64,000 bases of DNA from Candidatus Heimdallarchaeota archaeon (lineage in GTDB: Archaea; Asgardarchaeota; Heimdallarchaeia; Heimdallarchaeales; Heimdallarchaeaceae). The stretch lies in contig JAEOSZ010000055.1 in NCBI GenBank assembly GCA_016840095.1, positions 19,471-83,470 of the forward strand. Reading direction: 5' to 3'. The translations under genes and the position numbers were made by a program. This document shows positions 1 through 64,000 of the stretch, in pieces; positions within the stretch are counted from its first letter, which is position 1; the number at the start of each line of letters is the position of its first letter. The notes under the pieces are model-generated. The model was not told the DNA's origin, did not search any database, and saw only the letters and a program-made list of their open reading frames with translations.

Positions 1-351
1 AATTATGAATGGTTGACATCAGAAGGAAAAGAAGTATATACTAAAGGAGTAGCAATTAGGAAAGCAATTAGTTATTCAATTGATAGAGAAGAAATGAATG
101 ATGTGCTACATAATGGAGAGTACATCATATGTCACAGTCCAATTGTTCCAGGATTGACTTATTATTATTATAACGATGTCATTAAATATAACAAAGATTT
201 GAAAAAAGCTGAGGAATGGCTTATAGCAGCAGGATATGACATAGAGGTAGATGGAACTACATTTGAATTATTCACCACAATAATAGGTATATCATCAATT
301 CTAGTTATTCAAGGATATATACAAAGAAGAAAGAAGATTACTAAGAGCTGA
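1..351 (+). CDS. C-terminal part of family-5 (OppA/DppA-like) solute-binding protein with C-terminal membrane anchor; 5'-truncated by window edge
   Basis: Frame is open from base 1. Motifs IRKAISYSIDREEMNDVLHNG and YNKDLKKAEEWLIAAGY, then a hydrophobic helix and RRKK tail. Paralogous to the 16043-18310 product. Confidence 0.85.
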   Translation, partial: NYEWLTSEGKEVYTKGVAIRKAISYSIDREEMNDVLHNGEYIICHSPIVPGLTYYYYNDVIKYNKDLKKAEEWLIAAGYDIEVDGTTFELFTTIIGISSILVIQGYIQRRKKITKS

Positions 352-427
352 TATGTTGATTAAATGATGTAAAAATCATCTGCAATATACTTATTAGAGT
401 TTGAACTTTAAAAACAGTGATTTTGAA

Positions 428-1339
428 ATGACATTTGTACAAACAGGAACATCAAGAGAGGATTATTTAGATGAACCTTCAACACTAAATCTTAGTGAAA
501 ATATTGGTTCAATTCTTTTGGATAAACTGAACTTTTTTCTAGGATTTTTAGCTAATGAGAAAAAAGAGATTGTATCTGGTTTTGCTAAGAATTATATAAA
601 TAAATTTCGAAGACTAATAGATAATGATTTCTTTACAAGAAATCTCGAAAAATATCAAAATTATACAACCGATTATAAGAATCTAAATCAGTTCCCAGAG
701 TTGACAAATGCTTCGATTAATTATCTGATTTTTCTTCTAGAATTGAAAGATGAAAGTGAATTAGAAAAAGATGAAATAGAAATTACTAGGAGAGCTCTGA
801 TAAAAGCATGGATTTTTCCTTCCTATTATCTTCTAGAAGTATTAACAGAAACTATTGATAGACAAGAAGCAATAAAATTGCATAAAAGATATATAACAAA
901 TTATTACATTGATCATCCTCATCCTAATAGAGAAGAATCTTTCAATCTCGAAAAACTGTTTGAGAATCGTACAACAGGTGATACAACATCATCAGAATGG
1001 ATTCTAGTACATACTATGCTAGAAGAAGGTAAATATGCTTTCAAGAACAAGAATTGTCCAACTTGTGTAGATGCAATGAAGGATCTTCCAGATGTGGAGC
1101 TAAAGTATCTTGCTTGCTGTTACCCAGATTATGAAAAATTCAGATCTTACTATAGTGACCACATTATTCTAACAATGGAGCACACTTTAATGGAAGGAGA
1201 TTCATATTGTTCTAGAGTGTTGCACGATACTAGAATCAACTATGATTTACGACATCCTACTAAAGAATTTTGGGATAACTTTGAACCTGGAAAAGAAAAG
1301 GAAGCTATGAAATACTACAAAAATCATAAAACCATCTAG
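428..1339 (+). CDS. Protein with C-terminal L-2-amino-thiazoline-4-carboxylate (ATC) hydrolase-like domain
   Basis: NCPTCVDAMK..ACCYPDY..LTMEHTLMEGDSYCSRVLHD pattern. The ORF track starts at TTG 401; ATG 428 is more likely. Confidence 0.65.
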   Translation: MTFVQTGTSREDYLDEPSTLNLSENIGSILLDKLNFFLGFLANEKKEIVSGFAKNYINKFRRLIDNDFFTRNLEKYQNYTTDYKNLNQFPELTNASINYLIFLLELKDESELEKDEIEITRRALIKAWIFPSYYLLEVLTETIDRQEAIKLHKRYITNYYIDHPHPNREESFNLEKLFENRTTGDTTSSEWILVHTMLEEGKYAFKNKNCPTCVDAMKDLPDVELKYLACCYPDYEKFRSYYSDHIILTMEHTLMEGDSYCSRVLHDTRINYDLRHPTKEFWDNFEPGKEKEAMKYYKNHKTI

Positions 1340-1415
1340 AGTACTTAAAAACTCATTTAATTTTACCAATTTAGAATTTCATTTCTTAAACTGTTTAAAA
1401 CTTTAGTGAACACAA

Positions 1416-1423
1416 TTTATATA
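1416..1423 (+). promoter_or_regulatory. Archaeal TATA box, probably leaderless transcript
   Basis: TTTATATA ends 22 nt before ATG 1446, with no Shine-Dalgarno (SD) motif in between. Confidence 0.55.
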
Positions 1424-1445
1424 GTGAAGAAAAAAAATTACCAGC

Positions 1446-2111
1446 ATGACAGTTGAAGATTCACTTCATGAATTAGAAACTGCCTCTTATTTTGGTGTAT
1501 TAGGTTTTGGTAGAAGTTATGGTAATCTGATATATACATTTCTTACTTTCCCAATAGGATTAACGCTTTTCATCTATACTTGGGTTTGTTTACCTTTATT
1601 TATTGGATTATCAGTTATAATCGTAGTTCTACCAATTCTATATGCTTTTCTCTGGACTATGCCTAGAATAATACTGCTAGTTGGATATTTAACAGAGTTA
1701 TTTGTAGGTCTTCCAGTACCAATTAGAGAAGATATACCAAAAAGAATAGAAGGTAGTTTCTTCACAAAGGCATTGAATGCTTTAAGGGACAAAAGAATAG
1801 GTAAATCTTTGGTTTATTCTATGGTTTTAGCTCTCCCATATGGAATATTTGTTTTTTCAATTATGACTGCACTAATTTCATTGGTAGGTGGATTAATAGC
1901 AGCACCTGTTGCGTATATTGTTCAGTTCTACCTTGGAACAGGAGATCAGTGGGTAAATTGGATTATTACTCATCTTCCTCAATGGGCTATAATTGTTCTC
2001 CTAATTGTATCAGTATTTGTAGGTTTAGCTATGATTCCTGCGGTTTTACAACTCAACAACAAATTGGCAATTATGCATGCAAGGATGGTTCAGAAAGCTT
2101 TAACAAGATAA
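1446..2111 (+). CDS. Stand-alone 'putative sensor' membrane domain protein
   Basis: Four hydrophobic segments and a YGNLIYTFLTFPIG...GLSVIIVVLPIL pattern typical of the Sensor domain usually fused to histidine kinases. No kinase domain is present. Confidence 0.6.
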   Translation: MTVEDSLHELETASYFGVLGFGRSYGNLIYTFLTFPIGLTLFIYTWVCLPLFIGLSVIIVVLPILYAFLWTMPRIILLVGYLTELFVGLPVPIREDIPKRIEGSFFTKALNALRDKRIGKSLVYSMVLALPYGIFVFSIMTALISLVGGLIAAPVAYIVQFYLGTGDQWVNWIITHLPQWAIIVLLIVSVFVGLAMIPAVLQLNNKLAIMHARMVQKALTR

Positions 2112-2119
2112 TCCTTTGG

Positions 2120-2136
2120 TTTTCTTTTTTTCTTTT
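2120..2136 (+). terminator. Oligo-T terminator
   Basis: T-rich tract (tttctttttttctttt) immediately after stop 2111. Confidence 0.45.
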
Positions 2137-2264
2137 AAATACAGTAAGATTCGATTTTTTATTATTTTTACAAATTTGTTTCATATCTTTTGAGTACTAC
2201 GTGTTTATTAACAATCTTTTAATTTCATCAATTTCTATTATCATAAATACCTTGAGGGTTAGAT

Positions 2265-3401
2265 ATGAAAGTTGTTGTTTTAGGAGCAGGATATGTAGGA
2301 AGTGTAATGGCAAGAGATTTAGCAGAAGATCTCTCAATTGAGGTTTCGATAGTTGATATCAACCAAGAGGTTTTAGATAAACTGAAACATGACTATGATC
2401 TTCATGGAATATGTGCAGATTTATCCAATCCTGATATCATCAAAGATATTGTGAAGGATTTTGATTTAGTAATTGGTGCTCTTCCTTATTTCATAGGCTA
2501 TAAGGCTCTTAAGGCTGTAATTGAAGCAGGAAAGAACATGGTTGATATCACTTATCTCGAGGAAGATCCATTTTCTTTAGATGAACTAGCAAAAGAGAAA
2601 GGAGTAACAGTTGTTGTAGACTGTGGAGTAGCACCAGGGTCAAGTAACATCATACTTGGTTATATTGATTCAATATTAGATAAAACAGAAAGTTTCCTAT
2701 ATTATGTTGGGGGATTACCAGTAGAAAGAAACTGGCTTTTTGATTATAGATCTCCTTATCCCCCAATTGAGGTTCTCGAGGAATATGTCCTTCTAGCAAG
2801 ATGCGTTGAGAATAGTGAGATAGTTGTTAAACCAGCTTTATCTGAACTTAAATTAATAGAATTTCCAGAAGTGGGAACTCTAGTAGCCATCAATACTGAT
2901 GGTCTTAGAACTCTCATCAAGACAATGGATATCCCTTTTATGGAAGAAAAAACACTTCGATATCCTTCTCATATAGAAATGATGCAGATGCTTATAGAAG
3001 CTGGATTCCTCAATACAGAAGAAATAGAAGTGAAAGGAAAGAAAATTAAGCCAATTGAATTAACTCATAAACTGTTACTTGATCATTGGATGTTTGTAGA
3101 GGGAGACGAAGATCATACTATTATGAAGATAGTTATTGAAGGAATGAAAGATGACAAGAAACTAAGATATACTTATGATATGTTTGATAAGTACGATAGA
3201 GAAAAGAGTATTTTATCTATAGCAAGAACTACAGGATATACTTGTACAGCTGTAGCTCAAACTATACTTGAAGGAAAATTCAAAGAAAAAGGAATCATTC
3301 CTCCAGAACTTTTAGGAAAACATTCAGAAGTTTATCACCAAGTTATTGAATATTTAAGGAAAAGAAATGTGATATTTAAGGAGACAATCAAAGAACTATA
3401 A
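2265..3401 (+). CDS. Saccharopine dehydrogenase / lysine 6-dehydrogenase family protein
   Basis: Rossmann VVVLGAGYVG; motifs DCGVAPG, YVGGLP, TDGLRTL, KTLRYPSH, ARTTGY. Confidence 0.9.
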   Translation: MKVVVLGAGYVGSVMARDLAEDLSIEVSIVDINQEVLDKLKHDYDLHGICADLSNPDIIKDIVKDFDLVIGALPYFIGYKALKAVIEAGKNMVDITYLEEDPFSLDELAKEKGVTVVVDCGVAPGSSNIILGYIDSILDKTESFLYYVGGLPVERNWLFDYRSPYPPIEVLEEYVLLARCVENSEIVVKPALSELKLIEFPEVGTLVAINTDGLRTLIKTMDIPFMEEKTLRYPSHIEMMQMLIEAGFLNTEEIEVKGKKIKPIELTHKLLLDHWMFVEGDEDHTIMKIVIEGMKDDKKLRYTYDMFDKYDREKSILSIARTTGYTCTAVAQTILEGKFKEKGIIPPELLGKHSEVYHQVIEYLRKRNVIFKETIKEL

Positions 3402-3558
3402 GACGAAAATTGGTGTCCAGAGTAGTTGCTATAGTAAACAAATTAGATGTAACTATTCTCTTTTTGAAGGTAAAGAAACGAAATAAAATAGATAAGAAAG
3501 AATAAGAGACTAAAGGATTACTATTTATTAGTTCTGAATAATCTTTTTAAATAACAGC

Positions 3559-4881
3559 ATGTTTCCAACTTATATGAAAAGGCTTCGTACATTCGATATA
3601 ATGAGAGGTTTAGCTATATTATTTGTTGTACTAGGTCACAGAATATATTGGGACTATTATAGACAAAATGCTGATGCTTTAAACACAATTACTCCAGCTC
3701 TTGTAATATTCACAATGGTACTTACTATGGCAGGTATCTTTTTCTGTATTAGTGGAGCAGTTAATACTTATGTGAACTTCAGTAGATTAAAAGAAGGAAA
3801 GCTGACACCAAAGCAAGTTTTAGTTAAAAGTTTGATTACTGGTTTCATGTTAGTTCTAATTAGTGTTTTCTTCAGATTTGTCCTTCTAAGGACAACTGAT
3901 GATGTTGTAAGTATTATTCAAGGAACAACTATGATTCAGTGGTGGAATGAAACTGGAATAGTACCCTATTCTATCCTTTATGGAGTATTTCCTACCAAAT
4001 TTAATTTCATCATTTTATTCTACATGGGTACTCTTTCGATGATTGGATATTCAATTATATCAGTAACAATTATTCTTGTACTTTATCATAAGTATAAGGG
4101 ACTAGATAACACACAAAGTCTTCGCAGACTTTTTCTTATCCTAGGAATTATTATTTTTCTAACGAGTGCATTAACGTACCAATTTCTGTGGGGACCTGTA
4201 AAAAGTATGTGTGATAGCGGGAATATTGTTGCTGCAATATTTTTGGCACCTCTGTTTTATGCAAAGTTTTCAGTTTTTCCATATTTAGCATTTGGCTTCT
4301 TTGGAGCATTTTTTGGAGTAGCTTTTGCATCAAAAGAATATGAACCTAGAAAAGTTTTAAGACAAATGTTGTTGTTTTGGACAATTCTCCTTAGTCTTGG
4401 TATAATTGTTCTAGGAATTTGTATTTATATAGGAACTACAAATTTATCCATTTACGGTAGTTGGTATTACGCTTGGGGACAGATGTTTCTTCAACTAGGA
4501 TTGTACTTCCTCTTGTTCTGGCTGGGACTGAAATTCATTGATTATCAACCTGAAGAAAAAACACAAAAACGTATGAAATGGTTTAGTTGGTTAGATATAT
4601 TGGGTAGAATTACATTAACTGTGTTTATTTATGAAGGTGTTCTTGCAGTAATTTTACAAAGGCTCTTTGCACCTATATGGCCTAATTGGAACGCAACTTT
4701 TGGCAATATTACGCTATTTGGACTACTCAATTTAGCTGTGTGGATGATAATTGTTCTTGTCTGGAAACAAGTCAAGTTCATAGGTTCGGTAGAATGGACA
4801 ACTACATGGTTGATTCAGAAAACTTCAGGTCAAAAATCCACTAAAATGGCACACATCAAATCTGAAACGGCTGAAGAGTAG
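3559..4881 (+). CDS. Multi-pass membrane acyltransferase-like protein (HGSNAT-catalytic/DUF1624-like)
   Basis: N-terminal RLRTFDIMRGLAILFVVLGH; FPYLAFGFFG; LGRITLTVFI; GSVEW; about 10 TM segments. Confidence 0.7.
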   Translation: MFPTYMKRLRTFDIMRGLAILFVVLGHRIYWDYYRQNADALNTITPALVIFTMVLTMAGIFFCISGAVNTYVNFSRLKEGKLTPKQVLVKSLITGFMLVLISVFFRFVLLRTTDDVVSIIQGTTMIQWWNETGIVPYSILYGVFPTKFNFIILFYMGTLSMIGYSIISVTIILVLYHKYKGLDNTQSLRRLFLILGIIIFLTSALTYQFLWGPVKSMCDSGNIVAAIFLAPLFYAKFSVFPYLAFGFFGAFFGVAFASKEYEPRKVLRQMLLFWTILLSLGIIVLGICIYIGTTNLSIYGSWYYAWGQMFLQLGLYFLLFWLGLKFIDYQPEEKTQKRMKWFSWLDILGRITLTVFIYEGVLAVILQRLFAPIWPNWNATFGNITLFGLLNLAVWMIIVLVWKQVKFIGSVEWTTTWLIQKTSGQKSTKMAHIKSETAEE

Positions 4882-5052
4882 TCTTTTTTCTACTTATTTT
4901 TTCATTCTCCTAAATTTATCTGTGAATTGTTCCAAAAAGAAATAATGCCTTAGATATTGCTTTAACCTTTTGATAGATATTCTTCAAATCTTTGCTCTCC
5001 TTTCTAATCCCGAGTTTTACGAAGAAGAATGGGATAAATGTTTTATTGGCTG

Positions 5053-5079
5053 ATAGATCACCCAACGAGGTTGATCTAT
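5053..5079. repeat. Intergenic inverted repeat / hairpin
   Basis: ATAGATCA-N11-TGATCTAT (perfect 8-bp arms) followed by a T-rich run. Confidence 0.6.
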
Positions 5080-5298
5080 TTTTTATATTTTAGATAGTTA
5101 AATTCTAGCAGTTTATAATATTGTTCAAATTGCTAGATTATGCTATAGAGCAAATTGATACTAAAACTGTTCAAAAAATTAAGGAAGTTGCTTTACAACT
5201 CTTACTTGATGCTGATTCAATCTAATTTGTCTGAAAACTTTAAAATGTAGTTTATGAAAGATTATTTAACCTAAATTTGTAATGAAATGGTGAATTAA

Positions 5299-5475
5299 AT
5301 GGAAAAGAACAATTTGCTTTATATTGCCTTAATTGTATTAGGTTTTCTAGCTACAGGAGTACTAGTAATTATTCTAGCACCTTCTGTGTGGTGGGTAGGT
5401 TTAATTGCAATATCAGTAGCTACTATCGTTACCTTGTGGGCATTGTCAATTTATCTGATTCCAAAAAAAGCATAA
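5299..5475 (+). CDS. 58-aa two-helix membrane microprotein (absent from ORF track)
   Basis: MEKNNLLYIALIVLGFLATGVLVIILAPSVWWVGLIAISVATIVTLWALSIYLIPKKA; GGTGA SD motif at 5289-5293. Confidence 0.65.
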   Translation: MEKNNLLYIALIVLGFLATGVLVIILAPSVWWVGLIAISVATIVTLWALSIYLIPKKA

Positions 5476-5505
5476 TAAAGACTAACAAAGGTTCCAATTA
5501 ACTTC

Positions 5506-6432
5506 TTAGGAGTCCTTCTTTTCTTCTTTTTCTATTCCCATAGTTTCTATTAATCCCTGTTTTCTACCTAATAAGAATCCTGCGACTAGCAGAACTATGA
5601 TTCCAACAAGAAGTAGGTAGATTGAATAATTTTGTGGGGAACTCTTCAAATAAATACCATAGAAAAGAATTACTGGAGCAAATTGTTGTGGAACTCCGCT
5701 TAATGGATATACAATACTTGCATTACCATATTTGAATGCTTCTTGCATATGTGCAATTCCGAGAATATTTACTGCTCCTACAATCAAAATTGAGCATAAG
5801 AATAAAACAATACTTAATGGAGTATAGTTGCCCTTAATGAGCTCTCTAAATAAATATATGAACGGTTGTAGCCAAGCATTAGAAAGTGCAAATGGAAAAC
5901 CCGCTCCTAATGCTAGATATATTGTTTTTCCCTTTTCCAACCTTTTACCTAGCTGTCTGCTTGTAATCCATAGGATAAGAAACACAGCTGAGTAGATTGT
6001 CAGTCGAATCACGAAATTTGTATCAGCTAAGTTAATCATATCATCATCAGTAATTTCAAGAGCACTCAATCCAACCATTACAATTCCAGCAATCATCGAT
6101 ACAATACCGATATATTCTGATAGATTGAGTTTTTCTCCAAGGAGCTTAACTGCTCCTACTGTAAGAACTATTAAACCGACTGCAGACAGACCTGGAATTA
6201 ATGCCCCTCCAATGAAAACATGAGCTAAAGTGAATAAAGCACCACTTGCACCTAATATCAGTAGTAATCCTAAGAGCCAGTATGGATTTTTGATCAATTT
6301 CTTAAAGAATCCTTTGTCTCTCTCTTCTATAGGTATTTTATTGATTGCATATTTCTGTAGGAGTGCTCCAATGTTATTTGCTATTCCTCCAGAAAGTGCA
6401 AATATGATTCCTAAAGTAAGATTAGCTGACAA
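5506..6432 (-). CDS. DMT superfamily (NIPA/EamA-like) transporter
   Basis: About 9 TM segments; GALLQKYAI, KNPYWLLGL, LLGEKLNLSEYIG, AFKYGNASIVYP. Start placed at TTG 6432 (ORF track gives 6537). Confidence 0.75.
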   Translation of the reverse strand: MSANLTLGIIFALSGGIANNIGALLQKYAINKIPIEERDKGFFKKLIKNPYWLLGLLLILGASGALFTLAHVFIGGALIPGLSAVGLIVLTVGAVKLLGEKLNLSEYIGIVSMIAGIVMVGLSALEITDDDMINLADTNFVIRLTIYSAVFLILWITSRQLGKRLEKGKTIYLALGAGFPFALSNAWLQPFIYLFRELIKGNYTPLSIVLFLCSILIVGAVNILGIAHMQEAFKYGNASIVYPLSGVPQQFAPVILFYGIYLKSSPQNYSIYLLLVGIIVLLVAGFLLGRKQGLIETMGIEKEEKKDS

Positions 6433-6580
6433 AGTATTCTTCTCTCTTCTGTTCTTCTGAAGTTCTTCAAGCTTAAATAAAAGGATTACCTCAGTTTTCA
6501 AAATGCTGATTACTGAGTAATAACGGAAAGCCTTCAAATATGTTTAAATAATGGAGTAAAAGCTTCAGTCAGTGAATTAA

Positions 6581-7105
6581 ATGGAAGATGAAAAGAAGAA
6601 GAAATACTTCTATTTAGGTTATATTCCTAGGTGTCCCTTGTATAAACCAACTCCACTATTGATTATTCTATCTATAACTGCACTAGGTACTTGGGGAATA
6701 TATTATCTCAATTTCTGGGCAGCGATTGGATACTTGATATATTCTCTATTATTCACCTTCGTGTTAATGCCATTTACGATGTGTAAACATTGTTATTTCA
6801 AGAAATTTGAAACCTCAACTGATGAAGAAACTGGAGAAACTACAAGGAAACTTTTGCCTGTAGATAAATGGGGAAAAACACTTTTACATTTGCATGTTGG
6901 ACAAAAAGGTTGGGCTTGGGGAATGTTCATAACATGGTTTCTACCTATAATACTAATAATTGTGTCATTCTTTTTGAGTTTTAATTATTTAGCTATAATT
7001 GCCTTAGTAGCTTTTATAGCAGCAGTAGTTGGGAATTACTTCTATATGATAAAAATAAAATGTCCAAAATGTCCGATACAAAAGGAATGTCATTCCGCAT
7101 TCTAA
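6581..7105 (+). CDS. Four-TM membrane protein with Cys motifs
   Basis: Four hydrophobic helices; CKHC and CPKCPIQKECH on the same predicted membrane side. Confidence 0.7.
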   Translation: MEDEKKKKYFYLGYIPRCPLYKPTPLLIILSITALGTWGIYYLNFWAAIGYLIYSLLFTFVLMPFTMCKHCYFKKFETSTDEETGETTRKLLPVDKWGKTLLHLHVGQKGWAWGMFITWFLPIILIIVSFFLSFNYLAIIALVAFIAAVVGNYFYMIKIKCPKCPIQKECHSAF

Positions 7106-7131
7106 AAAAATAGAAAAATAAGAGTAAAGAA

Positions 7132-8409
7132 TTACTCTTTCTTTGGTCTTAGTTTGAATACTGATATTAATACTAAACCTATTGCCAAGTAGATTATAGT
7201 CATTATTATCAAAGATACAAACTCAAAGCTTATCTCTGAAAATGTTTGACCATAAATCAAAATATCAGTTATTGCATTATTTGCAATATTTGTTGGAATC
7301 AGATCAAACACTCCGAAAGTATTACTTCCTACTTGAAACATTGGTACTTGTGCAATTCCCCAAACTGGGAAGAATGTTATCATATACAAAGGTATAGCAA
7401 CTACACTTCCTATAGAACTAGCCATCGTTGCTGTCTTCGCAAATGCTGCTATCATCATTCCAATTCCTAACATAGATAAGGACATAATCCATGTGATGAA
7501 ACCTGCGAGAACAAATGATCCTACTGCATTATATCCAAATGCAAGTGAGAGTGCAAATAAGACAACTATTTGAACTAGTGATACTAATAATTGTGCAAGT
7601 GACATTCCACCAATAAGATGAATTGCTCTTGTTGGAGTTAGTTGGAGTTTTTCTAGTGTTTTCAACTCGTATTCTTCAGTAAAAGTAGAAGCTACAAATA
7701 CTATGTTCAGAACAATGCCAATAATCACAATACCAGGAACCATTAAATCAAAAACTGAAGTATCGGTAATTCCAATGAAGTTCTGAACAATAATACTTTC
7801 ACCTGTTGTATCACCTAGACTTAATCTTGTTGCATCTACAAATTCATTATAGACAGTTGTGAATGCTGAGAATGCACTTTGATATGTTCCCTTAACAGGA
7901 TCTCCTACAACTGTTAAAGTAACATCATTATCAAAGTTGAATATAACTTCACTGAAATTTGTTGGTATTATTAATGTCAAATGAACTTCATGTTCTTCGT
8001 TTATTAACCAATCTTCTAGGGATTGATTGTATTCAGGGTAGTCAAAGACATAGAAGATATTTATAGGTTCTTGCCCTTCTTCCGCAGGATAAGTAATATT
8101 TCCCAATGTGTTCATTAGAGCTTCCCCAAATTCATAAGTTGTAGTAGCGTTTGTATAGCCTATATCATCATTGATTACAAGAAGATTATAAGATTCTACT
8201 GTAGGTGTTGCTCCTCCAAAAGCTACTCCCATAAATATCATAAGAATTGCTGGCATTGCTACAGCTATAATGATGAAGAGCTTTGAACGGAATATTTCTT
8301 TAATGTATTTTAATCCAATTTTATAAGTAGTTCTGAACTCAAATCCTAGCTTTTTAGTAAAAGCAATGAATTTACTTTGATTCTCACTCTTTTCTTCCAT
8401 TCTAATCAC
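7132..8409 (-). CDS. ABC-2 type exporter permease
   Basis: N-terminal TM, extracellular domain, EEYELKTLEKLQLTP motif, five further TMs. Overlaps the ATPase stop. Confidence 0.9.
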   Translation of the reverse strand: MIRMEEKSENQSKFIAFTKKLGFEFRTTYKIGLKYIKEIFRSKLFIIIAVAMPAILMIFMGVAFGGATPTVESYNLLVINDDIGYTNATTTYEFGEALMNTLGNITYPAEEGQEPINIFYVFDYPEYNQSLEDWLINEEHEVHLTLIIPTNFSEVIFNFDNDVTLTVVGDPVKGTYQSAFSAFTTVYNEFVDATRLSLGDTTGESIIVQNFIGITDTSVFDLMVPGIVIIGIVLNIVFVASTFTEEYELKTLEKLQLTPTRAIHLIGGMSLAQLLVSLVQIVVLFALSLAFGYNAVGSFVLAGFITWIMSLSMLGIGMMIAAFAKTATMASSIGSVVAIPLYMITFFPVWGIAQVPMFQVGSNTFGVFDLIPTNIANNAITDILIYGQTFSEISFEFVSLIIMTIIYLAIGLVLISVFKLRPKKE

Positions 8410-9364
8410 CTCGCAACTCCTTTCCTGTAAGACTTATGAAAACAGTCTCCAAAGATTGCTTTGTCAGCTTTACATCAACTGCAGTAAATCCTTCATCTTC
8501 AATTGCGTTCAAGATTTCAGGTATTTTTGCTATTGCATTTAATGTTTTTACAATTATAAATTGCTCATTCTTTTCCACTACTAAATCCTTTGCTGATTTC
8601 TCAACCTTTGTAATCAAATTCTTATCATATTCCTTATCAACTTCTATTTCAAGAATGTCTCCTTTACCATGAGTATTCTTGAGATTTTCAGGTGTGTCTA
8701 CAGCAAGCATCTTGCCTAAGTCAAGAATACCTACTCTATCAGAAAGTGCATCAACTATCTCCATTAGATGACTAGTTATAATGATAGTTTTATTGTCTTT
8801 AGATGCGAAATCTCTCAAGTAATCGTAGAGATAATTCCTAGTTTGTGGATCTAGACCAACAAAGACCTCATCAAGCATTAGAATTTGAGGATCATGAACC
8901 ATCCCCATTGCAAGATTGAGTCTTCTTTGCATACCACCAGAGAGCTTAGATGCCAATTTCTTCTTGTGTTCTACAAGATATAAACCTTCTAAAATATGGT
9001 TAATTCTCTCTTTTAGCTCCTTATTAGGAATATTATATGTGGTTCCAATAACATTGAGATTTTCATATACAGTTAAATTCTTCCAGAAAGCTGCTTCTTG
9101 AGGTACGTAACCTATATGATATTTCCATTTAGTAGAATTGACACTGAGTTCCTCTCCATCAAACAAAATATGACCTGAAGTTGATTTTAATAATCCTACA
9201 ATCATTCGAATCAGAGTCGTTTTTCCCGCCCCATTTGGACCAAGTAGTCCAAAAATCTCTCCTTTATAGATTTCTAGATCTAACGAATCTACAGCTCTGA
9301 CATTGTTTGAGCTATAGATTTTCGTTATATCTTGAATCTGTATAGCTAAATCATTCATAAGCAA
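8402..9364 (-). CDS. ABC exporter ATP-binding protein (DrrA/NodI-like)
   Basis: GPNGAGKT, LSGGMQRR, LMLDE, SH switch. Confidence 0.95.
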   Translation of the reverse strand: MLMNDLAIQIQDITKIYSSNNVRAVDSLDLEIYKGEIFGLLGPNGAGKTTLIRMIVGLLKSTSGHILFDGEELSVNSTKWKYHIGYVPQEAAFWKNLTVYENLNVIGTTYNIPNKELKERINHILEGLYLVEHKKKLASKLSGGMQRRLNLAMGMVHDPQILMLDEVFVGLDPQTRNYLYDYLRDFASKDNKTIIITSHLMEIVDALSDRVGILDLGKMLAVDTPENLKNTHGKGDILEIEVDKEYDKNLITKVEKSAKDLVVEKNEQFIIVKTLNAIAKIPEILNAIEDEGFTAVDVKLTKQSLETVFISLTGKELRGD

Positions 9365-9400
9365 ATGTTTGAATAGTGTTCTTTAATCTTTCTTGAAAAA

Positions 9401-9408
9401 TTTATAAA
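9401..9408 (+). promoter_or_regulatory. TATA box with upstream purine-rich BRE-like element
   Basis: gaaaaa-TTTATAAA, 26 nt before GTG 9435, in the divergent gap between the ABC exporter and the acyltransferase genes. Confidence 0.55.
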
Positions 9409-9434
9409 GGCTTAATTGTTCTCAAACAACATAT

Positions 9435-10643
9435 GTGACATTTATGTCAGAGATGAAAGGAGCCAAAAACCACTTTGAAAGACGTTATGATTTAGATTGG
9501 CTGAGAATTTGCTCAATCTTTCTTGTTTTTATCTATCACTCTACTCTGTTTTTTAGCAACACATGGTATATGACTAATGCTGAGACAAGTCGTTATTTAT
9601 CAGGCGTTATGTCATTTGGAACTGCGTTTGTTTTACCTTTATTTTTTGTAATATCAGGTATGTCGACTTTCTATGCATTGAATTTCGTTTCCCCAGGAAA
9701 ATTCACAGCTTTGAGAGCAATTAGACTACTAGTTCCATTTGTTATAGGTATTTTCACCCACATTCCTTTACAAATATATCTTGCCTCTAGTCTTACTGAA
9801 TCTATTTCTACTAGTTTCTTTCAATTTTATAGAGGTCAGTTGTTTGACGGAATATACGAATTTGGAACTGGCTACTTCCCAGTATTTGGTACTCACTTGT
9901 GGTTCTTAATCATCCTATTTCTTTGCTCATTACTTCTTATCATTCCTTTTGTTCTATTAAGAAAAGAGGAAGCTCAGAAAGGCTTACAAAAAACAACTTC
10001 TTTCCTAAGAAAACCAGGAGTGATTTTTACTTTAGTTATTCCAGTCATTCTGTTTGAATATCTGAATCTAGCAATCGGAAGTATTATTCCTAGAGTGGGT
10101 GGTTATACTATGTATACCTTCATCCTCTTCTACCTCTTTGGTTACATCATCGCGACTGATAATAAATTCAAGGAATCTATTGAAAAACAGATTATACCTG
10201 CTTTAATCTTAGTTATTACTACAGCAGCAGTCTTAGCTCCAATTCTATTTCTGAATTATGATATCTATGAAATGGCAGGTTATCATCCTTTGAAGAATGT
10301 ATATTTTATTTTGAACCCTCTTTTTGGTTGGAGCGTAGTAATTTTACTATTAGGATTAGGTAGCAAGTACTTCAACAAAGACAATAAGGCTAGAAAATTC
10401 TTGAACGAACTAGTTTTACCATTTTATATTTTGCACCAAACTGTTTTACTAATTGTTGGATACTATGTTATTCCTTTATCTTTATCCACAGGTATAAAAT
10501 ATCTCATAATCCTCTCTGGATCCTCTGCTATAATTGTTACATTGTTGATGATTATTAAGTACATTAACCTTTTGAGATTCTTGTTTGGAATGCGCTGGAA
10601 AAAGGGATTGTGGTCTAGAAATAAGAGCGAGAAGGTTGCTTAA
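9435..10643 (+). CDS. Acyltransferase family 3 (MdoC/OpgC-like), copy 1
   Basis: RRYDLDWLR..H, PLFFVISG, RLLVPF, HLWFL, LPFYILHQ. Confidence 0.9.
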   Translation: MTFMSEMKGAKNHFERRYDLDWLRICSIFLVFIYHSTLFFSNTWYMTNAETSRYLSGVMSFGTAFVLPLFFVISGMSTFYALNFVSPGKFTALRAIRLLVPFVIGIFTHIPLQIYLASSLTESISTSFFQFYRGQLFDGIYEFGTGYFPVFGTHLWFLIILFLCSLLLIIPFVLLRKEEAQKGLQKTTSFLRKPGVIFTLVIPVILFEYLNLAIGSIIPRVGGYTMYTFILFYLFGYIIATDNKFKESIEKQIIPALILVITTAAVLAPILFLNYDIYEMAGYHPLKNVYFILNPLFGWSVVILLLGLGSKYFNKDNKARKFLNELVLPFYILHQTVLLIVGYYVIPLSLSTGIKYLIILSGSSAIIVTLLMIIKYINLLRFLFGMRWKKGLWSRNKSEKVA

Positions 10644-10710
10644 ACATTGGTTTCCTTACTCTATGTTTTGTGCCCAAAATACTTAAATTCATTGAACTCT
10701 GCTTACACAA

Positions 10711-11910
10711 ATGGTAGATGTATCTACTTCACAAGAAGTAAACCGTTCTTTTGATAGAAGATATGACATTGATTGGTTAAGAATTATTGCAATATTACTC
10801 GTATTTCTTTTTCATTGTATAAGACCTTTTGATCTCATGGATTGGCATATCAATAACTTAGTTCAGAGTGAAGGAATGACAATAATCATGTATTTTCTTG
10901 GAGGAGCTGGAATGCCAATATTTTTCATTATTGCTGGTATGGCTACTTTCTATGCTTTAAGAAAAGTCAAAGGTGGGCAATTTGCCTTATTTAGAATAAT
11001 TAGATTACTTGTTCCATTCGCTATTGGTTTATTTACACATATACCTCTTCAAGTTTATTTAGAGAGAGTTAATCATGGGGATTTTATTGGTTCTTTCTCC
11101 CAATTCTATCCAACTTATTACAATGGAACATATGCATACGGTGGGAATTTTGATTTTTTTGGATTACATTTGTGGTTTTTAGCACTACTTCTTGTTCTCT
11201 CATTAGTCACCTTACCTTTGGCTGTATATTATAGTAAAGATAAAAATCTAGATAAACTCGATAAATTCACAAATTTCTTAACTAAACCAGGAATGCTATT
11301 TCTTTTTCCAATACCAATCATCTTAATAGAAGTAGGAAATTTCTTAACAGGTTCTTATATCTATAATCTAGGCGGTTGGAATATCTTTTCACACCTGTTG
11401 TTTTTTGTTTATGGTTATATTTTTGCTTCAAATATTAAGTTTCGAAAAACCATTCAAAAGCATGCTATTCCAGTTCTTATAGTAGTAGTTGGATGCACAG
11501 TCCCTTTGATTTTACAGGATAGCTTCAATCTTAGTCCAACTATGGCTCAAGTAGTTTTCTGGATACTTGGAACAATTTATAGCTGGTGTATGTTATTACT
11601 GCTCTTAGCTTTTGGTAGTAAATTTCTAGACCGCAATAATAAAGCTAGAAAGTTCCTAAATGAACTCGTCTTGCCTTTTTATGTTATGCATCAAACTATA
11701 ATTGTAGTAGCGGCATTCTTCATTGTTCAATTAAATATACACTTCCTTGCTAAATTCGTTATTCTTTTATTAACAGCATTTGTAGCATGTGTTGTTCTTT
11801 TAATTCCTATCAAATACATCAATCCACTGAGATTTATCTTTGGGATGAGGTGGAAAAAAGGAATACTGAGGTTTAACAAGAAAGAAAAAGGAAATAATCA
11901 AAATGTCTGA
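10711..11910 (+). CDS. Acyltransferase family 3 (MdoC/OpgC-like), copy 2
   Basis: RRYDIDWLR..H, MPIFFIIAG, HLWFL, LPFYVMHQ. Confidence 0.9.
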   Translation: MVDVSTSQEVNRSFDRRYDIDWLRIIAILLVFLFHCIRPFDLMDWHINNLVQSEGMTIIMYFLGGAGMPIFFIIAGMATFYALRKVKGGQFALFRIIRLLVPFAIGLFTHIPLQVYLERVNHGDFIGSFSQFYPTYYNGTYAYGGNFDFFGLHLWFLALLLVLSLVTLPLAVYYSKDKNLDKLDKFTNFLTKPGMLFLFPIPIILIEVGNFLTGSYIYNLGGWNIFSHLLFFVYGYIFASNIKFRKTIQKHAIPVLIVVVGCTVPLILQDSFNLSPTMAQVVFWILGTIYSWCMLLLLLAFGSKFLDRNNKARKFLNELVLPFYVMHQTIIVVAAFFIVQLNIHFLAKFVILLLTAFVACVVLLIPIKYINPLRFIFGMRWKKGILRFNKKEKGNNQNV

Positions 11911-13177
11911 TAATCCTACTTCAAAGAGAAGTTCAACCTTTACTGAGTTAGAAAGACGTTATGATTTAGATTGGTTCAGAGTTATTACAATCTTTCTGGT
12001 TTTTATTTATCATTGTACAAAATTCTTTGATGCTGATCCAATTAATATTAAGAATGATCCTCTTAACTTTGTAGAACCTTTTTCAATACCAATTGCAAAT
12101 CATAAATTATCTGCAAATACTTCATTTCTAACAGCTATAGGCCTTCCTCTCTTTTTTATCATCGCAGGGATGAGTATGTTTTATGCACTAGGGTATATGG
12201 AAAAAAGAGAAATCAAACTGAGAAAATATGTTCTTTTAAGATTCGTGAGATTAATCATTCCATACTTAATTGGAATGTTTACCTATGTATCAGTTCTTGT
12301 GTATTTAGAATGGACTAATAAAGAACTAATTTCCTTATCCTTTGCTCAATTCTATCCTCGTTACTTCGATGGAATCTATGGTTTTGATGGAGGAGCTTTC
12401 TCAGTTTTTGGACATCACCTTTGGTTCTTAGTGATTTTATTCATTTTCAGTTTAATAACAGTCAATTTATTTTCACATTTAAGAAAAGATAAATACAGAA
12501 CAGGATTTGCTAAATTTGCTTCGTTCTTCACAAAACCAGGAACAATATACCTATTCATAATACCAGTTTATTTAATGGAAATAGTACATAGTCTTTTTCT
12601 TTATGAAATCCCAAGATTTGGAGGTTGGGATTTCTTTACATACATTTTCTATTTGTTCTTCGGATATATCCTTGCATATGATCAACAATTTAGAAAAGCA
12701 GTAAAAAAGAATCGAATAATTGCTTTATCTGCGGGAGTACTCTCAACAATAGCTCTTATTCTAATGAACCATTACTATTTTGATGAAATCTGGTTAACTT
12801 TAGGACTTACAACTGTTAAGATTCCATTCCTTTTAGCAAGAGTGATTTTTGCTTGGAGTTGGTTAATAGTTATTCTTTATCTAGGTAATAAATATCTGAA
12901 CAAGGAGAGTAAAGCTGTGAAAAAACTGAACGAACTAGTTTTACCTTTCTACATTATTCACTTTGTTGTTCTAGGAATAGTTGGATTCTATGTTGTTCAA
13001 TTTGAATTTCTAGTTATCAGTGAGTTACTTATTATCTTCATAATTTCTCTTGCTGCAATTGTAATTCTGCTTCTCATAATTAGAGAGTTTAACCTTTTTA
13101 GATTCATTTTTGGTATGAGTGTTACGAAGAAAAAAAGTATTTCAAGATTTTTCAAGAAGAATAAGGGAGAAAATTAA
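11903..13177 (+). CDS. Acyltransferase family 3 (MdoC/OpgC-like), copy 3
   Basis: RRYDLDWFR..H, LPLFFIIAG, HHLWFL, LPFYIIH. Overlaps copy 2 by 8 nt. Confidence 0.9.
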   Translation: MSDNPTSKRSSTFTELERRYDLDWFRVITIFLVFIYHCTKFFDADPINIKNDPLNFVEPFSIPIANHKLSANTSFLTAIGLPLFFIIAGMSMFYALGYMEKREIKLRKYVLLRFVRLIIPYLIGMFTYVSVLVYLEWTNKELISLSFAQFYPRYFDGIYGFDGGAFSVFGHHLWFLVILFIFSLITVNLFSHLRKDKYRTGFAKFASFFTKPGTIYLFIIPVYLMEIVHSLFLYEIPRFGGWDFFTYIFYLFFGYILAYDQQFRKAVKKNRIIALSAGVLSTIALILMNHYYFDEIWLTLGLTTVKIPFLLARVIFAWSWLIVILYLGNKYLNKESKAVKKLNELVLPFYIIHFVVLGIVGFYVVQFEFLVISELLIIFIISLAAIVILLLIIREFNLFRFIFGMSVTKKKSISRFFKKNKGEN

Positions 13178-13233
13178 TAAATTCTGCAAAAATCTACAAG
13201 AAAAAGGGTATTATTAGAGTGTTATAATACTAA

Positions 13234-14436
13234 TTGACTCCTAAAAACTGGGAAATTCTTTTAAGACAGTTTAAGCAATGTTTTTTGTTGAAACAACGAA
13301 CTAAGTTAATTAGACTTATATTCTTCACTCTAATTATCTCATCAATTTGTCTGTGCAATTCTAGTGGAGATTACAGTGTTATTAAATCTAGTAAAAACTT
13401 AGTTAATACAGATAGACCATTTCTTTCTCTTGGTGATTTTACCGTAACTAATCATGAAACACTGATTGATATTGAATCTATTGATAACATAACAATTGAT
13501 GAAACAATTACCTTGCGTAACAATCAAAATGATACTGATTCACTAAATATAACATTTAGTCAACCTAATCCTCAGAACTTAACATATGAAAGTCTTATTA
13601 TTTCCAATTATGTTGAAGGGTATCAACTTCCTTTTGTGTTTGTTAATGATACGAATTTGATAAGTATTGATTTATTATCTCAATTGAATACAAGTGAAGA
13701 AATTACTATCCTACTGAGTTATAATTTGCCTATAGAACTTCCTGAAGTTTCTGGAAAACCATCTTATTTTATCTTCCAATTCAAGCAGAATTTCAGCTAT
13801 TATACTGAGTATCATTCCACTTTCCTAAGATTACCAATTGGATGTTTTATACATGAGGACATACTCATTCCTGTAACGCCAGAGGATTATGACCATGAGG
13901 TATCTGGGAAGCGTTTGCATCTTTACTGGGAACGTGAGAATCTACTGGCACAAACTACCTTAGAATTCATCATCTTTTTTGATGAACCTTTTTATCCTTC
14001 TAATTACATCTGGGCATATTTTGTTGGACCAATACTTGGTATGCTTCTAGGTGGATGTATTGTTTATTTCTGGATGAAAAGAGGTACACAGATTCTGGAG
14101 GAAGAAATAGAAAAAATATACCTTACAAAGAATCAAGAATTATTATTAAGATTGATAGATGAAAGCAAAGGTAAAATTACTCAACAACAATTAATTGCCA
14201 TAACTGATTTTACAAAATCTAAAGTTTCAAGGAATCTTACACCTTTAGAGGAGAATGGTTTAATCGCAAAAGAGAAATGGGGAAGAGAATTCAAAGTGAG
14301 TTTAACCAAAAAAGGTCAGAAAGTAGCAGAAAAATTAGTTGCTGAAAAGTTGCAATTTTCTGAAAAATTTTCTCAACCCGATTTCTCAAAAGAGTCAAAA
14401 AACAATATGGAGATGAAGAAAAGTGAAGATAAATAG
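13234..14436 (+). CDS. Membrane-anchored winged-helix regulator (extracellular beta domain - TM - wHTH; COG2512-like)
   Basis: Signal-like N-terminus, NxS/T-rich beta region, TM (YIWAYFVGPILGMLLGGCIVYFW), then ITQQQLIAITDFTKSKVSRNLTPLEENGLIAKEKWGR. True start is probably slightly downstream. Confidence 0.8.
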   Translation: MTPKNWEILLRQFKQCFLLKQRTKLIRLIFFTLIISSICLCNSSGDYSVIKSSKNLVNTDRPFLSLGDFTVTNHETLIDIESIDNITIDETITLRNNQNDTDSLNITFSQPNPQNLTYESLIISNYVEGYQLPFVFVNDTNLISIDLLSQLNTSEEITILLSYNLPIELPEVSGKPSYFIFQFKQNFSYYTEYHSTFLRLPIGCFIHEDILIPVTPEDYDHEVSGKRLHLYWERENLLAQTTLEFIIFFDEPFYPSNYIWAYFVGPILGMLLGGCIVYFWMKRGTQILEEEIEKIYLTKNQELLLRLIDESKGKITQQQLIAITDFTKSKVSRNLTPLEENGLIAKEKWGREFKVSLTKKGQKVAEKLVAEKLQFSEKFSQPDFSKESKNNMEMKKSEDK

Positions 14437-16048
14437 GAAAACAGTACTTACTATTAGTGTAGTGATTCTTATATTCCTATCTACATTTATTCCTATTTAT
14501 ATTGTTTTCAAACCCAAAGATCAACGAATCAAGCATGAGCCAATAATAATTTGGAAAGATGACGATTTCAAGAATTTTGAATTCTCAGGGGATGGAAGCC
14601 AAGAGAATCCATATCTTATAGAAAATCTTGAGATTATTACTGATTTCAAGTATAGTATCTATATCAGAAACACATTCAAACATTTTGTCATTAAGAATTG
14701 TTATCTAGCCTCAAATGAATATGGTATCTATATAGATAACATAGCTGATGGAACAGCTGTAATTACAGAAAATATCTGTGAAAACAATGAAGTTGGAATA
14801 TGGATATCAAATTCAGAGAATTTAATTGTTTTCAATAACAGCTGCTCTAATAATGGTGAAACCTCAGGAGGAGGAATAATTGTAACAGATTCTTCTTTCT
14901 GTAACATATCGAATAATTATTGTTATAAAAATAATTTCTATGGCATTAAAGTAGAAAACACAGAAGCTTGCAATATAATCAATAATACTTGTATTAAAAA
15001 CGAAAATCAGATTCAAGGTGCTGGAATTTATGTTTTTCAATCTTCCCTAACGCTGATAGAGAATAATAATTGTAGTTCAAACAGAAGAAATGGAATTCAA
15101 GTAACTGCATCAAGTTCAACCAATATCTCAAGCAATCTTTGCGAAGATAATTATCACATTGGAATTTTAGCAACAGGTTGTCCTAATTCAATCATTTCAA
15201 ATAATTTTTGCTTAAGAAATAGGAATTGGTATAAGAGAGAGAGTCATGGGATTGTACTTCAATATTCTTCACACTGTAATATAACGAACAATTTAGTTGA
15301 CTCCAATATAGGTAATGGAATCTTTCTAGAAAGTGATTCTAATAGCTTTATCTCAGATAATTTAATCTATAATCACACTGGATATTACGAAGCTCTCTAT
15401 TCTCCAAATAGTCTTTTCTTTGGTTACTCAATATATTGTTACAGCTCGGAAAATATCTCTGTTCTTCGAAATGAAGGTATAAGTAATTATGGAGGGTGTT
15501 GGATTGAAAGTTCCCATAATATGAATATTTCCTCAAACCTGTTTTCATATAGCTCAAGTTATGCAATAGAAATTCATGAAGGTTCAAATTGTACAATCAA
15601 GAAGAATGTTTTGAGTGAAAACGATATAGGTATTGGTTTTAGTAATACTGAGTTGTCTATTTTATCAAATAATTTGGTCCAAAACTCTGATGGATATGGT
15701 CTCATATTAAATGGATCATCAATCAATAATTCTATTCATCATAATAGCTTCATTGGAAATAATCTTGCAGGAACTAGTCAAGGTTATGACGAAGGAAATG
15801 ATAATTTATGGTATGACAATGTAACTAAAGAGGGGAATTTCTGGAGTGATAGAATCAGTGGGAATTATTCTATTGATGGACCTTCCAGTTCTGAGGATTT
15901 ATACTGTCTAGAAGAAGATCCTTTCAACTATTTACTAAATACATCTATTAACAGAAGTATTGCATTTACACAATCTTCAATCTTTAATGATCTTACTAAT
16001 ACAATCAAACTAAAAGCTGTTAGATGGATAAAAAAAGAAGAATTATAG
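14423..16048 (+). CDS. Right-handed parallel beta-helix (NosD/CASH) surface protein
   Basis: N-terminal TM, HEPIIIWKDDDF..GDGSQENPYLIE, many GI-x-I...I-x-NN repeats, C-terminal EGNFWSD. Confidence 0.85.
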   Translation: MKINRKTVLTISVVILIFLSTFIPIYIVFKPKDQRIKHEPIIIWKDDDFKNFEFSGDGSQENPYLIENLEIITDFKYSIYIRNTFKHFVIKNCYLASNEYGIYIDNIADGTAVITENICENNEVGIWISNSENLIVFNNSCSNNGETSGGGIIVTDSSFCNISNNYCYKNNFYGIKVENTEACNIINNTCIKNENQIQGAGIYVFQSSLTLIENNNCSSNRRNGIQVTASSSTNISSNLCEDNYHIGILATGCPNSIISNNFCLRNRNWYKRESHGIVLQYSSHCNITNNLVDSNIGNGIFLESDSNSFISDNLIYNHTGYYEALYSPNSLFFGYSIYCYSSENISVLRNEGISNYGGCWIESSHNMNISSNLFSYSSSYAIEIHEGSNCTIKKNVLSENDIGIGFSNTELSILSNNLVQNSDGYGLILNGSSINNSIHHNSFIGNNLAGTSQGYDEGNDNLWYDNVTKEGNFWSDRISGNYSIDGPSSSEDLYCLEEDPFNYLLNTSINRSIAFTQSSIFNDLTNTIKLKAVRWIKKEEL

Positions 16049-18310
16049 ATTTCTGTCTACAATTCTACGTTTTCTAATTCTTCCAAGAACTAAAGCAATT
16101 AGTAACAATGAGCTAAAGATAGCTGTTGACTTCTGGAATGAAGTCTTCAGGATAGGATTTTCAGTTCCTACAATGAAAGAATAGTTTTGACTGTTGTAAG
16201 TTAAACCATTCGAGTTCTGTAATTGCATGAAAAATTTGACAGAATCTCCTTCATCAAAGTCCTTTCCTATGTTATATTCATACGTATTTTCTGCTTCATT
16301 TGTCATTGTTTCATTTGACCACAGAGCATCATTAACTTGGTAATTCAACATTGAGGAAACGATATTTTGATTTTTGTATTCAGCTGTTACAATTATATCC
16401 TTACCTAGTTTATCATGATTTTTTGCTGTAACTGTAATATCTGGAAAATAATCCTTTTTTGGTAACCAATCATTAGCTAGACATAGATCTCTAGGATACT
16501 TTACTACATCATCACAGTAATAGTAGGAAGTGAAAGGATACATCGTACTATTAGCTAAAAGATTTTCTCCGTAATAAAGATCATCATTTATTTCTACACT
16601 ATCAATGGCATAGCTGATTGCTTTTCTAAGAGAACAAGCAAGTGTATAATCTTTCTTTCCTTCTTCTTGATTAAAGACATAGTTTGAAGCTCCTCCAATA
16701 AATGGTCTTCTAAGATTAAAACCTACAAAATGAATATTGTCTCCTAGTACCTTTACAACATTGTATCGCGGATCTTCCTCCATAACTCTTCTATCTTCAG
16801 GGAATTTGTTAAGAACAGCGAAATCCAAACTACCGTTTTTAAATAATGCAAATTCGATAGATTCATCTGAAATAGCATGGACATTCAAAGTTTGCACAAA
16901 AGGTTCGAGATCTGTTGCTCCGTCAATTGCCCCAACTCCAAACCAGTATGGACTTCTCTGAAAAACTGTAATGTTCCCAGGATCATGATAGTCAAGCATA
17001 AACTTGCCACAACTAAATGCAGAAGTTAGATAGATTAACCATTGAGGTGTATCTAACATTTCTGGGTATAATCCAACTGTTTGAACTCCTCCTAGTGTTT
17101 CTGAAACCATCGGATTTGTAGAATTCAGAAAGAATTCAGGCATAATTCTTTCAGTAAGTCTTCTCCAAACCTCGGCATTAGTTTCTAATTCTGGGGTTTC
17201 AGGATTATTATCTATATGAATGTGAAAAGCTAATTCATCACTAGGGTCTACATAAATATCAGAGATAAATTGCATAAAACCAGGAATATAACTTATCAGT
17301 GGATTCCCTATTGCTAGTAAAGTAAAGACAGCATCTTTTGCTGTCACTTTCTGATTAGTACCATTACTAAATTCACCATTCTTTAAACCAAGCATCAATT
17401 CTCCTTCAGGAATTGATGATAACGGTGGAGAAAGATAATCTCTACTAGTACAATCATAGCTTGGATTCCAATAAACATTATCTCGAATAAAAAACTTAAA
17501 GTGATTATCATCTATCTTTATCCAATCATTAATCAATCCTGTTTTAACTTGTATTTGATCAGGACTCCACTGAATCATTGATTCATGTAGTAATTCTAGA
17601 ATGAACTTGTTGTCACCAGAAAGAAGATGATAGTATAAAGGATTCAAAAAATCCCAGTAAGCTGCTATATTGAATTCACTTGTTGATGTTTGACCTTCGT
17701 GTAACCCATCAAAACTCATGTAAGGTAGGCTATCTAGAAATCCCCATCTTTCATTGAATCCCTGAGTATTTGACCATGTTGTCAAATAGGAATAGGCGGC
17801 AAACAATGGCACAATTGGAATAATCTTGTCATTCATTAACTTCTGCCAATCATAGTAAAGCTGCTGTCTTTCTTCTGGATCCATTATCTTTATTCCTTCT
17901 AGAAGCATTTCTTCATTTATATCCCCGTATGGAATATCGTTTCTTATTCCAAAGTAATTCGCTAAACCATTTCCTGAGAATACATGATAGAAATCAGGAG
18001 TTTCCCCCAATCCAGTTATACTAGCTATAGCTAAATCAAAATCATGTGTATATCTTATAGTATGATCAAAAACTGACCATTCCTCTATAACTATTGTAAC
18101 ATCTATTCCTATGTCTTCAAGATATTCTGATACATAGAGAGCTACATCAGGTCTAATACCTCCTCCATTTGTTTTCAAAACTAGATTTAGCCATATTACA
18201 CTATCTGCTTTCGCAACATCTTGAGCATTAACTGTTGATGAAAAAATAACAACTGATAACAGAAATGAAATGATTATTTGTTTTCTCCTATTTGAAGCCA
18301 TAATAGTCAA
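16043..18310 (-). CDS. Family-5 solute-binding protein, circularly permuted, with C-terminal anchor
   Basis: Signal peptide; LEDIGIDV, PEERQQLYYDWQ, VTAKDAVFT, FNLRRPF, LRKAISYAID; Ig-like tail, TM and RIRKRR. Confidence 0.85.
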   Translation of the reverse strand: MTIMASNRRKQIIISFLLSVVIFSSTVNAQDVAKADSVIWLNLVLKTNGGGIRPDVALYVSEYLEDIGIDVTIVIEEWSVFDHTIRYTHDFDLAIASITGLGETPDFYHVFSGNGLANYFGIRNDIPYGDINEEMLLEGIKIMDPEERQQLYYDWQKLMNDKIIPIVPLFAAYSYLTTWSNTQGFNERWGFLDSLPYMSFDGLHEGQTSTSEFNIAAYWDFLNPLYYHLLSGDNKFILELLHESMIQWSPDQIQVKTGLINDWIKIDDNHFKFFIRDNVYWNPSYDCTSRDYLSPPLSSIPEGELMLGLKNGEFSNGTNQKVTAKDAVFTLLAIGNPLISYIPGFMQFISDIYVDPSDELAFHIHIDNNPETPELETNAEVWRRLTERIMPEFFLNSTNPMVSETLGGVQTVGLYPEMLDTPQWLIYLTSAFSCGKFMLDYHDPGNITVFQRSPYWFGVGAIDGATDLEPFVQTLNVHAISDESIEFALFKNGSLDFAVLNKFPEDRRVMEEDPRYNVVKVLGDNIHFVGFNLRRPFIGGASNYVFNQEEGKKDYTLACSLRKAISYAIDSVEINDDLYYGENLLANSTMYPFTSYYYCDDVVKYPRDLCLANDWLPKKDYFPDITVTAKNHDKLGKDIIVTAEYKNQNIVSSMLNYQVNDALWSNETMTNEAENTYEYNIGKDFDEGDSVKFFMQLQNSNGLTYNSQNYSFIVGTENPILKTSFQKSTAIFSSLLLIALVLGRIRKRRIVDRNL

Positions 18311-18360
18311 CTTAAATCCTACTTGTGTTTGAAAAATATAAAAATCTTCTGCATACTTAA

Positions 18361-18398
18361 TGAAATTAGATATTTTGGAAAAATATCTTAGAATTTCA
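18361..18398. promoter_or_regulatory. Inverted repeat between divergent SBP-like genes (candidate operator)
   Basis: TGAAATT-AGATATTTT-GGA-AAAATATCT-TAG-AATTTCA: perfect 9-bp inner arms plus 7-bp outer arms with a 3-nt bulge. Confidence 0.45.
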
Positions 18399-18619
18399 GA
18401 GAGCAGTTAGGAGTTTTTCAAGCAATTATGTAATGCATTTAATCTGTTTTCCAGATTTACAGAACATGATAAATTCTAGATAAAAGAGTTTGAAGGCTTT
18501 TCAAATTTAAGTTTCACATAGTTGCATTTTGGTTTTACTATTTAATTTCACGTATATGATTTATGCAATGAATTTCTCCTTCATTCAATGGAATCCTTGT
18601 GGTTCCAAAGGTGAAAAAA

Positions 18620-19390
18620 ATGAACAAAAAACTAGTAATTGGTTTGGTTTTAATCAGCTTAGTTGGTATTACTATGATACCTGTAGGCTATATTGCTTCT
18701 GCAGGTGACTGTACTGAAGTTGATTTTGTTATATGGCTCGAGACTCCTGAAAAACAAGTTGTAATTGATGAAATGATCACTAAAACTGAAAGCTTAGGAT
18801 TAACAGTAAATCCTATTTATGTAACTTTTGAAGAATGGATTGGATATGCTCATGGTTCAAAAGATTATGATATGCTTTATGGCCCCTATATGACTCTCCC
18901 TAAAAATCTAAATATTCTTGATCTTGCTCAATTAAGCTTGATACTGAACTATTTTGCTTTGACTCATACAGATAAAAAACTAATGACATGTACAGACATT
19001 ATGTGGAGTATGTTTTGGGAAGCAATAGAAGATCCTACTTTGATGATGGATGAAGAATTTATAGATAAAATGGTAGATTTGTTCCACATAACTGAAAAAC
19101 GATATTACATTAAGCAATACTTCTCTGTCTTTGTTCAATTTGAAACCCCTAGTTCTGATGAATGGGGACCAGTTCCTTCAATGAGAACAGAAGCATTAAC
19201 CTTCAATTGCTTAAAAGGTCGAGTTTTCAAAGATGCAGACTTAAGAAAAGAATGGAATTCAATCATAGATAGAACAGTCTTTCTAGATTATCATGCACTT
19301 TATACTCCATATCCAGTTTATGAAGTTCATCACATATTCCAATATTCTAACTTCCATGATATAACATTACCAAATAACTACTTGTATTGA
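18620..19390 (+). CDS. Secreted mini protein related to one lobe of family-5 SBPs
   Basis: GGTGA SD then ATG 18620 (ORF track gives 18599); signal peptide; ESLGLTVNPIYVTFEEW..DYDML and LTFNCLKGRVFKDADLRKEWNSIIDR resemble SBP5 motifs. Confidence 0.6.
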   Translation: MNKKLVIGLVLISLVGITMIPVGYIASAGDCTEVDFVIWLETPEKQVVIDEMITKTESLGLTVNPIYVTFEEWIGYAHGSKDYDMLYGPYMTLPKNLNILDLAQLSLILNYFALTHTDKKLMTCTDIMWSMFWEAIEDPTLMMDEEFIDKMVDLFHITEKRYYIKQYFSVFVQFETPSSDEWGPVPSMRTEALTFNCLKGRVFKDADLRKEWNSIIDRTVFLDYHALYTPYPVYEVHHIFQYSNFHDITLPNNYLY

Positions 19391-19400
19391 TCCTTTCCTA

Positions 19401-19420
19401 TTCTTTTTTTTTTTTCTTTT
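19401..19420 (+). terminator. Oligo-T terminator
   Basis: T12 run within ttcttttttttttttctttt, just after stop 19390. Confidence 0.6.
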
Positions 19421-19436
19421 CCTTCATTTAAAGTAA

Positions 19437-19556
19437 AAGTATAAGTTAGAGCTGTCTCCTCCTGAAGGAGCTGAATATGATTGTTATGAGAGACCAACTA
19501 ATCAAGATGCTCTGGATTATGAGATTTCAATGATAGAGAAGACAATTGAAGATTAA
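19437..19556 (+). pseudogene. Possible 3' gene remnant
   Basis: 39 stop-free codons with protein-like composition (KYKLELSPPEGAEYDCYERPTNQDALDYEISMIEKTIED) but no credible start. Confidence 0.2.
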
Positions 19557-19637
19557 CTTTAAAATTTGCACAAAACGTTTTTAAATTTCCCTATGATACC
19601 TATTCTTTGATATATCACTTTACTGTTGTGGTGAAGG

Positions 19638-20681
19638 GTGTTGAGAAATCAAGAACAAAGGATTAGAATCGGAATTCCAAGAGCTTTGCTTTTCTATAAA
19701 TTTTCTGATTTATGGATAACCTACTTTGAAGAACTTGGAGCTGAAGTTATCATCTCCCCGGAAACAACAAAAAAAATAAAAGCTGAAGCATTAAGTCTTG
19801 CACCTGACGAGGATTGCTATTCAACAAAACTATACTTCGGTCATGCCATAGCATTAAAAGATAAGGTCGATTACTTATTTGTTCCTAGATTCGGTGGTCG
19901 TAAGAAGAACCTTGTTGGATGTCCAAAATTCATAGGCTTAGCAGAAGTCCTTAGATCAATGGTTCCTGAATTACCTGAGATATTAATGCCACATTATAAC
20001 AGAGGTATGGATAAAAATACCAGAATAGGCCTTTTGTATAAATCCTTTAAATTAGGGAAAATTATAACAAAGAATCCTTTTGTAAGAATAAGAGCTATTA
20101 GACGAGCTTTCAAAGCTCAGAAACTTCATGATAAATTAGTTGTTATAGATGAGGAAACTCTAAGCAAATGGGAAAAATCTGAAGTAATTTTGAATGATTT
20201 TCCAATTTACGCTGAAAATGAAAAACAATTGAAAATTGCTTTGGTTGGTCATTCTTACGTTTTGAATGATCCTTACTCATCATTAAACATTCGATCAATT
20301 CTTCAAGGTTATGGGGTAGATATAATTACTTCTGAACAAATGCCTAGAAAATTGATAGAGAAACAAATGGCTAAGCTAGAATATGATCTTTACTTTGATT
20401 TTGAAAGAGAAATACTAGGTACAATAATGCATTTTCTTGAAAGTAAAACTGTAGATGGAATTGTTCATCTTCTAATTTTTAGTTGCGGTCCAGATTCCAT
20501 AGCCGGAGAAATAGCTGCTAGATTTTCAAAAAGAGATTCTGCAATTCCTCTTTTACAACTTGTTTTTGATGAGTTGACAGCAGAAGCTGGAATGAGGACT
20601 AGAATAGAAGCATTTGTTGACATGTTACGAAGAAGTATTGATGATCAAGCGATTCTTCTAACGATGAAAGCACACATTTAG
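19638..20681 (+). CDS. Acyl-CoA dehydratase activase-related protein (DUF2229-like)
   Basis: IGIPRALLFY, C-x3-KLYFGH, GCPKFIGL, GHSY, FSCGPDS, DELTAEAGMRTRIEAFVD. Confidence 0.85.
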   Translation: MLRNQEQRIRIGIPRALLFYKFSDLWITYFEELGAEVIISPETTKKIKAEALSLAPDEDCYSTKLYFGHAIALKDKVDYLFVPRFGGRKKNLVGCPKFIGLAEVLRSMVPELPEILMPHYNRGMDKNTRIGLLYKSFKLGKIITKNPFVRIRAIRRAFKAQKLHDKLVVIDEETLSKWEKSEVILNDFPIYAENEKQLKIALVGHSYVLNDPYSSLNIRSILQGYGVDIITSEQMPRKLIEKQMAKLEYDLYFDFEREILGTIMHFLESKTVDGIVHLLIFSCGPDSIAGEIAARFSKRDSAIPLLQLVFDELTAEAGMRTRIEAFVDMLRRSIDDQAILLTMKAHI

Positions 20682-20695
20682 GAGGAGAAAAAGAA

Positions 20696-21787
20696 ATGCC
20701 ATTATCTTTCCCATATGTTGGAACCTTTACTTATGTGTTTGAATCAATTGCAAAAGGAATGAAAAGAGATGATGTTATAGTTCCTAATGAACCGACATAT
20801 AGAACAAAACAGCTTGGCTCTCAACATTCTTCAGAATTTGTTTGTACTCCCTTCAAAATGCTACTTGGTTCTATAATTGAAGTTATTGAACAAGGAGCTT
20901 ATGAGATTGTATCAACAGTCTTTGTTGATTATTGTAGACTTGGTTACTATTCACCTCTTTATCAAATTATTCTCGATGATTTAGGATATGAGTTTGATTT
21001 AATTGTACTTGATTGGTATAATAAAGTTGAATTCTTTACTAGTTTCAAAAAACTAGCAAGTAATGTCAATGCTGTTCAGGCTTTTCAAGCATTCAGAGTT
21101 GGATGGATTAAGAATAGATATATTGACCAAATAGATAAAACACTTTATACTTATGGAGCTGTTGAAATAGAAAAAGGAGTTGCATACAAAGTTGCTCATA
21201 AACTTTACAGACAAGTTGTTGAGACTGACGGAATGAAGAATATTCGAAAGCTACCTGAGATTATTAAAAAGACTTTTGCTGATGAAGTTGAAATTGATGA
21301 GGAACTTAGACCTTTGAAGGTAGGTGTTGTTGGTGAATTATACGCAGTTGTTGAACCTGCTATCAATCTTGATATAATGAGAAGATTAAACGATATAGGT
21401 GTTATCACTGAAACACCAATTACATTCACAAGATGGATTGATTTAGGTCAAAGAATGAATCCTTTCAAGAAATGGCATTATAAGGCTTGTATAAAGCATG
21501 CAAAACCTTATGTGAGATATCCCCTTGGAGGGAAAACCAGAGAATCTCTGGGAGCTGTTGTTGAGTACAAAGAAAAAGGATGGGATGGAGTTATTCACTT
21601 GTATCCTTTTACTTGTATGCCTGAGATAATCTCAAGAAGCATTTTACCACAAGTAAGCAAAGAACACGATATGCCTGTTCTATCTCTTGTTCTAGATGAA
21701 CATACAGGAGAAGCAGGTATTCAAACTAGACTAGAAGCATTTGTTGATCTTCTAGAACGTAAAAGGAATGATGTAAATGGTTTTTAG
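20696..21787 (+). CDS. 2-hydroxyacyl-CoA dehydratase (HGD-D-like) subunit
   Basis: EFVCTPFK, CRLGYY, VGVVGELY, PFTCMPE, DEHTGEAGIQTRLEAFVD; GGAGGAG SD upstream. Confidence 0.85.
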   Translation: MPLSFPYVGTFTYVFESIAKGMKRDDVIVPNEPTYRTKQLGSQHSSEFVCTPFKMLLGSIIEVIEQGAYEIVSTVFVDYCRLGYYSPLYQIILDDLGYEFDLIVLDWYNKVEFFTSFKKLASNVNAVQAFQAFRVGWIKNRYIDQIDKTLYTYGAVEIEKGVAYKVAHKLYRQVVETDGMKNIRKLPEIIKKTFADEVEIDEELRPLKVGVVGELYAVVEPAINLDIMRRLNDIGVITETPITFTRWIDLGQRMNPFKKWHYKACIKHAKPYVRYPLGGKTRESLGAVVEYKEKGWDGVIHLYPFTCMPEIISRSILPQVSKEHDMPVLSLVLDEHTGEAGIQTRLEAFVDLLERKRNDVNGF

Positions 21788-21805
21788 AAATAAGGAGTTG
21801 AATGA

Positions 21806-22780
21806 ATGACTATCAGTAAAGAGAAGTATTTTCTTGGTGTTGATGTAGGTTCAATAAGTACTAATTTAGCAGTAATAGACAATGAAAAAGAATTAAAAGA
21901 ATCTGTTTATATCCGAACAGAAGGTAAGCCAGTAAATTCTGTTCAAAAAGGAATTAAGTTAATGAGAGAAAAGCTTGGAGAAGATCTTGACATATCTGGT
22001 GCAGGATCAACTGGAAGTGCGAGAAGATTAACTGGAGTTTTAATTGGTGCTGATATTGTCAAAAACGAAATTACAGCTCATGCATTGGCTTCCCTGCACT
22101 ATAATCCTGAAGTTCAAACAGTAATTGAAATTGGAGGACAAGATAGTAAGATCATCATAATTCGTAATGGTATAGTTGTTGATTTTGCAATGAATACTGT
22201 TTGCGCTGCTGGAACTGGTTCTTTTCTTGATATGCAAGCAAGTAGACTAGAAATACCTATAGAAGATTTTGGGGACTTAGCTTTACAATCTGATAATGCT
22301 GTTTCCATTGCTGGAAGATGTACAGTTTTTGCAGAGAGTGATATGATCCATAAACAACAATTAGGACATCCAACTAAAGATATAATCAAAGGTCTTTGTG
22401 AAGCTTTAGGCAGAAATTATCTGAACAATGTTGGGAAAGGCAAAGATATTAGATCCCCGATAATGTTCCAGGGAGGAGTAGCTGCTAACATTGGTATGCG
22501 TGAAACCTTTGAAAAGTATCTAGAACAAGAGATTATAGTACCAGAACATTATGATGTAATGGGAGCTATTGGTTCTGCTATTCTTGCTCAAGAAGACCAT
22601 ATTAAACGTCCTAAGAAATCTAATTTCCAAAGTTGGGATATATCTGAAATGGATTTCAAAACTTCCGGTTTTGAATGTGATGGCTGTCCTAATATCTGTG
22701 AAATAGTTGAAATTAGACGCAATGATACTTTGATAGCTCGATGGGGTAGCAGATGTAGAAAGTGGGATTTGATCGATTAA
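21806..22780 (+). CDS. [4Fe-4S] CoA-substrate enzyme activase (BadF/BadG/BcrA/BcrD ATPase, HgdC-like)
   Basis: GVDVGSISTN, EITAH, EIGGQDSK, MNTVCAAGTGSFL, RCTVFAESD, GGVAAN, C-terminal CDGCPNIC. Confidence 0.93.
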   Translation: MTISKEKYFLGVDVGSISTNLAVIDNEKELKESVYIRTEGKPVNSVQKGIKLMREKLGEDLDISGAGSTGSARRLTGVLIGADIVKNEITAHALASLHYNPEVQTVIEIGGQDSKIIIIRNGIVVDFAMNTVCAAGTGSFLDMQASRLEIPIEDFGDLALQSDNAVSIAGRCTVFAESDMIHKQQLGHPTKDIIKGLCEALGRNYLNNVGKGKDIRSPIMFQGGVAANIGMRETFEKYLEQEIIVPEHYDVMGAIGSAILAQEDHIKRPKKSNFQSWDISEMDFKTSGFECDGCPNICEIVEIRRNDTLIARWGSRCRKWDLID

Positions 22781-22818
22781 TCACTTTCAACTTTCTATGA
22801 TTTACTCCATTAATCCTT

Positions 22819-23052
22819 TCATATTTTAAGTATTGAATAATGTCTTAATCCTTTAAGATATCCAGTTTTGGAAGATCCATTAAATAATTCATCAATATTA
22901 TCTCTCTTCTCTGAATCACAACTTGGACACCAAGCATTACAGTAATAACCTAAATTCATGGTTGTTTCTAAATTTGAAAATTCAGAATTAAATGGAAAAT
23001 CACATTCCCATTCTTCATAGCAGCTAGGGCATTCATGTTTGCATTTCATCAT
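22819..23052 (-). CDS. Cys-rich microprotein, paralog A
   Basis: C-x-H-x-C-x2-C-x5-C-x20-C-x3-C-x2-C, identical spacing to paralog B. Confidence 0.8.
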   Translation of the reverse strand: MMKCKHECPSCYEEWECDFPFNSEFSNLETTMNLGYYCNAWCPSCDSEKRDNIDELFNGSSKTGYLKGLRHYSILKI

Positions 23053-23467
23053 TTTATTAACTTCCTTCTAATGTTTGAATTTACTTCAGGTGTAGAATAT
23101 GCCGTAAATTTTTGTGTGTAGTATTCGATATGTTTAGATTTTCAAGACTTTACAAACCACTCTAAGTTTTTAAGAGTTTAATCTCTGAAGTTTTTAAGTA
23201 GCTTCAGCAAAATCTTGCAAAACAAATCACATTATTTGTTATTTGTTATTAAATCTAACATTCGAATTGATTTCAATTCTACATATGCATAATTATTTAA
23301 ATATCTTTTCATTGAAAAGAATTAATGTTTATATATGTTTTATAAATGAATTTAATATCTATTCGAGAATTAGCAAATTTTATAGAAAACAAGCAAATAT
23401 AAACTGGTGTAAATATAAAACTTCTCTTAGAACAGGTTCGCACTGGATTGATTCATGAATTGCTGGT

Positions 23468-23677
23468 TTATTTCTTTTTTACATATCCTGTAACTTGGAG
23501 TTTATCAAAAATGTCCTCTGTATCTTGACGTTCTTCAGAATCGCATTTAGGACAAAATGAGTTACAATAATAACCTAGCTCCACAACTTCTTCATAGTGC
23601 TGATGTTCAGAGTAAGTCGGGAAATTACATCCCCATTTTTCTCCACATTTATCGCATTCATGCTTACACTCTGACAT
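23468..23677 (-). CDS. Cys-rich microprotein, paralog B
   Basis: Same 7-Cys/1-His pattern plus shared W, FP, SE, LGYYCN, CDSE, TGY. Start ATG 23677 chosen by alignment to paralog A (ORF track gives 23692). Confidence 0.8.
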   Translation of the reverse strand: MSECKHECDKCGEKWGCNFPTYSEHQHYEEVVELGYYCNSFCPKCDSEERQDTEDIFDKLQVTGYVKKK

Positions 23678-23851
23678 AATCACTACTTCCATTCAATAGT
23701 GTTAATTCTCTAATCGAAACGCAAAAAAAATTAATCTACTTTATTATACATTTGAATCCTAATATAGTTATCTCTCAAGTAGAACGAGAAGTAAAATTTG
23801 TGTATTTGCCTTCTTCATTAGGAAAAAAGTGAAAGCATGATTATAAATTGA

Positions 23852-24274
23852 TTATAAAATCATTCCAAATCTCAATAAAAATGCCTTGATCAGTAATCCA
23901 AGAAGAATTGATAAAGTTAAATTGACTATAGTACCTACTAAATAATATCCTGGTTTCTTTTCTATATCCTCTCTCCTGACTAAACCTTTGATACCTATAA
24001 TTACAACAAGTGCAGTTACTTGGTTGAGTAGCATAAAGGTGAGAATCAGAATATTTTCACATCGTCCAACTATGAAACCAATTTTGCTTCTTTTACGTTT
24101 CTTTGCGGGAGTTTCTTCTTCTTCTTCTTCTTCTTCGTCTTTTTTCTCAGGTTTTGGACTTGATTTATCTACATACCAAATAGTTAGTTGAACAAGATAA
24201 TTAGTTATAATCATAGTCAAAAGAAAGCCTATCAAGATAATTAAAGCATCTACCCAATAATCGATTAGTGCCAT
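23852..24274 (-). CDS. Small membrane protein (DUF3307/SatE C-terminal-like)
   Basis: IGFIVGRCENILI, IGIKGLVR, YYLVGTIVNL match the G-x-x-IG-x-x-ER / K-x-x-x-R / Y-x-L-x-GTL pattern; 21 nt downstream of the SatD gene. Confidence 0.7.
   Translation of the reverse strand: MALIDYWVDALIILIGFLLTMIITNYLVQLTIWYVDKSSPKPEKKDEEEEEEEETPAKKRKRSKIGFIVGRCENILILTFMLLNQVTALVVIIGIKGLVRREDIEKKPGYYLVGTIVNLTLSILLGLLIKAFLLRFGMIL
24113..24136. repeat. (TTC)8 microsatellite encoding poly-Glu
   Basis: Eight perfect TTC units give E8 on the minus strand, followed by PAKKRKR. Confidence 0.9.
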
Positions 24275-24295
24275 ACAAGATTATTATCTAAAGGT

Positions 24296-24940
24296 CTATA
24301 AAAAATCTACTAGTACTTTTTCAGCTTCTCGGATAATTTTGTGTTTAGATCTTCTTAATCCATCTGAAACTGATTGTTGAGTTGTTTTAAGCTCATCTGC
24401 GACCTTTTCTTGGTTGTTATGAGTTTCATATAATCTAATAATCTCTTTTTCTGTCTCAGTCCACTGATATTTGAGTTCTGTAATTAAATCCGCCATACTA
24501 CTTGCCATGGGGTTCTTCTCTCTATTCTTTAAGGAGAATCTAATGAATCTCTTAGACTTCTTTAAATCTTGAAGTGTCTGAGAAGCATTCCAGAATACTT
24601 CACCATCTTTCTCATTCAACTTATCGGTTTTTCTTTGAGAATCAATCTCTCCCTCAGAGATAACTAACCTTATTTTGATAGGAGAGAGATATTCGAACAT
24701 CTTTGAAGCTATCTTATATGCGATCTTTACAGGGTCCTCATCTCCCTTTTTTCTTGGATTCTTAACCATAGCAGTTATTTCATCCCCCTTGAAGATTTCA
24801 ATATCATATTCAAGATATTGCTTAAACTCCTCATTCACATCCTTTATTACATTATCCAACTTATTCCAAAAATCACCTTTGTTAGGTATTTTTTTTGAAC
24901 CTATGATATCTCCTCTAATTATCACAGCTGTTTCGTTCAT
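24296..24940 (-). CDS. satD: SatD family protein (nucleotidyl-cyclase-like palm domain + C-terminal HTH)
   Basis: GDIIGSKK, FKGDEI, IRLVISEGEI, DGEVFWNA, WTETE, NQEKVADELKTTQQSVSDGLRR. Confidence 0.85.
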   Translation of the reverse strand: MNETAVIIRGDIIGSKKIPNKGDFWNKLDNVIKDVNEEFKQYLEYDIEIFKGDEITAMVKNPRKKGDEDPVKIAYKIASKMFEYLSPIKIRLVISEGEIDSQRKTDKLNEKDGEVFWNASQTLQDLKKSKRFIRFSLKNREKNPMASSMADLITELKYQWTETEKEIIRLYETHNNQEKVADELKTTQQSVSDGLRRSKHKIIREAEKVLVDFL

Positions 24941-24969
24941 AATGAACGTTAAGTATGAAAAATTATAAA

Positions 24970-25017
24970 AACATATCTATTAATTTGTAATTTAAAATAC
25001 AAACCATTTGATATGTT
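24970..25017. promoter_or_regulatory. 48-bp imperfect palindrome adjoining the satD TATA box (candidate operator)
   Basis: AACATATC-TATTAA-TTTGTA-ATTTAAAA-TACAAA-CCATTT-GATATGTT; 19 of 24 positions per half are self-complementary. Minus-strand TTTATAAT lies immediately downstream. Confidence 0.65.
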
Positions 25018-25073
25018 ATCTTGTTTCAGTAGTTTTAAAGAGCTGTATGTGAGATGAGAATTGGGAAAGTTCC

Positions 25074-25448
25074 ATGTTTGGTAAAAGAAAGAGAGCTATT
25101 CTAGAGAAGATGAAGTATAGAAATATCATTTTAGGTCCTACTCCTGCTAACAATTTTGGTCAAGAATCCAAAGGTCGAGGTCAAGTAAGAGGACTTGGTT
25201 TATTATATTTGACCGATGAAGAGATTTTTTTTGGAATGTATGTACCAAAAAAAGATTTTCACATACTATTAGATCACATTCATGGGATTAGTACACCAAA
25301 ATGGCATCTAGGAAAAACAAAGAATAAACCTTTGTTAAAAATTGAGTTTACTAATAATGTAGGCGAAGTTGATTCTATCGCCTGGCAAGTTAAAGATCTA
25401 GATTTGTGGAAAAATTCGCTTGAAGACAGCTTGAAAAAACTCTCCTAG
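25074..25448 (+). CDS. Small PH/GRAM-like fold protein (hypothetical)
   Basis: GLGLLYLTDEEIFF..FHILLDHIHGIS..LLKIEF..WQVKDLDLWKNSL: beta-sandwich plus terminal helix with Trp. Confidence 0.55.
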   Translation: MFGKRKRAILEKMKYRNIILGPTPANNFGQESKGRGQVRGLGLLYLTDEEIFFGMYVPKKDFHILLDHIHGISTPKWHLGKTKNKPLLKIEFTNNVGEVDSIAWQVKDLDLWKNSLEDSLKKLS

Positions 25449-25534
25449 GAGATATATTTTTCCTTCAATACTAGGGATAACTATAAGAATGTAATCTTCA
25501 CTTGTCATTGTTAGAACATATTATTGTGAAATCT

Positions 25535-27193
25535 ATGGATGAGGAACGAAGTGTCGAAGATCTTGAAGATGAAGAATATGAAGATCTTGACAAAATGGAT
25601 GAATTCAGTTTAGAAATGGAAGTCATGTCTGATCTTGAAGGATTAGAGGAACTCCCTGATGATCAGAATGCAGGTCTTGCTGAATCCGATGTTATCATCA
25701 CTTATGGTGACAAAATTATTGATGAGACCAAAGAATTAGAGAAAAAATTTGAAGCTCTGCTAGCAAAAGTTCGCGAAGGAAACATTTCTGATGCACTTAA
25801 TGAAGCAGCTAATTTACTTAATGAAGGAAGGCGTTTAGATGCCCATTACATTACTTCTAAGATCGCTTCTCTCATTGCTTCTCTTCTTACCTCTCAATCA
25901 AAGCATAAAGATGCAACTGAGTATTTTCTTCTATCTGTGAGTGAGGCTAGAAAATCAGAAGATAAAAAGCTACACTTGTTAAGTCTTTCTAGATTTGGTG
26001 ACAATCTAATTCATTTTGATTTTAAAGATGCAGCTGTTGTCTTCAACCAAGCTAGAGAATTAGCCGAAGAGCTTGGAGAGGATGAATATTATGCAGAAAA
26101 TTCCTATTCACTAGCCAACTGTATGTTTAAATCTGAGATTGATAATGCTTACAATCTCTATACAGAAAGTTTAGCTTACTTTGAAAAAACAGATGATAAA
26201 AAGTCTCAAGGTTTGATCAAATATAGAATAGGTTTGATCAACTATATCAAAGAAGATTATCAAACTGCATTTCAGAATCTATCAGATGCAAGAAAATTAT
26301 TACAAGAGTTTTCTGATTTACCTGAGATTAAAGAAATTGAAAAAGCAATAAAACAGGTTCTAGTAATACTTAAACAAGGACTTGCAACTACTTACTTCCT
26401 TAATCTACCTAAAATTGAACCTCTTGTTGATACACCAGGAACTAAGAAGATTTTCGAGATATATACTTCTACAGGAATAACTGATATAGTTCGACGGATA
26501 AAGAAAGATCAACTCAAATATGTTACTAAAGATTTAGTGGAAGTTGATGTAGCCAAATCACTTCTTGATATTGAGAAACTTTCTATGTTAAATGAATTTG
26601 AACTCTTAGAAAACTCAAAGCATTATGAATCTATAGGTGATTATTACCAGAAGGAATTGAATTATGGAAATGCTTTCTATAACTATCTAGGTTCTCAAAT
26701 TCTTGCACTACAAGGAAAGAACGACAAGAGATATGAAAAACTTGAAAAGAAACTTGAAAAGTATATCCAGTTTCTAACACAGCAAGAGGAGGATGCATCC
26801 TTTTATTATAATGTGCAAATTTATATGCATTATCAGTTAGCAATAGGAGCAATTCCTAATAATGTAAAAGCTGCTCAAAAACAAGCAAGTAGAGGAATCG
26901 AGCTCGCATCTAAAAGAAACAATCCATATTTTGAAGGCTTAATTAAAGAAATTACAGCTGATATTAAAGCAATGAATGATACTAATAAGGCTCTTACTGA
27001 TTATCAGGCTATCATTTCAATTTTTGAAGAATTAAACAATCAGTTTGATTCTATGCGTATTTATGAGAAAATAGGAAATATCTTAATTGCAACTCAAACA
27101 GATAAAGGAAAAGAATATTTCACTAAAGCTATTGAAATAGCTAAAGAACTTGAGGATCAAGAGATGATTCAGAATCTTGAATCAAAACTTTAG
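25535..27193 (+). CDS. TPR/alpha-solenoid protein with acidic N-terminus
   Basis: Repeated helical pairs (A..YF..A..LA.ELG/D); D/E-rich first ~50 aa. ATG 25535 preferred over TTG 25502. Confidence 0.75.
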   Translation: MDEERSVEDLEDEEYEDLDKMDEFSLEMEVMSDLEGLEELPDDQNAGLAESDVIITYGDKIIDETKELEKKFEALLAKVREGNISDALNEAANLLNEGRRLDAHYITSKIASLIASLLTSQSKHKDATEYFLLSVSEARKSEDKKLHLLSLSRFGDNLIHFDFKDAAVVFNQARELAEELGEDEYYAENSYSLANCMFKSEIDNAYNLYTESLAYFEKTDDKKSQGLIKYRIGLINYIKEDYQTAFQNLSDARKLLQEFSDLPEIKEIEKAIKQVLVILKQGLATTYFLNLPKIEPLVDTPGTKKIFEIYTSTGITDIVRRIKKDQLKYVTKDLVEVDVAKSLLDIEKLSMLNEFELLENSKHYESIGDYYQKELNYGNAFYNYLGSQILALQGKNDKRYEKLEKKLEKYIQFLTQQEEDASFYYNVQIYMHYQLAIGAIPNNVKAAQKQASRGIELASKRNNPYFEGLIKEITADIKAMNDTNKALTDYQAIISIFEELNNQFDSMRIYEKIGNILIATQTDKGKEYFTKAIEIAKELEDQEMIQNLESKL

Positions 27194-27291
27194 ATAACCT
27201 CAATTTCGTGTTTTTTTCTCTAAAAACAAAAAGGACGAATAGGCAAAGTTTAAAAAAACCTATGCAGTAGGTATTTCATCCGTTAAAAACA

Positions 27292-27966
27292 ATGGTGAAA
27301 TATTTGAAGAAAGTACTAAAACTAAGCTTAGTTGTTTTAATGATGTCTGCATTTTTGGCTTCCACCATTTCTGCCCAAGATTCAGATCTACTTTATTATT
27401 CAGATAAAATGATTAAAAATGGTACTTTTACATGGAATGTTACTAGTTCTGTAGATTACTACGAAGATATTCCAGAAGGTGCTAATTTTACTGTCAAACT
27501 GAAAGATGATTTATATCCAGGACCCTTATCTGAAGAAGAATTGCAAAAAGTATACGCTAGTGTCAAAGTTGATGGTAATAAGTACACTGGAGAAGGATTT
27601 CCTCTCTTCTGGCATATTGAAAGAAACAATGGAACTCACACAATTTCTATCAGAGAAGAGTTTGAAGATAATCCAACCTTGTTTAATGTTACAGATGGAA
27701 CAGGATCTTGGTTCTATGTTAATTTTACAGTTGAAGAAGGAGATTATACTCTATTTGTAGAATTTGAAATAGATCCAGCAGATGGAATAACCAAAAAGTA
27801 CTACGAACATTTCGTTAGTGTTGAAGTAGGAAATGAAATTGATAGTGAAATAGAATTAGAATTTCTAGGTTATATAGTTGAAACTCCTATTCAATTCAGT
27901 TGGATTATAGTAGGTTTGTTATCTATTGGTGTAATAGCATTCATTCGTAAAAGAAGACAAAAGTAA
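27292..27966 (+). CDS. Secreted/surface protein with C-terminal sorting-type anchor
   Basis: Signal peptide ending ISA-Q; NxT sequons; tail ETPIQFSWIIVGLLSIGVIAFIRKRRQK. Confidence 0.8.
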   Translation: MVKYLKKVLKLSLVVLMMSAFLASTISAQDSDLLYYSDKMIKNGTFTWNVTSSVDYYEDIPEGANFTVKLKDDLYPGPLSEEELQKVYASVKVDGNKYTGEGFPLFWHIERNNGTHTISIREEFEDNPTLFNVTDGTGSWFYVNFTVEEGDYTLFVEFEIDPADGITKKYYEHFVSVEVGNEIDSEIELEFLGYIVETPIQFSWIIVGLLSIGVIAFIRKRRQK

Positions 27967-27971
27967 ATTAG

Positions 27972-28008
27972 ACTAGGTTCTTCTTTTAACTAGTTTTTTT
28001 TCGTTTTT
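27972..28008 (+). terminator. Short hairpin plus oligo-T terminator
   Basis: ACTAG...CTAGT followed by a T-rich tract after stop 27966. Confidence 0.45.
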
Positions 28009-28082
28009 CAAAATATTTATACTTTTAAGATTGTAATATATAAAAGAAGGTTTATAACAAACTCCTAAAAATCATAATTGGT

Positions 28083-29033
28083 GTGACAATGGTCAAGAAT
28101 GGTGATAACAATTTCATGTCCATAGATGTTGATACATCAGACAGAAGAATAATGACTGTTTTTTCTGTTAATTGGATTGAGTTAGAAATTTTAAAAATTT
28201 TAGATAAATCATTAGAACCTGTCTATAAGGGAGAAATGATCTCTCTTCTTAGAAATAAGCATGAAAGTATTTCTAACAAACCTGAAAGTTCCTTTTATGC
28301 CATATTTGACAAATTAGAGAAGACTGAGATGATACTGACTAATTCTATTCCTGGGCAAGGATACAAAACATTTCTTGAGATAACAGAACTTGGACAAATT
28401 CAACTTAGAAGAGCATTATTCTGGGGAATTAGTTCAATATTTGAAGGTATGGCAGGACCATTAATGGGAATGCTCAACGAGGTATGTGTGAAAAACATGG
28501 GATGTCTTCGGGAGATGAATTTTGCTGTTGTAAGTCCTAATAATCCTGAATTTCTAGTACCTGAAATGTGCAATCAGTGTGTACAATCAACAGATGAAGA
28601 TACACAAAGCAGATTTAACATACTTCTCCCATTTGCAAAAGATCTTGTTGTACCATACTATCAAAATATTAAATCAAATCCAGATGATATTCCACTAAAG
28701 ATGGATTTGTTAGATAGAGTAATGTCTGTTCTAGCATTAGGATTTCTCAAAGAAAGAGAATCCAAAGAATATTTAAAAGAAGTACACAGAATCCTAAAAC
28801 CAGGTGGGAAAGCTGCATTTTTTGAATTAATAGAATTTGAGAGTTATCTCTGGAATGCTCTTAGAGAACTAACTCATGGATTTCAAATATTCATACCGAA
28901 AACAGGTTCTGGAGAATTACTTCAATTCTTACCAGATCAATTGAAATCCAAAGTGGCTGATGTTTTTGGAGAAGAGAATGTAAAATTGATATTCTTACAT
29001 GAAATAGTTTGTGCAGTGGCAGTCAAAAACTAG
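28083..29033 (+). CDS. PadR-like wHTH fused to class I methyltransferase-like domain
   Basis: ELEILKILD..YKGEMI..SSFYAIFDKLEKTEMI..LEITELG; C-terminal DIPLKMDLLDRVMS..LKEVHRILKPGG. Confidence 0.7.
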   Translation: MTMVKNGDNNFMSIDVDTSDRRIMTVFSVNWIELEILKILDKSLEPVYKGEMISLLRNKHESISNKPESSFYAIFDKLEKTEMILTNSIPGQGYKTFLEITELGQIQLRRALFWGISSIFEGMAGPLMGMLNEVCVKNMGCLREMNFAVVSPNNPEFLVPEMCNQCVQSTDEDTQSRFNILLPFAKDLVVPYYQNIKSNPDDIPLKMDLLDRVMSVLALGFLKERESKEYLKEVHRILKPGGKAAFFELIEFESYLWNALRELTHGFQIFIPKTGSGELLQFLPDQLKSKVADVFGEENVKLIFLHEIVCAVAVKN

Positions 29034-29111
29034 TCTTTCTATTTTTAATACTTTTTGAGAATTAAGGTAAAAAGATATAAATAGCTCAGCCAAATTTAGT
29101 TAGATAACTGT

Positions 29112-29483
29112 GTGATTGTAATGAGTACTGTTCGCGATGAAAGATATGTTGATTTGAAACAATTATGTGATAAGATAGCACCAGAAATGTTTGATACTTT
29201 ATCCTGGATATTAATTATGAATCTTGACTTAATCCCACAAGAAGATATTGAGATAAATCCCAATTTACGTTTTTCTTATTTGTTGATGAATAATAAGTAT
29301 GATGAAGCAACTACATTGGGGAAGGAACTCGCTGCTTCAAATAACCCAATTTCAAAACATTACAAACAGATGTTTGAACAAGATCCTAAGTTAGAAAAGA
29401 CAATAAAAGTAGCTGAAAACTTTTTTGCTTTAGCTAAACGTAGAATAGAAGTTACGGAGAAGTTAGGTATTCGTCAATTCTAA
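29112..29483 (+). CDS. Hypothetical helical protein
   Basis: 123-aa ORF with upstream TATA-like ATATAAAT and downstream T-tract; no recognisable motif. Confidence 0.65.
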   Translation: MIVMSTVRDERYVDLKQLCDKIAPEMFDTLSWILIMNLDLIPQEDIEINPNLRFSYLLMNNKYDEATTLGKELAASNNPISKHYKQMFEQDPKLEKTIKVAENFFALAKRRIEVTEKLGIRQF

Positions 29484-29559
29484 GAAACTGACAATAATTC
29501 TCTTTTTCAATTTTTCTTGAACATTAGCTTTATTAAGATTTAGACCATTTTTAATCAGC

Positions 29560-30789
29560 ATGTCAAAGACCCGTTCCACATTTTCAATCTTTGCTGGATT
29601 TACTCTATCAGTAGTGGGTGGAATGGTTTTTGACTTTGGTGGATTAGTTGCAGGAAGTGCTGCAACACTTTTACAATCTCTTTCTTCAGTTATTCCATGG
29701 ATCTTTCTAATTTATCCTTTACTTCTGACTGTTAGAGGAGATATTAATGGAGTTCTTACAGGAAAACTTGGAACTGCTCTTCATCTGGGAACTATCAAAC
29801 CAACTTTCAAGAATAATACTGAGAGGTTCATTCATTTGATTGTCCTTATGCTGATATTAACATTATATGATTCCATCCTTATTAGTATCGTTACGTCACT
29901 TCTTGGTTTCCTTCTAAAACTTAATTTGACCTTTCTTGATGTACTTAAGATATTCTCGATTACTTTTACAACTTTTGTATTTACAGCTGTTATTTCAATG
30001 GCTATTACTTTCTTTCTAACTTTCTTAATTTTCAGAAATAAAGGCGATCCAGATGTCTTAGCTTATCCAGTTACTTCTTCAATAAATGATATTCTAATTA
30101 CACTTATCTTTGCAGCTGTATGTTGGCTATATCGACCATGGAATTCAACTGTAAAACTGCACTATTTCATTGGAATTCCGATTATTGTTATTGTCATTGC
30201 TTTGTTCATATTCTTATTGGTGAAATATGGAAAGAATAAATATGTTAAATCAGGAATTTTTCAGACACTACCGGTACTTACAGTAACAAATTTAATTGCA
30301 GCTGGAACAGGATCTGTTCTAGCTTTATTTTCTACTATTCTTTCGTCAGTACCAATACTAATAGTGTTCTATCCTGCTATAATAAGTACTGTTGGAAGTC
30401 AGAGTTCAATTTTAGCTAATACTAGCACAACTAAACTACATCTTGGTACTATGAAACCATCATTAAGTTCACTAAAAACGCAAGAATTCTCTATTAGTTT
30501 ATCTGGAATTTTAACTGCTTCTCTAATCATCGTAACTATTATGAGTTTACTTGGAATAGCTATGTTTCCTGAAGGAATTACTTTCAGCCTTTATGGCTCA
30601 ATATTAGGTTTATTGATTTTTGCTAATTTCTTCTCTTTTTTCATAGTTGGTTTAATTGCTATTTCTGCAACTTTCATTACTTTTAGATTAGGAATGGATC
30701 CTGATAATCTAGTTAATCCTTTGCTAAGTTCAAGTGCTGATTTGATAACTACTAGTATTTTAGTTCTATTCTTCTTTCTACTTTTCTAA
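29560..30789 (+). CDS. MgtE-type magnesium transporter with two membrane repeats (SLC41-like)
   Basis: P-x6-G in both halves (YPLLLTVRGD; YPAIISTVGS), LHLGT twice, DPDVLAYPVTSSIND and DPDNLVNPLLSSSAD. Confidence 0.88.
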   Translation: MSKTRSTFSIFAGFTLSVVGGMVFDFGGLVAGSAATLLQSLSSVIPWIFLIYPLLLTVRGDINGVLTGKLGTALHLGTIKPTFKNNTERFIHLIVLMLILTLYDSILISIVTSLLGFLLKLNLTFLDVLKIFSITFTTFVFTAVISMAITFFLTFLIFRNKGDPDVLAYPVTSSINDILITLIFAAVCWLYRPWNSTVKLHYFIGIPIIVIVIALFIFLLVKYGKNKYVKSGIFQTLPVLTVTNLIAAGTGSVLALFSTILSSVPILIVFYPAIISTVGSQSSILANTSTTKLHLGTMKPSLSSLKTQEFSISLSGILTASLIIVTIMSLLGIAMFPEGITFSLYGSILGLLIFANFFSFFIVGLIAISATFITFRLGMDPDNLVNPLLSSSADLITTSILVLFFFLLF

Positions 30790-30803
30790 AAATAGGGGCG
30801 AAT

Positions 30804-31124
30804 TCACTCTTCAATTTCTTTGTTAATCCATTTACCATATTCATTGAGAAAGTCATCATTCTTAATTGAAGTAATCTGTGGCAGCTCATAGGAATGAATT
30901 TCCGCTAATCTATCTTTGATTTTCTCAAATTTGTCTTTTGTTGCTTTTATGATAACTAAAAATTCATTTGCTTCTTCTACTTGTCCTTTCCAAGTATAGA
31001 CACTTTGTATTGGATAAAATTGAATACAAACAGAAAGTTTCTCTGTAATCATAGTTTTAGCTATTGATTTTGCTTCTTCTTCATTTAAAACAGTGGTTTG
31101 AATCTGTATCAAACTGTCTTTCAT
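30804..31124 (-). CDS. cutA: Divalent-cation tolerance protein CutA
   Basis: IQSVYTWKGQVEEANE, HSYELPQI. ATG 31124 preferred over 31142. Confidence 0.93.
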   Translation of the reverse strand: MKDSLIQIQTTVLNEEEAKSIAKTMITEKLSVCIQFYPIQSVYTWKGQVEEANEFLVIIKATKDKFEKIKDRLAEIHSYELPQITSIKNDDFLNEYGKWINKEIEE

Positions 31125-31180
31125 GCAGATACGATTCTTCAAACACTTTTTAATGATTCTCCTCTAAAAAATTAGAGCTT

Positions 31181-31984
31181 TTACTTCGTTTTTGAAATAA
31201 ATTGGCTTTTGCTCTCTTTATTCACTAGAATAGAGCCTTCTACTAATTCGGAAATAAGACTAACTTCTTCATTAGAGAGTTTTAGACTTGTCATATTATT
31301 AAGTAGGAAAAATATTTTGCTAACTTGTTCTGGAAAGTGGTCAAAGAAATAAACTACTGTAGTATAATCAAGAAAATTGCTCAATATGCTAAGTGTTTGT
31401 TGTACTTCTTTTTGAATAACATCTATTTGTGGTTTTAAGATAGTGTAAAATTCGTGAATAAGAAAACTAATGAAATTGTAATAGTCCTTACCATAAGGAA
31501 ATCTTTTTTCTATCATTGATTTACAGAAGTAAAGATAAGAATTAATATAAAACTCGATCTTCAGTAAGATTGTAATCCTATTATCATATCTTGGAGAGTG
31601 TTGAGGAAGGTTTGCAGAAAAACTATTTATGAATTTCAAGACTTCTTCCAAATCTGCTTGAGAATAGAGAGACACATTATCTTGTGTGAAATTTGGAAAG
31701 AGGAATTGAGGTATTCTAGCCAGCGTAAAAAGGATATTTCTTTCATCAGTTCTACTATTATCTGTCATATATTTTGCAGTAATTGTTAATGTTAAGAGTC
31801 TCTCTATTGGATCTGGAAGTTTCTTTTTTATGTTTTTCTGGTTTCTAGATGTTGGGGAATCTATGATAATTGAGTCATATTTTCCTTCTTCGATTTCATC
31901 TTCTGTTTCTTTACTTAGAAGATTAAGGAACTCGTGCATTGGAGCATATGTTTGTACTCTGTCGTTTGGATTAAATCTTTTCAT
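31181..31984 (-). CDS. Hypothetical helical protein
   Basis: Long ORF directly downstream of the TPR gene; ATG 31984 preceded by GTGAGGAG. Confidence 0.7.
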   Translation of the reverse strand: MKRFNPNDRVQTYAPMHEFLNLLSKETEDEIEEGKYDSIIIDSPTSRNQKNIKKKLPDPIERLLTLTITAKYMTDNSRTDERNILFTLARIPQFLFPNFTQDNVSLYSQADLEEVLKFINSFSANLPQHSPRYDNRITILLKIEFYINSYLYFCKSMIEKRFPYGKDYYNFISFLIHEFYTILKPQIDVIQKEVQQTLSILSNFLDYTTVVYFFDHFPEQVSKIFFLLNNMTSLKLSNEEVSLISELVEGSILVNKESKSQFISKTK

Positions 31985-31993
31985 ACTCCTCAC

Positions 31994-33307
31994 TTATCTA
32001 AATTGTTTTACTAATTCAAGAAACTGACCAATCATCTCAGAGTAATGAAGTTCTCCCTTATCTAGCATCCATTGATAGATATCACTGATCTCATTTATTG
32101 AGCTCTTCAAATCAGTACCAACACCAATTGATGATATCTTGTAAGATAGTTGAAAAAAAGAAGCCATTTTTGCTCTAACTTCATCATCGTATTTTTCAAA
32201 GATATCTTTGATTCTTTCAATTTCTATTGGAATATCTAACTTATCAAGTTTTGAAGAATCTTTTCCTCTTGGTCCACCAAGATACCCAGTTAAACCTAAT
32301 AATCTTGCTGAGTGGAACTGTAGTAGAGCAGGTAAGTAAATAAATATCGTGACTGCTTCTTCATATTCTAATTTTTGATTTACAAAGTATTGTTTTGCTT
32401 GTTCAAAAGATTCGTAAGATTCAGTTGGTTTACCTGTGGATTGATAAAGACCAGCCATTAATCTTCTGATTTTTGCTGTTAATTCTAGGTGTTCAATACT
32501 TTCAGCTGTTAATATTAGTCTTTCTCCTTTTTCAACAGCTTCTTCTGGAGTGATTCTCTCTGATCGAAGTTCTAACTCCACACGTTGAGTGTTAAAGATT
32601 AACGGATGGAAATCATCGGGTTGATACCTTTCTAGATATTCATCCATCAAATCAATAGTTTCTTCTGGTTCAGAAACAAATTGAGAAAGGATAATTTTCT
32701 TCTCAAATGCTGATCTTTCAAAAGGAGAATCTTTGAAGTATTTGAAAGCTTCATCTACACTAGAATAAGCTTTAAGGACATCTCCTTCTTCTGCATCTAT
32801 TTGAGCTTCTAAAACTTGGAGTTCATAGAAATAAGGTTCATTTCCTTTATCCTTTGCTTTCTTCATTAAGAAATGAACAATCTCTCTTGCATCTTCTAAT
32901 TGGTGATAAACGATTTTGAGTTGAGCTTTAGTTTGCCAGTATCTAAAAAAGATCATAGGAGTCTCTTCTGAAATTTGGTCTTCTTCTAGTTCTTCTAACC
33001 ATTTCTTACCTTGATCATAGTCTCCATAAGCAAACAAAGTTGCCGTTAATTCTAAAATAACTAGATAGTACTCCTCAACTAGAATTCTCTCTTTTGTTTG
33101 TTCTGCTAATTCTTCCAGAATATCAATGGATTCTGCTTTTGATCCCAAAAGAGCACAACATCTAGCAATCTTGATTTCTATATCTCTCAGTTCGTCTTCC
33201 TTCCCTGATAGAAATAATACTTCTCGAGCCTTGAGGTACCATCGATAGGCTTCGAGAAACTTAAATTGTGTAAAAAACTCATCGCCTTTCTCTCTCTCAG
33301 TGCTCAT
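31994..33307 (-). CDS. TPR/alpha-solenoid protein
   Basis: All-helical repeats, e.g. GDYDQGKKWLE, GDVLKAYSSVDEAFKYF, GKPTESYESFEQAKQYF. Confidence 0.75.
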   Translation of the reverse strand: MSTEREKGDEFFTQFKFLEAYRWYLKAREVLFLSGKEDELRDIEIKIARCCALLGSKAESIDILEELAEQTKERILVEEYYLVILELTATLFAYGDYDQGKKWLEELEEDQISEETPMIFFRYWQTKAQLKIVYHQLEDAREIVHFLMKKAKDKGNEPYFYELQVLEAQIDAEEGDVLKAYSSVDEAFKYFKDSPFERSAFEKKIILSQFVSEPEETIDLMDEYLERYQPDDFHPLIFNTQRVELELRSERITPEEAVEKGERLILTAESIEHLELTAKIRRLMAGLYQSTGKPTESYESFEQAKQYFVNQKLEYEEAVTIFIYLPALLQFHSARLLGLTGYLGGPRGKDSSKLDKLDIPIEIERIKDIFEKYDDEVRAKMASFFQLSYKISSIGVGTDLKSSINEISDIYQWMLDKGELHYSEMIGQFLELVKQFR

Positions 33308-33395
33308 TAAACAAACCCAAGTTATTAATATAGAAAATAATATTTAAACATTTAAAAACATGCTTTTATCTCTATTTTTGTGGTTCTTCGAATAA

Positions 33396-33403
33396 AATAT
33401 ATA
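33396..33403 (+). promoter_or_regulatory. TATA box, probably leaderless transcript
   Basis: AATATATA ends 24 nt before ATG 33428. Confidence 0.5.
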
Positions 33404-33427
33404 GTGTGAGTATTATTCATACTAACG

Positions 33428-34246
33428 ATGAGTGAATATTCTGAATATATGAAACAAGCTAGAAAGGAAGTTGAGCTCTGCTTAGAAACCTGGAAAGAGA
33501 TTTTTGAAGAACATTATTCAGAAACAATAGAATATGCCTATAGTAAAGGTTCTGCTACAAAGAAATGGGAAAGCTTTATTGATTATGTTCCAATTTTAAG
33601 CGATGTTGATATTCACATAAAGGTTAAAGATCACTCGAATTTTTTTGATGATGAAACTTCATTTTTTGAATCAGTAAACATCTCTGAAATGTACGAAACA
33701 AGGTTTACAGAAAAAAATCCTCAATATTTTCACATTCCTCGAACTCAAGTTATTAAACTGAATAAGATAATCAAGGAAATTAACTTCGTTCATCCAAGAG
33801 AAACTGAGATAATTTCTATAATTGGGAAACCAATTTTAGAGACTAATCCTTCCAATGAAATTATAAAAAAACATGACCTAGAAAATTTGTTGGAATTAGG
33901 AGAATATCTACCTAAATTATCCATGTCTATGATGGATAGAACAGGATTAGATCTCTGGTCAATGTTAAGAAGAATGACTTGGAGAGTATCTCCTTCACCT
34001 ATAAGATTGCTAAGTCAGAAAAATGAAGAACCTCTGGATTTATGGGGATTGAACAGAACAGAAATTGCAGAAGAACTAGAAGATAATGATTATTATCTCA
34101 TTGCTGAAAGCTACAAAGATTACTATTATGAAGGTTGGATTGCATTCATGGAAGATTTTACAAATTCGCAAACACTTAGAAGATTAATTTCTGCAGGTTT
34201 TGAAGTGATGAAATTGTGTTTAGAGGAAGCCAGAAGATTAGTTTGA
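33428..34246 (+). CDS. Pol-beta-superfamily nucleotidyltransferase-like protein
   Basis: hGS motif (YSKGSA) followed by SDVDIHI (DxD); helical C-terminal half. Confidence 0.55.
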   Translation: MSEYSEYMKQARKEVELCLETWKEIFEEHYSETIEYAYSKGSATKKWESFIDYVPILSDVDIHIKVKDHSNFFDDETSFFESVNISEMYETRFTEKNPQYFHIPRTQVIKLNKIIKEINFVHPRETEIISIIGKPILETNPSNEIIKKHDLENLLELGEYLPKLSMSMMDRTGLDLWSMLRRMTWRVSPSPIRLLSQKNEEPLDLWGLNRTEIAEELEDNDYYLIAESYKDYYYEGWIAFMEDFTNSQTLRRLISAGFEVMKLCLEEARRLV

Positions 34247-34247
34247 A

Positions 34248-34799
34248 TTACTTCTCTTCTTTCTTCAGAGGTTCTATTTGTAGAAACTCGATAATGTCTA
34301 GTATCTCTCTAAATTCTTCAGTTTCAAAAACATCACCATGTTTCTTCTTATTATATCCAAAGATCATTTGAGCTTCATCCAACTCTTCAAAATAGAATCT
34401 TAGATGCTTATACTTCTCTTCAGCATCTGTGATTAGAATTCCTTTAACCTTTTTTCTCTTAAAACCCTTCTGGATTTTGAACTCGTTATTATTTTCTGCT
34501 AAGATGTTTTTTAACCAATGAGCTTTTTTTCCTCGTGCAATATAGAAGGTCAATTTATCCGTATAAAACCAAAGTGCTAACACTGGTGTAGTTCTCCTTT
34601 TTCCAGTTTTTCTTCCAACTGTGTGTACTAGAACAATTTTTCTACCCAAACCAAATAGTGGTAATAAATAAATTCTATAAAGAAAAATAAGAACTCCATT
34701 CATGATTTTGTTGAATATATGAAAAGATTTGGTCCTGTTTTTATGCCTTGCAACAATGGAACTTTGACCTAATTTAAATTTCTCCGACAACATTCTCAA
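34248..34799 (-). CDS. Deazaflavin (F420)-dependent nitroreductase (Ddn) family protein
   Basis: VLVHTVGRKTGKRRTTPV and AHWLKNI motifs. Confidence 0.8.
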   Translation of the reverse strand: MRMLSEKFKLGQSSIVARHKNRTKSFHIFNKIMNGVLIFLYRIYLLPLFGLGRKIVLVHTVGRKTGKRRTTPVLALWFYTDKLTFYIARGKKAHWLKNILAENNNEFKIQKGFKRKKVKGILITDAEEKYKHLRFYFEELDEAQMIFGYNKKKHGDVFETEEFREILDIIEFLQIEPLKKEEK

Positions 34800-34800
34800 C

Positions 34801-35454
34801 TCATTTAATTATTCTCTTTATGATGTCTTGTGAATTTTTCACGAATATGTCTTCAAACATGCTTCTAGGTATTCCAGAACCTAAAGCAGTTTTTTCTCTC
34901 AAGTTCTCACTTATGTAATCTCTTGGTTGGTGAGAGTCTGTATTAAGAATTAATTTAGCTCCTGTTTTCATTGCTAAATCAGCTACAAGTCCATTTCCAA
35001 GTGAGTGCCCTCCTCTTGTTGTTATCTCAAGGAATACTTCATTGTCTTTTGCTAATTGAGCATCCTTGAAAGTTATAATTCCTGGATGAGCTAATATATC
35101 CACATCTGGACACTTTAAAGCTGTTTTATTGGTCCCCTCAATAACTGGTTCAACTACAGTTTCACCATGAACAACAACTAGAAAATTTCTTTGCTTTGCT
35201 TTTCTTGCCAATTCTGGAATCTGCTTTGGAAGAACATGAGTTATCTCTACCCCAGGAAGGAAAGTGATGTATTCCTCAAAATCATATCTGATTTTGTCTA
35301 GGCTATTTAGAACATGATCAATATTAGAAGAATCAACATGATCTGTTATGGCAACTGCATCTAAACCTCTCACAATTACTCTTCTAAGGTGTTCAGCGGG
35401 AGTCAGAACTCCATCAGAAAGAAGAGTATGAGTGTGAAAATCAGTTAATTTCAT
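34801..35454 (-). CDS. PHP-domain phosphoesterase (histidinol-phosphatase-like)
   Basis: DFHTHTLLSDG, AITDH, GVEITH, VHGET, LAHPG, NTDSH. Confidence 0.9.
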   Translation of the reverse strand: MKLTDFHTHTLLSDGVLTPAEHLRRVIVRGLDAVAITDHVDSSNIDHVLNSLDKIRYDFEEYITFLPGVEITHVLPKQIPELARKAKQRNFLVVVHGETVVEPVIEGTNKTALKCPDVDILAHPGIITFKDAQLAKDNEVFLEITTRGGHSLGNGLVADLAMKTGAKLILNTDSHQPRDYISENLREKTALGSGIPRSMFEDIFVKNSQDIIKRIIK

Positions 35455-35509
35455 AGCTGATTAATTTCATGTTAATATTTGAAATTTGTGTTGAAAAAAG
35501 AAAAAAAAA

Positions 35510-37294
35510 TTAAGAGAGTAACTCTTCAAGCTCATTAACTTTGGTACTCAAATAGTTAATACCCTTATTCCAGAAATTTGGATCATCTAAATCTATACCA
35601 ACTTCTCCAAGCATCTCTGCTGGAGTCTTAGAAGTACCTACTGAAAGGATTTTTGTAAGCTTTGGAACAAACTCCTGTCCTTCTTCTAAGTACATCTGGT
35701 AGAGAGCTATAACAAGTAAATTTGACAAATTATATGCATAAACGTAGAAAGGCACATGGATGAAATGACTCACAACGCTCCAATAACTGGCATAATCTTC
35801 CTTGATATCGGTCATTGAATTCCCAAACATCTTTTGCATTTCTTCAACGAAAGTTTCCTTATAATCATTTGCAGTAGGTAGTTTCTCCTTCATCAGTTCA
35901 TGAATTCTGGATTCAAAATGATAGAAAGCATTTTGTCTATGAGAGGTCGAAAAATTACCTTCAATATGATTTGCTAATAGTGAAATTCTGTCTTCTTTAG
36001 AAAGATCTTGTTTCATCAAATAATCAAAAGTAATCATTTCATTAAAAACTGAAGCAATCTCTGCTACAGCTAAAGATGAGTCAATGTTTGTGAATGTTTG
36101 ATTTTGTTGTATGTAATAGTGGTGTATGGCATGACCTAGTTCATGAGCTAAAGTTAGTACAGATTCAATGTCATTGGTATAATTGACAAATACAAAAGGA
36201 TACATCTTTTGCTTTCCATAACTGCAGAAGGCTCCACCTTGCTTACCTTTTCTAGGTGTAACATCAATATGTTTTCTTTTATACATTTCATCTACGATAT
36301 CAGCAAACTCAGGATTAAACTTACCATTGGCTATTTTGACTAATTCAATACCTTCTTTGTAAGTATATTTCTTTTCTACTTCACCGAATGGAGCATAAAG
36401 ATCAGACATTCTTAATTTTTCTAAACCTAATATCTTCTTCTTCAGATTGTAGTATTTCTCAACAATATAGTTGCTTTCTGAAGTAACCTTTCCTAGTGTT
36501 TCTACTGATTTGTCACTTACTTCATTTTCAACATTTCTCAAAGAAATAGGTTTGTTATAATTTCTTCTTTTATTTTCAAGTCCCCAATCTTTCATAACAT
36601 TATTGTAAATATGAGTAAAGACTAATTCATTGTTCTCAAATTCAGAAACTAGGGTTTTGAGTGCTCTGTATCTAACTTCTGGGTCTTTGTTATACATGAA
36701 AGCAAATAGCTCAGAACCAGTATATTGTTTAACTTCTCCTTCAAATTCGAAGTCATAGATGAAACCACTCTCTATCTCATTGTATAATTTGATAAAACCA
36801 CTTTTTCCAGAGATGTTCTTCATCAAGATGATTTGTTCTTCTTTCTCTGATAACTGATGAGGTTTTTGTTTTCTATTGTATTCCAAATCATGTTTATAGT
36901 TAACTAATTCAGGAGATGCTAACAAATCAATGAATTTTTCATCAGTAATTTCGTTGAGTTCTAGATAGAAAAATAGCGTTTCTTCATTTATTTTTGAACC
37001 AAATTCCTGCACTTGAGAGTACAGATTCTTTACCTCATCTTTAAGAGATTTAGTTGAATATTGTAAAGAAGAAAACAGGTAAATATAGAATTTCTTTTCA
37101 TGAATCTCTTCAAACAGCTTATACCATTCTGCTAACTGTTGAGGTTTGAGATTAGGATTAGTTAAATTTCCTTTAACAGTTTTACTGAAATTTTCTGCAA
37201 GTTTTTCAATTTCTTTTTTATCTGCATCGATTTTAGAATCATTAATATCTGAGTACAAATCAGATAAATCCCAAGCCAGTATTTCTTCTGTCAT
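35510..37294 (-). CDS. pepF: Oligoendopeptidase F (peptidase M3B)
   Basis: WDLSDLY, RKGKQGGAFC, TLAHELGHAIH, AEIASVFNE, HF..PFYVYAY. Confidence 0.93.
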   Translation of the reverse strand: MTEEILAWDLSDLYSDINDSKIDADKKEIEKLAENFSKTVKGNLTNPNLKPQQLAEWYKLFEEIHEKKFYIYLFSSLQYSTKSLKDEVKNLYSQVQEFGSKINEETLFFYLELNEITDEKFIDLLASPELVNYKHDLEYNRKQKPHQLSEKEEQIILMKNISGKSGFIKLYNEIESGFIYDFEFEGEVKQYTGSELFAFMYNKDPEVRYRALKTLVSEFENNELVFTHIYNNVMKDWGLENKRRNYNKPISLRNVENEVSDKSVETLGKVTSESNYIVEKYYNLKKKILGLEKLRMSDLYAPFGEVEKKYTYKEGIELVKIANGKFNPEFADIVDEMYKRKHIDVTPRKGKQGGAFCSYGKQKMYPFVFVNYTNDIESVLTLAHELGHAIHHYYIQQNQTFTNIDSSLAVAEIASVFNEMITFDYLMKQDLSKEDRISLLANHIEGNFSTSHRQNAFYHFESRIHELMKEKLPTANDYKETFVEEMQKMFGNSMTDIKEDYASYWSVVSHFIHVPFYVYAYNLSNLLVIALYQMYLEEGQEFVPKLTKILSVGTSKTPAEMLGEVGIDLDDPNFWNKGINYLSTKVNELEELLS

Positions 37295-37431
37295 AAATTG
37301 CTTGAAATTTTAGTGTTTAAGAATTTTTGTAATTTGAAGAAATAATAACAACTCCTAGTTTTCAAAGAATAGAGCAATTTAATATAATTTGAATGAACAA
37401 AAATAGAAAAAAAAGAGATTTGACAGATGCA

Positions 37432-38790
37432 CTAATTTGTTGCAGCTGTAATATCTATATCATCTATTAGCACATGAGGTATAAAAGTTGGAACTTCAAC
37501 TTCCCAGCTTTTAATTTGTTTAATTTCCTTTCCAAGAGCTGAGATATTTTTGAATATATTATGCATTGTATCACTGATTCTTAACTCTCTAACAGGTTTA
37601 GAGATTTCTCCATTTTCTACAAGAAACATACCGTCTCTTGGAATAGAAGAGAATATTCCATCAGCATAGCTGGTAAACCTTGTATACCAGTTGTTAGTAA
37701 TATATAGAGTTGGTTTTCCTTTAGTTAATTCTAGTAATTCATCAAAAGAATGCTCTCCTGGTTCGAAGAAAACATTGGTATTCTCTGGAGCAATAAGTCC
37801 TGCATTTCCAGTACTTGTAGTACCAGCTTTTTTAGCAGTTGATGTATTATGAATAAAACCTTTCAGTATACCTTTTTCAACAATAACATTTCGACCAGTT
37901 GGATGACCTTCGTCATCAAAGGATTTAGATCCTAATCCATTTGGTAGAAGTGCATCATCATAAACAGAAACATTTTCTGGTCCTATTGATTCTCCAATTT
38001 TATCTTTTAGCCATGAAAATCCTATTTCTACATTGAAAGGATTTGCTGCTCTGGGAGTGGCTGCAACAATATCTGCTGCAACTCTAGGTTCTAACAGAAT
38101 ACTATATCTTCCTGGTTTTCCATTGGTTCCACTAGTAGACATCTTAGCTATTTCTCCTGCTCTTGCACCAGCTTTTTCGAAATCAACTTTGGATGAAAGC
38201 CTTCCCACATCGACATTCGCACCTGAACTGGTATCATCAATAAATGATCTGATACTAAATTCATAACTTGTAGAATTCTCCGAAATACTCGCTCCTTTTG
38301 AGGAAAGAAGATGATCTTCTCTTGCTTCCCAAACAAGTACACCAGCAGATCTCTTAGCACCTTCTGCTTCAGCTGCGTTTATTGCTTCTTGAACTCTATC
38401 AATTGATTGATCATGGAATTCAATAAAATCTGAATCAACTAAATATTCAATCGTTGGATAACTAAAAGGACCATCAGATATACCAAAATAGTTCTGATTT
38501 TGTGGTAAGGAGTTTGATAGTTTTTCTAAGGATTCAAGTGCAGCAACAATAGAATCATCAGAAAGATCCTCTATATCTACAGCTACAGTTTTAGACTTTT
38601 TAGCAGCAAAAACACTTAATTGAAGTGATGCCCAGTTTTTGGCAATTGTTATTTGACTATCAGCAAACCGTAACTGAGATCGATTCCCTCTAGTTGCTGA
38701 TATAACAAAATCATCAAATTCTAATGAATTGAGCTTATTTGCTGTAAAATCTAGTATATTTTCGATATCAATTTTTCCCATAATCTTCAC
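37432..38790 (-). CDS. pmbA: TldD/PmbA family, PmbA/TldE subunit
   Basis: FDDEGHPT, STGNAG, WYTRF, GEISKPV; lacks HExxxH; coupled to tldD. Confidence 0.85.
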   Translation of the reverse strand: MKIMGKIDIENILDFTANKLNSLEFDDFVISATRGNRSQLRFADSQITIAKNWASLQLSVFAAKKSKTVAVDIEDLSDDSIVAALESLEKLSNSLPQNQNYFGISDGPFSYPTIEYLVDSDFIEFHDQSIDRVQEAINAAEAEGAKRSAGVLVWEAREDHLLSSKGASISENSTSYEFSIRSFIDDTSSGANVDVGRLSSKVDFEKAGARAGEIAKMSTSGTNGKPGRYSILLEPRVAADIVAATPRAANPFNVEIGFSWLKDKIGESIGPENVSVYDDALLPNGLGSKSFDDEGHPTGRNVIVEKGILKGFIHNTSTAKKAGTTSTGNAGLIAPENTNVFFEPGEHSFDELLELTKGKPTLYITNNWYTRFTSYADGIFSSIPRDGMFLVENGEISKPVRELRISDTMHNIFKNISALGKEIKQIKSWEVEVPTFIPHVLIDDIDITAATN

Positions 38791-40235
38791 CTGACCTCCA
38801 CATCTCTTATCCTCATAAAGGAACCTCCATGATAGACTGGAGCACCTTGCATAGGATCACCTTTTCCACATGTTGCAGCATCAAATTCAAGATATTTTTC
38901 TTTAGCTACTGCATCAACTGATCCCCACAACTTAGGAGTAGTAGTTTCAAAAACTGGTCTTCGAACTAGATGTTTGATTTCACCATTTTCAATGAGGTAT
39001 GCTTCTAATCCAACATATTTAGAATGATATCTTCTGTCATCTATGTTCCATTCAGTGAAATTATTCATTAGAACACCAAGTTTAATGTCTTCGAATAATT
39101 CTTCATATTCGAATGTTCCCGGTGCTAAGTAAGTATTTGCCATTCTTGGAATTGGTTCTCTGTTAAATCCAATTGCTCTTGCAGCTGCTGTGCTGTTTGT
39201 ATTCATCCACGCTGCACTTTCTCTGTTATGTAGCATTTCATCAAAAATACCTTTATTATGTAAATATCGAGGACCAGCTTTTACACCTTCATCATCGTAC
39301 AGATAGTACCCATAAGATCCTTCCAAAGTAGGATCATCAATGATAGTTACATATTCAGAACCTATTTGCTGTCCAATCATGTCTTCCTTCAGATAACTTT
39401 CACCAGCTTGAGCTCCTTCTCTCCCTAGGATACGATCTCCCTCAGTAGGATGACCTGTGTTCTCATGACACATAATACCTATTACATTCGGACCTACAAC
39501 ATAATCTATTATTCCCTTTGGAGCTTCCTTTGAATCAGTTACTATTTTACTTAAGGTAGTTGCTTCTTTGTTAGCATACTCTTCAATTTTCCAGAAATCC
39601 AAAGATTCTAAACCTCCAGTTTTTCCTTTTTGAATCATGAGTTGTTCTTTTGAACCAGTGGTAGGATTGACAGCTACTAATAATCCAAATAGCTCTATCC
39701 TATCTATCTCACTTTCAATCTTAGCTCCTTCATTTGTAACAATATACTTCTTTTCTGTGCTATCGAGCATTTGAAAGAATCTGAAAGGTATAACTGCATT
39801 TGTTTTAAGTTCAGCAAGTTGTTTGTCCATTTCCATCAATCTGTTAATCTTTGATTCCGGATCAACTTGCAATGGTCGTTTACCAGTTTCACCAAGTGAA
39901 TCATATTTCACTTCATGAACTTTTTCATCACTAAAAATAATCTTTTTGGATCTTCTTTTACCAGTAGCTTCTGCCATTTTAGTTGCAAAAGCAACTGCAA
40001 TATTCATCTCTTCCTTTGTCATTTCATTGAAACTAGCGAAACCCACTCCTCCATCTTTGAGTACTCTAATACCTATACCATTGAATCTTTGAAAGCCACC
40101 TAATTCAGGGATACCATTTTTAAGAATACTAACATTGGTAGAGTCTTTCACATATCTTGCTTCAATATACTTTGCACCAAGTTTTTCTCCTTCTTCTATA
40201 GCTTTATCTGCTAAATCATATGAGCTTGAAGGCAT
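38787..40235 (-). CDS. tldD: TldD metalloprotease subunit
   Basis: HENTGHPTEGDR, YDDEGV, PIPRMANT, CGKGDPMQ. Confidence 0.92.
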   Translation of the reverse strand: MPSSSYDLADKAIEEGEKLGAKYIEARYVKDSTNVSILKNGIPELGGFQRFNGIGIRVLKDGGVGFASFNEMTKEEMNIAVAFATKMAEATGKRRSKKIIFSDEKVHEVKYDSLGETGKRPLQVDPESKINRLMEMDKQLAELKTNAVIPFRFFQMLDSTEKKYIVTNEGAKIESEIDRIELFGLLVAVNPTTGSKEQLMIQKGKTGGLESLDFWKIEEYANKEATTLSKIVTDSKEAPKGIIDYVVGPNVIGIMCHENTGHPTEGDRILGREGAQAGESYLKEDMIGQQIGSEYVTIIDDPTLEGSYGYYLYDDEGVKAGPRYLHNKGIFDEMLHNRESAAWMNTNSTAAARAIGFNREPIPRMANTYLAPGTFEYEELFEDIKLGVLMNNFTEWNIDDRRYHSKYVGLEAYLIENGEIKHLVRRPVFETTTPKLWGSVDAVAKEKYLEFDAATCGKGDPMQGAPVYHGGSFMRIRDVEVR

Positions 40236-40357
40236 GTTCGGAAATTAAGAAAGGATATATTTAAAGCTATTCGAAAACTAATTGTGCAAAATAGGTGCTA
40301 AATATTTTTAATATACTCATTCTAATAACTGCCATTCATAACTGAAGGTTTGAATAG

Positions 40358-42037
40358 ATGTCTAAAATCGCCACAAAAAATTCTGTTGTTGAGGGAGTAG
40401 AATTAGCAGGTGCAAAGATTCAGAAAAGAATAGTTTCTCTAGATTTTCAAAGAGGTTTAGCTATTTTTCTTATGGTTTTCTTTCATTCACTTCAACATTT
40501 GTATGATATAGGATGGGCAACAAATGTTGATGAACTTTTCAAGATGAATATTCTTGTAATTCTCAGTGTCATTCTTATGGCTTTTTTTACTGGTTGGGCT
40601 GGTTACTTTCTAATAATTTCTGCAATTGTTAATGCTTTGGCTATGTCAAAAAGAGCATCAAGAGGTCACAAACCTGCTCAGATATTAGCTAAGCAAATTC
40701 TAACAGGTCTTGGTATTTTATTTGCTGCAATGCTTACTGAAGGTTTGTTTGGATATTATGGCTATTTGGGAAGTGGATTGAGAACAGGAAATTGGACTTC
40801 TTCAAGGTTTCTTCAAACTTTCGTAGGTAGATCATTCTTCATGATGGAAACTTTACAAACTATAGGGTGGTGTATGATGATCACTGGTGTAATTCATTTT
40901 CTACTTATAAGAAGTGGTGGTTTCAAAAAAATTAAACGAAATATCATCATTTATGCAATTTTAACATTAGTAATTATTGTATTGAGTCCTGTAATGTGGA
41001 ATTGGACAGATAACATGAATTGGGGAGGATATTATAATCTTAACTTCTTCTCTGAAATAAGTGTTGATAGTAGATATTATACTAGTTTTAGGTGGCCAAA
41101 TGAGTTTGATCAGTATAAAATTGGTACTTTTAAAGCTAGTTTCTTCTCTTTACTAACAGGTGATCTCGAACCATTATTTCCATTTATGTCAACTTCCTTT
41201 CTAGGAGCACTAATTGGTACAATTTTAGCTAAAGAAGATCCCCCAGAAAGACTTCCATTTTATGGTGCAATGACAGCACTTGGATTTATTGCTACCGGTG
41301 CAATTCTTATAGCAGCAGGACTGCCCTTTGATTTTACATGGTATAGACCAATGATGTCCTATTTCTTGATTTTAATGGGGACATGGGTAGGTGTCATATC
41401 ATTACTGCTGTACAAAGTAGAATACAGAGGAAAGCCTAATAAATTTGCTAAAAGAAGAGTTGTTAGTTTGATGCGTCTTTGGGGAATTATCTCTTTAACA
41501 ATTTTTTCACTACAAATATTTTCACTTTTTCCTAGATGGGTACTGAGTTTCTTGTTAAAAGATGTAAATTTAGTAAATCAAAGACTACCTTTTGGTCAGG
41601 AAGGATTTGTTTTGCTTATCTGCTTCTATATTCTGTTTGCATACCATTTTCTAGTAAAACTTTGGAGCAAATTTAACTTCAATTATTCTTTTGAATGGTT
41701 CATAATAAGATTCTCAAGTATTGGTTCTGGACAAGATGTTTCTCAGAGATTAAATGTTGACACTGTAATGAATAAAACAGAATGGTATAGTTTTAAGAGA
41801 GAAGAGGTTTATCGCGTTTCTGCAATTATCTTATGTATTCTACTAGGCTTCTTAGGGATGCACAGATTTTACATAAACAATACAGATTCTAATTTGTTAG
41901 GAATTCAGAAATTAAAATTAAAAAATAAGAAGATAGGTTTTGTTTATCTACTTACTGGAGGACTTCTGTTTGCTGGCGTAATTTATGATTTGTATCTTAT
42001 TATTAATAGCAAAGAACCTTTCAATATGAAATGGTAA
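40358..42037 (+). CDS. HGSNAT/DUF1624-like membrane acyltransferase fused to C-terminal TM2 domain
   Basis: RIVSLDFQRGLAIFLMVFFH, ETLQTIG, PLFPF, SFEW; tail LLGFLGMHRFY...YLLTGGLLFAGVIYDL. Confidence 0.7.
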   Translation: MSKIATKNSVVEGVELAGAKIQKRIVSLDFQRGLAIFLMVFFHSLQHLYDIGWATNVDELFKMNILVILSVILMAFFTGWAGYFLIISAIVNALAMSKRASRGHKPAQILAKQILTGLGILFAAMLTEGLFGYYGYLGSGLRTGNWTSSRFLQTFVGRSFFMMETLQTIGWCMMITGVIHFLLIRSGGFKKIKRNIIIYAILTLVIIVLSPVMWNWTDNMNWGGYYNLNFFSEISVDSRYYTSFRWPNEFDQYKIGTFKASFFSLLTGDLEPLFPFMSTSFLGALIGTILAKEDPPERLPFYGAMTALGFIATGAILIAAGLPFDFTWYRPMMSYFLILMGTWVGVISLLLYKVEYRGKPNKFAKRRVVSLMRLWGIISLTIFSLQIFSLFPRWVLSFLLKDVNLVNQRLPFGQEGFVLLICFYILFAYHFLVKLWSKFNFNYSFEWFIIRFSSIGSGQDVSQRLNVDTVMNKTEWYSFKREEVYRVSAIILCILLGFLGMHRFYINNTDSNLLGIQKLKLKNKKIGFVYLLTGGLLFAGVIYDLYLIINSKEPFNMKW

Positions 42038-42128
42038 GAACTTCTTTCCTTCTTTCTTTTTTGGTTGAGCGATACTTTATTAAATTACAGACCAAATTAA
42101 TTGAATTAGAACATATGGAGTAAGAACT

Positions 42129-42956
42129 ATGGTTTTAGCTACATGGCAGATCATATTGATAGGTACTGGTGCTTCTCTGTTTGCAGGTTTAGCAACAGCA
42201 TTTGGAGCTATTCCTGTCTTTTTCAAGAAAGATATTAGTGATAAAACGTTAGATTTGTTACTTGGATTTGCTGCAGGGGTGATGCTTGCTGCTTCAGCTT
42301 TTAGTCTTTTAGTGCCAGCTCTAAACTTAGATCCTGTTCCATTTGGACCCAAATTTGAGTTAGATACTATCTGGTTAGTTGTTATTGGTGTTGTAATAGG
42401 AGCGGTTTTCATAGACATCATAGACAAATGGGCTCCTCATGAACATTTTATTTCTGGTCCAGAAGGAAAGATGTCCAAACGGTTAGCTGCTACATGGTTG
42501 TTTATTATAGCAATTACTATTCATAATTTCCCAGAAGGTTTAGCAGTTGGTGTTAGTTTTGGAAATGGAGATGTTGCAGAAGGTTCAGTTGTTGCTATTG
42601 CTATTGGTTTACAAAATATCCCTGAAGGTACGGCTGTTGCAATGCCACTCTTAAGAGAAGGTTATTCAAAGAAAAAAGCGTTCATGATAGCAGCACTATC
42701 TGGATTGGTTGAACCACTTGGAGCAATTCTAGGTGTTGCTGCAGTTTCTATTGCTCAATTTTTCCTTGCATTTGGAATGGCTTTTGCAGCTGGAGCAATG
42801 ATTTTTGTAGTTATTGACGAGATTATACCTGAAACGCATGGAAAAGAATATGCTAGACTGGTTACTTTTGGAGTCATTGTTGGATTCGTAATAATGATGT
42901 TCTTGGATAATTTCATAGAACCCTTATTAGCTGACTTAATAGGTCCAATAACGTGA
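42129..42956 (+). CDS. ZIP family (GufA/ZupT) metal transporter
   Basis: GFAAGVMLAAS, HNFPEGLAVG, QNIPEG, EIIPE. Confidence 0.93.
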   Translation: MVLATWQIILIGTGASLFAGLATAFGAIPVFFKKDISDKTLDLLLGFAAGVMLAASAFSLLVPALNLDPVPFGPKFELDTIWLVVIGVVIGAVFIDIIDKWAPHEHFISGPEGKMSKRLAATWLFIIAITIHNFPEGLAVGVSFGNGDVAEGSVVAIAIGLQNIPEGTAVAMPLLREGYSKKKAFMIAALSGLVEPLGAILGVAAVSIAQFFLAFGMAFAAGAMIFVVIDEIIPETHGKEYARLVTFGVIVGFVIMMFLDNFIEPLLADLIGPIT

Positions 42957-42987
42957 CACCCAACAAGGGAAAATTTAGAATAAAGAA

Positions 42988-44262
42988 TTAAGGATAAATT
43001 CCCCTTAATTCATATTGTTTAACTATTGTTTCTAGAGCAACTGTATAAGCTGATAATCTCATATCATTAATACAGCATTCATCAGCGTGATCAAAGATTT
43101 TATCAAAAGCTCTTACCATGATTTCTTCTAACTTGCTATTTACTTCTTCTTCTGTCCAGAATAATGCATCATTTCCTTGAACCCATTCAAAGTAACTTAC
43201 AGTAACACCACCTGCATTAGCTAGGATATCAGGTAAAACTAGAACATTATTATCTTTCAGAATTTCATCTGCTCCTGGTGTAGTTGGTCCATTTGCTCCT
43301 TCTGCAACAATCTTTGCTTTAACAGTGTGAGCATTATATTTAGTAATTACACTTTCAACTGCACACGGAGCTAGAACATCAACTTCCAAAGCAAATAACT
43401 CATCGTTTGTAATATCTTTAGTTGAGTGTTGATAACCAACAACTGAACGATCTGAATTGTCTGGATTTTCATATACATATTTGTACAAATCTTCTACATC
43501 GAATCCATTTTCGTTGTAGATACCACCTTTCCAATCAGAAACACCTACAACTTTAGCTCCATTTTCAGCAATTATTCTAGCAAACCATGAACCTACATTT
43601 CCAAATCCTTGAACTGCTACAGTAGCACCTTCCATCTCTATTCCTAATCTCTTCATAGCTTGACGAGTTACAAAATAGACTCCTCTTCCTGTTGCAGCAG
43701 CTCTGCCAAGAGAACCACCAAGCTCAACAGGTTTACCAGTAACTACTCCTAATGCAGAATGGCCACCCCACATCGAGTAGGTGTCATAAATCCAAGCCAT
43801 TTCTCTAGCTGATGTGTTGATATCTGGAGCTGGAATGTCACTTCTAGGATTAAAGACATTGATCATCTGGTGAGTGTATCTTCTGGTTACTTTTTCAATT
43901 TCTTTTAGTGACATTTCTCTTGGGTTACAGATAACTCCACCTTTTGCTCCGGAATATGGTAAACCTACAATTGCACATTTGAAAGTCATCCAAAAGGCAA
44001 GAGCCATAACTTCCTCTCTAGTTACATGAGGACTGAATCTTATTCCTCCTTTGTTTGGAAGATTTTCATTGTGATGTACTCGAAAACCTGTGAATATCTC
44101 AACTCGTCCATCATCCATAACTACTGGAAAATTAGTTTCAACTATTCTAATTGGATGTTTTAGAATTTTCATGATATTCTCATCAATATCCAGAACTTCA
44201 CCTACTTTTTCTAGCTGTTTAACAGCCATCCTCCATGGATCAATAGCATGCTCTTCTGTCAT
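42988..44262 (-). CDS. gdhA: Glutamate dehydrogenase (Glu/Leu/Phe/Val family)
   Basis: KGGIRF, GAKGG, DIPAPD, VTGKP..GGS.GR, QGFGNVG, EGANGP, PDILANAGGVTVSYFEW. Confidence 0.95.
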   Translation of the reverse strand: MTEEHAIDPWRMAVKQLEKVGEVLDIDENIMKILKHPIRIVETNFPVVMDDGRVEIFTGFRVHHNENLPNKGGIRFSPHVTREEVMALAFWMTFKCAIVGLPYSGAKGGVICNPREMSLKEIEKVTRRYTHQMINVFNPRSDIPAPDINTSAREMAWIYDTYSMWGGHSALGVVTGKPVELGGSLGRAAATGRGVYFVTRQAMKRLGIEMEGATVAVQGFGNVGSWFARIIAENGAKVVGVSDWKGGIYNENGFDVEDLYKYVYENPDNSDRSVVGYQHSTKDITNDELFALEVDVLAPCAVESVITKYNAHTVKAKIVAEGANGPTTPGADEILKDNNVLVLPDILANAGGVTVSYFEWVQGNDALFWTEEEVNSKLEEIMVRAFDKIFDHADECCINDMRLSAYTVALETIVKQYELRGIYP

Positions 44263-44336
44263 GAGTAACTCAAAAACTGTTCTTTTTTTAAATTTTCTTA
44301 CTATACTAAGTTTGTTTGGTCCAAGTTAAGAAAAAT

Positions 44337-45650
44337 TCATACAGGTGGAAATTCTAATGGAAATTGATCGGTGGAGTTACTTGGTCCATCAATATAATAA
44401 TCTCCAGATAACCATTCAGACCAGAAATTCCCCTCAGAAGAACTACTTGACCATTCACTAAAATTTCCTTCATCATATGCTTGAGATGTTCCTAATAAGT
44501 TATTGAAATAGAACGAATTAAGAAATATTTTTGAATAATTACACACCCAGCTATTTTTTACTCCGTAATAAGAATTAATTGCAAAAAGATTTAATCTTAC
44601 TGTATTGTTGCTAGTGGGAATATAGCTAATTGTTCCTGGAAAACCTGGATGAATTTCTAGACCAATAAAATTTGATAAGAAGGTGTTATTTCTGATATCA
44701 TTGAAGTAGCTTTCAGATATTTGTAGGCTAATGTTGTTACTTTCAAGGTGATTATTATTCACTGTCGTATATCCTGTACGGAAGATATGCAGGCCAATTT
44801 CAGTATTATTAGTAATACAATTACTGGTAATATTAGATACATTCATAGATCTAACAAAAATTCCTTCTGAACAATTAGAGATGATATTATAGGTGATTGA
44901 AGAACTACCACCTTGTTGAAACAATCCTAAATCTTGTAGAATAATAGTGTTATTTCTAATTTTATTAAATGTTCCTTGGGATAAAATTCCTACATTGCCA
45001 TAATCAAGAAATCCCGATTCTTCCTGAATAATCTCATTTGAATAAATATAATTATCTTCTAAAGTAGAATAACTAGCATCAACTAGAAAGATTCCAAATT
45101 CATTATTGCAAATTGTATTATTCTTTATAACTGTACTGGAACTATCTTCTATCCTAATTGCATATAATCCTCCATTTTCCAACTCATTATTTTCAATTAA
45201 GACCGTGTTGCTTTGTACAACAAAAATAGATCCATTAACGAATATATTGCTTCTAATAATTGCAGTTCCGGCAGCTACAGAGTTAATATAAACAGATACG
45301 TCATCTGTAACAAATTTACAATTATCAATTTCAAAAAATTTTGTTGTTCCCTCTATTCTTATTGCATATAAGTTAGAGATTATTTCTAAACCCTCAATTA
45401 AATAAGGATCAGTCTCATCTCCAGATCCAGGAAAACGGTAATCAGCGAAATCTTCATCATCCAAAATAGTAATTGGTTTATGTGAATTATATTTCCCTTT
45501 TGATGGTAAATAAACGGTTAGCATAACTGAACTTATTACAACACCAGCTATAATAATTGTTGAAATAATAATCAACAACATTTTGCTTTTTATTATTGAA
45601 ATAACATCACACTCTCTTTTCCTTAGCTTTCTAAATATTGTTGGTAGCAC
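44337..45650 (-). CDS. Right-handed parallel beta-helix (NosD/CASH) surface protein
   Basis: Paralog of 14423-16048: TM, HKPITILDDEDF..GSGDETDPYLIE, GI..I.NN repeats, SQAYDEG..EGNFWSEW. Start is probably downstream of 45650. Confidence 0.85.
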   Translation of the reverse strand: MLPTIFRKLRKRECDVISIIKSKMLLIIISTIIIAGVVISSVMLTVYLPSKGKYNSHKPITILDDEDFADYRFPGSGDETDPYLIEGLEIISNLYAIRIEGTTKFFEIDNCKFVTDDVSVYINSVAAGTAIIRSNIFVNGSIFVVQSNTVLIENNELENGGLYAIRIEDSSSTVIKNNTICNNEFGIFLVDASYSTLEDNYIYSNEIIQEESGFLDYGNVGILSQGTFNKIRNNTIILQDLGLFQQGGSSSITYNIISNCSEGIFVRSMNVSNITSNCITNNTEIGLHIFRTGYTTVNNNHLESNNISLQISESYFNDIRNNTFLSNFIGLEIHPGFPGTISYIPTSNNTVRLNLFAINSYYGVKNSWVCNYSKIFLNSFYFNNLLGTSQAYDEGNFSEWSSSSSEGNFWSEWLSGDYYIDGPSNSTDQFPLEFPPV

Positions 45651-45662
45651 TTATAATGTTTT

Positions 45663-46229
45663 CTACCAGATTATTGGGAACCAATTTGAGACTGGATCAA
45701 AAATTATGTAGAAATAATTTCTGATGACATAAAAGATTACACCTACAATTGAGCCCCAAATTAATCCACCTACTATATCAACAAAATAATGAACTTCCAA
45801 GGCTATCCTTCCATAACAAACTGCAATTGCCCAGAGTATGAAAATCCAACCAAAAGTTGGAAATAGAAGAGCCATAAACATAGCAAGACTTCCCATTCTT
45901 GAAGCATGACCACTAGGAAAACTGAAATGATCCCCAGAAGCGATGTATTTCAGAGCAACTTGCTCATTAGGTCTTATTCTTCTTGTGAGGAATTTTATTG
46001 TAGTTGTAGTTAATCCCACTACAGCTGCTAAAGTGATTTGGATAAGATTATCTGACCTTTCCATAAAAACATCCAGAATAAAGAACATAAAGGAAATAAC
46101 TAACCATGGCTGAACGTTTCCTGATAAAGCAAAGAAGCTTGCTACTTTCAAAGTCTTCTGAGATTTTTGAGCTATCCTTTGTGAGATTTTCTTATCCCAT
46201 TCATCAATCTTTTTGAATAGCTCAGTCAT
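45663..46229 (-). CDS. PAP2 family membrane phosphatase
   Basis: K-x6-RP, SFPSGH, GRIALEVHYFVDIVGG. Confidence 0.92.
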   Translation of the reverse strand: MTELFKKIDEWDKKISQRIAQKSQKTLKVASFFALSGNVQPWLVISFMFFILDVFMERSDNLIQITLAAVVGLTTTTIKFLTRRIRPNEQVALKYIASGDHFSFPSGHASRMGSLAMFMALLFPTFGWIFILWAIAVCYGRIALEVHYFVDIVGGLIWGSIVGVIFYVIRNYFYIIFDPVSNWFPIIW

Positions 46230-46281
46230 GAAATTAACCTTTCAAAATTGTATTTAAGTATAAGTGTAGTGCACTCAAAAT

Positions 46282-47097
46282 TCAATCATAAAGTTCCTTA
46301 TTTTCTTCGTAATATCTTCTTACTTCCTCTAATTGATGCTTTTTATCTACATCCATAGCGATTTCTGCATCTTCAGTTATCACTGCGTATACACCTTCTT
46401 TAGCTTTGAATACTTTTTTACCTAAAGAACGCATGAATTTATCAAGAGTCAATTTTTTGAGAAGGAATCTAATAACTAATATCGGATTAAGGACTAAAAG
46501 CTGTGTTAAAGCATTTTTTCTTTTCTCTATCAGTTTGGTCATTAGTTTCTCATGTTGTAAAATCATTCTGATATTGATAATAGATATGTCTCCACCACAT
46601 ACTTCAAAATTGTCTTTAAATTCCACAAAAGATCTATTAGAGTTTGGAAATTTCGATTCCATATGTCCTCTTTGAACAATAGAATAGTAAAACATACCAT
46701 CAATTTCTCCTTCAGATATTGTTTCACATTTTTCTATAAATCTTGTAAGAATTTCAGCAGTTATCAGAGGAATATCACTAGTTAGAAAAACACATGTTTC
46801 TGCTTTCTTTCCTTTATTTTGAAGAAATTTATAATAGATATTTTTTCCCTTAGTAAATATAGATCCTGAATCTTCATTGAATATTACAGGAACATCGGTT
46901 TTCCATTCAGATTCTGCCAATCCAGTAATGTAAATATCTTCTATTTTATCGCATTTATGAACTTCTTTAACAATTCTCTCAAGAAAAGTTTTATCTCCAA
47001 GTTGAACAAATGCTTTTCTTTGAACTCCTTCTTGATTACAAATTACATCATCTCTTTCTGAATATCCAGCAAAAATAAGTGCATTATATTTTACCAT
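46282..47097 (-). CDS. GT-A fold nucleotidyltransferase (MobA/IspD-like)
   Basis: ALIFAG..KAFVQLGDKTFLERIV, TSDIPLIT, AMDVDK. Confidence 0.8.
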   Translation of the reverse strand: MVKYNALIFAGYSERDDVICNQEGVQRKAFVQLGDKTFLERIVKEVHKCDKIEDIYITGLAESEWKTDVPVIFNEDSGSIFTKGKNIYYKFLQNKGKKAETCVFLTSDIPLITAEILTRFIEKCETISEGEIDGMFYYSIVQRGHMESKFPNSNRSFVEFKDNFEVCGGDISIINIRMILQHEKLMTKLIEKRKNALTQLLVLNPILVIRFLLKKLTLDKFMRSLGKKVFKAKEGVYAVITEDAEIAMDVDKKHQLEEVRRYYEENKELYD

Positions 47098-47105
47098 TTA
47101 CAACC

Positions 47106-48032
47106 CTAATCCTGCAATTTCTCCAAAGTAGGTTCTATTTTAAGCTTTTTCAAGTATTCTTGATACTCTTCAAGAGTTAATTCTCTTCTTTCTCCACTAA
47201 CAGCTACAATTGCTGCCTCTAAAGCATTAGTACCAAAAGATCTTCCTTCTACTCTGGGTGTCGAAGTAATTATATATCTGATTCCAATGTCTTTCAATCT
47301 CTGAACATCATCTTCAGTAGTTGTGTTAGTAACAATAATTTTTCCCTCCATCTCATCATAAGGCATATTTCTATTAATGAAATTGAAATCTCCAGCAATC
47401 CATTTAGCTTTTTTGAAATATTTAGGAAAAGATGGTTTGTTTACTTCTTGTTTTTCTCCTGTAGGATATAGCCAACTAAAAGGTAATCTTGTAACTAAAG
47501 GAAGAAGTACTGTTCCTATATTGTACACATTTCTAAGAGTATGCAATGGAATACCCAATTTGAAACCCCAGAGAAGATCACCAAAAGTAATTAATTTTTT
47601 ATTTCTACCAACAAATTCCCATGCACTTTTAGCTTGGAACCATCGATCAACTGCTGCAGTTACTAATGTAGCCCTGCTTTCTTCTACTTCTTCAGGAAGT
47701 TTCTCTTCTGCAAATTGCATGATTCTTCCTTCAAGAGTACTCTTCATACCTCCCCCATCAACAATTGGTGTTTCTTTTACATTCTTAATTAATTTCTTCC
47801 AAACATCTCTTATTTTGTATCTTCTCATCCCTTTCCAGAGATAGAGATCTGTACCTCCAACACCAAAAACGTCTACTTTTCCATCAAGACTTTCCATCAA
47901 TTCCCGATACTTTTTCATATCTCCATTAGTCCCAATTCGTTCAACTATTACTACTTCATTTCCAAGAGTTAGTTCCTTTTTGTAATCTCTTATTGAAGAC
48001 CCTAATGATACAGAAACAACATGTTTACCCAT
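47106..48032 (-). CDS. Conserved protein of unknown function (family often auto-labelled 'quinate 5-dehydrogenase')
   Basis: VVSVSLGSSIRD, RIGTNGD, LDGKVDVFGVGG, TPIVDGGGMK, LYPTG, IAGDF, TNTTT, GRSFGTNALEA. ATG 48032 preferred over 48161. Confidence 0.7.
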   Translation of the reverse strand: MGKHVVSVSLGSSIRDYKKELTLGNEVVIVERIGTNGDMKKYRELMESLDGKVDVFGVGGTDLYLWKGMRRYKIRDVWKKLIKNVKETPIVDGGGMKSTLEGRIMQFAEEKLPEEVEESRATLVTAAVDRWFQAKSAWEFVGRNKKLITFGDLLWGFKLGIPLHTLRNVYNIGTVLLPLVTRLPFSWLYPTGEKQEVNKPSFPKYFKKAKWIAGDFNFINRNMPYDEMEGKIIVTNTTTEDDVQRLKDIGIRYIITSTPRVEGRSFGTNALEAAIVAVSGERRELTLEEYQEYLKKLKIEPTLEKLQD

Positions 48033-48181
48033 AAGAAACACCTTAACGTAAATTTTCACACAGAACTTATTTATAAATAATCTTGTGAAATTATAGAAAT
48101 AACAAGAAAATGAAGAAATCACAAATAATCTGCAGAAATAGTTAAAAAGAGTAAGAAGCACAAAGAACTATTGGTGATTAA

Positions 48182-49195
48182 TTGAGTAATTTGTCCATTC
48201 TTGATGAGGTAGCTCAAAAACTCAAAGTTTCTTCAGACCAAATAAAATTCAAGGGAGATTTAACAGGAACATCTACAGCAAAAGTTTCTGAAATTTCTTG
48301 GGGAAAAGATAAAGAAGGAATTTTAAAACAAAACACTACTAAAGAAGAATGGATAATCTATTCTACACTCGCTAAGAAATATAAGCTCCCTGTACCAAAA
48401 ATCAAAGCTATGTCAAAAACTAGTGAAGTTCCTTGGATACTGTTAGAAAAAATCCCTCAAAGTATTCATCCTAGAAATTGGGATAAATTTCATGTTGAGA
48501 AAGCCCTAAAAGAAGTAGCTAAAATCAATGCAAAATTCTATAATGATCCTATCCTTGATACACTCAAAGATCTTCCAATAGTTAATGAAGAAAACTGGAA
48601 TGATATAAAACGAAAACTTCAAGACAATATCAAGAAAGCATTGAAAATTGCAGAAAGCCATCAAGGTAAAACTCCTTTAACAAAAACTAATCTTTTGTCA
48701 GTCAGAAAGGATATCAATTCAAAAGATTTCTTGGAAAGATTTTTAGCTGCTGGTAGAACACTAATTCATGGAGGAACTTGGACTTATAATTTCCTTCAAA
48801 CATCATCAAAAGTTTATTTACTCGATTGGCAAGAGACTATGGTAGCTTCTCCTGCTTTAGATTTTATCTATTTCTATGATCTTTTACCTATTCATGCAGA
48901 AGGATTTCGTGTTAAATTAGTAGAGAGACCTTTTACACTGGATGAAATGCAAGAAATTTATTTCAAAGAACTAGAAAAAAATAATGTTAAGATTAGCAAA
49001 TCAAAATTTAAGACATCATTGAAAGCTTCAATATCCTTTCAAATTGCAAATCTATGGGCTCCTATGTTAAAACCTGATGTTATTCTATTAAGGGGTGGAA
49101 GATACTATATAGCTAGATCTTTAAGGCTCTGGCCTTCAAGAAAAACAATGCGACAACATTATTCTGATTTAATTGAAATTAGAAAACAAAAGTAA
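48182..49195 (+). CDS. APH/choline-kinase-like phosphotransferase
   Basis: ILKQ, LPVPKI, WILLEKI, TLIHGGTWTYNF (HGD changed to HGG), LLDWQ, PALDF. Confidence 0.7.
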   Translation: MSNLSILDEVAQKLKVSSDQIKFKGDLTGTSTAKVSEISWGKDKEGILKQNTTKEEWIIYSTLAKKYKLPVPKIKAMSKTSEVPWILLEKIPQSIHPRNWDKFHVEKALKEVAKINAKFYNDPILDTLKDLPIVNEENWNDIKRKLQDNIKKALKIAESHQGKTPLTKTNLLSVRKDINSKDFLERFLAAGRTLIHGGTWTYNFLQTSSKVYLLDWQETMVASPALDFIYFYDLLPIHAEGFRVKLVERPFTLDEMQEIYFKELEKNNVKISKSKFKTSLKASISFQIANLWAPMLKPDVILLRGGRYYIARSLRLWPSRKTMRQHYSDLIEIRKQK

Positions 49196-49268
49196 GAAAA
49201 TACATTCTTTATATAATTTAGTAAGGCTAGTCAATAAATCTTTTAAATTCACTCTCAAACTATCGCCA

Positions 49269-50348
49269 ATGAGTGAATTCATGGATATTCCAATCCTTTT
49301 ATGCAAAGAAGAAGAAAAAAAGCAGAAACCTGCAGATTCCGAACTAACTTTTGGAAAACTCTTTACTGATCATATGTTTTTCATGTACTATAGAGATGAG
49401 AAATGGCAAGACCCTAGAATTATTCCCTATCAATCGTTTGAAATGGACCCAGCATGTTCTGTTCTGCATTACAGTCAAGAAATCTTTGAGGGAATGAAAG
49501 CATTTCTTCACCCAGATGATTCAATTCACATGTTTAGACCTTATGAAAATGCTGAGCGAATGAATCTTTCAGCAGAGAGAATGTGTATGCCTAAAATCAA
49601 TAAAGATCTTTTTGTAAATGCAATAACCCAGCTTATTAGAGTAGACAAAGAATGGGTTCCTAGTTTACCTGGTACTTCATTATACATTCGACCAACAATG
49701 ATTGCATCTGAAACTTTCATAGGTTTAAGACCAAGTAATGAGTTCTACTTTTTCGTTATTTTAGCTCCTGTAGGACCATTCTTCAAAGATGGTTTCAATC
49801 CAACAAAAGCATATGTAGCTGCAGAAAGTGTAAGAGCAGCCCCTGGAGGAACTGGTGAAGCTAAAACAGGTGGTAACTATGCTGCTACTCTCTGTGAAAC
49901 TAACAAAGCTAGATCTTTAGGTTACCCTATGGTAATATGGTTGGACTCAATTGAAAGAAGATATGTTGAAGAAGGTAGTGGAATGAATATTATGTTTGTT
50001 ATAGATGGACAGCTTTATACTCCACCTCTTGGAGGAACAATTCTTCATGGTATAACACGAAAATCTGTTATAGAACTAGCACAAAAAATGGGGATTATAG
50101 TAAAAGAAGAACGTCTTGATATCAATACATTGATCGAAAAAATATCTAATAGTTCTTGTTCAGAAGCATTTTTTGTTGGAACAGCAGCTTCCATTACACC
50201 AATTGGTAAAATATATTTCAAAGGAACAGAATACGAGATCAACAATAATGATGTAGGAGAAATTGCTCAAAAACTCTATGATGAATTAGTAGGAATTCAA
50301 ACAGGTAAAATTCAAGATACATTCAATTGGACTTATAAAGTTGTTTGA
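49269..50348 (+). CDS. ilvE: Branched-chain amino acid aminotransferase
   Basis: FTDHM, LHYSQEIFEGMKA, YIRP, AKTGGNY, EEGSGMN, ILHGITR, GTAA. ATG 49269 preferred. Confidence 0.95.
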   Translation: MSEFMDIPILLCKEEEKKQKPADSELTFGKLFTDHMFFMYYRDEKWQDPRIIPYQSFEMDPACSVLHYSQEIFEGMKAFLHPDDSIHMFRPYENAERMNLSAERMCMPKINKDLFVNAITQLIRVDKEWVPSLPGTSLYIRPTMIASETFIGLRPSNEFYFFVILAPVGPFFKDGFNPTKAYVAAESVRAAPGGTGEAKTGGNYAATLCETNKARSLGYPMVIWLDSIERRYVEEGSGMNIMFVIDGQLYTPPLGGTILHGITRKSVIELAQKMGIIVKEERLDINTLIEKISNSSCSEAFFVGTAASITPIGKIYFKGTEYEINNNDVGEIAQKLYDELVGIQTGKIQDTFNWTYKVV

Positions 50349-50388
50349 TAAGAGAAAGAGTTAATTATACTCTCTCTTTCTAATTTTT

Positions 50389-50742
50389 GTGAATTCCATA
50401 CAAGAAATTACTAATAAAATTCTAGAATTTAGAGATGCTAGGGACTGGGAGAAATATCATACTCCAAAAAATCTAGCATTGTCCTTGATAGTAGAAATTG
50501 GTGAATTATTTGAATTAATTCAATGGCAATCCAATTCTGAGATTAAAGATGAACTAAGTAAAATTGAAGATTCTCTTGCTGATGAGCTTGCTGATGTAGC
50601 AATTTATCTCTTCTTACTCTCTCACGAACTGAATACTGACTTATATTCTGCAATTCTTAAGAAGATTGACAAAAACTGGAAAAAATACCCAATAGGATCA
50701 TTAACTGATGAAAAAATCAAATGGGGAAAAAATGATAATTAG
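50389..50742 (+). CDS. MazG-like nucleotide pyrophosphohydrolase (DCTPP1-like)
   Basis: FRDARDWEKYHTPKNLALSLIVEIGELFE, DELADV, NWKKYP. Confidence 0.92.
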   Translation: MNSIQEITNKILEFRDARDWEKYHTPKNLALSLIVEIGELFELIQWQSNSEIKDELSKIEDSLADELADVAIYLFLLSHELNTDLYSAILKKIDKNWKKYPIGSLTDEKIKWGKNDN

Positions 50743-51479
50743 GTTAATAAAGCGCCCCATCTTTTTGTTAAAACATAAGTGCGAATTCTACCACCTGCAT
50801 CATATTTTACATCAAAAAATTTGAGTTCAAGATTGTTAGCTATTTTCTCAAAGTTGACAATTGGTCTGTTTACTTTTTTCTTAAGAACCTTTGATTTAAA
50901 TGTCTTAACTACTTCCTTTGTTAAACTTATAGGATATAATAATGCTGACTTGGGATAAAATTCTCCTACAACAATTAGTTGGCCTTCTTTAGCAAGAACT
51001 CTTTTACATTCTTGTAGCAATTCCTGTTGAACAGCTTTTTCTAATCTTTTTAGAGCAAAAATAACAATTATATTTAGAAAAGGCCCTTGTTGAGTTTTTA
51101 GTTTTTCTAGATCAAAAACTTTTAAGTCAATTTTGGAGAGAGTTCTTTCATCTTTAACCTCTACTTTTGGACTAACATAAGATGACCCTGTTTCTCTAGC
51201 TATGACTCTTGGAACATGGTCAGTCATTTTTTCTGCAATTTTACCTATATTCTCTCCAATTATTAGTGTGGGACCTCTTCTTATTTTTTCTAGAATCCAT
51301 GCATGAATATCTGGTAAGAAAAGATCAATGTTTACAATTTCCTTTAATCTTGTAGTAACAGTATGAAGAGCATCAGGTTCTTGTTCTTCAGCTTTATCTG
51401 AAGTTTCTTCTAAAGAATCCTCTTCTGGTACGATTTTAGGTATGTCAGTAATTTTTGAATCTTCTTCCATTACACTCAC
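50739..51479 (-). CDS. Degenerate class I methyltransferase-fold protein
   Basis: LLQECKRVLAKEGQLIVVGE resembles the post-motif-II region; no clear GxGxG. Confidence 0.5.
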   Translation of the reverse strand: MSVMEEDSKITDIPKIVPEEDSLEETSDKAEEQEPDALHTVTTRLKEIVNIDLFLPDIHAWILEKIRRGPTLIIGENIGKIAEKMTDHVPRVIARETGSSYVSPKVEVKDERTLSKIDLKVFDLEKLKTQQGPFLNIIVIFALKRLEKAVQQELLQECKRVLAKEGQLIVVGEFYPKSALLYPISLTKEVVKTFKSKVLKKKVNRPIVNFEKIANNLELKFFDVKYDAGGRIRTYVLTKRWGALLT

Positions 51480-52144
51480 TTTTGAATTTTAGCTTGCCAT
51501 TCAAAAGATGCATCTATAATATCATTTTTTGTAGGTAAATCTTCTTCTTTTTGCCTTTTCAACATCTGGCAGAACTTCTCTATTTCATAGAAAACAGATC
51601 CAGAGATTCCAATATTCATGAGACTATCCTTTGTTTTTGTTAATAAAGCAGCAATGTCTTTGGCATTTTCTAGATTTACTCTCGAAATAATTGCTAATTT
51701 TTCTCTTAGTTTGATGATTTCCTCTTCTGGATTCAAGCTAACTGTCACATTTGATGCAAAACCAAGTCTTATCATTTCTAGAACCTTATTTTCTGCTTCT
51801 TCAAGTGAATTTAAGTCACTGCTTTGGAAGTAGATTGTAGCTAATCGAACAGCTATTTGTTTGAGAGCTACTTCAAGATCGGTTTCCTTAAGATCTGGAA
51901 TGTTATGTAGCAGACCCATTCTGATTAGAATCAAATCTCTGTTTTTCTTGGCATATGATTGTTCATTTTCTGTAATCTCTTTGATTGTATATAGTCGATT
52001 TACTAATGCAGAAAAACTTTCTAAATCCATATTAACTATGTCTTCTCTAGTTAGATAAGGTTTTATCTTTTCAATTATTTGCTTCCAAATAGGTTCTGTT
52101 TCATCATCGTCGAATATAGATTCTTCGTTAACAGAATTACTCAT
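51476..52144 (-). CDS. Hypothetical helical/coiled-coil protein
   Basis: 222-aa ORF coupled to the downstream gene, divergent from gelsolin. Confidence 0.7.
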   Translation of the reverse strand: MSNSVNEESIFDDDETEPIWKQIIEKIKPYLTREDIVNMDLESFSALVNRLYTIKEITENEQSYAKKNRDLILIRMGLLHNIPDLKETDLEVALKQIAVRLATIYFQSSDLNSLEEAENKVLEMIRLGFASNVTVSLNPEEEIIKLREKLAIISRVNLENAKDIAALLTKTKDSLMNIGISGSVFYEIEKFCQMLKRQKEEDLPTKNDIIDASFEWQAKIQK

Positions 52145-52256
52145 AAGGATTTTATCTGTTTAAAACTATTAAAATTTTACTAGATAAGCAACTTTCAAAG
52201 AAAATATTATTGCTGACTTCATAAATCTTTTAATTTGGTTCTGATTTCATTATACT

Positions 52257-52883
52257 ATGAACGTTTACCATGTTGTAAGAAAAAGGCTTATGCCGATGAA
52301 GGAGCCTTACAAATTTCTCAACGGAGATGTCTATTTAGCTGTAACAACTACTCACATTTGGATTTGGTTAGGTAAGAAATCTTATGCAGATGACAAAGCT
52401 GTAGGTGCTTGGACAGCTAAAGTTGTTGAGGAAGATAACAAAGATCTAATTATTAAAACTGTCATGGAAGGAGATGAACCTGATGAATTCAAGAATTTAG
52501 TCGACTTTCAAGTAGTTGAAGGTGATACACCTGGTTTCTTAAAACATTTTGAGAAGAAAATCGATATTGATTATAAGCTTCTTCAAATTATCCAAAAAGC
52601 TGATGGAACAATTCAAACTAAGGAGATTCCAATCAAGTATAAGAATCTCAAATCCAATGATGCTTTCGTTATTGATGCTTATGACGAAATTTACGTCTGG
52701 ATAGGCAAGAAATCACAAGTTAAAGAGAAATATGAAGCAGGTAAAATTGCTAGAGCTCTTGACGTTGAAAGAAAGAGACGTCCAGTTGTTTTTACAATAG
52801 AAGAAGATCAAGAGCCAAAAAATTTCAAAGATCTTGTTGAAACCATAGCTAGAGAAGATAAGAAGCTTGAAAAGAAAAAATAA
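52257..52883 (+). CDS. Two-domain gelsolin (Asgard 2DGel-like actin regulator)
   Basis: Two repeats: FLNGDVYL..IWIWLGKKS..EGDEPDEF and LKSNDAFVIDAYDEIYVWIGKKS..EEDQEPKNF. Confidence 0.9.
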   Translation: MNVYHVVRKRLMPMKEPYKFLNGDVYLAVTTTHIWIWLGKKSYADDKAVGAWTAKVVEEDNKDLIIKTVMEGDEPDEFKNLVDFQVVEGDTPGFLKHFEKKIDIDYKLLQIIQKADGTIQTKEIPIKYKNLKSNDAFVIDAYDEIYVWIGKKSQVKEKYEAGKIARALDVERKRRPVVFTIEEDQEPKNFKDLVETIAREDKKLEKKK

Positions 52884-52963
52884 TTTTCTTCAATCTTCTT
52901 TTTATAATTTTTTACACTTTTTCGAGAAAGATTAAAATATCTTGATTTTTTCCTTTTGGAAGT

Positions 52964-53593
52964 ATGACTATAGAACCATCAACGGGGGATAGTCTAGATG
53001 TCAATAAGCTAACTAGAGACCAACAGTTGTTATTGCATACTATAGATTATCTAACAAAATGGGTAAAGGGGGGAGACCACTATCTTCAAACAGATAGCGA
53101 AAAAGTATGGGTAAAGGAACTTCCTCTTTGGGCTGTAATATATTACCAAATTGTTAAAGGATCTTATGAATCCTATGATTATGCTCCAACTTCGATTCAA
53201 TTTTTTGGTCGCAGTAGTTTTACTGTAAACTTATCTTATGAAGGGGTAGATGACATAGAAGATCTTAGAGAATTAGAAATTTTAGAAAAAATCCGTTTAA
53301 GTACATCACAACATGGATTTGTTACTGCTTACAGAATTACTGAATTGGGATTCAAGTTTCTTGAGTTGATTCCTGAGGATGTTCGAGAAGAAGTGCATAA
53401 CTTGTTCTACTGTGAACACTGTAAAACTCATCTTGATTTCTTTATGAATATGGGTGATCATCCTGATATTAAGATTGATTGTCCAGAATGCGATGTTTCA
53501 GACTTTGAACTTGATTTTCTAGAAAGCGAAGATGTTAGTTACGTTTCGAAACCCTACTTCCTACGTATTGCTAAAAAGCTGGTGAGAGATTAG
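52964..53593 (+). CDS. Uncharacterised winged-helix-like protein with Zn ribbon
   Basis: WVKELPL, YDYAP, EGVDDIEDLRE, AYRITELG (wing), CEHC...CPEC, EDVSYVSKPY. Confidence 0.75.
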   Translation: MTIEPSTGDSLDVNKLTRDQQLLLHTIDYLTKWVKGGDHYLQTDSEKVWVKELPLWAVIYYQIVKGSYESYDYAPTSIQFFGRSSFTVNLSYEGVDDIEDLRELEILEKIRLSTSQHGFVTAYRITELGFKFLELIPEDVREEVHNLFYCEHCKTHLDFFMNMGDHPDIKIDCPECDVSDFELDFLESEDVSYVSKPYFLRIAKKLVRD

Positions 53594-55363
53594 ATGAGTG
53601 TCAATTCAAGCAACATTAAAGATGAACTATCAGAAATACTTTTTATAAAGAATCCAAAGGTTTTGGTTATTGAGTGGCTTCCATTTGATTCAAATCAATT
53701 GAGAGAATTGAACAAAAAACTTGATATTGAAAAGGGAGCTCACAAAACATTGCTAACTGGAATTATTGATGAATCACCCGATGTACCAATCTTCATGTCT
53801 AAAGGCCAACACACAAAGGTTCTAGTTAAAGACTTCAAACTTGATAGTTATGTTAATCTTGAGGCAGTAATAGATATTCCTGAAGAAGAAGGAATAGAAC
53901 AAATTGAAGAAATGGCAATGTTCATTTCAAAATCAGGATTTGTTGTTTATTCTTTGGATTTACAAGAAGTAGAAGGTCAGAGTGGGTTTATTTCTTTAGA
54001 CAAAATTTCTCGTGTAGTAGCAGATTTATCACAAGATAGCTCGAGAGTTATAGATAGCTTACTAACAGAATTTCAGCGTAATTTCACTAAAATAATCTTT
54101 GGAAATCCCATGCATAGACCAAAAACTATGTGTTACATTGCTGAAGATATCAATATTCGTCATGAAAATATATCAGATTATTGTGATGGAGAAGACTGTG
54201 AAATTGAATTAAGCCAACTTATTGGTGAAGGATTCGAAACATTTGAAGAGAATAAAGAAATCTTCTTCAAAGGTACTAGAGGAACCATTTCTATTATTGA
54301 AAACTTTACTGAAGATTGCGAATATCAAGTAACCTTTTGGGGAATCCAACATGCAATTAGTCACTTTGTTGACAGTTTCATGTCTCGAATATGGGAGCTC
54401 TATGATCAATCTAATAGTATCAAACTTCTTGTTGATGAAGCTGTAAAAGGTAACACAGAAGCATTAAACAGCGTTCAAGAGCAAATTACTCTTCTGACAA
54501 GTACTATTAGTCTTGTAAGCCAAATCCAAGAATTCCTAAAAGACTCAACGTTTGATTTACTTCAAATCTATAAGGAAAATGGCATATCAAATTTGAAAGA
54601 TTTCTATGAGGTAGAAAAGGGATTGAATATAGCAAGAGATAGAGTTAAGGAAGCTAATAAGATCATTAATGGCTTATTAACAGAACTTGAAGGAATTAGA
54701 AATTACATAAGTACTCTATCGGAGTTTCAAATGAGAAATATGTCAAAAACTATGACTCGAAATACAAAAAGTATGAATCAAGTCCTACAAGCTAATACGA
54801 GAACAGGAGAAGCAATCGATATGATTGAGTTAATACTAGCAGGAAGTATCATTCTAGAGATTGTTGCGTTTGCTATAGGTGAAATAGGTTCAGATCAAAC
54901 AATCTTTAAAACAATAATTGAAGGAGGAACTTTAGTTAAGGAGCAAATAGTGACACTACTTCTTTTTTTGATAAGTATTTTTGCATGGGTTGGAATAGTA
55001 TTATACTTGCGTTGGAGCAAAAAGCGAATGGAGCGAAAAGCACTCAAAGATTTCGTAATAACCATGACTCTCAATCGAGACATCAATGTAGATATGATAG
55101 AAAACTATCTACTTGAAAAAGAGATACTTACAAAACATGTAGAATTTGATAAAGATAATACTATAGTAACTTTAGTCTTAGACATTAGTAAAGACCCAGA
55201 TTTGACAGAACTTGATGTTGAATATGTTAGTGTATCATACAATGAAACAAGTGCTTTATTATTGAGTATTGAAATAGAAACAGCTCAAGTAGAAACCGAT
55301 CAGAAAGAAATGCTTGAACTTATATTAAAGGATATGAAATTATCAGGTGTTATTGAGAACTAA
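53594..55363 (+). CDS. Uncharacterised protein: alpha/beta domain, long helices, 2 TM, small C-terminal domain (CorA-like topology)
   Basis: Starts on the base after the upstream TAG; GGTGA at 53581-53585; TMs ILAGSIILEIVAFAI and LLLFLISIFAWVGIVLYL; no GMN motif. Confidence 0.75.
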   Translation: MSVNSSNIKDELSEILFIKNPKVLVIEWLPFDSNQLRELNKKLDIEKGAHKTLLTGIIDESPDVPIFMSKGQHTKVLVKDFKLDSYVNLEAVIDIPEEEGIEQIEEMAMFISKSGFVVYSLDLQEVEGQSGFISLDKISRVVADLSQDSSRVIDSLLTEFQRNFTKIIFGNPMHRPKTMCYIAEDINIRHENISDYCDGEDCEIELSQLIGEGFETFEENKEIFFKGTRGTISIIENFTEDCEYQVTFWGIQHAISHFVDSFMSRIWELYDQSNSIKLLVDEAVKGNTEALNSVQEQITLLTSTISLVSQIQEFLKDSTFDLLQIYKENGISNLKDFYEVEKGLNIARDRVKEANKIINGLLTELEGIRNYISTLSEFQMRNMSKTMTRNTKSMNQVLQANTRTGEAIDMIELILAGSIILEIVAFAIGEIGSDQTIFKTIIEGGTLVKEQIVTLLLFLISIFAWVGIVLYLRWSKKRMERKALKDFVITMTLNRDINVDMIENYLLEKEILTKHVEFDKDNTIVTLVLDISKDPDLTELDVEYVSVSYNETSALLLSIEIETAQVETDQKEMLELILKDMKLSGVIEN

Positions 55364-55426
55364 CGCCTTATTCCTTTTTCTATATTCAGTTAGCTTTAAT
55401 TATGAGAAGCAATTTATTTTCTTGTA

Positions 55427-56167
55427 ATGTCAAAGAATAAGACAAAAATCTCAATTGACACAAAGGAACTTGTAAAAGATTTTACTCTTCCTGGAGGAGA
55501 AATTGTTAATGTTCTAACAGGTGTCGAGATGAAAATAAAGAAAGGTGAATTCATCGCTATAATGGGTCCTTCTGGAAGTGGAAAATCTACTCTTCTGAAT
55601 ATTCTTTCCACTCTTGAAAGCATTACAGAGGGTGAAGTTTTTGTTGCAGGTATTGATTTGAGTGAAACTTCCTATAAAGAAAATCTAGATATTCGAAGAA
55701 CAAAGACATCAGTAGTTTTTCAGAACTTCGCGTTAATTCCCTATCTTACAGCTATTGAAAATGTCAAGTTACCAATGAAATTAAGAAAAATTCCAGAGCT
55801 TGAAGCTGAGAAGAGAGCAATATCTTATCTAGAATCTGTTGGATTGTATGCTAGATTGGATCACTTACCTGAAGAGCTCTCTGGTGGAGAGCAACAAAGA
55901 GTAGCAATTGCACGAGCTTTAGCACATGATCCTGCAATCATTTATGCAGATGAACCCACTGGGAATCTTGATACTAACAGTGGAAGTGAGATTATTGAGC
56001 TTTTCAAGAAACTTACAACCAAAGAAAAAATCACCATTATAATGGTAACTCATGATACTGAATGTGCTAAAGAAGCAGATAAGATTTTCATTTTGCAGAA
56101 AGGCAAGATAGTTCAAGAACATACTTTAGCTACTTCTAAGAAGAGCAAAAAGGAGGGGAAGAAATGA
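55427..56167 (+). CDS. ABC ATP-binding protein (MacB/LolD family)
   Basis: [46 protein letters not shown]. Confidence 0.95.
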   Translation: MSKNKTKISIDTKELVKDFTLPGGEIVNVLTGVEMKIKKGEFIAIMGPSGSGKSTLLNILSTLESITEGEVFVAGIDLSETSYKENLDIRRTKTSVVFQNFALIPYLTAIENVKLPMKLRKIPELEAEKRAISYLESVGLYARLDHLPEELSGGEQQRVAIARALAHDPAIIYADEPTGNLDTNSGSEIIELFKKLTTKEKITIIMVTHDTECAKEADKIFILQKGKIVQEHTLATSKKSKKEGKK

Positions 56168-58971
56168 AGATTAAACGTCCTAAATTCTTTTCCTTTATTG
56201 GATTTTCATTTAAATCTATGTCATCTAATCCTAGAAGAAGTATTTCTATAGGTGCTGGAATGATACTAGGAGCAGCTATATTTTCTAGTATTTTCTTCTA
56301 TGGTGCTATTATTAATACAATAACTGTTCAAGATATGATAGAAAATGTAGAAGCAGAAGTGAATTTTAGACCACTAATTGAGACAAGCTTAGGAACAACT
56401 CCAGTTGAATTTGCAGAACAACTTGCTCTAGAACAAGAATTTGAAGATAGTATTGTTACCTATGGAGAACATTTCCATTATGACATCTTAGAACGAAGCA
56501 ATATTTACTATTCGTACTTTGAACCTGATTTCAATTTCTCTGAGTATGCTGGTTTCACTGTAGATCAACCTTACTTCACACCTATGATCATTGATTCAGC
56601 TTTTATTAACAATTCAATTGTTCAAAGAATCAATATTGTAGCAGGTGAAAACAACCTTCAAAGCAATGGAATTCTACTCTCTATAGGTACATACAAGAAA
56701 TTGGGAGTACAGTTGAATGACACTCTTGCTTTTAATTACCAAATAAACAAGACTGTAGATACTGATGAAGTTAAAGTGATTTCAACAAAGGTTAACTTAA
56801 CTGTAACAGGTTTCTATCAGATGGGACTTCTCTTAGATGAAGAATATTTAATTGTTAATAGTCATAATTTCAACTCAAGCATTATTGGAAATTTAACTAC
56901 AAACAAACTCTGGCGTTTGCCAACTAAACTTGATCTTTCTGAATTTCCTCTAAATAATCTGCTTGATTTTAATGATTACATTAACGTTGTTTTGAATCGT
57001 AAGGAACAGAATTACGATTTAGACGGTAGAAACTTAATCTCCGGGGCGTTATTTGCATATCAAGGGTTAATCATTACAATGCAACTGATTGACACTGTTT
57101 TATATATGCCAGCTATCATTTTATCCATTATTCTTATCAGTCTAGGAGCTGATTTAGCTTTAAGAGAAAGAAAATTTGAAATTTCTGTTCTAAAAGCTCA
57201 GGGTGCTAGTCCAAAACAAATACGGAGTATGATATATACTGAAGTAATTATTATTGCACTGCTTGGGGAAGCCATAGGTATTTTCCTTGGTACTTTTGGT
57301 GCAGCAATGGTTCTGTCAACTTTTCGGTTTATGTCGATTGATTTCCCAACTATAACAAGTGCATATTCTTCCTTGAACATCAAACCATGGACAATCATAA
57401 CAACATTAGTTGTAACAATGGCTATCTTATTCTTAACAACTAGAAAGAAGACAAACAATTTTATTCAACAAGAAGTTGCAATAGCTAAGACAGTTGAGAA
57501 GGAGAAGAGAAGCTGGTTCAAAGCTATATACGGAGATGTCATATTCTTTGGTGTAGGTTTAGTAGGAGTTCTTCTAACTATTATAGAAAACAATTATCCG
57601 AATGTTTCGTACGGTTTTGCAGTTATTCTACTGCAGATATTTGCTCCTATTCTATTGTGGTACGGTGGTGCAGCTATAGTTAGTAGATTATCTACAAAAG
57701 TTCCAGAAAAACTTGATAAGATTCTCGTTAAAGTCTTCAAAGACATTGGAGTTCTACTAAAGGGGAGTCTATCACGAAGACATCAGAACTTTCCAAGAAT
57801 GACTGTTCTTCTCTGTTTATCTGTTTCCTTATCAGTTTTCGTAGTTATTCAAGGAGAAACAGGATCAACAGAATTGATACGAAGAGCTGATTATAAAATT
57901 GGAGGAGATATGAGAGTCGATATTCTTGGAGGATACCAGACTCTTTACCCATCACATTTCGTTGGATTTGAAGATAAAATTGAGACGATTATTCCAATCT
58001 ATTTCACGATTTTTTATGTTGGTTCAACGCCTATAGCTTGTTATGGTTTAGATCTCACGCTTTATGGTGATAATGCACTATGGCATAAAGATTCAATTGA
58101 CGGATATCCCGATTGGAAAGAAGGTTTAGATATAATCAAAAATGATCCTCTGAATAAAGTTGGTTTAGGTAAAGAAACAGCAAGAGTACTAAATATAAAG
58201 AGTGATCCTAATTTCAGATTTACAATATTTAATCAAACCAAATACGATGCAGAAGCTTCAATTATAATAGATCATGCTCCCGGAGAAATAACTGATTTAC
58301 CCTTTGGTGCTTTTGGAGGAATTTTTGATTTTCTTGAATTTGATTATGTTTTTACTATGTTAGTGGATAAACAGTTTATCTTTACTTATGCACCATTTAC
58401 TTATGAGATTAGTAGAGCTATAATCAATTTAGAACCTGAAGTTGATCCAGTCGAAGAAAATTTAGCTTTCAAATTTGATTCACAATTTGATTGGGTAGTG
58501 TATGCACAATCATACGAACAAGAATTAGCTGAAATTAGACAAACAGAAGGATTGCGTTTTGGTTTTCCTGGATTGTTAACAATTAACTATCTCATTGCGT
58601 TAATCTCTATTGTAATTGGTATTTCTATCTTCATGTTTATGATAGTTAATCAGCGGAAGAAAGAGTTTGCAGTGCTGATTTCAGAAGGAGCTTCACGGGG
58701 ACAATTGATCAAACTAGTTCTAAGTGAAGTAATATCAATGGCTATATTTGCAACACTTTTTGGAACATTCATAGGATTCATTCTAGGTTATCAGTTCAAT
58801 GGATTCTTTGATGTATTTAGCTCTTCTACATTCAATAGGAAACTTATATTCCCTCCAGTTATCCTTTTAGTGACGATTATAGGTGCATTTCTAATTATAA
58901 TTCTTTCAACACTAATTCCTGCAATTATAGCTTCTAGGACAAATGTTGTGGAGGAAATGAGGACATTCTGA
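56164..58971 (+). CDS. FtsX/MacB-like ABC permease with two repeats
   Basis: ERKFEISVLKAQGAS and QRKKEFAVLISEGAS; two large extracytoplasmic domains; ATGA overlap with the ATPase. Confidence 0.9.
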   Translation: MKIKRPKFFSFIGFSFKSMSSNPRRSISIGAGMILGAAIFSSIFFYGAIINTITVQDMIENVEAEVNFRPLIETSLGTTPVEFAEQLALEQEFEDSIVTYGEHFHYDILERSNIYYSYFEPDFNFSEYAGFTVDQPYFTPMIIDSAFINNSIVQRINIVAGENNLQSNGILLSIGTYKKLGVQLNDTLAFNYQINKTVDTDEVKVISTKVNLTVTGFYQMGLLLDEEYLIVNSHNFNSSIIGNLTTNKLWRLPTKLDLSEFPLNNLLDFNDYINVVLNRKEQNYDLDGRNLISGALFAYQGLIITMQLIDTVLYMPAIILSIILISLGADLALRERKFEISVLKAQGASPKQIRSMIYTEVIIIALLGEAIGIFLGTFGAAMVLSTFRFMSIDFPTITSAYSSLNIKPWTIITTLVVTMAILFLTTRKKTNNFIQQEVAIAKTVEKEKRSWFKAIYGDVIFFGVGLVGVLLTIIENNYPNVSYGFAVILLQIFAPILLWYGGAAIVSRLSTKVPEKLDKILVKVFKDIGVLLKGSLSRRHQNFPRMTVLLCLSVSLSVFVVIQGETGSTELIRRADYKIGGDMRVDILGGYQTLYPSHFVGFEDKIETIIPIYFTIFYVGSTPIACYGLDLTLYGDNALWHKDSIDGYPDWKEGLDIIKNDPLNKVGLGKETARVLNIKSDPNFRFTIFNQTKYDAEASIIIDHAPGEITDLPFGAFGGIFDFLEFDYVFTMLVDKQFIFTYAPFTYEISRAIINLEPEVDPVEENLAFKFDSQFDWVVYAQSYEQELAEIRQTEGLRFGFPGLLTINYLIALISIVIGISIFMFMIVNQRKKEFAVLISEGASRGQLIKLVLSEVISMAIFATLFGTFIGFILGYQFNGFFDVFSSSTFNRKLIFPPVILLVTIIGAFLIIILSTLIPAIIASRTNVVEEMRTF

Positions 58972-58977
58972 GGTGAT

Positions 58978-59991
58978 ATGATGTACAGCGATATAACAAG
59001 AAAAACTGAATTGGAACCTCTTCCAGAGGAATTAGCTTTGCAGGCAATTGATATCTATCATGTGTATGGATTAGAACATCAAAACAAAGTAGTCGCTTTG
59101 AAAGGAGTGAGCTTTGATATAAAGAAAAGTGAAATATTAGGAATCATAGGTCCTTCAGGAAGTGGTAAAAGTACTCTCCTGTTATCCTTAGGAGGAATGC
59201 TCAAACCCTCAGCAGGTCAGATTTTTTATGCTGATGGAACTGATATTACAAAACTACCTGAAGAAGAACAATTCGAATATAGAAGACAAAATATAGGTTA
59301 TGTTTTCCAGGAGCAGAATTTGATTCCTTTCATGAGTGCAGAGAAGAATATCGAAATGCCAATGAGGTTAGTTAATACAAATCGTGCCAAACGAAAAACA
59401 CGTGTTAAAGAATTAATGGAAATCCTAGGTATTTGGCATAGAAGAGATCATACTCCTAAGAGAATATCTGGAGGAGAGCAGCAAAGAGTAGCAATTGCAC
59501 GAGCTTTAGCAAATAATCCTAAGCTGATCTTTGCTGATGAACCAACAGGAAATGTTGACATTGAAACCTCCACTCAAATTCTCGAACTCTTTAACGAGCT
59601 AAAGGAAGACCTTGGTGTTTCTTATTTGATTTGCTCTCATGATCCAATTGTTGGTGATTTCTCTGATAGAACTCTAGAGATACGTGATGGGATTCTTATT
59701 GGAGAACATCTACAAGATATCGATCTAACTGATTTGGATAGTTCAAGATTCTTGGTGATAGATAATCAGAATAGAATCACTTTACCTGAGAATGCTATAT
59801 CTGAACTTAAGGGAGCATTACTTTATACTTGGTCAATGACTGATGAAGGTATATTACTTAAACCTCTGAAGCAATTTGATAAAACTCAAGAAAGGAAGAT
59901 CAAAAAGTGTACAACTTGTGGAGCTGATATTCCTAAAGGAGTGTATTCTTGTCAACGATGTGGTGCTAAATTAACTAGGGTTGTTAGGTAA
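58978..59991 (+). CDS. MacB/LolD-family ABC ATPase with C-terminal AbrB-like and Zn-ribbon domains
   Basis: [26 protein letters not shown]; [16 protein letters not shown]; CTTC-x10-CQRCG. Confidence 0.9.
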
Positions 59992-59999
59992 CAATCCCT
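59977..59999 (+). terminator. Hairpin over the stop codon, T-tract downstream
   Basis: AGGG-TTGTT-AGGT-AACAA-T-CCCT. Confidence 0.3.
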
Positions 60000-60026
60000 T
60001 CCCCAATCTTTTTTAACTATACTCTT

Positions 60027-60647
60027 TTGTTATCTTCTATGAAATTAGTACTAGTCAGACATGGTGAAACTGACTCCAACAAGAATGGTATAATAATGGG
60101 TCACCTTCCTACTCCATTAAATGAATTAGGTAGAGAACAAGCTACTGTCTTGGCTAGGGAACTTAGATCTAAAGGTATTCAGAAGATTTATAGCTCTGAT
60201 TTAGTTCGAGCCAAAGAGACAGCCGAAATTATCAGTGCTGAACTGAATCTTCCTGTAACTTACTCATATAACTTTAGAGAACATACTATAGGTGATCTTG
60301 ACGGTAAAGGTGTTTCCGAAGTTCTTGATTCCTTGGATTTACTTGAGGAATTTGATGAGTTAATGATTAAACATAACGGAGAGATAACTAGGGATTTCAT
60401 AAATAGAGTCTGGACAGGTTTTAATAAAGCTGTAGAAGAGAACAGGGATAAAGACTGTGTTTTAATCGTTACTCATGGTGGTTGTATCCGTTCTATTATA
60501 GCAAAGATTTTACAAGCATCAGAAATAGTTTTTGATAGCCTTAAGATGGATAATTGTTGTATTAATGTAGTTGAGTTTGCAGAAAAGAGAGAAAAAGAGA
60601 TTTTTTCTGTTGAATTAGTAAATGATGTGTGTCATTTTTCACATTAA
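60027..60647 (+). CDS. Histidine phosphatase (phosphoglycerate-mutase family)
   Basis: LVRHGET, YSSDLVRA, FRE, VTHGG. Confidence 0.93.
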   Translation: MLSSMKLVLVRHGETDSNKNGIIMGHLPTPLNELGREQATVLARELRSKGIQKIYSSDLVRAKETAEIISAELNLPVTYSYNFREHTIGDLDGKGVSEVLDSLDLLEEFDELMIKHNGEITRDFINRVWTGFNKAVEENRDKDCVLIVTHGGCIRSIIAKILQASEIVFDSLKMDNCCINVVEFAEKREKEIFSVELVNDVCHFSH

Positions 60648-60701
60648 AATCATCTATTTGCAGCAAAATTTTAAAGACTTCAGTATACATTCAATCTTAA
60701 G

Positions 60702-62501
60702 ATGTCTAAAGAGAAGCTAAAGATTCTTCTACCTGAAGATAGAATCCCGTCTACTAAATATAGAATAAAGATACGTGAAACTATCCGTAAAAGACTAGCT
60801 GAAGAAGAAAATTTCTATCCTTTGGAGCTAGAAGATTTTGATGAAGTTGAATATAAACCCTATACTATTACTGATAAAGAAGATGAAAGTATTCCTCCTG
60901 TAAAGTTTGTTTTAGATAAATATTATATGCTACGAATAGTGGATGATCCTTCAAAAATTCTTATTTCTGTTTATCTTGATTATGGATACCTTAAACAGAA
61001 TAGAGTCAAAGAATTAATTGATGTAAACAGGAAGAAACCATTCCTCAGTAATCCTAAAGGGAGATGTGTTATCAGGTTATTTAATGATGATTTCTGTGAA
61101 CTAGCGGAAATACCGATGAAACATTCTTCAGCATTTTCCTATCATCCAGTTTCATCTGCTCCACAATTGTTCTTGGGTTTAATAGAAAACTTAGTGGAAA
61201 GGAAAGAGTACCACTATAGGATTGAATGTTATAATGAAAATGATGAATTGGTAGGAGCTTCTAAGGTTAGAGAATTTACTGCGGGAGTTCATACTAACAA
61301 GGATCCGTTATTCTTTGTTTCAACCTCAGATATGCATGGAGGTTCAAAAGCTACTTTCAAAAGAGGAAAAATTACTAGATTCAGAGTAAAAAATAATCCT
61401 CGATTAAAGCGATTAATGAGTGATATCCATGAGAATGAAGTTGAATATACATTCGATAGAGGTTATCAAGTTTTTACAACTAGTGGAGATAATATCGACA
61501 ATGGTTCATATCATGAATATTGGGCAGATTTATTTTCTTGTGGAACTGAAAACTTCGCAAGGATTCCCTTTACTCCAACTATAGGTAATCATGATTATTA
61601 CAATGGGGGTTGGGGAAGAGCTTCGTGGTTTGGAGGAAAAGCAAGAACGCAGAAATTCTTCCATATGTTTGTTCAAACACCTAGAACAAAAGGTGGTGCA
61701 TATTATTCTCAAACTGTAGGTAATGTTTTCATGATCCATTTAGACTCTATTGGGTTAAGCTGGGGAAATGAAAGTATCGCATGTGAGAGTAGACAATGGA
61801 TTTGGTTGAATAAACAACTGAAAGAATGGAGAAGAAAAGCTGATGAAGAGCAAGGTCCTCAATTTTGTATAGTTCTCTTACATTCAGCAATTTTTACAAT
61901 AGGATTCTTTGGTAGAGCAAGAAATAACTCAGATGCTTTAGCGCAATCCTGTTTAACACCTTTATTTGACGAATACGGAGTCAGTGCTGCAATTTTTGGA
62001 CATGATCATCTATATCAAAGATCCTTATGGCGAAGTACTCAATACATGTGTATAGGTGTTTCAGGTAAAACCCCTATTCGTTACTTCAACTGGCTTCGAA
62101 ATAGGACTGATTACAAAATAGAACGTGATGCTGAAGGAGAGAAGGCTAGAGGGTATGGGGTAACCTATGTACCTCCGAACGTAAAAGATATGTCTGAAGA
62201 TGAAAGGATACGCTTTGATGAATGGTTATACTCAGTTAAAAATAAGATTCTTAATTCAGATCTTAACAAGTATTATGTTTTTGATACTGAAGATGAAATA
62301 GATGAGTACAAAGAAATGATGGTTAACAGAGGACTGAAAGAAAAATTTGTGGATGAAGAAATAATTGAGAAGATGAAGACTAGTATCTGGTGGAGATATT
62401 ACAATCTAAAAGGAGAACTAATTGATAGCACATTTATGGAACCTGTTGTCAGAGAACTAGATGAAGATTACTTGAACTGTCCAAATCCTCATATTAGATA
62501 G
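60702..62501 (+). CDS. Calcineurin-like metallophosphoesterase with N-terminal extension (purple-acid-phosphatase-like layout)
   Basis: SDMH, GDNID, IGNHD, LLH, FGHDHLYQR; Fn3-like EYHYRIEC segment; no signal peptide. Confidence 0.88.
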   Translation: MSKEKLKILLPEDRIPSTKYRIKIRETIRKRLAEEENFYPLELEDFDEVEYKPYTITDKEDESIPPVKFVLDKYYMLRIVDDPSKILISVYLDYGYLKQNRVKELIDVNRKKPFLSNPKGRCVIRLFNDDFCELAEIPMKHSSAFSYHPVSSAPQLFLGLIENLVERKEYHYRIECYNENDELVGASKVREFTAGVHTNKDPLFFVSTSDMHGGSKATFKRGKITRFRVKNNPRLKRLMSDIHENEVEYTFDRGYQVFTTSGDNIDNGSYHEYWADLFSCGTENFARIPFTPTIGNHDYYNGGWGRASWFGGKARTQKFFHMFVQTPRTKGGAYYSQTVGNVFMIHLDSIGLSWGNESIACESRQWIWLNKQLKEWRRKADEEQGPQFCIVLLHSAIFTIGFFGRARNNSDALAQSCLTPLFDEYGVSAAIFGHDHLYQRSLWRSTQYMCIGVSGKTPIRYFNWLRNRTDYKIERDAEGEKARGYGVTYVPPNVKDMSEDERIRFDEWLYSVKNKILNSDLNKYYVFDTEDEIDEYKEMMVNRGLKEKFVDEEIIEKMKTSIWWRYYNLKGELIDSTFMEPVVRELDEDYLNCPNPHIR

Positions 62502-62572
62502 ATTTTAAGAGAAACCTATTCTCCCTTCATCATCTATTTTATAAGAAGTAAAACAGAATTTTGGATTTTTTT

Positions 62573-64000
62573 CTAAATATCAGTTTTTAACTTCAAATCT
62601 GAAAGATCAAAAGCTTTTACTTCCTTAATTTCTTCAAAACTCTCAACTAGTTTCAGATTAGTTATTTTTTCCTTGATTGACGATTCTGGAATTTGAGAAT
62701 CTTCTTTATTTATTATTAGTTTTATTACTTCTTCTTTGCTTGAAGTGATTTTCAGAGCTAAATTTCTATATCCTTTTTCTTCTGCTAATACCAATGCTTG
62801 ACTCAAGATATCATTTGCGTTTTCTATATCTGCTTCTAGGATTGAAATCTGTGATTTAAGCCACATACTCTTAATATTCAACTCAATATGCTTGTATTTT
62901 GTACTTGTTTCAACCAGCGAATCGACATATTCTTTGAGTTTTACTAGAACCCTTTCATCACCTGTTTGCTTTAGCTCTGATAAAAGTAAATCACATTGAT
63001 TGAATAATAGTTCAATTTTAATATGAAATCCTAAATCTTCTAGAAGAAGTTGATCAAAAAGAACCTCTGCTCTGACTCTGTCTCTAGTGTTTCTGCTATT
63101 CTTAAGCATCACACCTTCAGCCAATAAATGTAAGCGTTTAATCTTTGGGTCATCAATCTTCTTCATAGTTTCACTATATTCTTCAAAGTAAGTTTCAGTT
63201 TGTACATTCATATTGTTTTGAGAAGTAATATTGATTAAATAAAAAAGAGAATTTGCTACTCTTGGTAGATTTCCTAATTCTTTAAACAAAACTATTGATT
63301 TTTCGAGCCTCTGTATAGCTTCATTGACTAAACCTTTTTTTAGATAAGGTCTGTGCTGATTGAAAACGTTCCAAGCAAAATCAAATTTCATTCCATTCTT
63401 CTCATAGTATTCTCCAGCTTCTTCTACAGATTCTATTGCTTTATCTAATTCTCCTTTTGAAAGGTAGATCTCACTTAAATTCTCTTTTGTACTATATATG
63501 TTCCATTGCCAGTTAATTTTTCTACTATACTTGAGAATTTTCTCGTAAACCTCTTCTGCCTTATCCAATTCTCCTAATCCTGCATAAGCTACTCCTACAT
63601 GGTCCAACCAGTCCACTGTATCTTCTCTTTTACCATCTTCTGAACAAGCATTGTATGCATCAAGACTATATTTGAGCGCTTTCTTGAATTCACCTATTTC
63701 AAAATAGTATTTAGCAACATGTGCACTACTAGACGCAATTCCCCTTATAATACCTAATTTTTTGCTAGTTTCGAGTATTTCAAGGGCTTTGTCTAGAACT
63801 TCATTATATTCTCCTTTTCGCCAATGAATCTTTATTATAGCAGTCTGCAACTTTATTCTCCAAAAATTATTATTCATTTTGTCAACAAGTTCTAATGATT
63901 TCTCAAACCATTCAACCGCTTTTTCATATTCTCCTGCTTCTGACCAACTTCCACCTAAATGTGAATAATATCTCATTTTTGATTCAATGTAAAGAATGTC
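62573..64000 (-). CDS. TPR protein, 5'-truncated by window edge
   Basis: Frame is open to base 64000; multiple G-E-Y/L-x-KA TPR units. Confidence 0.85.
   Translation of the reverse strand, partial: DILYIESKMRYYSHLGGSWSEAGEYEKAVEWFEKSLELVDKMNNNFWRIKLQTAIIKIHWRKGEYNEVLDKALEILETSKKLGIIRGIASSSAHVAKYYFEIGEFKKALKYSLDAYNACSEDGKREDTVDWLDHVGVAYAGLGELDKAEEVYEKILKYSRKINWQWNIYSTKENLSEIYLSKGELDKAIESVEEAGEYYEKNGMKFDFAWNVFNQHRPYLKKGLVNEAIQRLEKSIVLFKELGNLPRVANSLFYLINITSQNNMNVQTETYFEEYSETMKKIDDPKIKRLHLLAEGVMLKNSRNTRDRVRAEVLFDQLLLEDLGFHIKIELLFNQCDLLLSELKQTGDERVLVKLKEYVDSLVETSTKYKHIELNIKSMWLKSQISILEADIENANDILSQALVLAEEKGYRNLALKITSSKEEVIKLIINKEDSQIPESSIKEKITNLKLVESFEEIKEVKAFDLSDLKLKTDI

Follow-up and report, generated by a model that had tools for sequence, protein, structure and literature searches.

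Gating of the CorA channel proceeds through its cytoplasmic domain and stalk. CorA, Mrs2 and ZntB belong to a family whose defining signature is a GxN filter between the two membrane helices (PMC6972854), and in a type III CRISPR system of Bacteroides fragilis a CorA-family protein acts as the effector (PMC10600005). Among winged-helix proteins, Panacea antitoxins neutralize membrane toxins (PMC8832971). Here these systems are compared with two adjacent genes, A and B, from a Heimdallarchaeaceae archaeon; "the window" denotes the whole stretch of 64,000 nucleotides that was analyzed.

The A-B locus

A and B lie directly behind a two-domain gelsolin gene on the same strand, as a sequence-only reading of this DNA had reported; 80 bp separate gelsolin from A, and B follows A without a gap.

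52257..52883, + strand: two-domain gelsolin (2DGel type; PF00626, two repeats, E 1e-21), a neighbor outside the A-B unit
52884..52963, + strand: 80-bp spacer with T-runs past the stop codon of gelsolin and a TATA-like segment rich in A and T (from sequence)
52964..53593, + strand: ORF A, 209 aa, PF27231 (MJ1567), by family HMM match
53411..53491, + strand: C4 zinc ribbon of A (C150, C153, C173, C176)
53525..53587, + strand: conserved tail of A, aa 188-208, with an EDVSY motif, predicted to dock along the N-terminal sheet and stalk of B
53581..53596, + strand: coupled A/B junction, with a GGTGA ribosome-binding-like site 8 nt before the ATG of B; the TAG of A abuts in frame
53594..55363, + strand: ORF B, 589 aa, PF27230 (MJ1566_N), by family HMM match
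54821..55003, + strand: two membrane helices of B, aa 410-428 and 452-470, from hydrophobicity; GxN is absent from their loop
55052..55342, + strand: beta-alpha domain at the C terminus of B (aa 487-583), lacking in CorA and in the short archaeal family members

The sequence-only reading had found no family name for either ORF. Both in fact carry one, PF27231 (MJ1567) for A and PF27230 (MJ1566_N) for B; these assignments come from newer precomputed annotation, and the local copies of Pfam and NCBIfam gave no significant match. The names refer to genes of Methanocaldococcus jannaschii. A and B are ordinary members of the two families, both of which are carried by the fused proteins described below, and the present B is a long form with a C-terminal domain that many archaeal copies of about 460-510 aa lack. 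Our literature search found no paper on the MJ1566/MJ1567 families or on the A-B pair, and the text of one structural survey does not mention the pair. The conserved motifs quoted in the earlier reading, one beginning with YDYAP and the other with NI[KR]DEL, were found in the order given.

The spacer at 52884..52963 may contain both the end of the gelsolin transcript and a separate start for A-B; a sigma-70 promoter scan of it scored no better than shuffled sequence. At the A/B junction, the spacing of the two frames is in phase in 13 of 82 locus rows (duplicates counted), so that the in-frame TAG is not a conserved read-through site or fusion intermediate, and ARAGORN found no Pyl or amber tRNA. 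An assembly error at this stop is likewise unsupported: a separately assembled 1637-bp contig from a public run, possibly of the source sample itself, contains the stop and is identical to 52731-54367. A stands directly before B in all 21 named loci long enough to judge, and the remaining loci examined, whether Asgard, archaeal or bacterial, show the same order, bar two truncated remnants.

Protein B and the CorA fold

The structural model of B (pLDDT 90) comprises an alpha/beta domain, three long helices, two membrane helices and a C-terminal domain, and the last of the long helices, of about 90 residues, runs continuously into the first membrane helix. All 40 Foldseek rows at E<1e-3 were CorA-family channels (CorA, ZntB, CmaX), with low whole-chain TM-scores to CorA (0.13-0.21 by query). 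VIA placed two CorA structures at the top (Z 14.4, rmsd 10.9 over 176; Z 13.2, rmsd 14.8 over 192) and aligned B with Mrs2 at Z 12.4 and rmsd 2.6 over 114; helical bundles in the same list reached Z 11-13, little below CorA and Mrs2. A sequence search of solved structures returned coiled-coil noise only. Foldseek and VIA together support the CorA topology that had been proposed for B. For the C-terminal domain, the top BFVD row was a TBP-like viral protein at a TM-score of 0.13, which serves as a lead only.

B resembles the CorA/ZntB/Mrs2 proteins (2-TM-GxN/MIT superfamily, PF01544) in its alpha/beta cytoplasmic domain, its stalk and its two membrane helices, and the whole CorA layout, including an unbroken stalk some 90 residues long, is kept across all three domains of life. 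It differs from them in lacking the filter, in being paired with, or fused to, a dedicated winged-helix protein, and in about 100 additional residues after the second membrane helix. The GxN motif occurs in the membrane-helix loop of none of 147 aligned sequences, and PF01544 matched neither B, nor ten relatives, nor any other protein of the genome. Given the missing filter, B probably does not select hydrated Mg2+ in the manner of CorA. Conservation in B centers on the cytoplasmic domain and the interface with A, away from the membrane helices, the first of which is weakly hydrophobic in many fused proteins.

The A-B pair does not replace CorA in genomes. Within Heimdallarchaeaceae, CorA is present in 3 of 14 A-B carriers and MgtE in 27 of 31 genomes; of the A-B carriers across Asgard archaea, about 19 of 31 have CorA, against 192 of 268 genomes overall. 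That A-B substitutes for CorA or MgtE was rejected on the lack of anti-correlation with either. Since carriers possess MgtE or CorA as often as other genomes do, A-B is not needed as the Mg2+ importer of the cell, and nothing in its occurrence points to a part in ion supply. A CorA-related membrane part serving outside Mg2+ uptake is also what the CRISPR effector of B. fragilis offers, and the conserved cytoplasmic-interface residues proposed to bind its signal are a further likeness to A-B (PMC10600005). The A-B pair differs from that effector in its N-terminal partner, and no CRISPR or signal-degrading genes adjoin it in any locus examined. We infer that A and B, as members of two catalogued but unstudied families, work in a CorA-like way without belonging to the 2-TM-GxN group.

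Protein A and the predicted complex

Protein A was modeled (pLDDT 91) as a winged helix with a C4 zinc ribbon, a beta-hairpin after the YDYAP motif and an extended tail at its end. It is strongly acidic, with 21 K+R against 39 D+E, which argues against DNA binding. The zinc ribbon is kept in many archaea and in five of seven fused bacterial proteins, and lost in all 18 named eukaryotic ones; the tail leads straight into B in the fused proteins.

The best structural match of A was 7yk3_D, a chain of a DarTG toxin-antitoxin complex (Z 10.7, rmsd 4.9 over 139; next row 9.1), which we take to be the C-terminal domain of DarG. Panacea clusters were among the matches in both Atlas searches (TM 0.50). 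In profile comparison, A matched Panacea with a probability of 91% in the archaeal set and 0.6% in the bacterial set, while a PadR control gave 71-85%; PF13274 (Panacea) matched none of 109 A sequences and nothing in the whole genome. A shares with the Panacea/SocA antitoxins and the DarG C-terminal domain the winged-helix fold, a similar aromatic-Pro turn and the position of a small acidic gene upstream of a membrane-protein gene. It differs from them in the inserted hairpin, the zinc ribbon, the tail, the absence of an HMM match, its constant partner and in having no link to mobile elements.

When A and B were modeled together, the complex reached an ipSAE of 0.68, whereas the highest of three controls scored 0.00. 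Fused homologues in the alignments may have raised the score of the A+B complex, and the two parts of a split gene are in general prone to pass. The model runs had at least 84% of contacts in common, and the partner pLDDT was at least 75. The mark used for calling a complex is attained by 58 of 80 solved pairs and by 2 of 110 mismatched ones. In the model, the hairpin (74-93) and the tail (188-208) of A lie on the sheet and stalk of B, and A is predicted to clamp onto the cytoplasmic domain of B. Conserved residues are enriched at this interface (A, 11 of 24, p 0.001; B, 13 of 46, p 0.002), in a test that is partly circular, the complex model having been built from the same alignments. Among the conserved interface residues are D136, D144, E105 and R175 of B and D72, E189 and Y193 of A. 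No solved complex of the A/B family was found. That A and B are two subunits of one complex, as had been suggested from the letters, agrees with this prediction and with their occurrence as halves of a single protist protein.

Distribution of split and fused forms

Among the 301 Asgard genomes searched, 42 encode B, and A is present in 32 of 268 Asgard genomes at least 85% complete. No A was detected in nine genomes from other families of the same order, nor in 15 from the largest other family of the class. Nearly all carriers have one copy per genome, with a GC content like that of the host, and the pair is dispensable. Apart from the in-frame copy of the window, none of the Asgard matches sat in an open frame of sufficient length for a fusion. 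Split pairs outside Asgard occur in Undinarchaeales and on two further archaeal contigs. One of the contigs bearing a split pair has 60% GC and encodes a SecY with full-length identities of 32-42% to the 21 Asgard families sampled, and is on that account read as belonging to a non-Asgard archaeon. The Atlas clusters of A and B are led by Thermoplasmatota and Thermoproteota.

The A profile retrieved 99 long proteins, all with both families, and the B profile 622 representatives at E up to 0.001. Among 175 two-part proteins fetched, 173 have A before B without overlap; single-sequence BLAST against fused proteins gave identities of 25-36% for A and 21-32% for B. Named eukaryotic carriers include Lagenidium, Phytophthora, Aphanomyces, Albugo, Corethron, Guillardia, Hemiselmis and Pycnococcus. 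All named eukaryotic matches fall in stramenopiles (oomycetes and diatoms), cryptophytes and green algae, and none in excavates, animals, fungi or land plants, named matches being a minority of the total. The protist protein uniting both parts, which the sequence-only reading had put forward, is real in oomycetes and green algae. Some eukaryotic copies carry additional ubiquitin-like or SprT-like domains.

Fused copies were also found on clearly bacterial contigs, from Ca. Wallbacteria, a contig named Myxococcota and several other bacteria. They are rare, occurring in 1 of 87 and 4 of 251 genomes of the two phyla searched.

Origin of the fused gene

Phylogeny was based mainly on a concatenated A+B tree of 32 rows under LG+C20, with which a quick tree of 59 rows agreed. 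All fused copies formed one clade (97/98), recovered also in the A-only and B-only trees. Its sister was a non-Asgard archaeal split pair (99/97), followed by two Asgard lineages (92/92). Within the fused clade, the eukaryote-type rows and the Myxococcota copy grouped together (100/100) with an unplaced fused protein, P0061, as their sister, and the other fused bacteria branched outside. The copy of the window grouped with other Heimdallarchaeia (100/98) and then with Thorarchaeia (98/96). Bacterial sampling was thin, and the root on short archaeal forms is uncertain, with long branches and an outgroup that does not fall on one side of a branch in the 32-row tree; the single fused clade does not hinge on rooting.

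In AU tests, a grouping of eukaryotes with Heimdallarchaeia was rejected (p-AU 3e-5), as was one with the nearest Asgard copies (p 0.003, less firm than its face value since the groups were chosen partly after the first trees had been seen). Treating all fused bacteria as one clade, the Myxococcota copy and P0061 included, was also rejected (p 2e-6), and a clade of four of the fused bacteria without the Myxococcota copy was allowed (p 0.40). Because eukaryotes as a clade without the Myxococcota copy were likewise allowed (p-AU 0.10), which lets the Myxococcota copy stand as sister to every eukaryotic one, this copy may be either a relative of the donor or a recipient. Myxococcota have been reported as donors of early eukaryotic genes (PMC13468126).

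On these trees, the split state would be older than the fused one, with a single fusion, placed most simply in a prokaryote, and protists would have received the fused gene from that lineage. The present Heimdallarchaeaceae copy is then a cousin and not the ancestor of the eukaryotic form. The window had been thought to hold a split ancestor of the eukaryotic protein; the eukaryotic homologues instead branch among fused bacterial copies, an outcome that the sequence-only reading had itself listed as refuting. The label of eukaryotic signature does not hold either, given that archaea outside Asgard have the pair and bacteria have fused copies.

Gelsolin neighborhood

Gelsolin precedes A-B in 9 of 13 Heimdallarchaeaceae loci, apparently of one genus throughout, in which about ten unrelated genes are equally syntenic with the pair. 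Four family members carry A-B away from gelsolin, the two being separated in two other genera, and gelsolin or a paralogue is present in 29 of 31 Heimdallarchaeaceae genomes. Conversely, in ten genomes of the genus, gelsolin is followed directly, 93-380 bp on, by the ABC ATPase gene, the 2.4-kb A-B segment being cleanly absent; the same site holds a deletion remnant in one further genome and a different gene in another. Presence and absence of A-B on the tree of the flanking genes required at least four changes within the genus. Outside Heimdallarchaeaceae, the neighbors differ in every lineage, and in the loci examined they are housekeeping genes. Gelsolin looks like a chance neighbor, held by local synteny at a variable site. 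The proposed link to the actin system, for which conserved adjacency across Asgard genomes had been named as a check, dissolves into synteny confined to one genus and broken both ways, by the empty sites and by the pairs elsewhere.

As the one exception outside the family, two genomes of one Thorarchaeia genus have a weakly gelsolin-like ORF divergent beside A-B (E 9e-5 and 6e-4 to a custom profile; no PF00626 match). In two genomes, a true CorA gene adjoins a paralogous gelsolin.

Proposed working of A-B

We favor, with a probability of about 0.58, a reading in which A and B constitute one accessory CorA-fold membrane complex, with A as an obligate partner that gates or assembles the pore of B; the pair is dispensable and would have been fused once and passed to early protists, with gelsolin a chance neighbor. 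B would be a divergent member of the CorA/Mrs2/ZntB fold, forming a ring in which the stalk and the first membrane helices line the pore, as the fold suggests. A, whose hairpin and tail are predicted to hold it on the cytoplasmic domain and stalk, would most likely act as a built-in gate or assembly subunit. The interface is where conserved acidic and polar residues of the two chains cluster, and these could make up a site that senses a cation or ligand and thereby opens the pore. Within genera, inheritance of the pair would be mostly vertical, with loss of both genes together, and early protists would have obtained it from the lineage, most likely prokaryotic, in which the one fusion occurred.

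A toxin-antitoxin or defense module, in which B is a depolarizing membrane pore held by A as an antitoxin of the Panacea/DarG C-terminal type and freed by stress or infection, the fused forms being self-inhibited sensors, would account for the DarTG match and the Panacea clusters, for an acidic A encoded upstream of and coupled to B, and for the patchy distribution. Precedents exist in Panacea antitoxins paired with membrane toxins (PMC8832971) and in CorA-family CRISPR effectors (PMC10600005). We consider it unlikely nonetheless, as the Panacea profile score is close to that of the PadR control, no match was found in plasmids, phages or PADLOC, and housekeeping neighbors, a constant partner, nearly always one copy, host-like GC and long retention in free-living protists all speak against a mobile defense system. 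Somewhat less probable again is a poreless scaffold or sensor, whose CorA-like stalk only anchors the A-bound domain and the C-terminal domain. Conservation in the cytoplasmic domain and A interface instead of the membrane helices, the missing filter motif and the additional domains of eukaryotic copies speak for it, whereas a complete CorA layout with its stalk of about 90 residues in all three domains of life is hard to explain for a mere anchor.

The idea of an Asgard-inherited eukaryotic-signature complex, fused in eukaryotes and working with actin and gelsolin, appears very improbable. Its eukaryotic homologues are real, most sampled split pairs are Asgard, two Asgard lineages stand next to the group of the fused clade and one non-Asgard archaeon (92/92), and both the gelsolin-like ORF of the two Thorarchaeia genomes and the CorA genes beside a paralogous gelsolin could be cited in its favor. 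Against these stand both AU rejections (p 3e-5 for Heimdallarchaeia, 0.003 for the nearest Asgard copies), the lack of matches in the related families searched (0/9 and 0/15), the A-B copies in non-Asgard archaea and bacteria, and a gelsolin adjacency restricted to one genus. New in the present analysis are the comparison of empty sites, which tells against a link to gelsolin, and the tree tests, which tell against an Asgard origin. The locus adds nothing to the Asgard actin toolkit; it is a clear case of an Asgard gene with eukaryotic homologues, lying beside a true signature gene, that is neither Asgard-specific nor the eukaryotic ancestor.

Beyond the accessory complex that we favor, a bolder extension can be put forward tentatively, as a doubtful prospect: A-B might represent a class of gated channels not described before, with the CorA fold and a winged-helix protein as obligate subunit, spanning three domains of life, which arose as two genes in archaea, was fused once, spread in bacteria, reached early eukaryotes from a Myxococcota-like donor and is conserved in many protists. 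Two families annotated without function, MJ1567 and MJ1566_N, gain a testable structure and a partner. Attention is also drawn to an unstudied protein of channel-like build, which is conserved in oomycetes, diatoms, cryptophytes and green algae and often listed in databases under the wrong name WDR35. Many members bear the label "WD repeat-containing protein 35", which is probably a transferred error; one gene model of 1507 aa combines true WDR35 domains with A+B.

The gelsolin-ABC junction

Comparison of loci in the genus revealed that the junction between the gelsolin gene and the ABC ATPase gene is a variable site. In addition to A-B, the gene pair encoding the winged-helix/Zn-ribbon protein A and the CorA-fold membrane protein B, it harbors:

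L111:431-1438, CrtC/lipocalin gene, in one genome
L001:3963-4520, CrtC fragment followed by A-B, in genome G115

The B protein of G115 shares 80-82% identity with that of another subclade versus 77% with that of the window's subclade, a relationship from which the flanking genes depart. This discordance hints at re-acquisition of A-B in G115.

On the other side of gelsolin, a gene is transcribed divergently from it:

window:51476-52144 (-), unnamed gene of 222 aa

This gene is conserved beside gelsolin throughout the genus (64-88% identity) and is kept there more faithfully than A-B. In two Thorarchaeia genomes, a proline-rich ORF of 314-318 aa lies divergently next to A-B (L017:403-1347; L018:3814-4770); its N-terminus is weakly gelsolin-like, with no PF00626 match in either ORF.

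CorA and MgtE genes

Two genomes of the genus carry a canonical CorA gene immediately upstream of the two-domain gelsolin paralogue:

G205 C166:241-1813, CorA-gelsolin locus
G277 C103:1290-2906, CorA-gelsolin locus

It does not occupy this position in three other CorA-bearing genomes, and in the sixth the two genes are about 6.5 kb apart. The following gene was found in 27 of the 31 Heimdallarchaeaceae genomes:

window about 29716-30768, gene with two MgtE-type membrane domains

Fused and atypical copies

The 1507-aa gene model P0296 combines WDR35 domains with A+B in one chain; such a model is probably the source of the label 'WD repeat-containing protein 35' carried by many members of the protein family. 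Extra domains occur in eukaryotic A+B proteins, as seen at L024:7292-10223 and in several matches to the A profile: one subgroup has gained a ubiquitin-like domain (PF27687), others a SprT-like domain (PF10263) or ubiquitin (PF00240).

In the complete genome of Ca. Heimdallarchaeum endolithica, an in-frame TAG interrupts B after 101 codons (L011:5605-7350). Two A-B remnants (L042:998-2065; L090:968-2242) retain the stalk and membrane part of B and have lost both A and the N-terminal domain of B predicted to bind it. One Asgard genome encodes two tandem A-like ORFs upstream of a short-form B (L093:75-1444). In a high-GC archaeon, A-B is inserted between secY and the next ribosomal-operon gene, on the strand opposite to this operon (L063:5446-7809).
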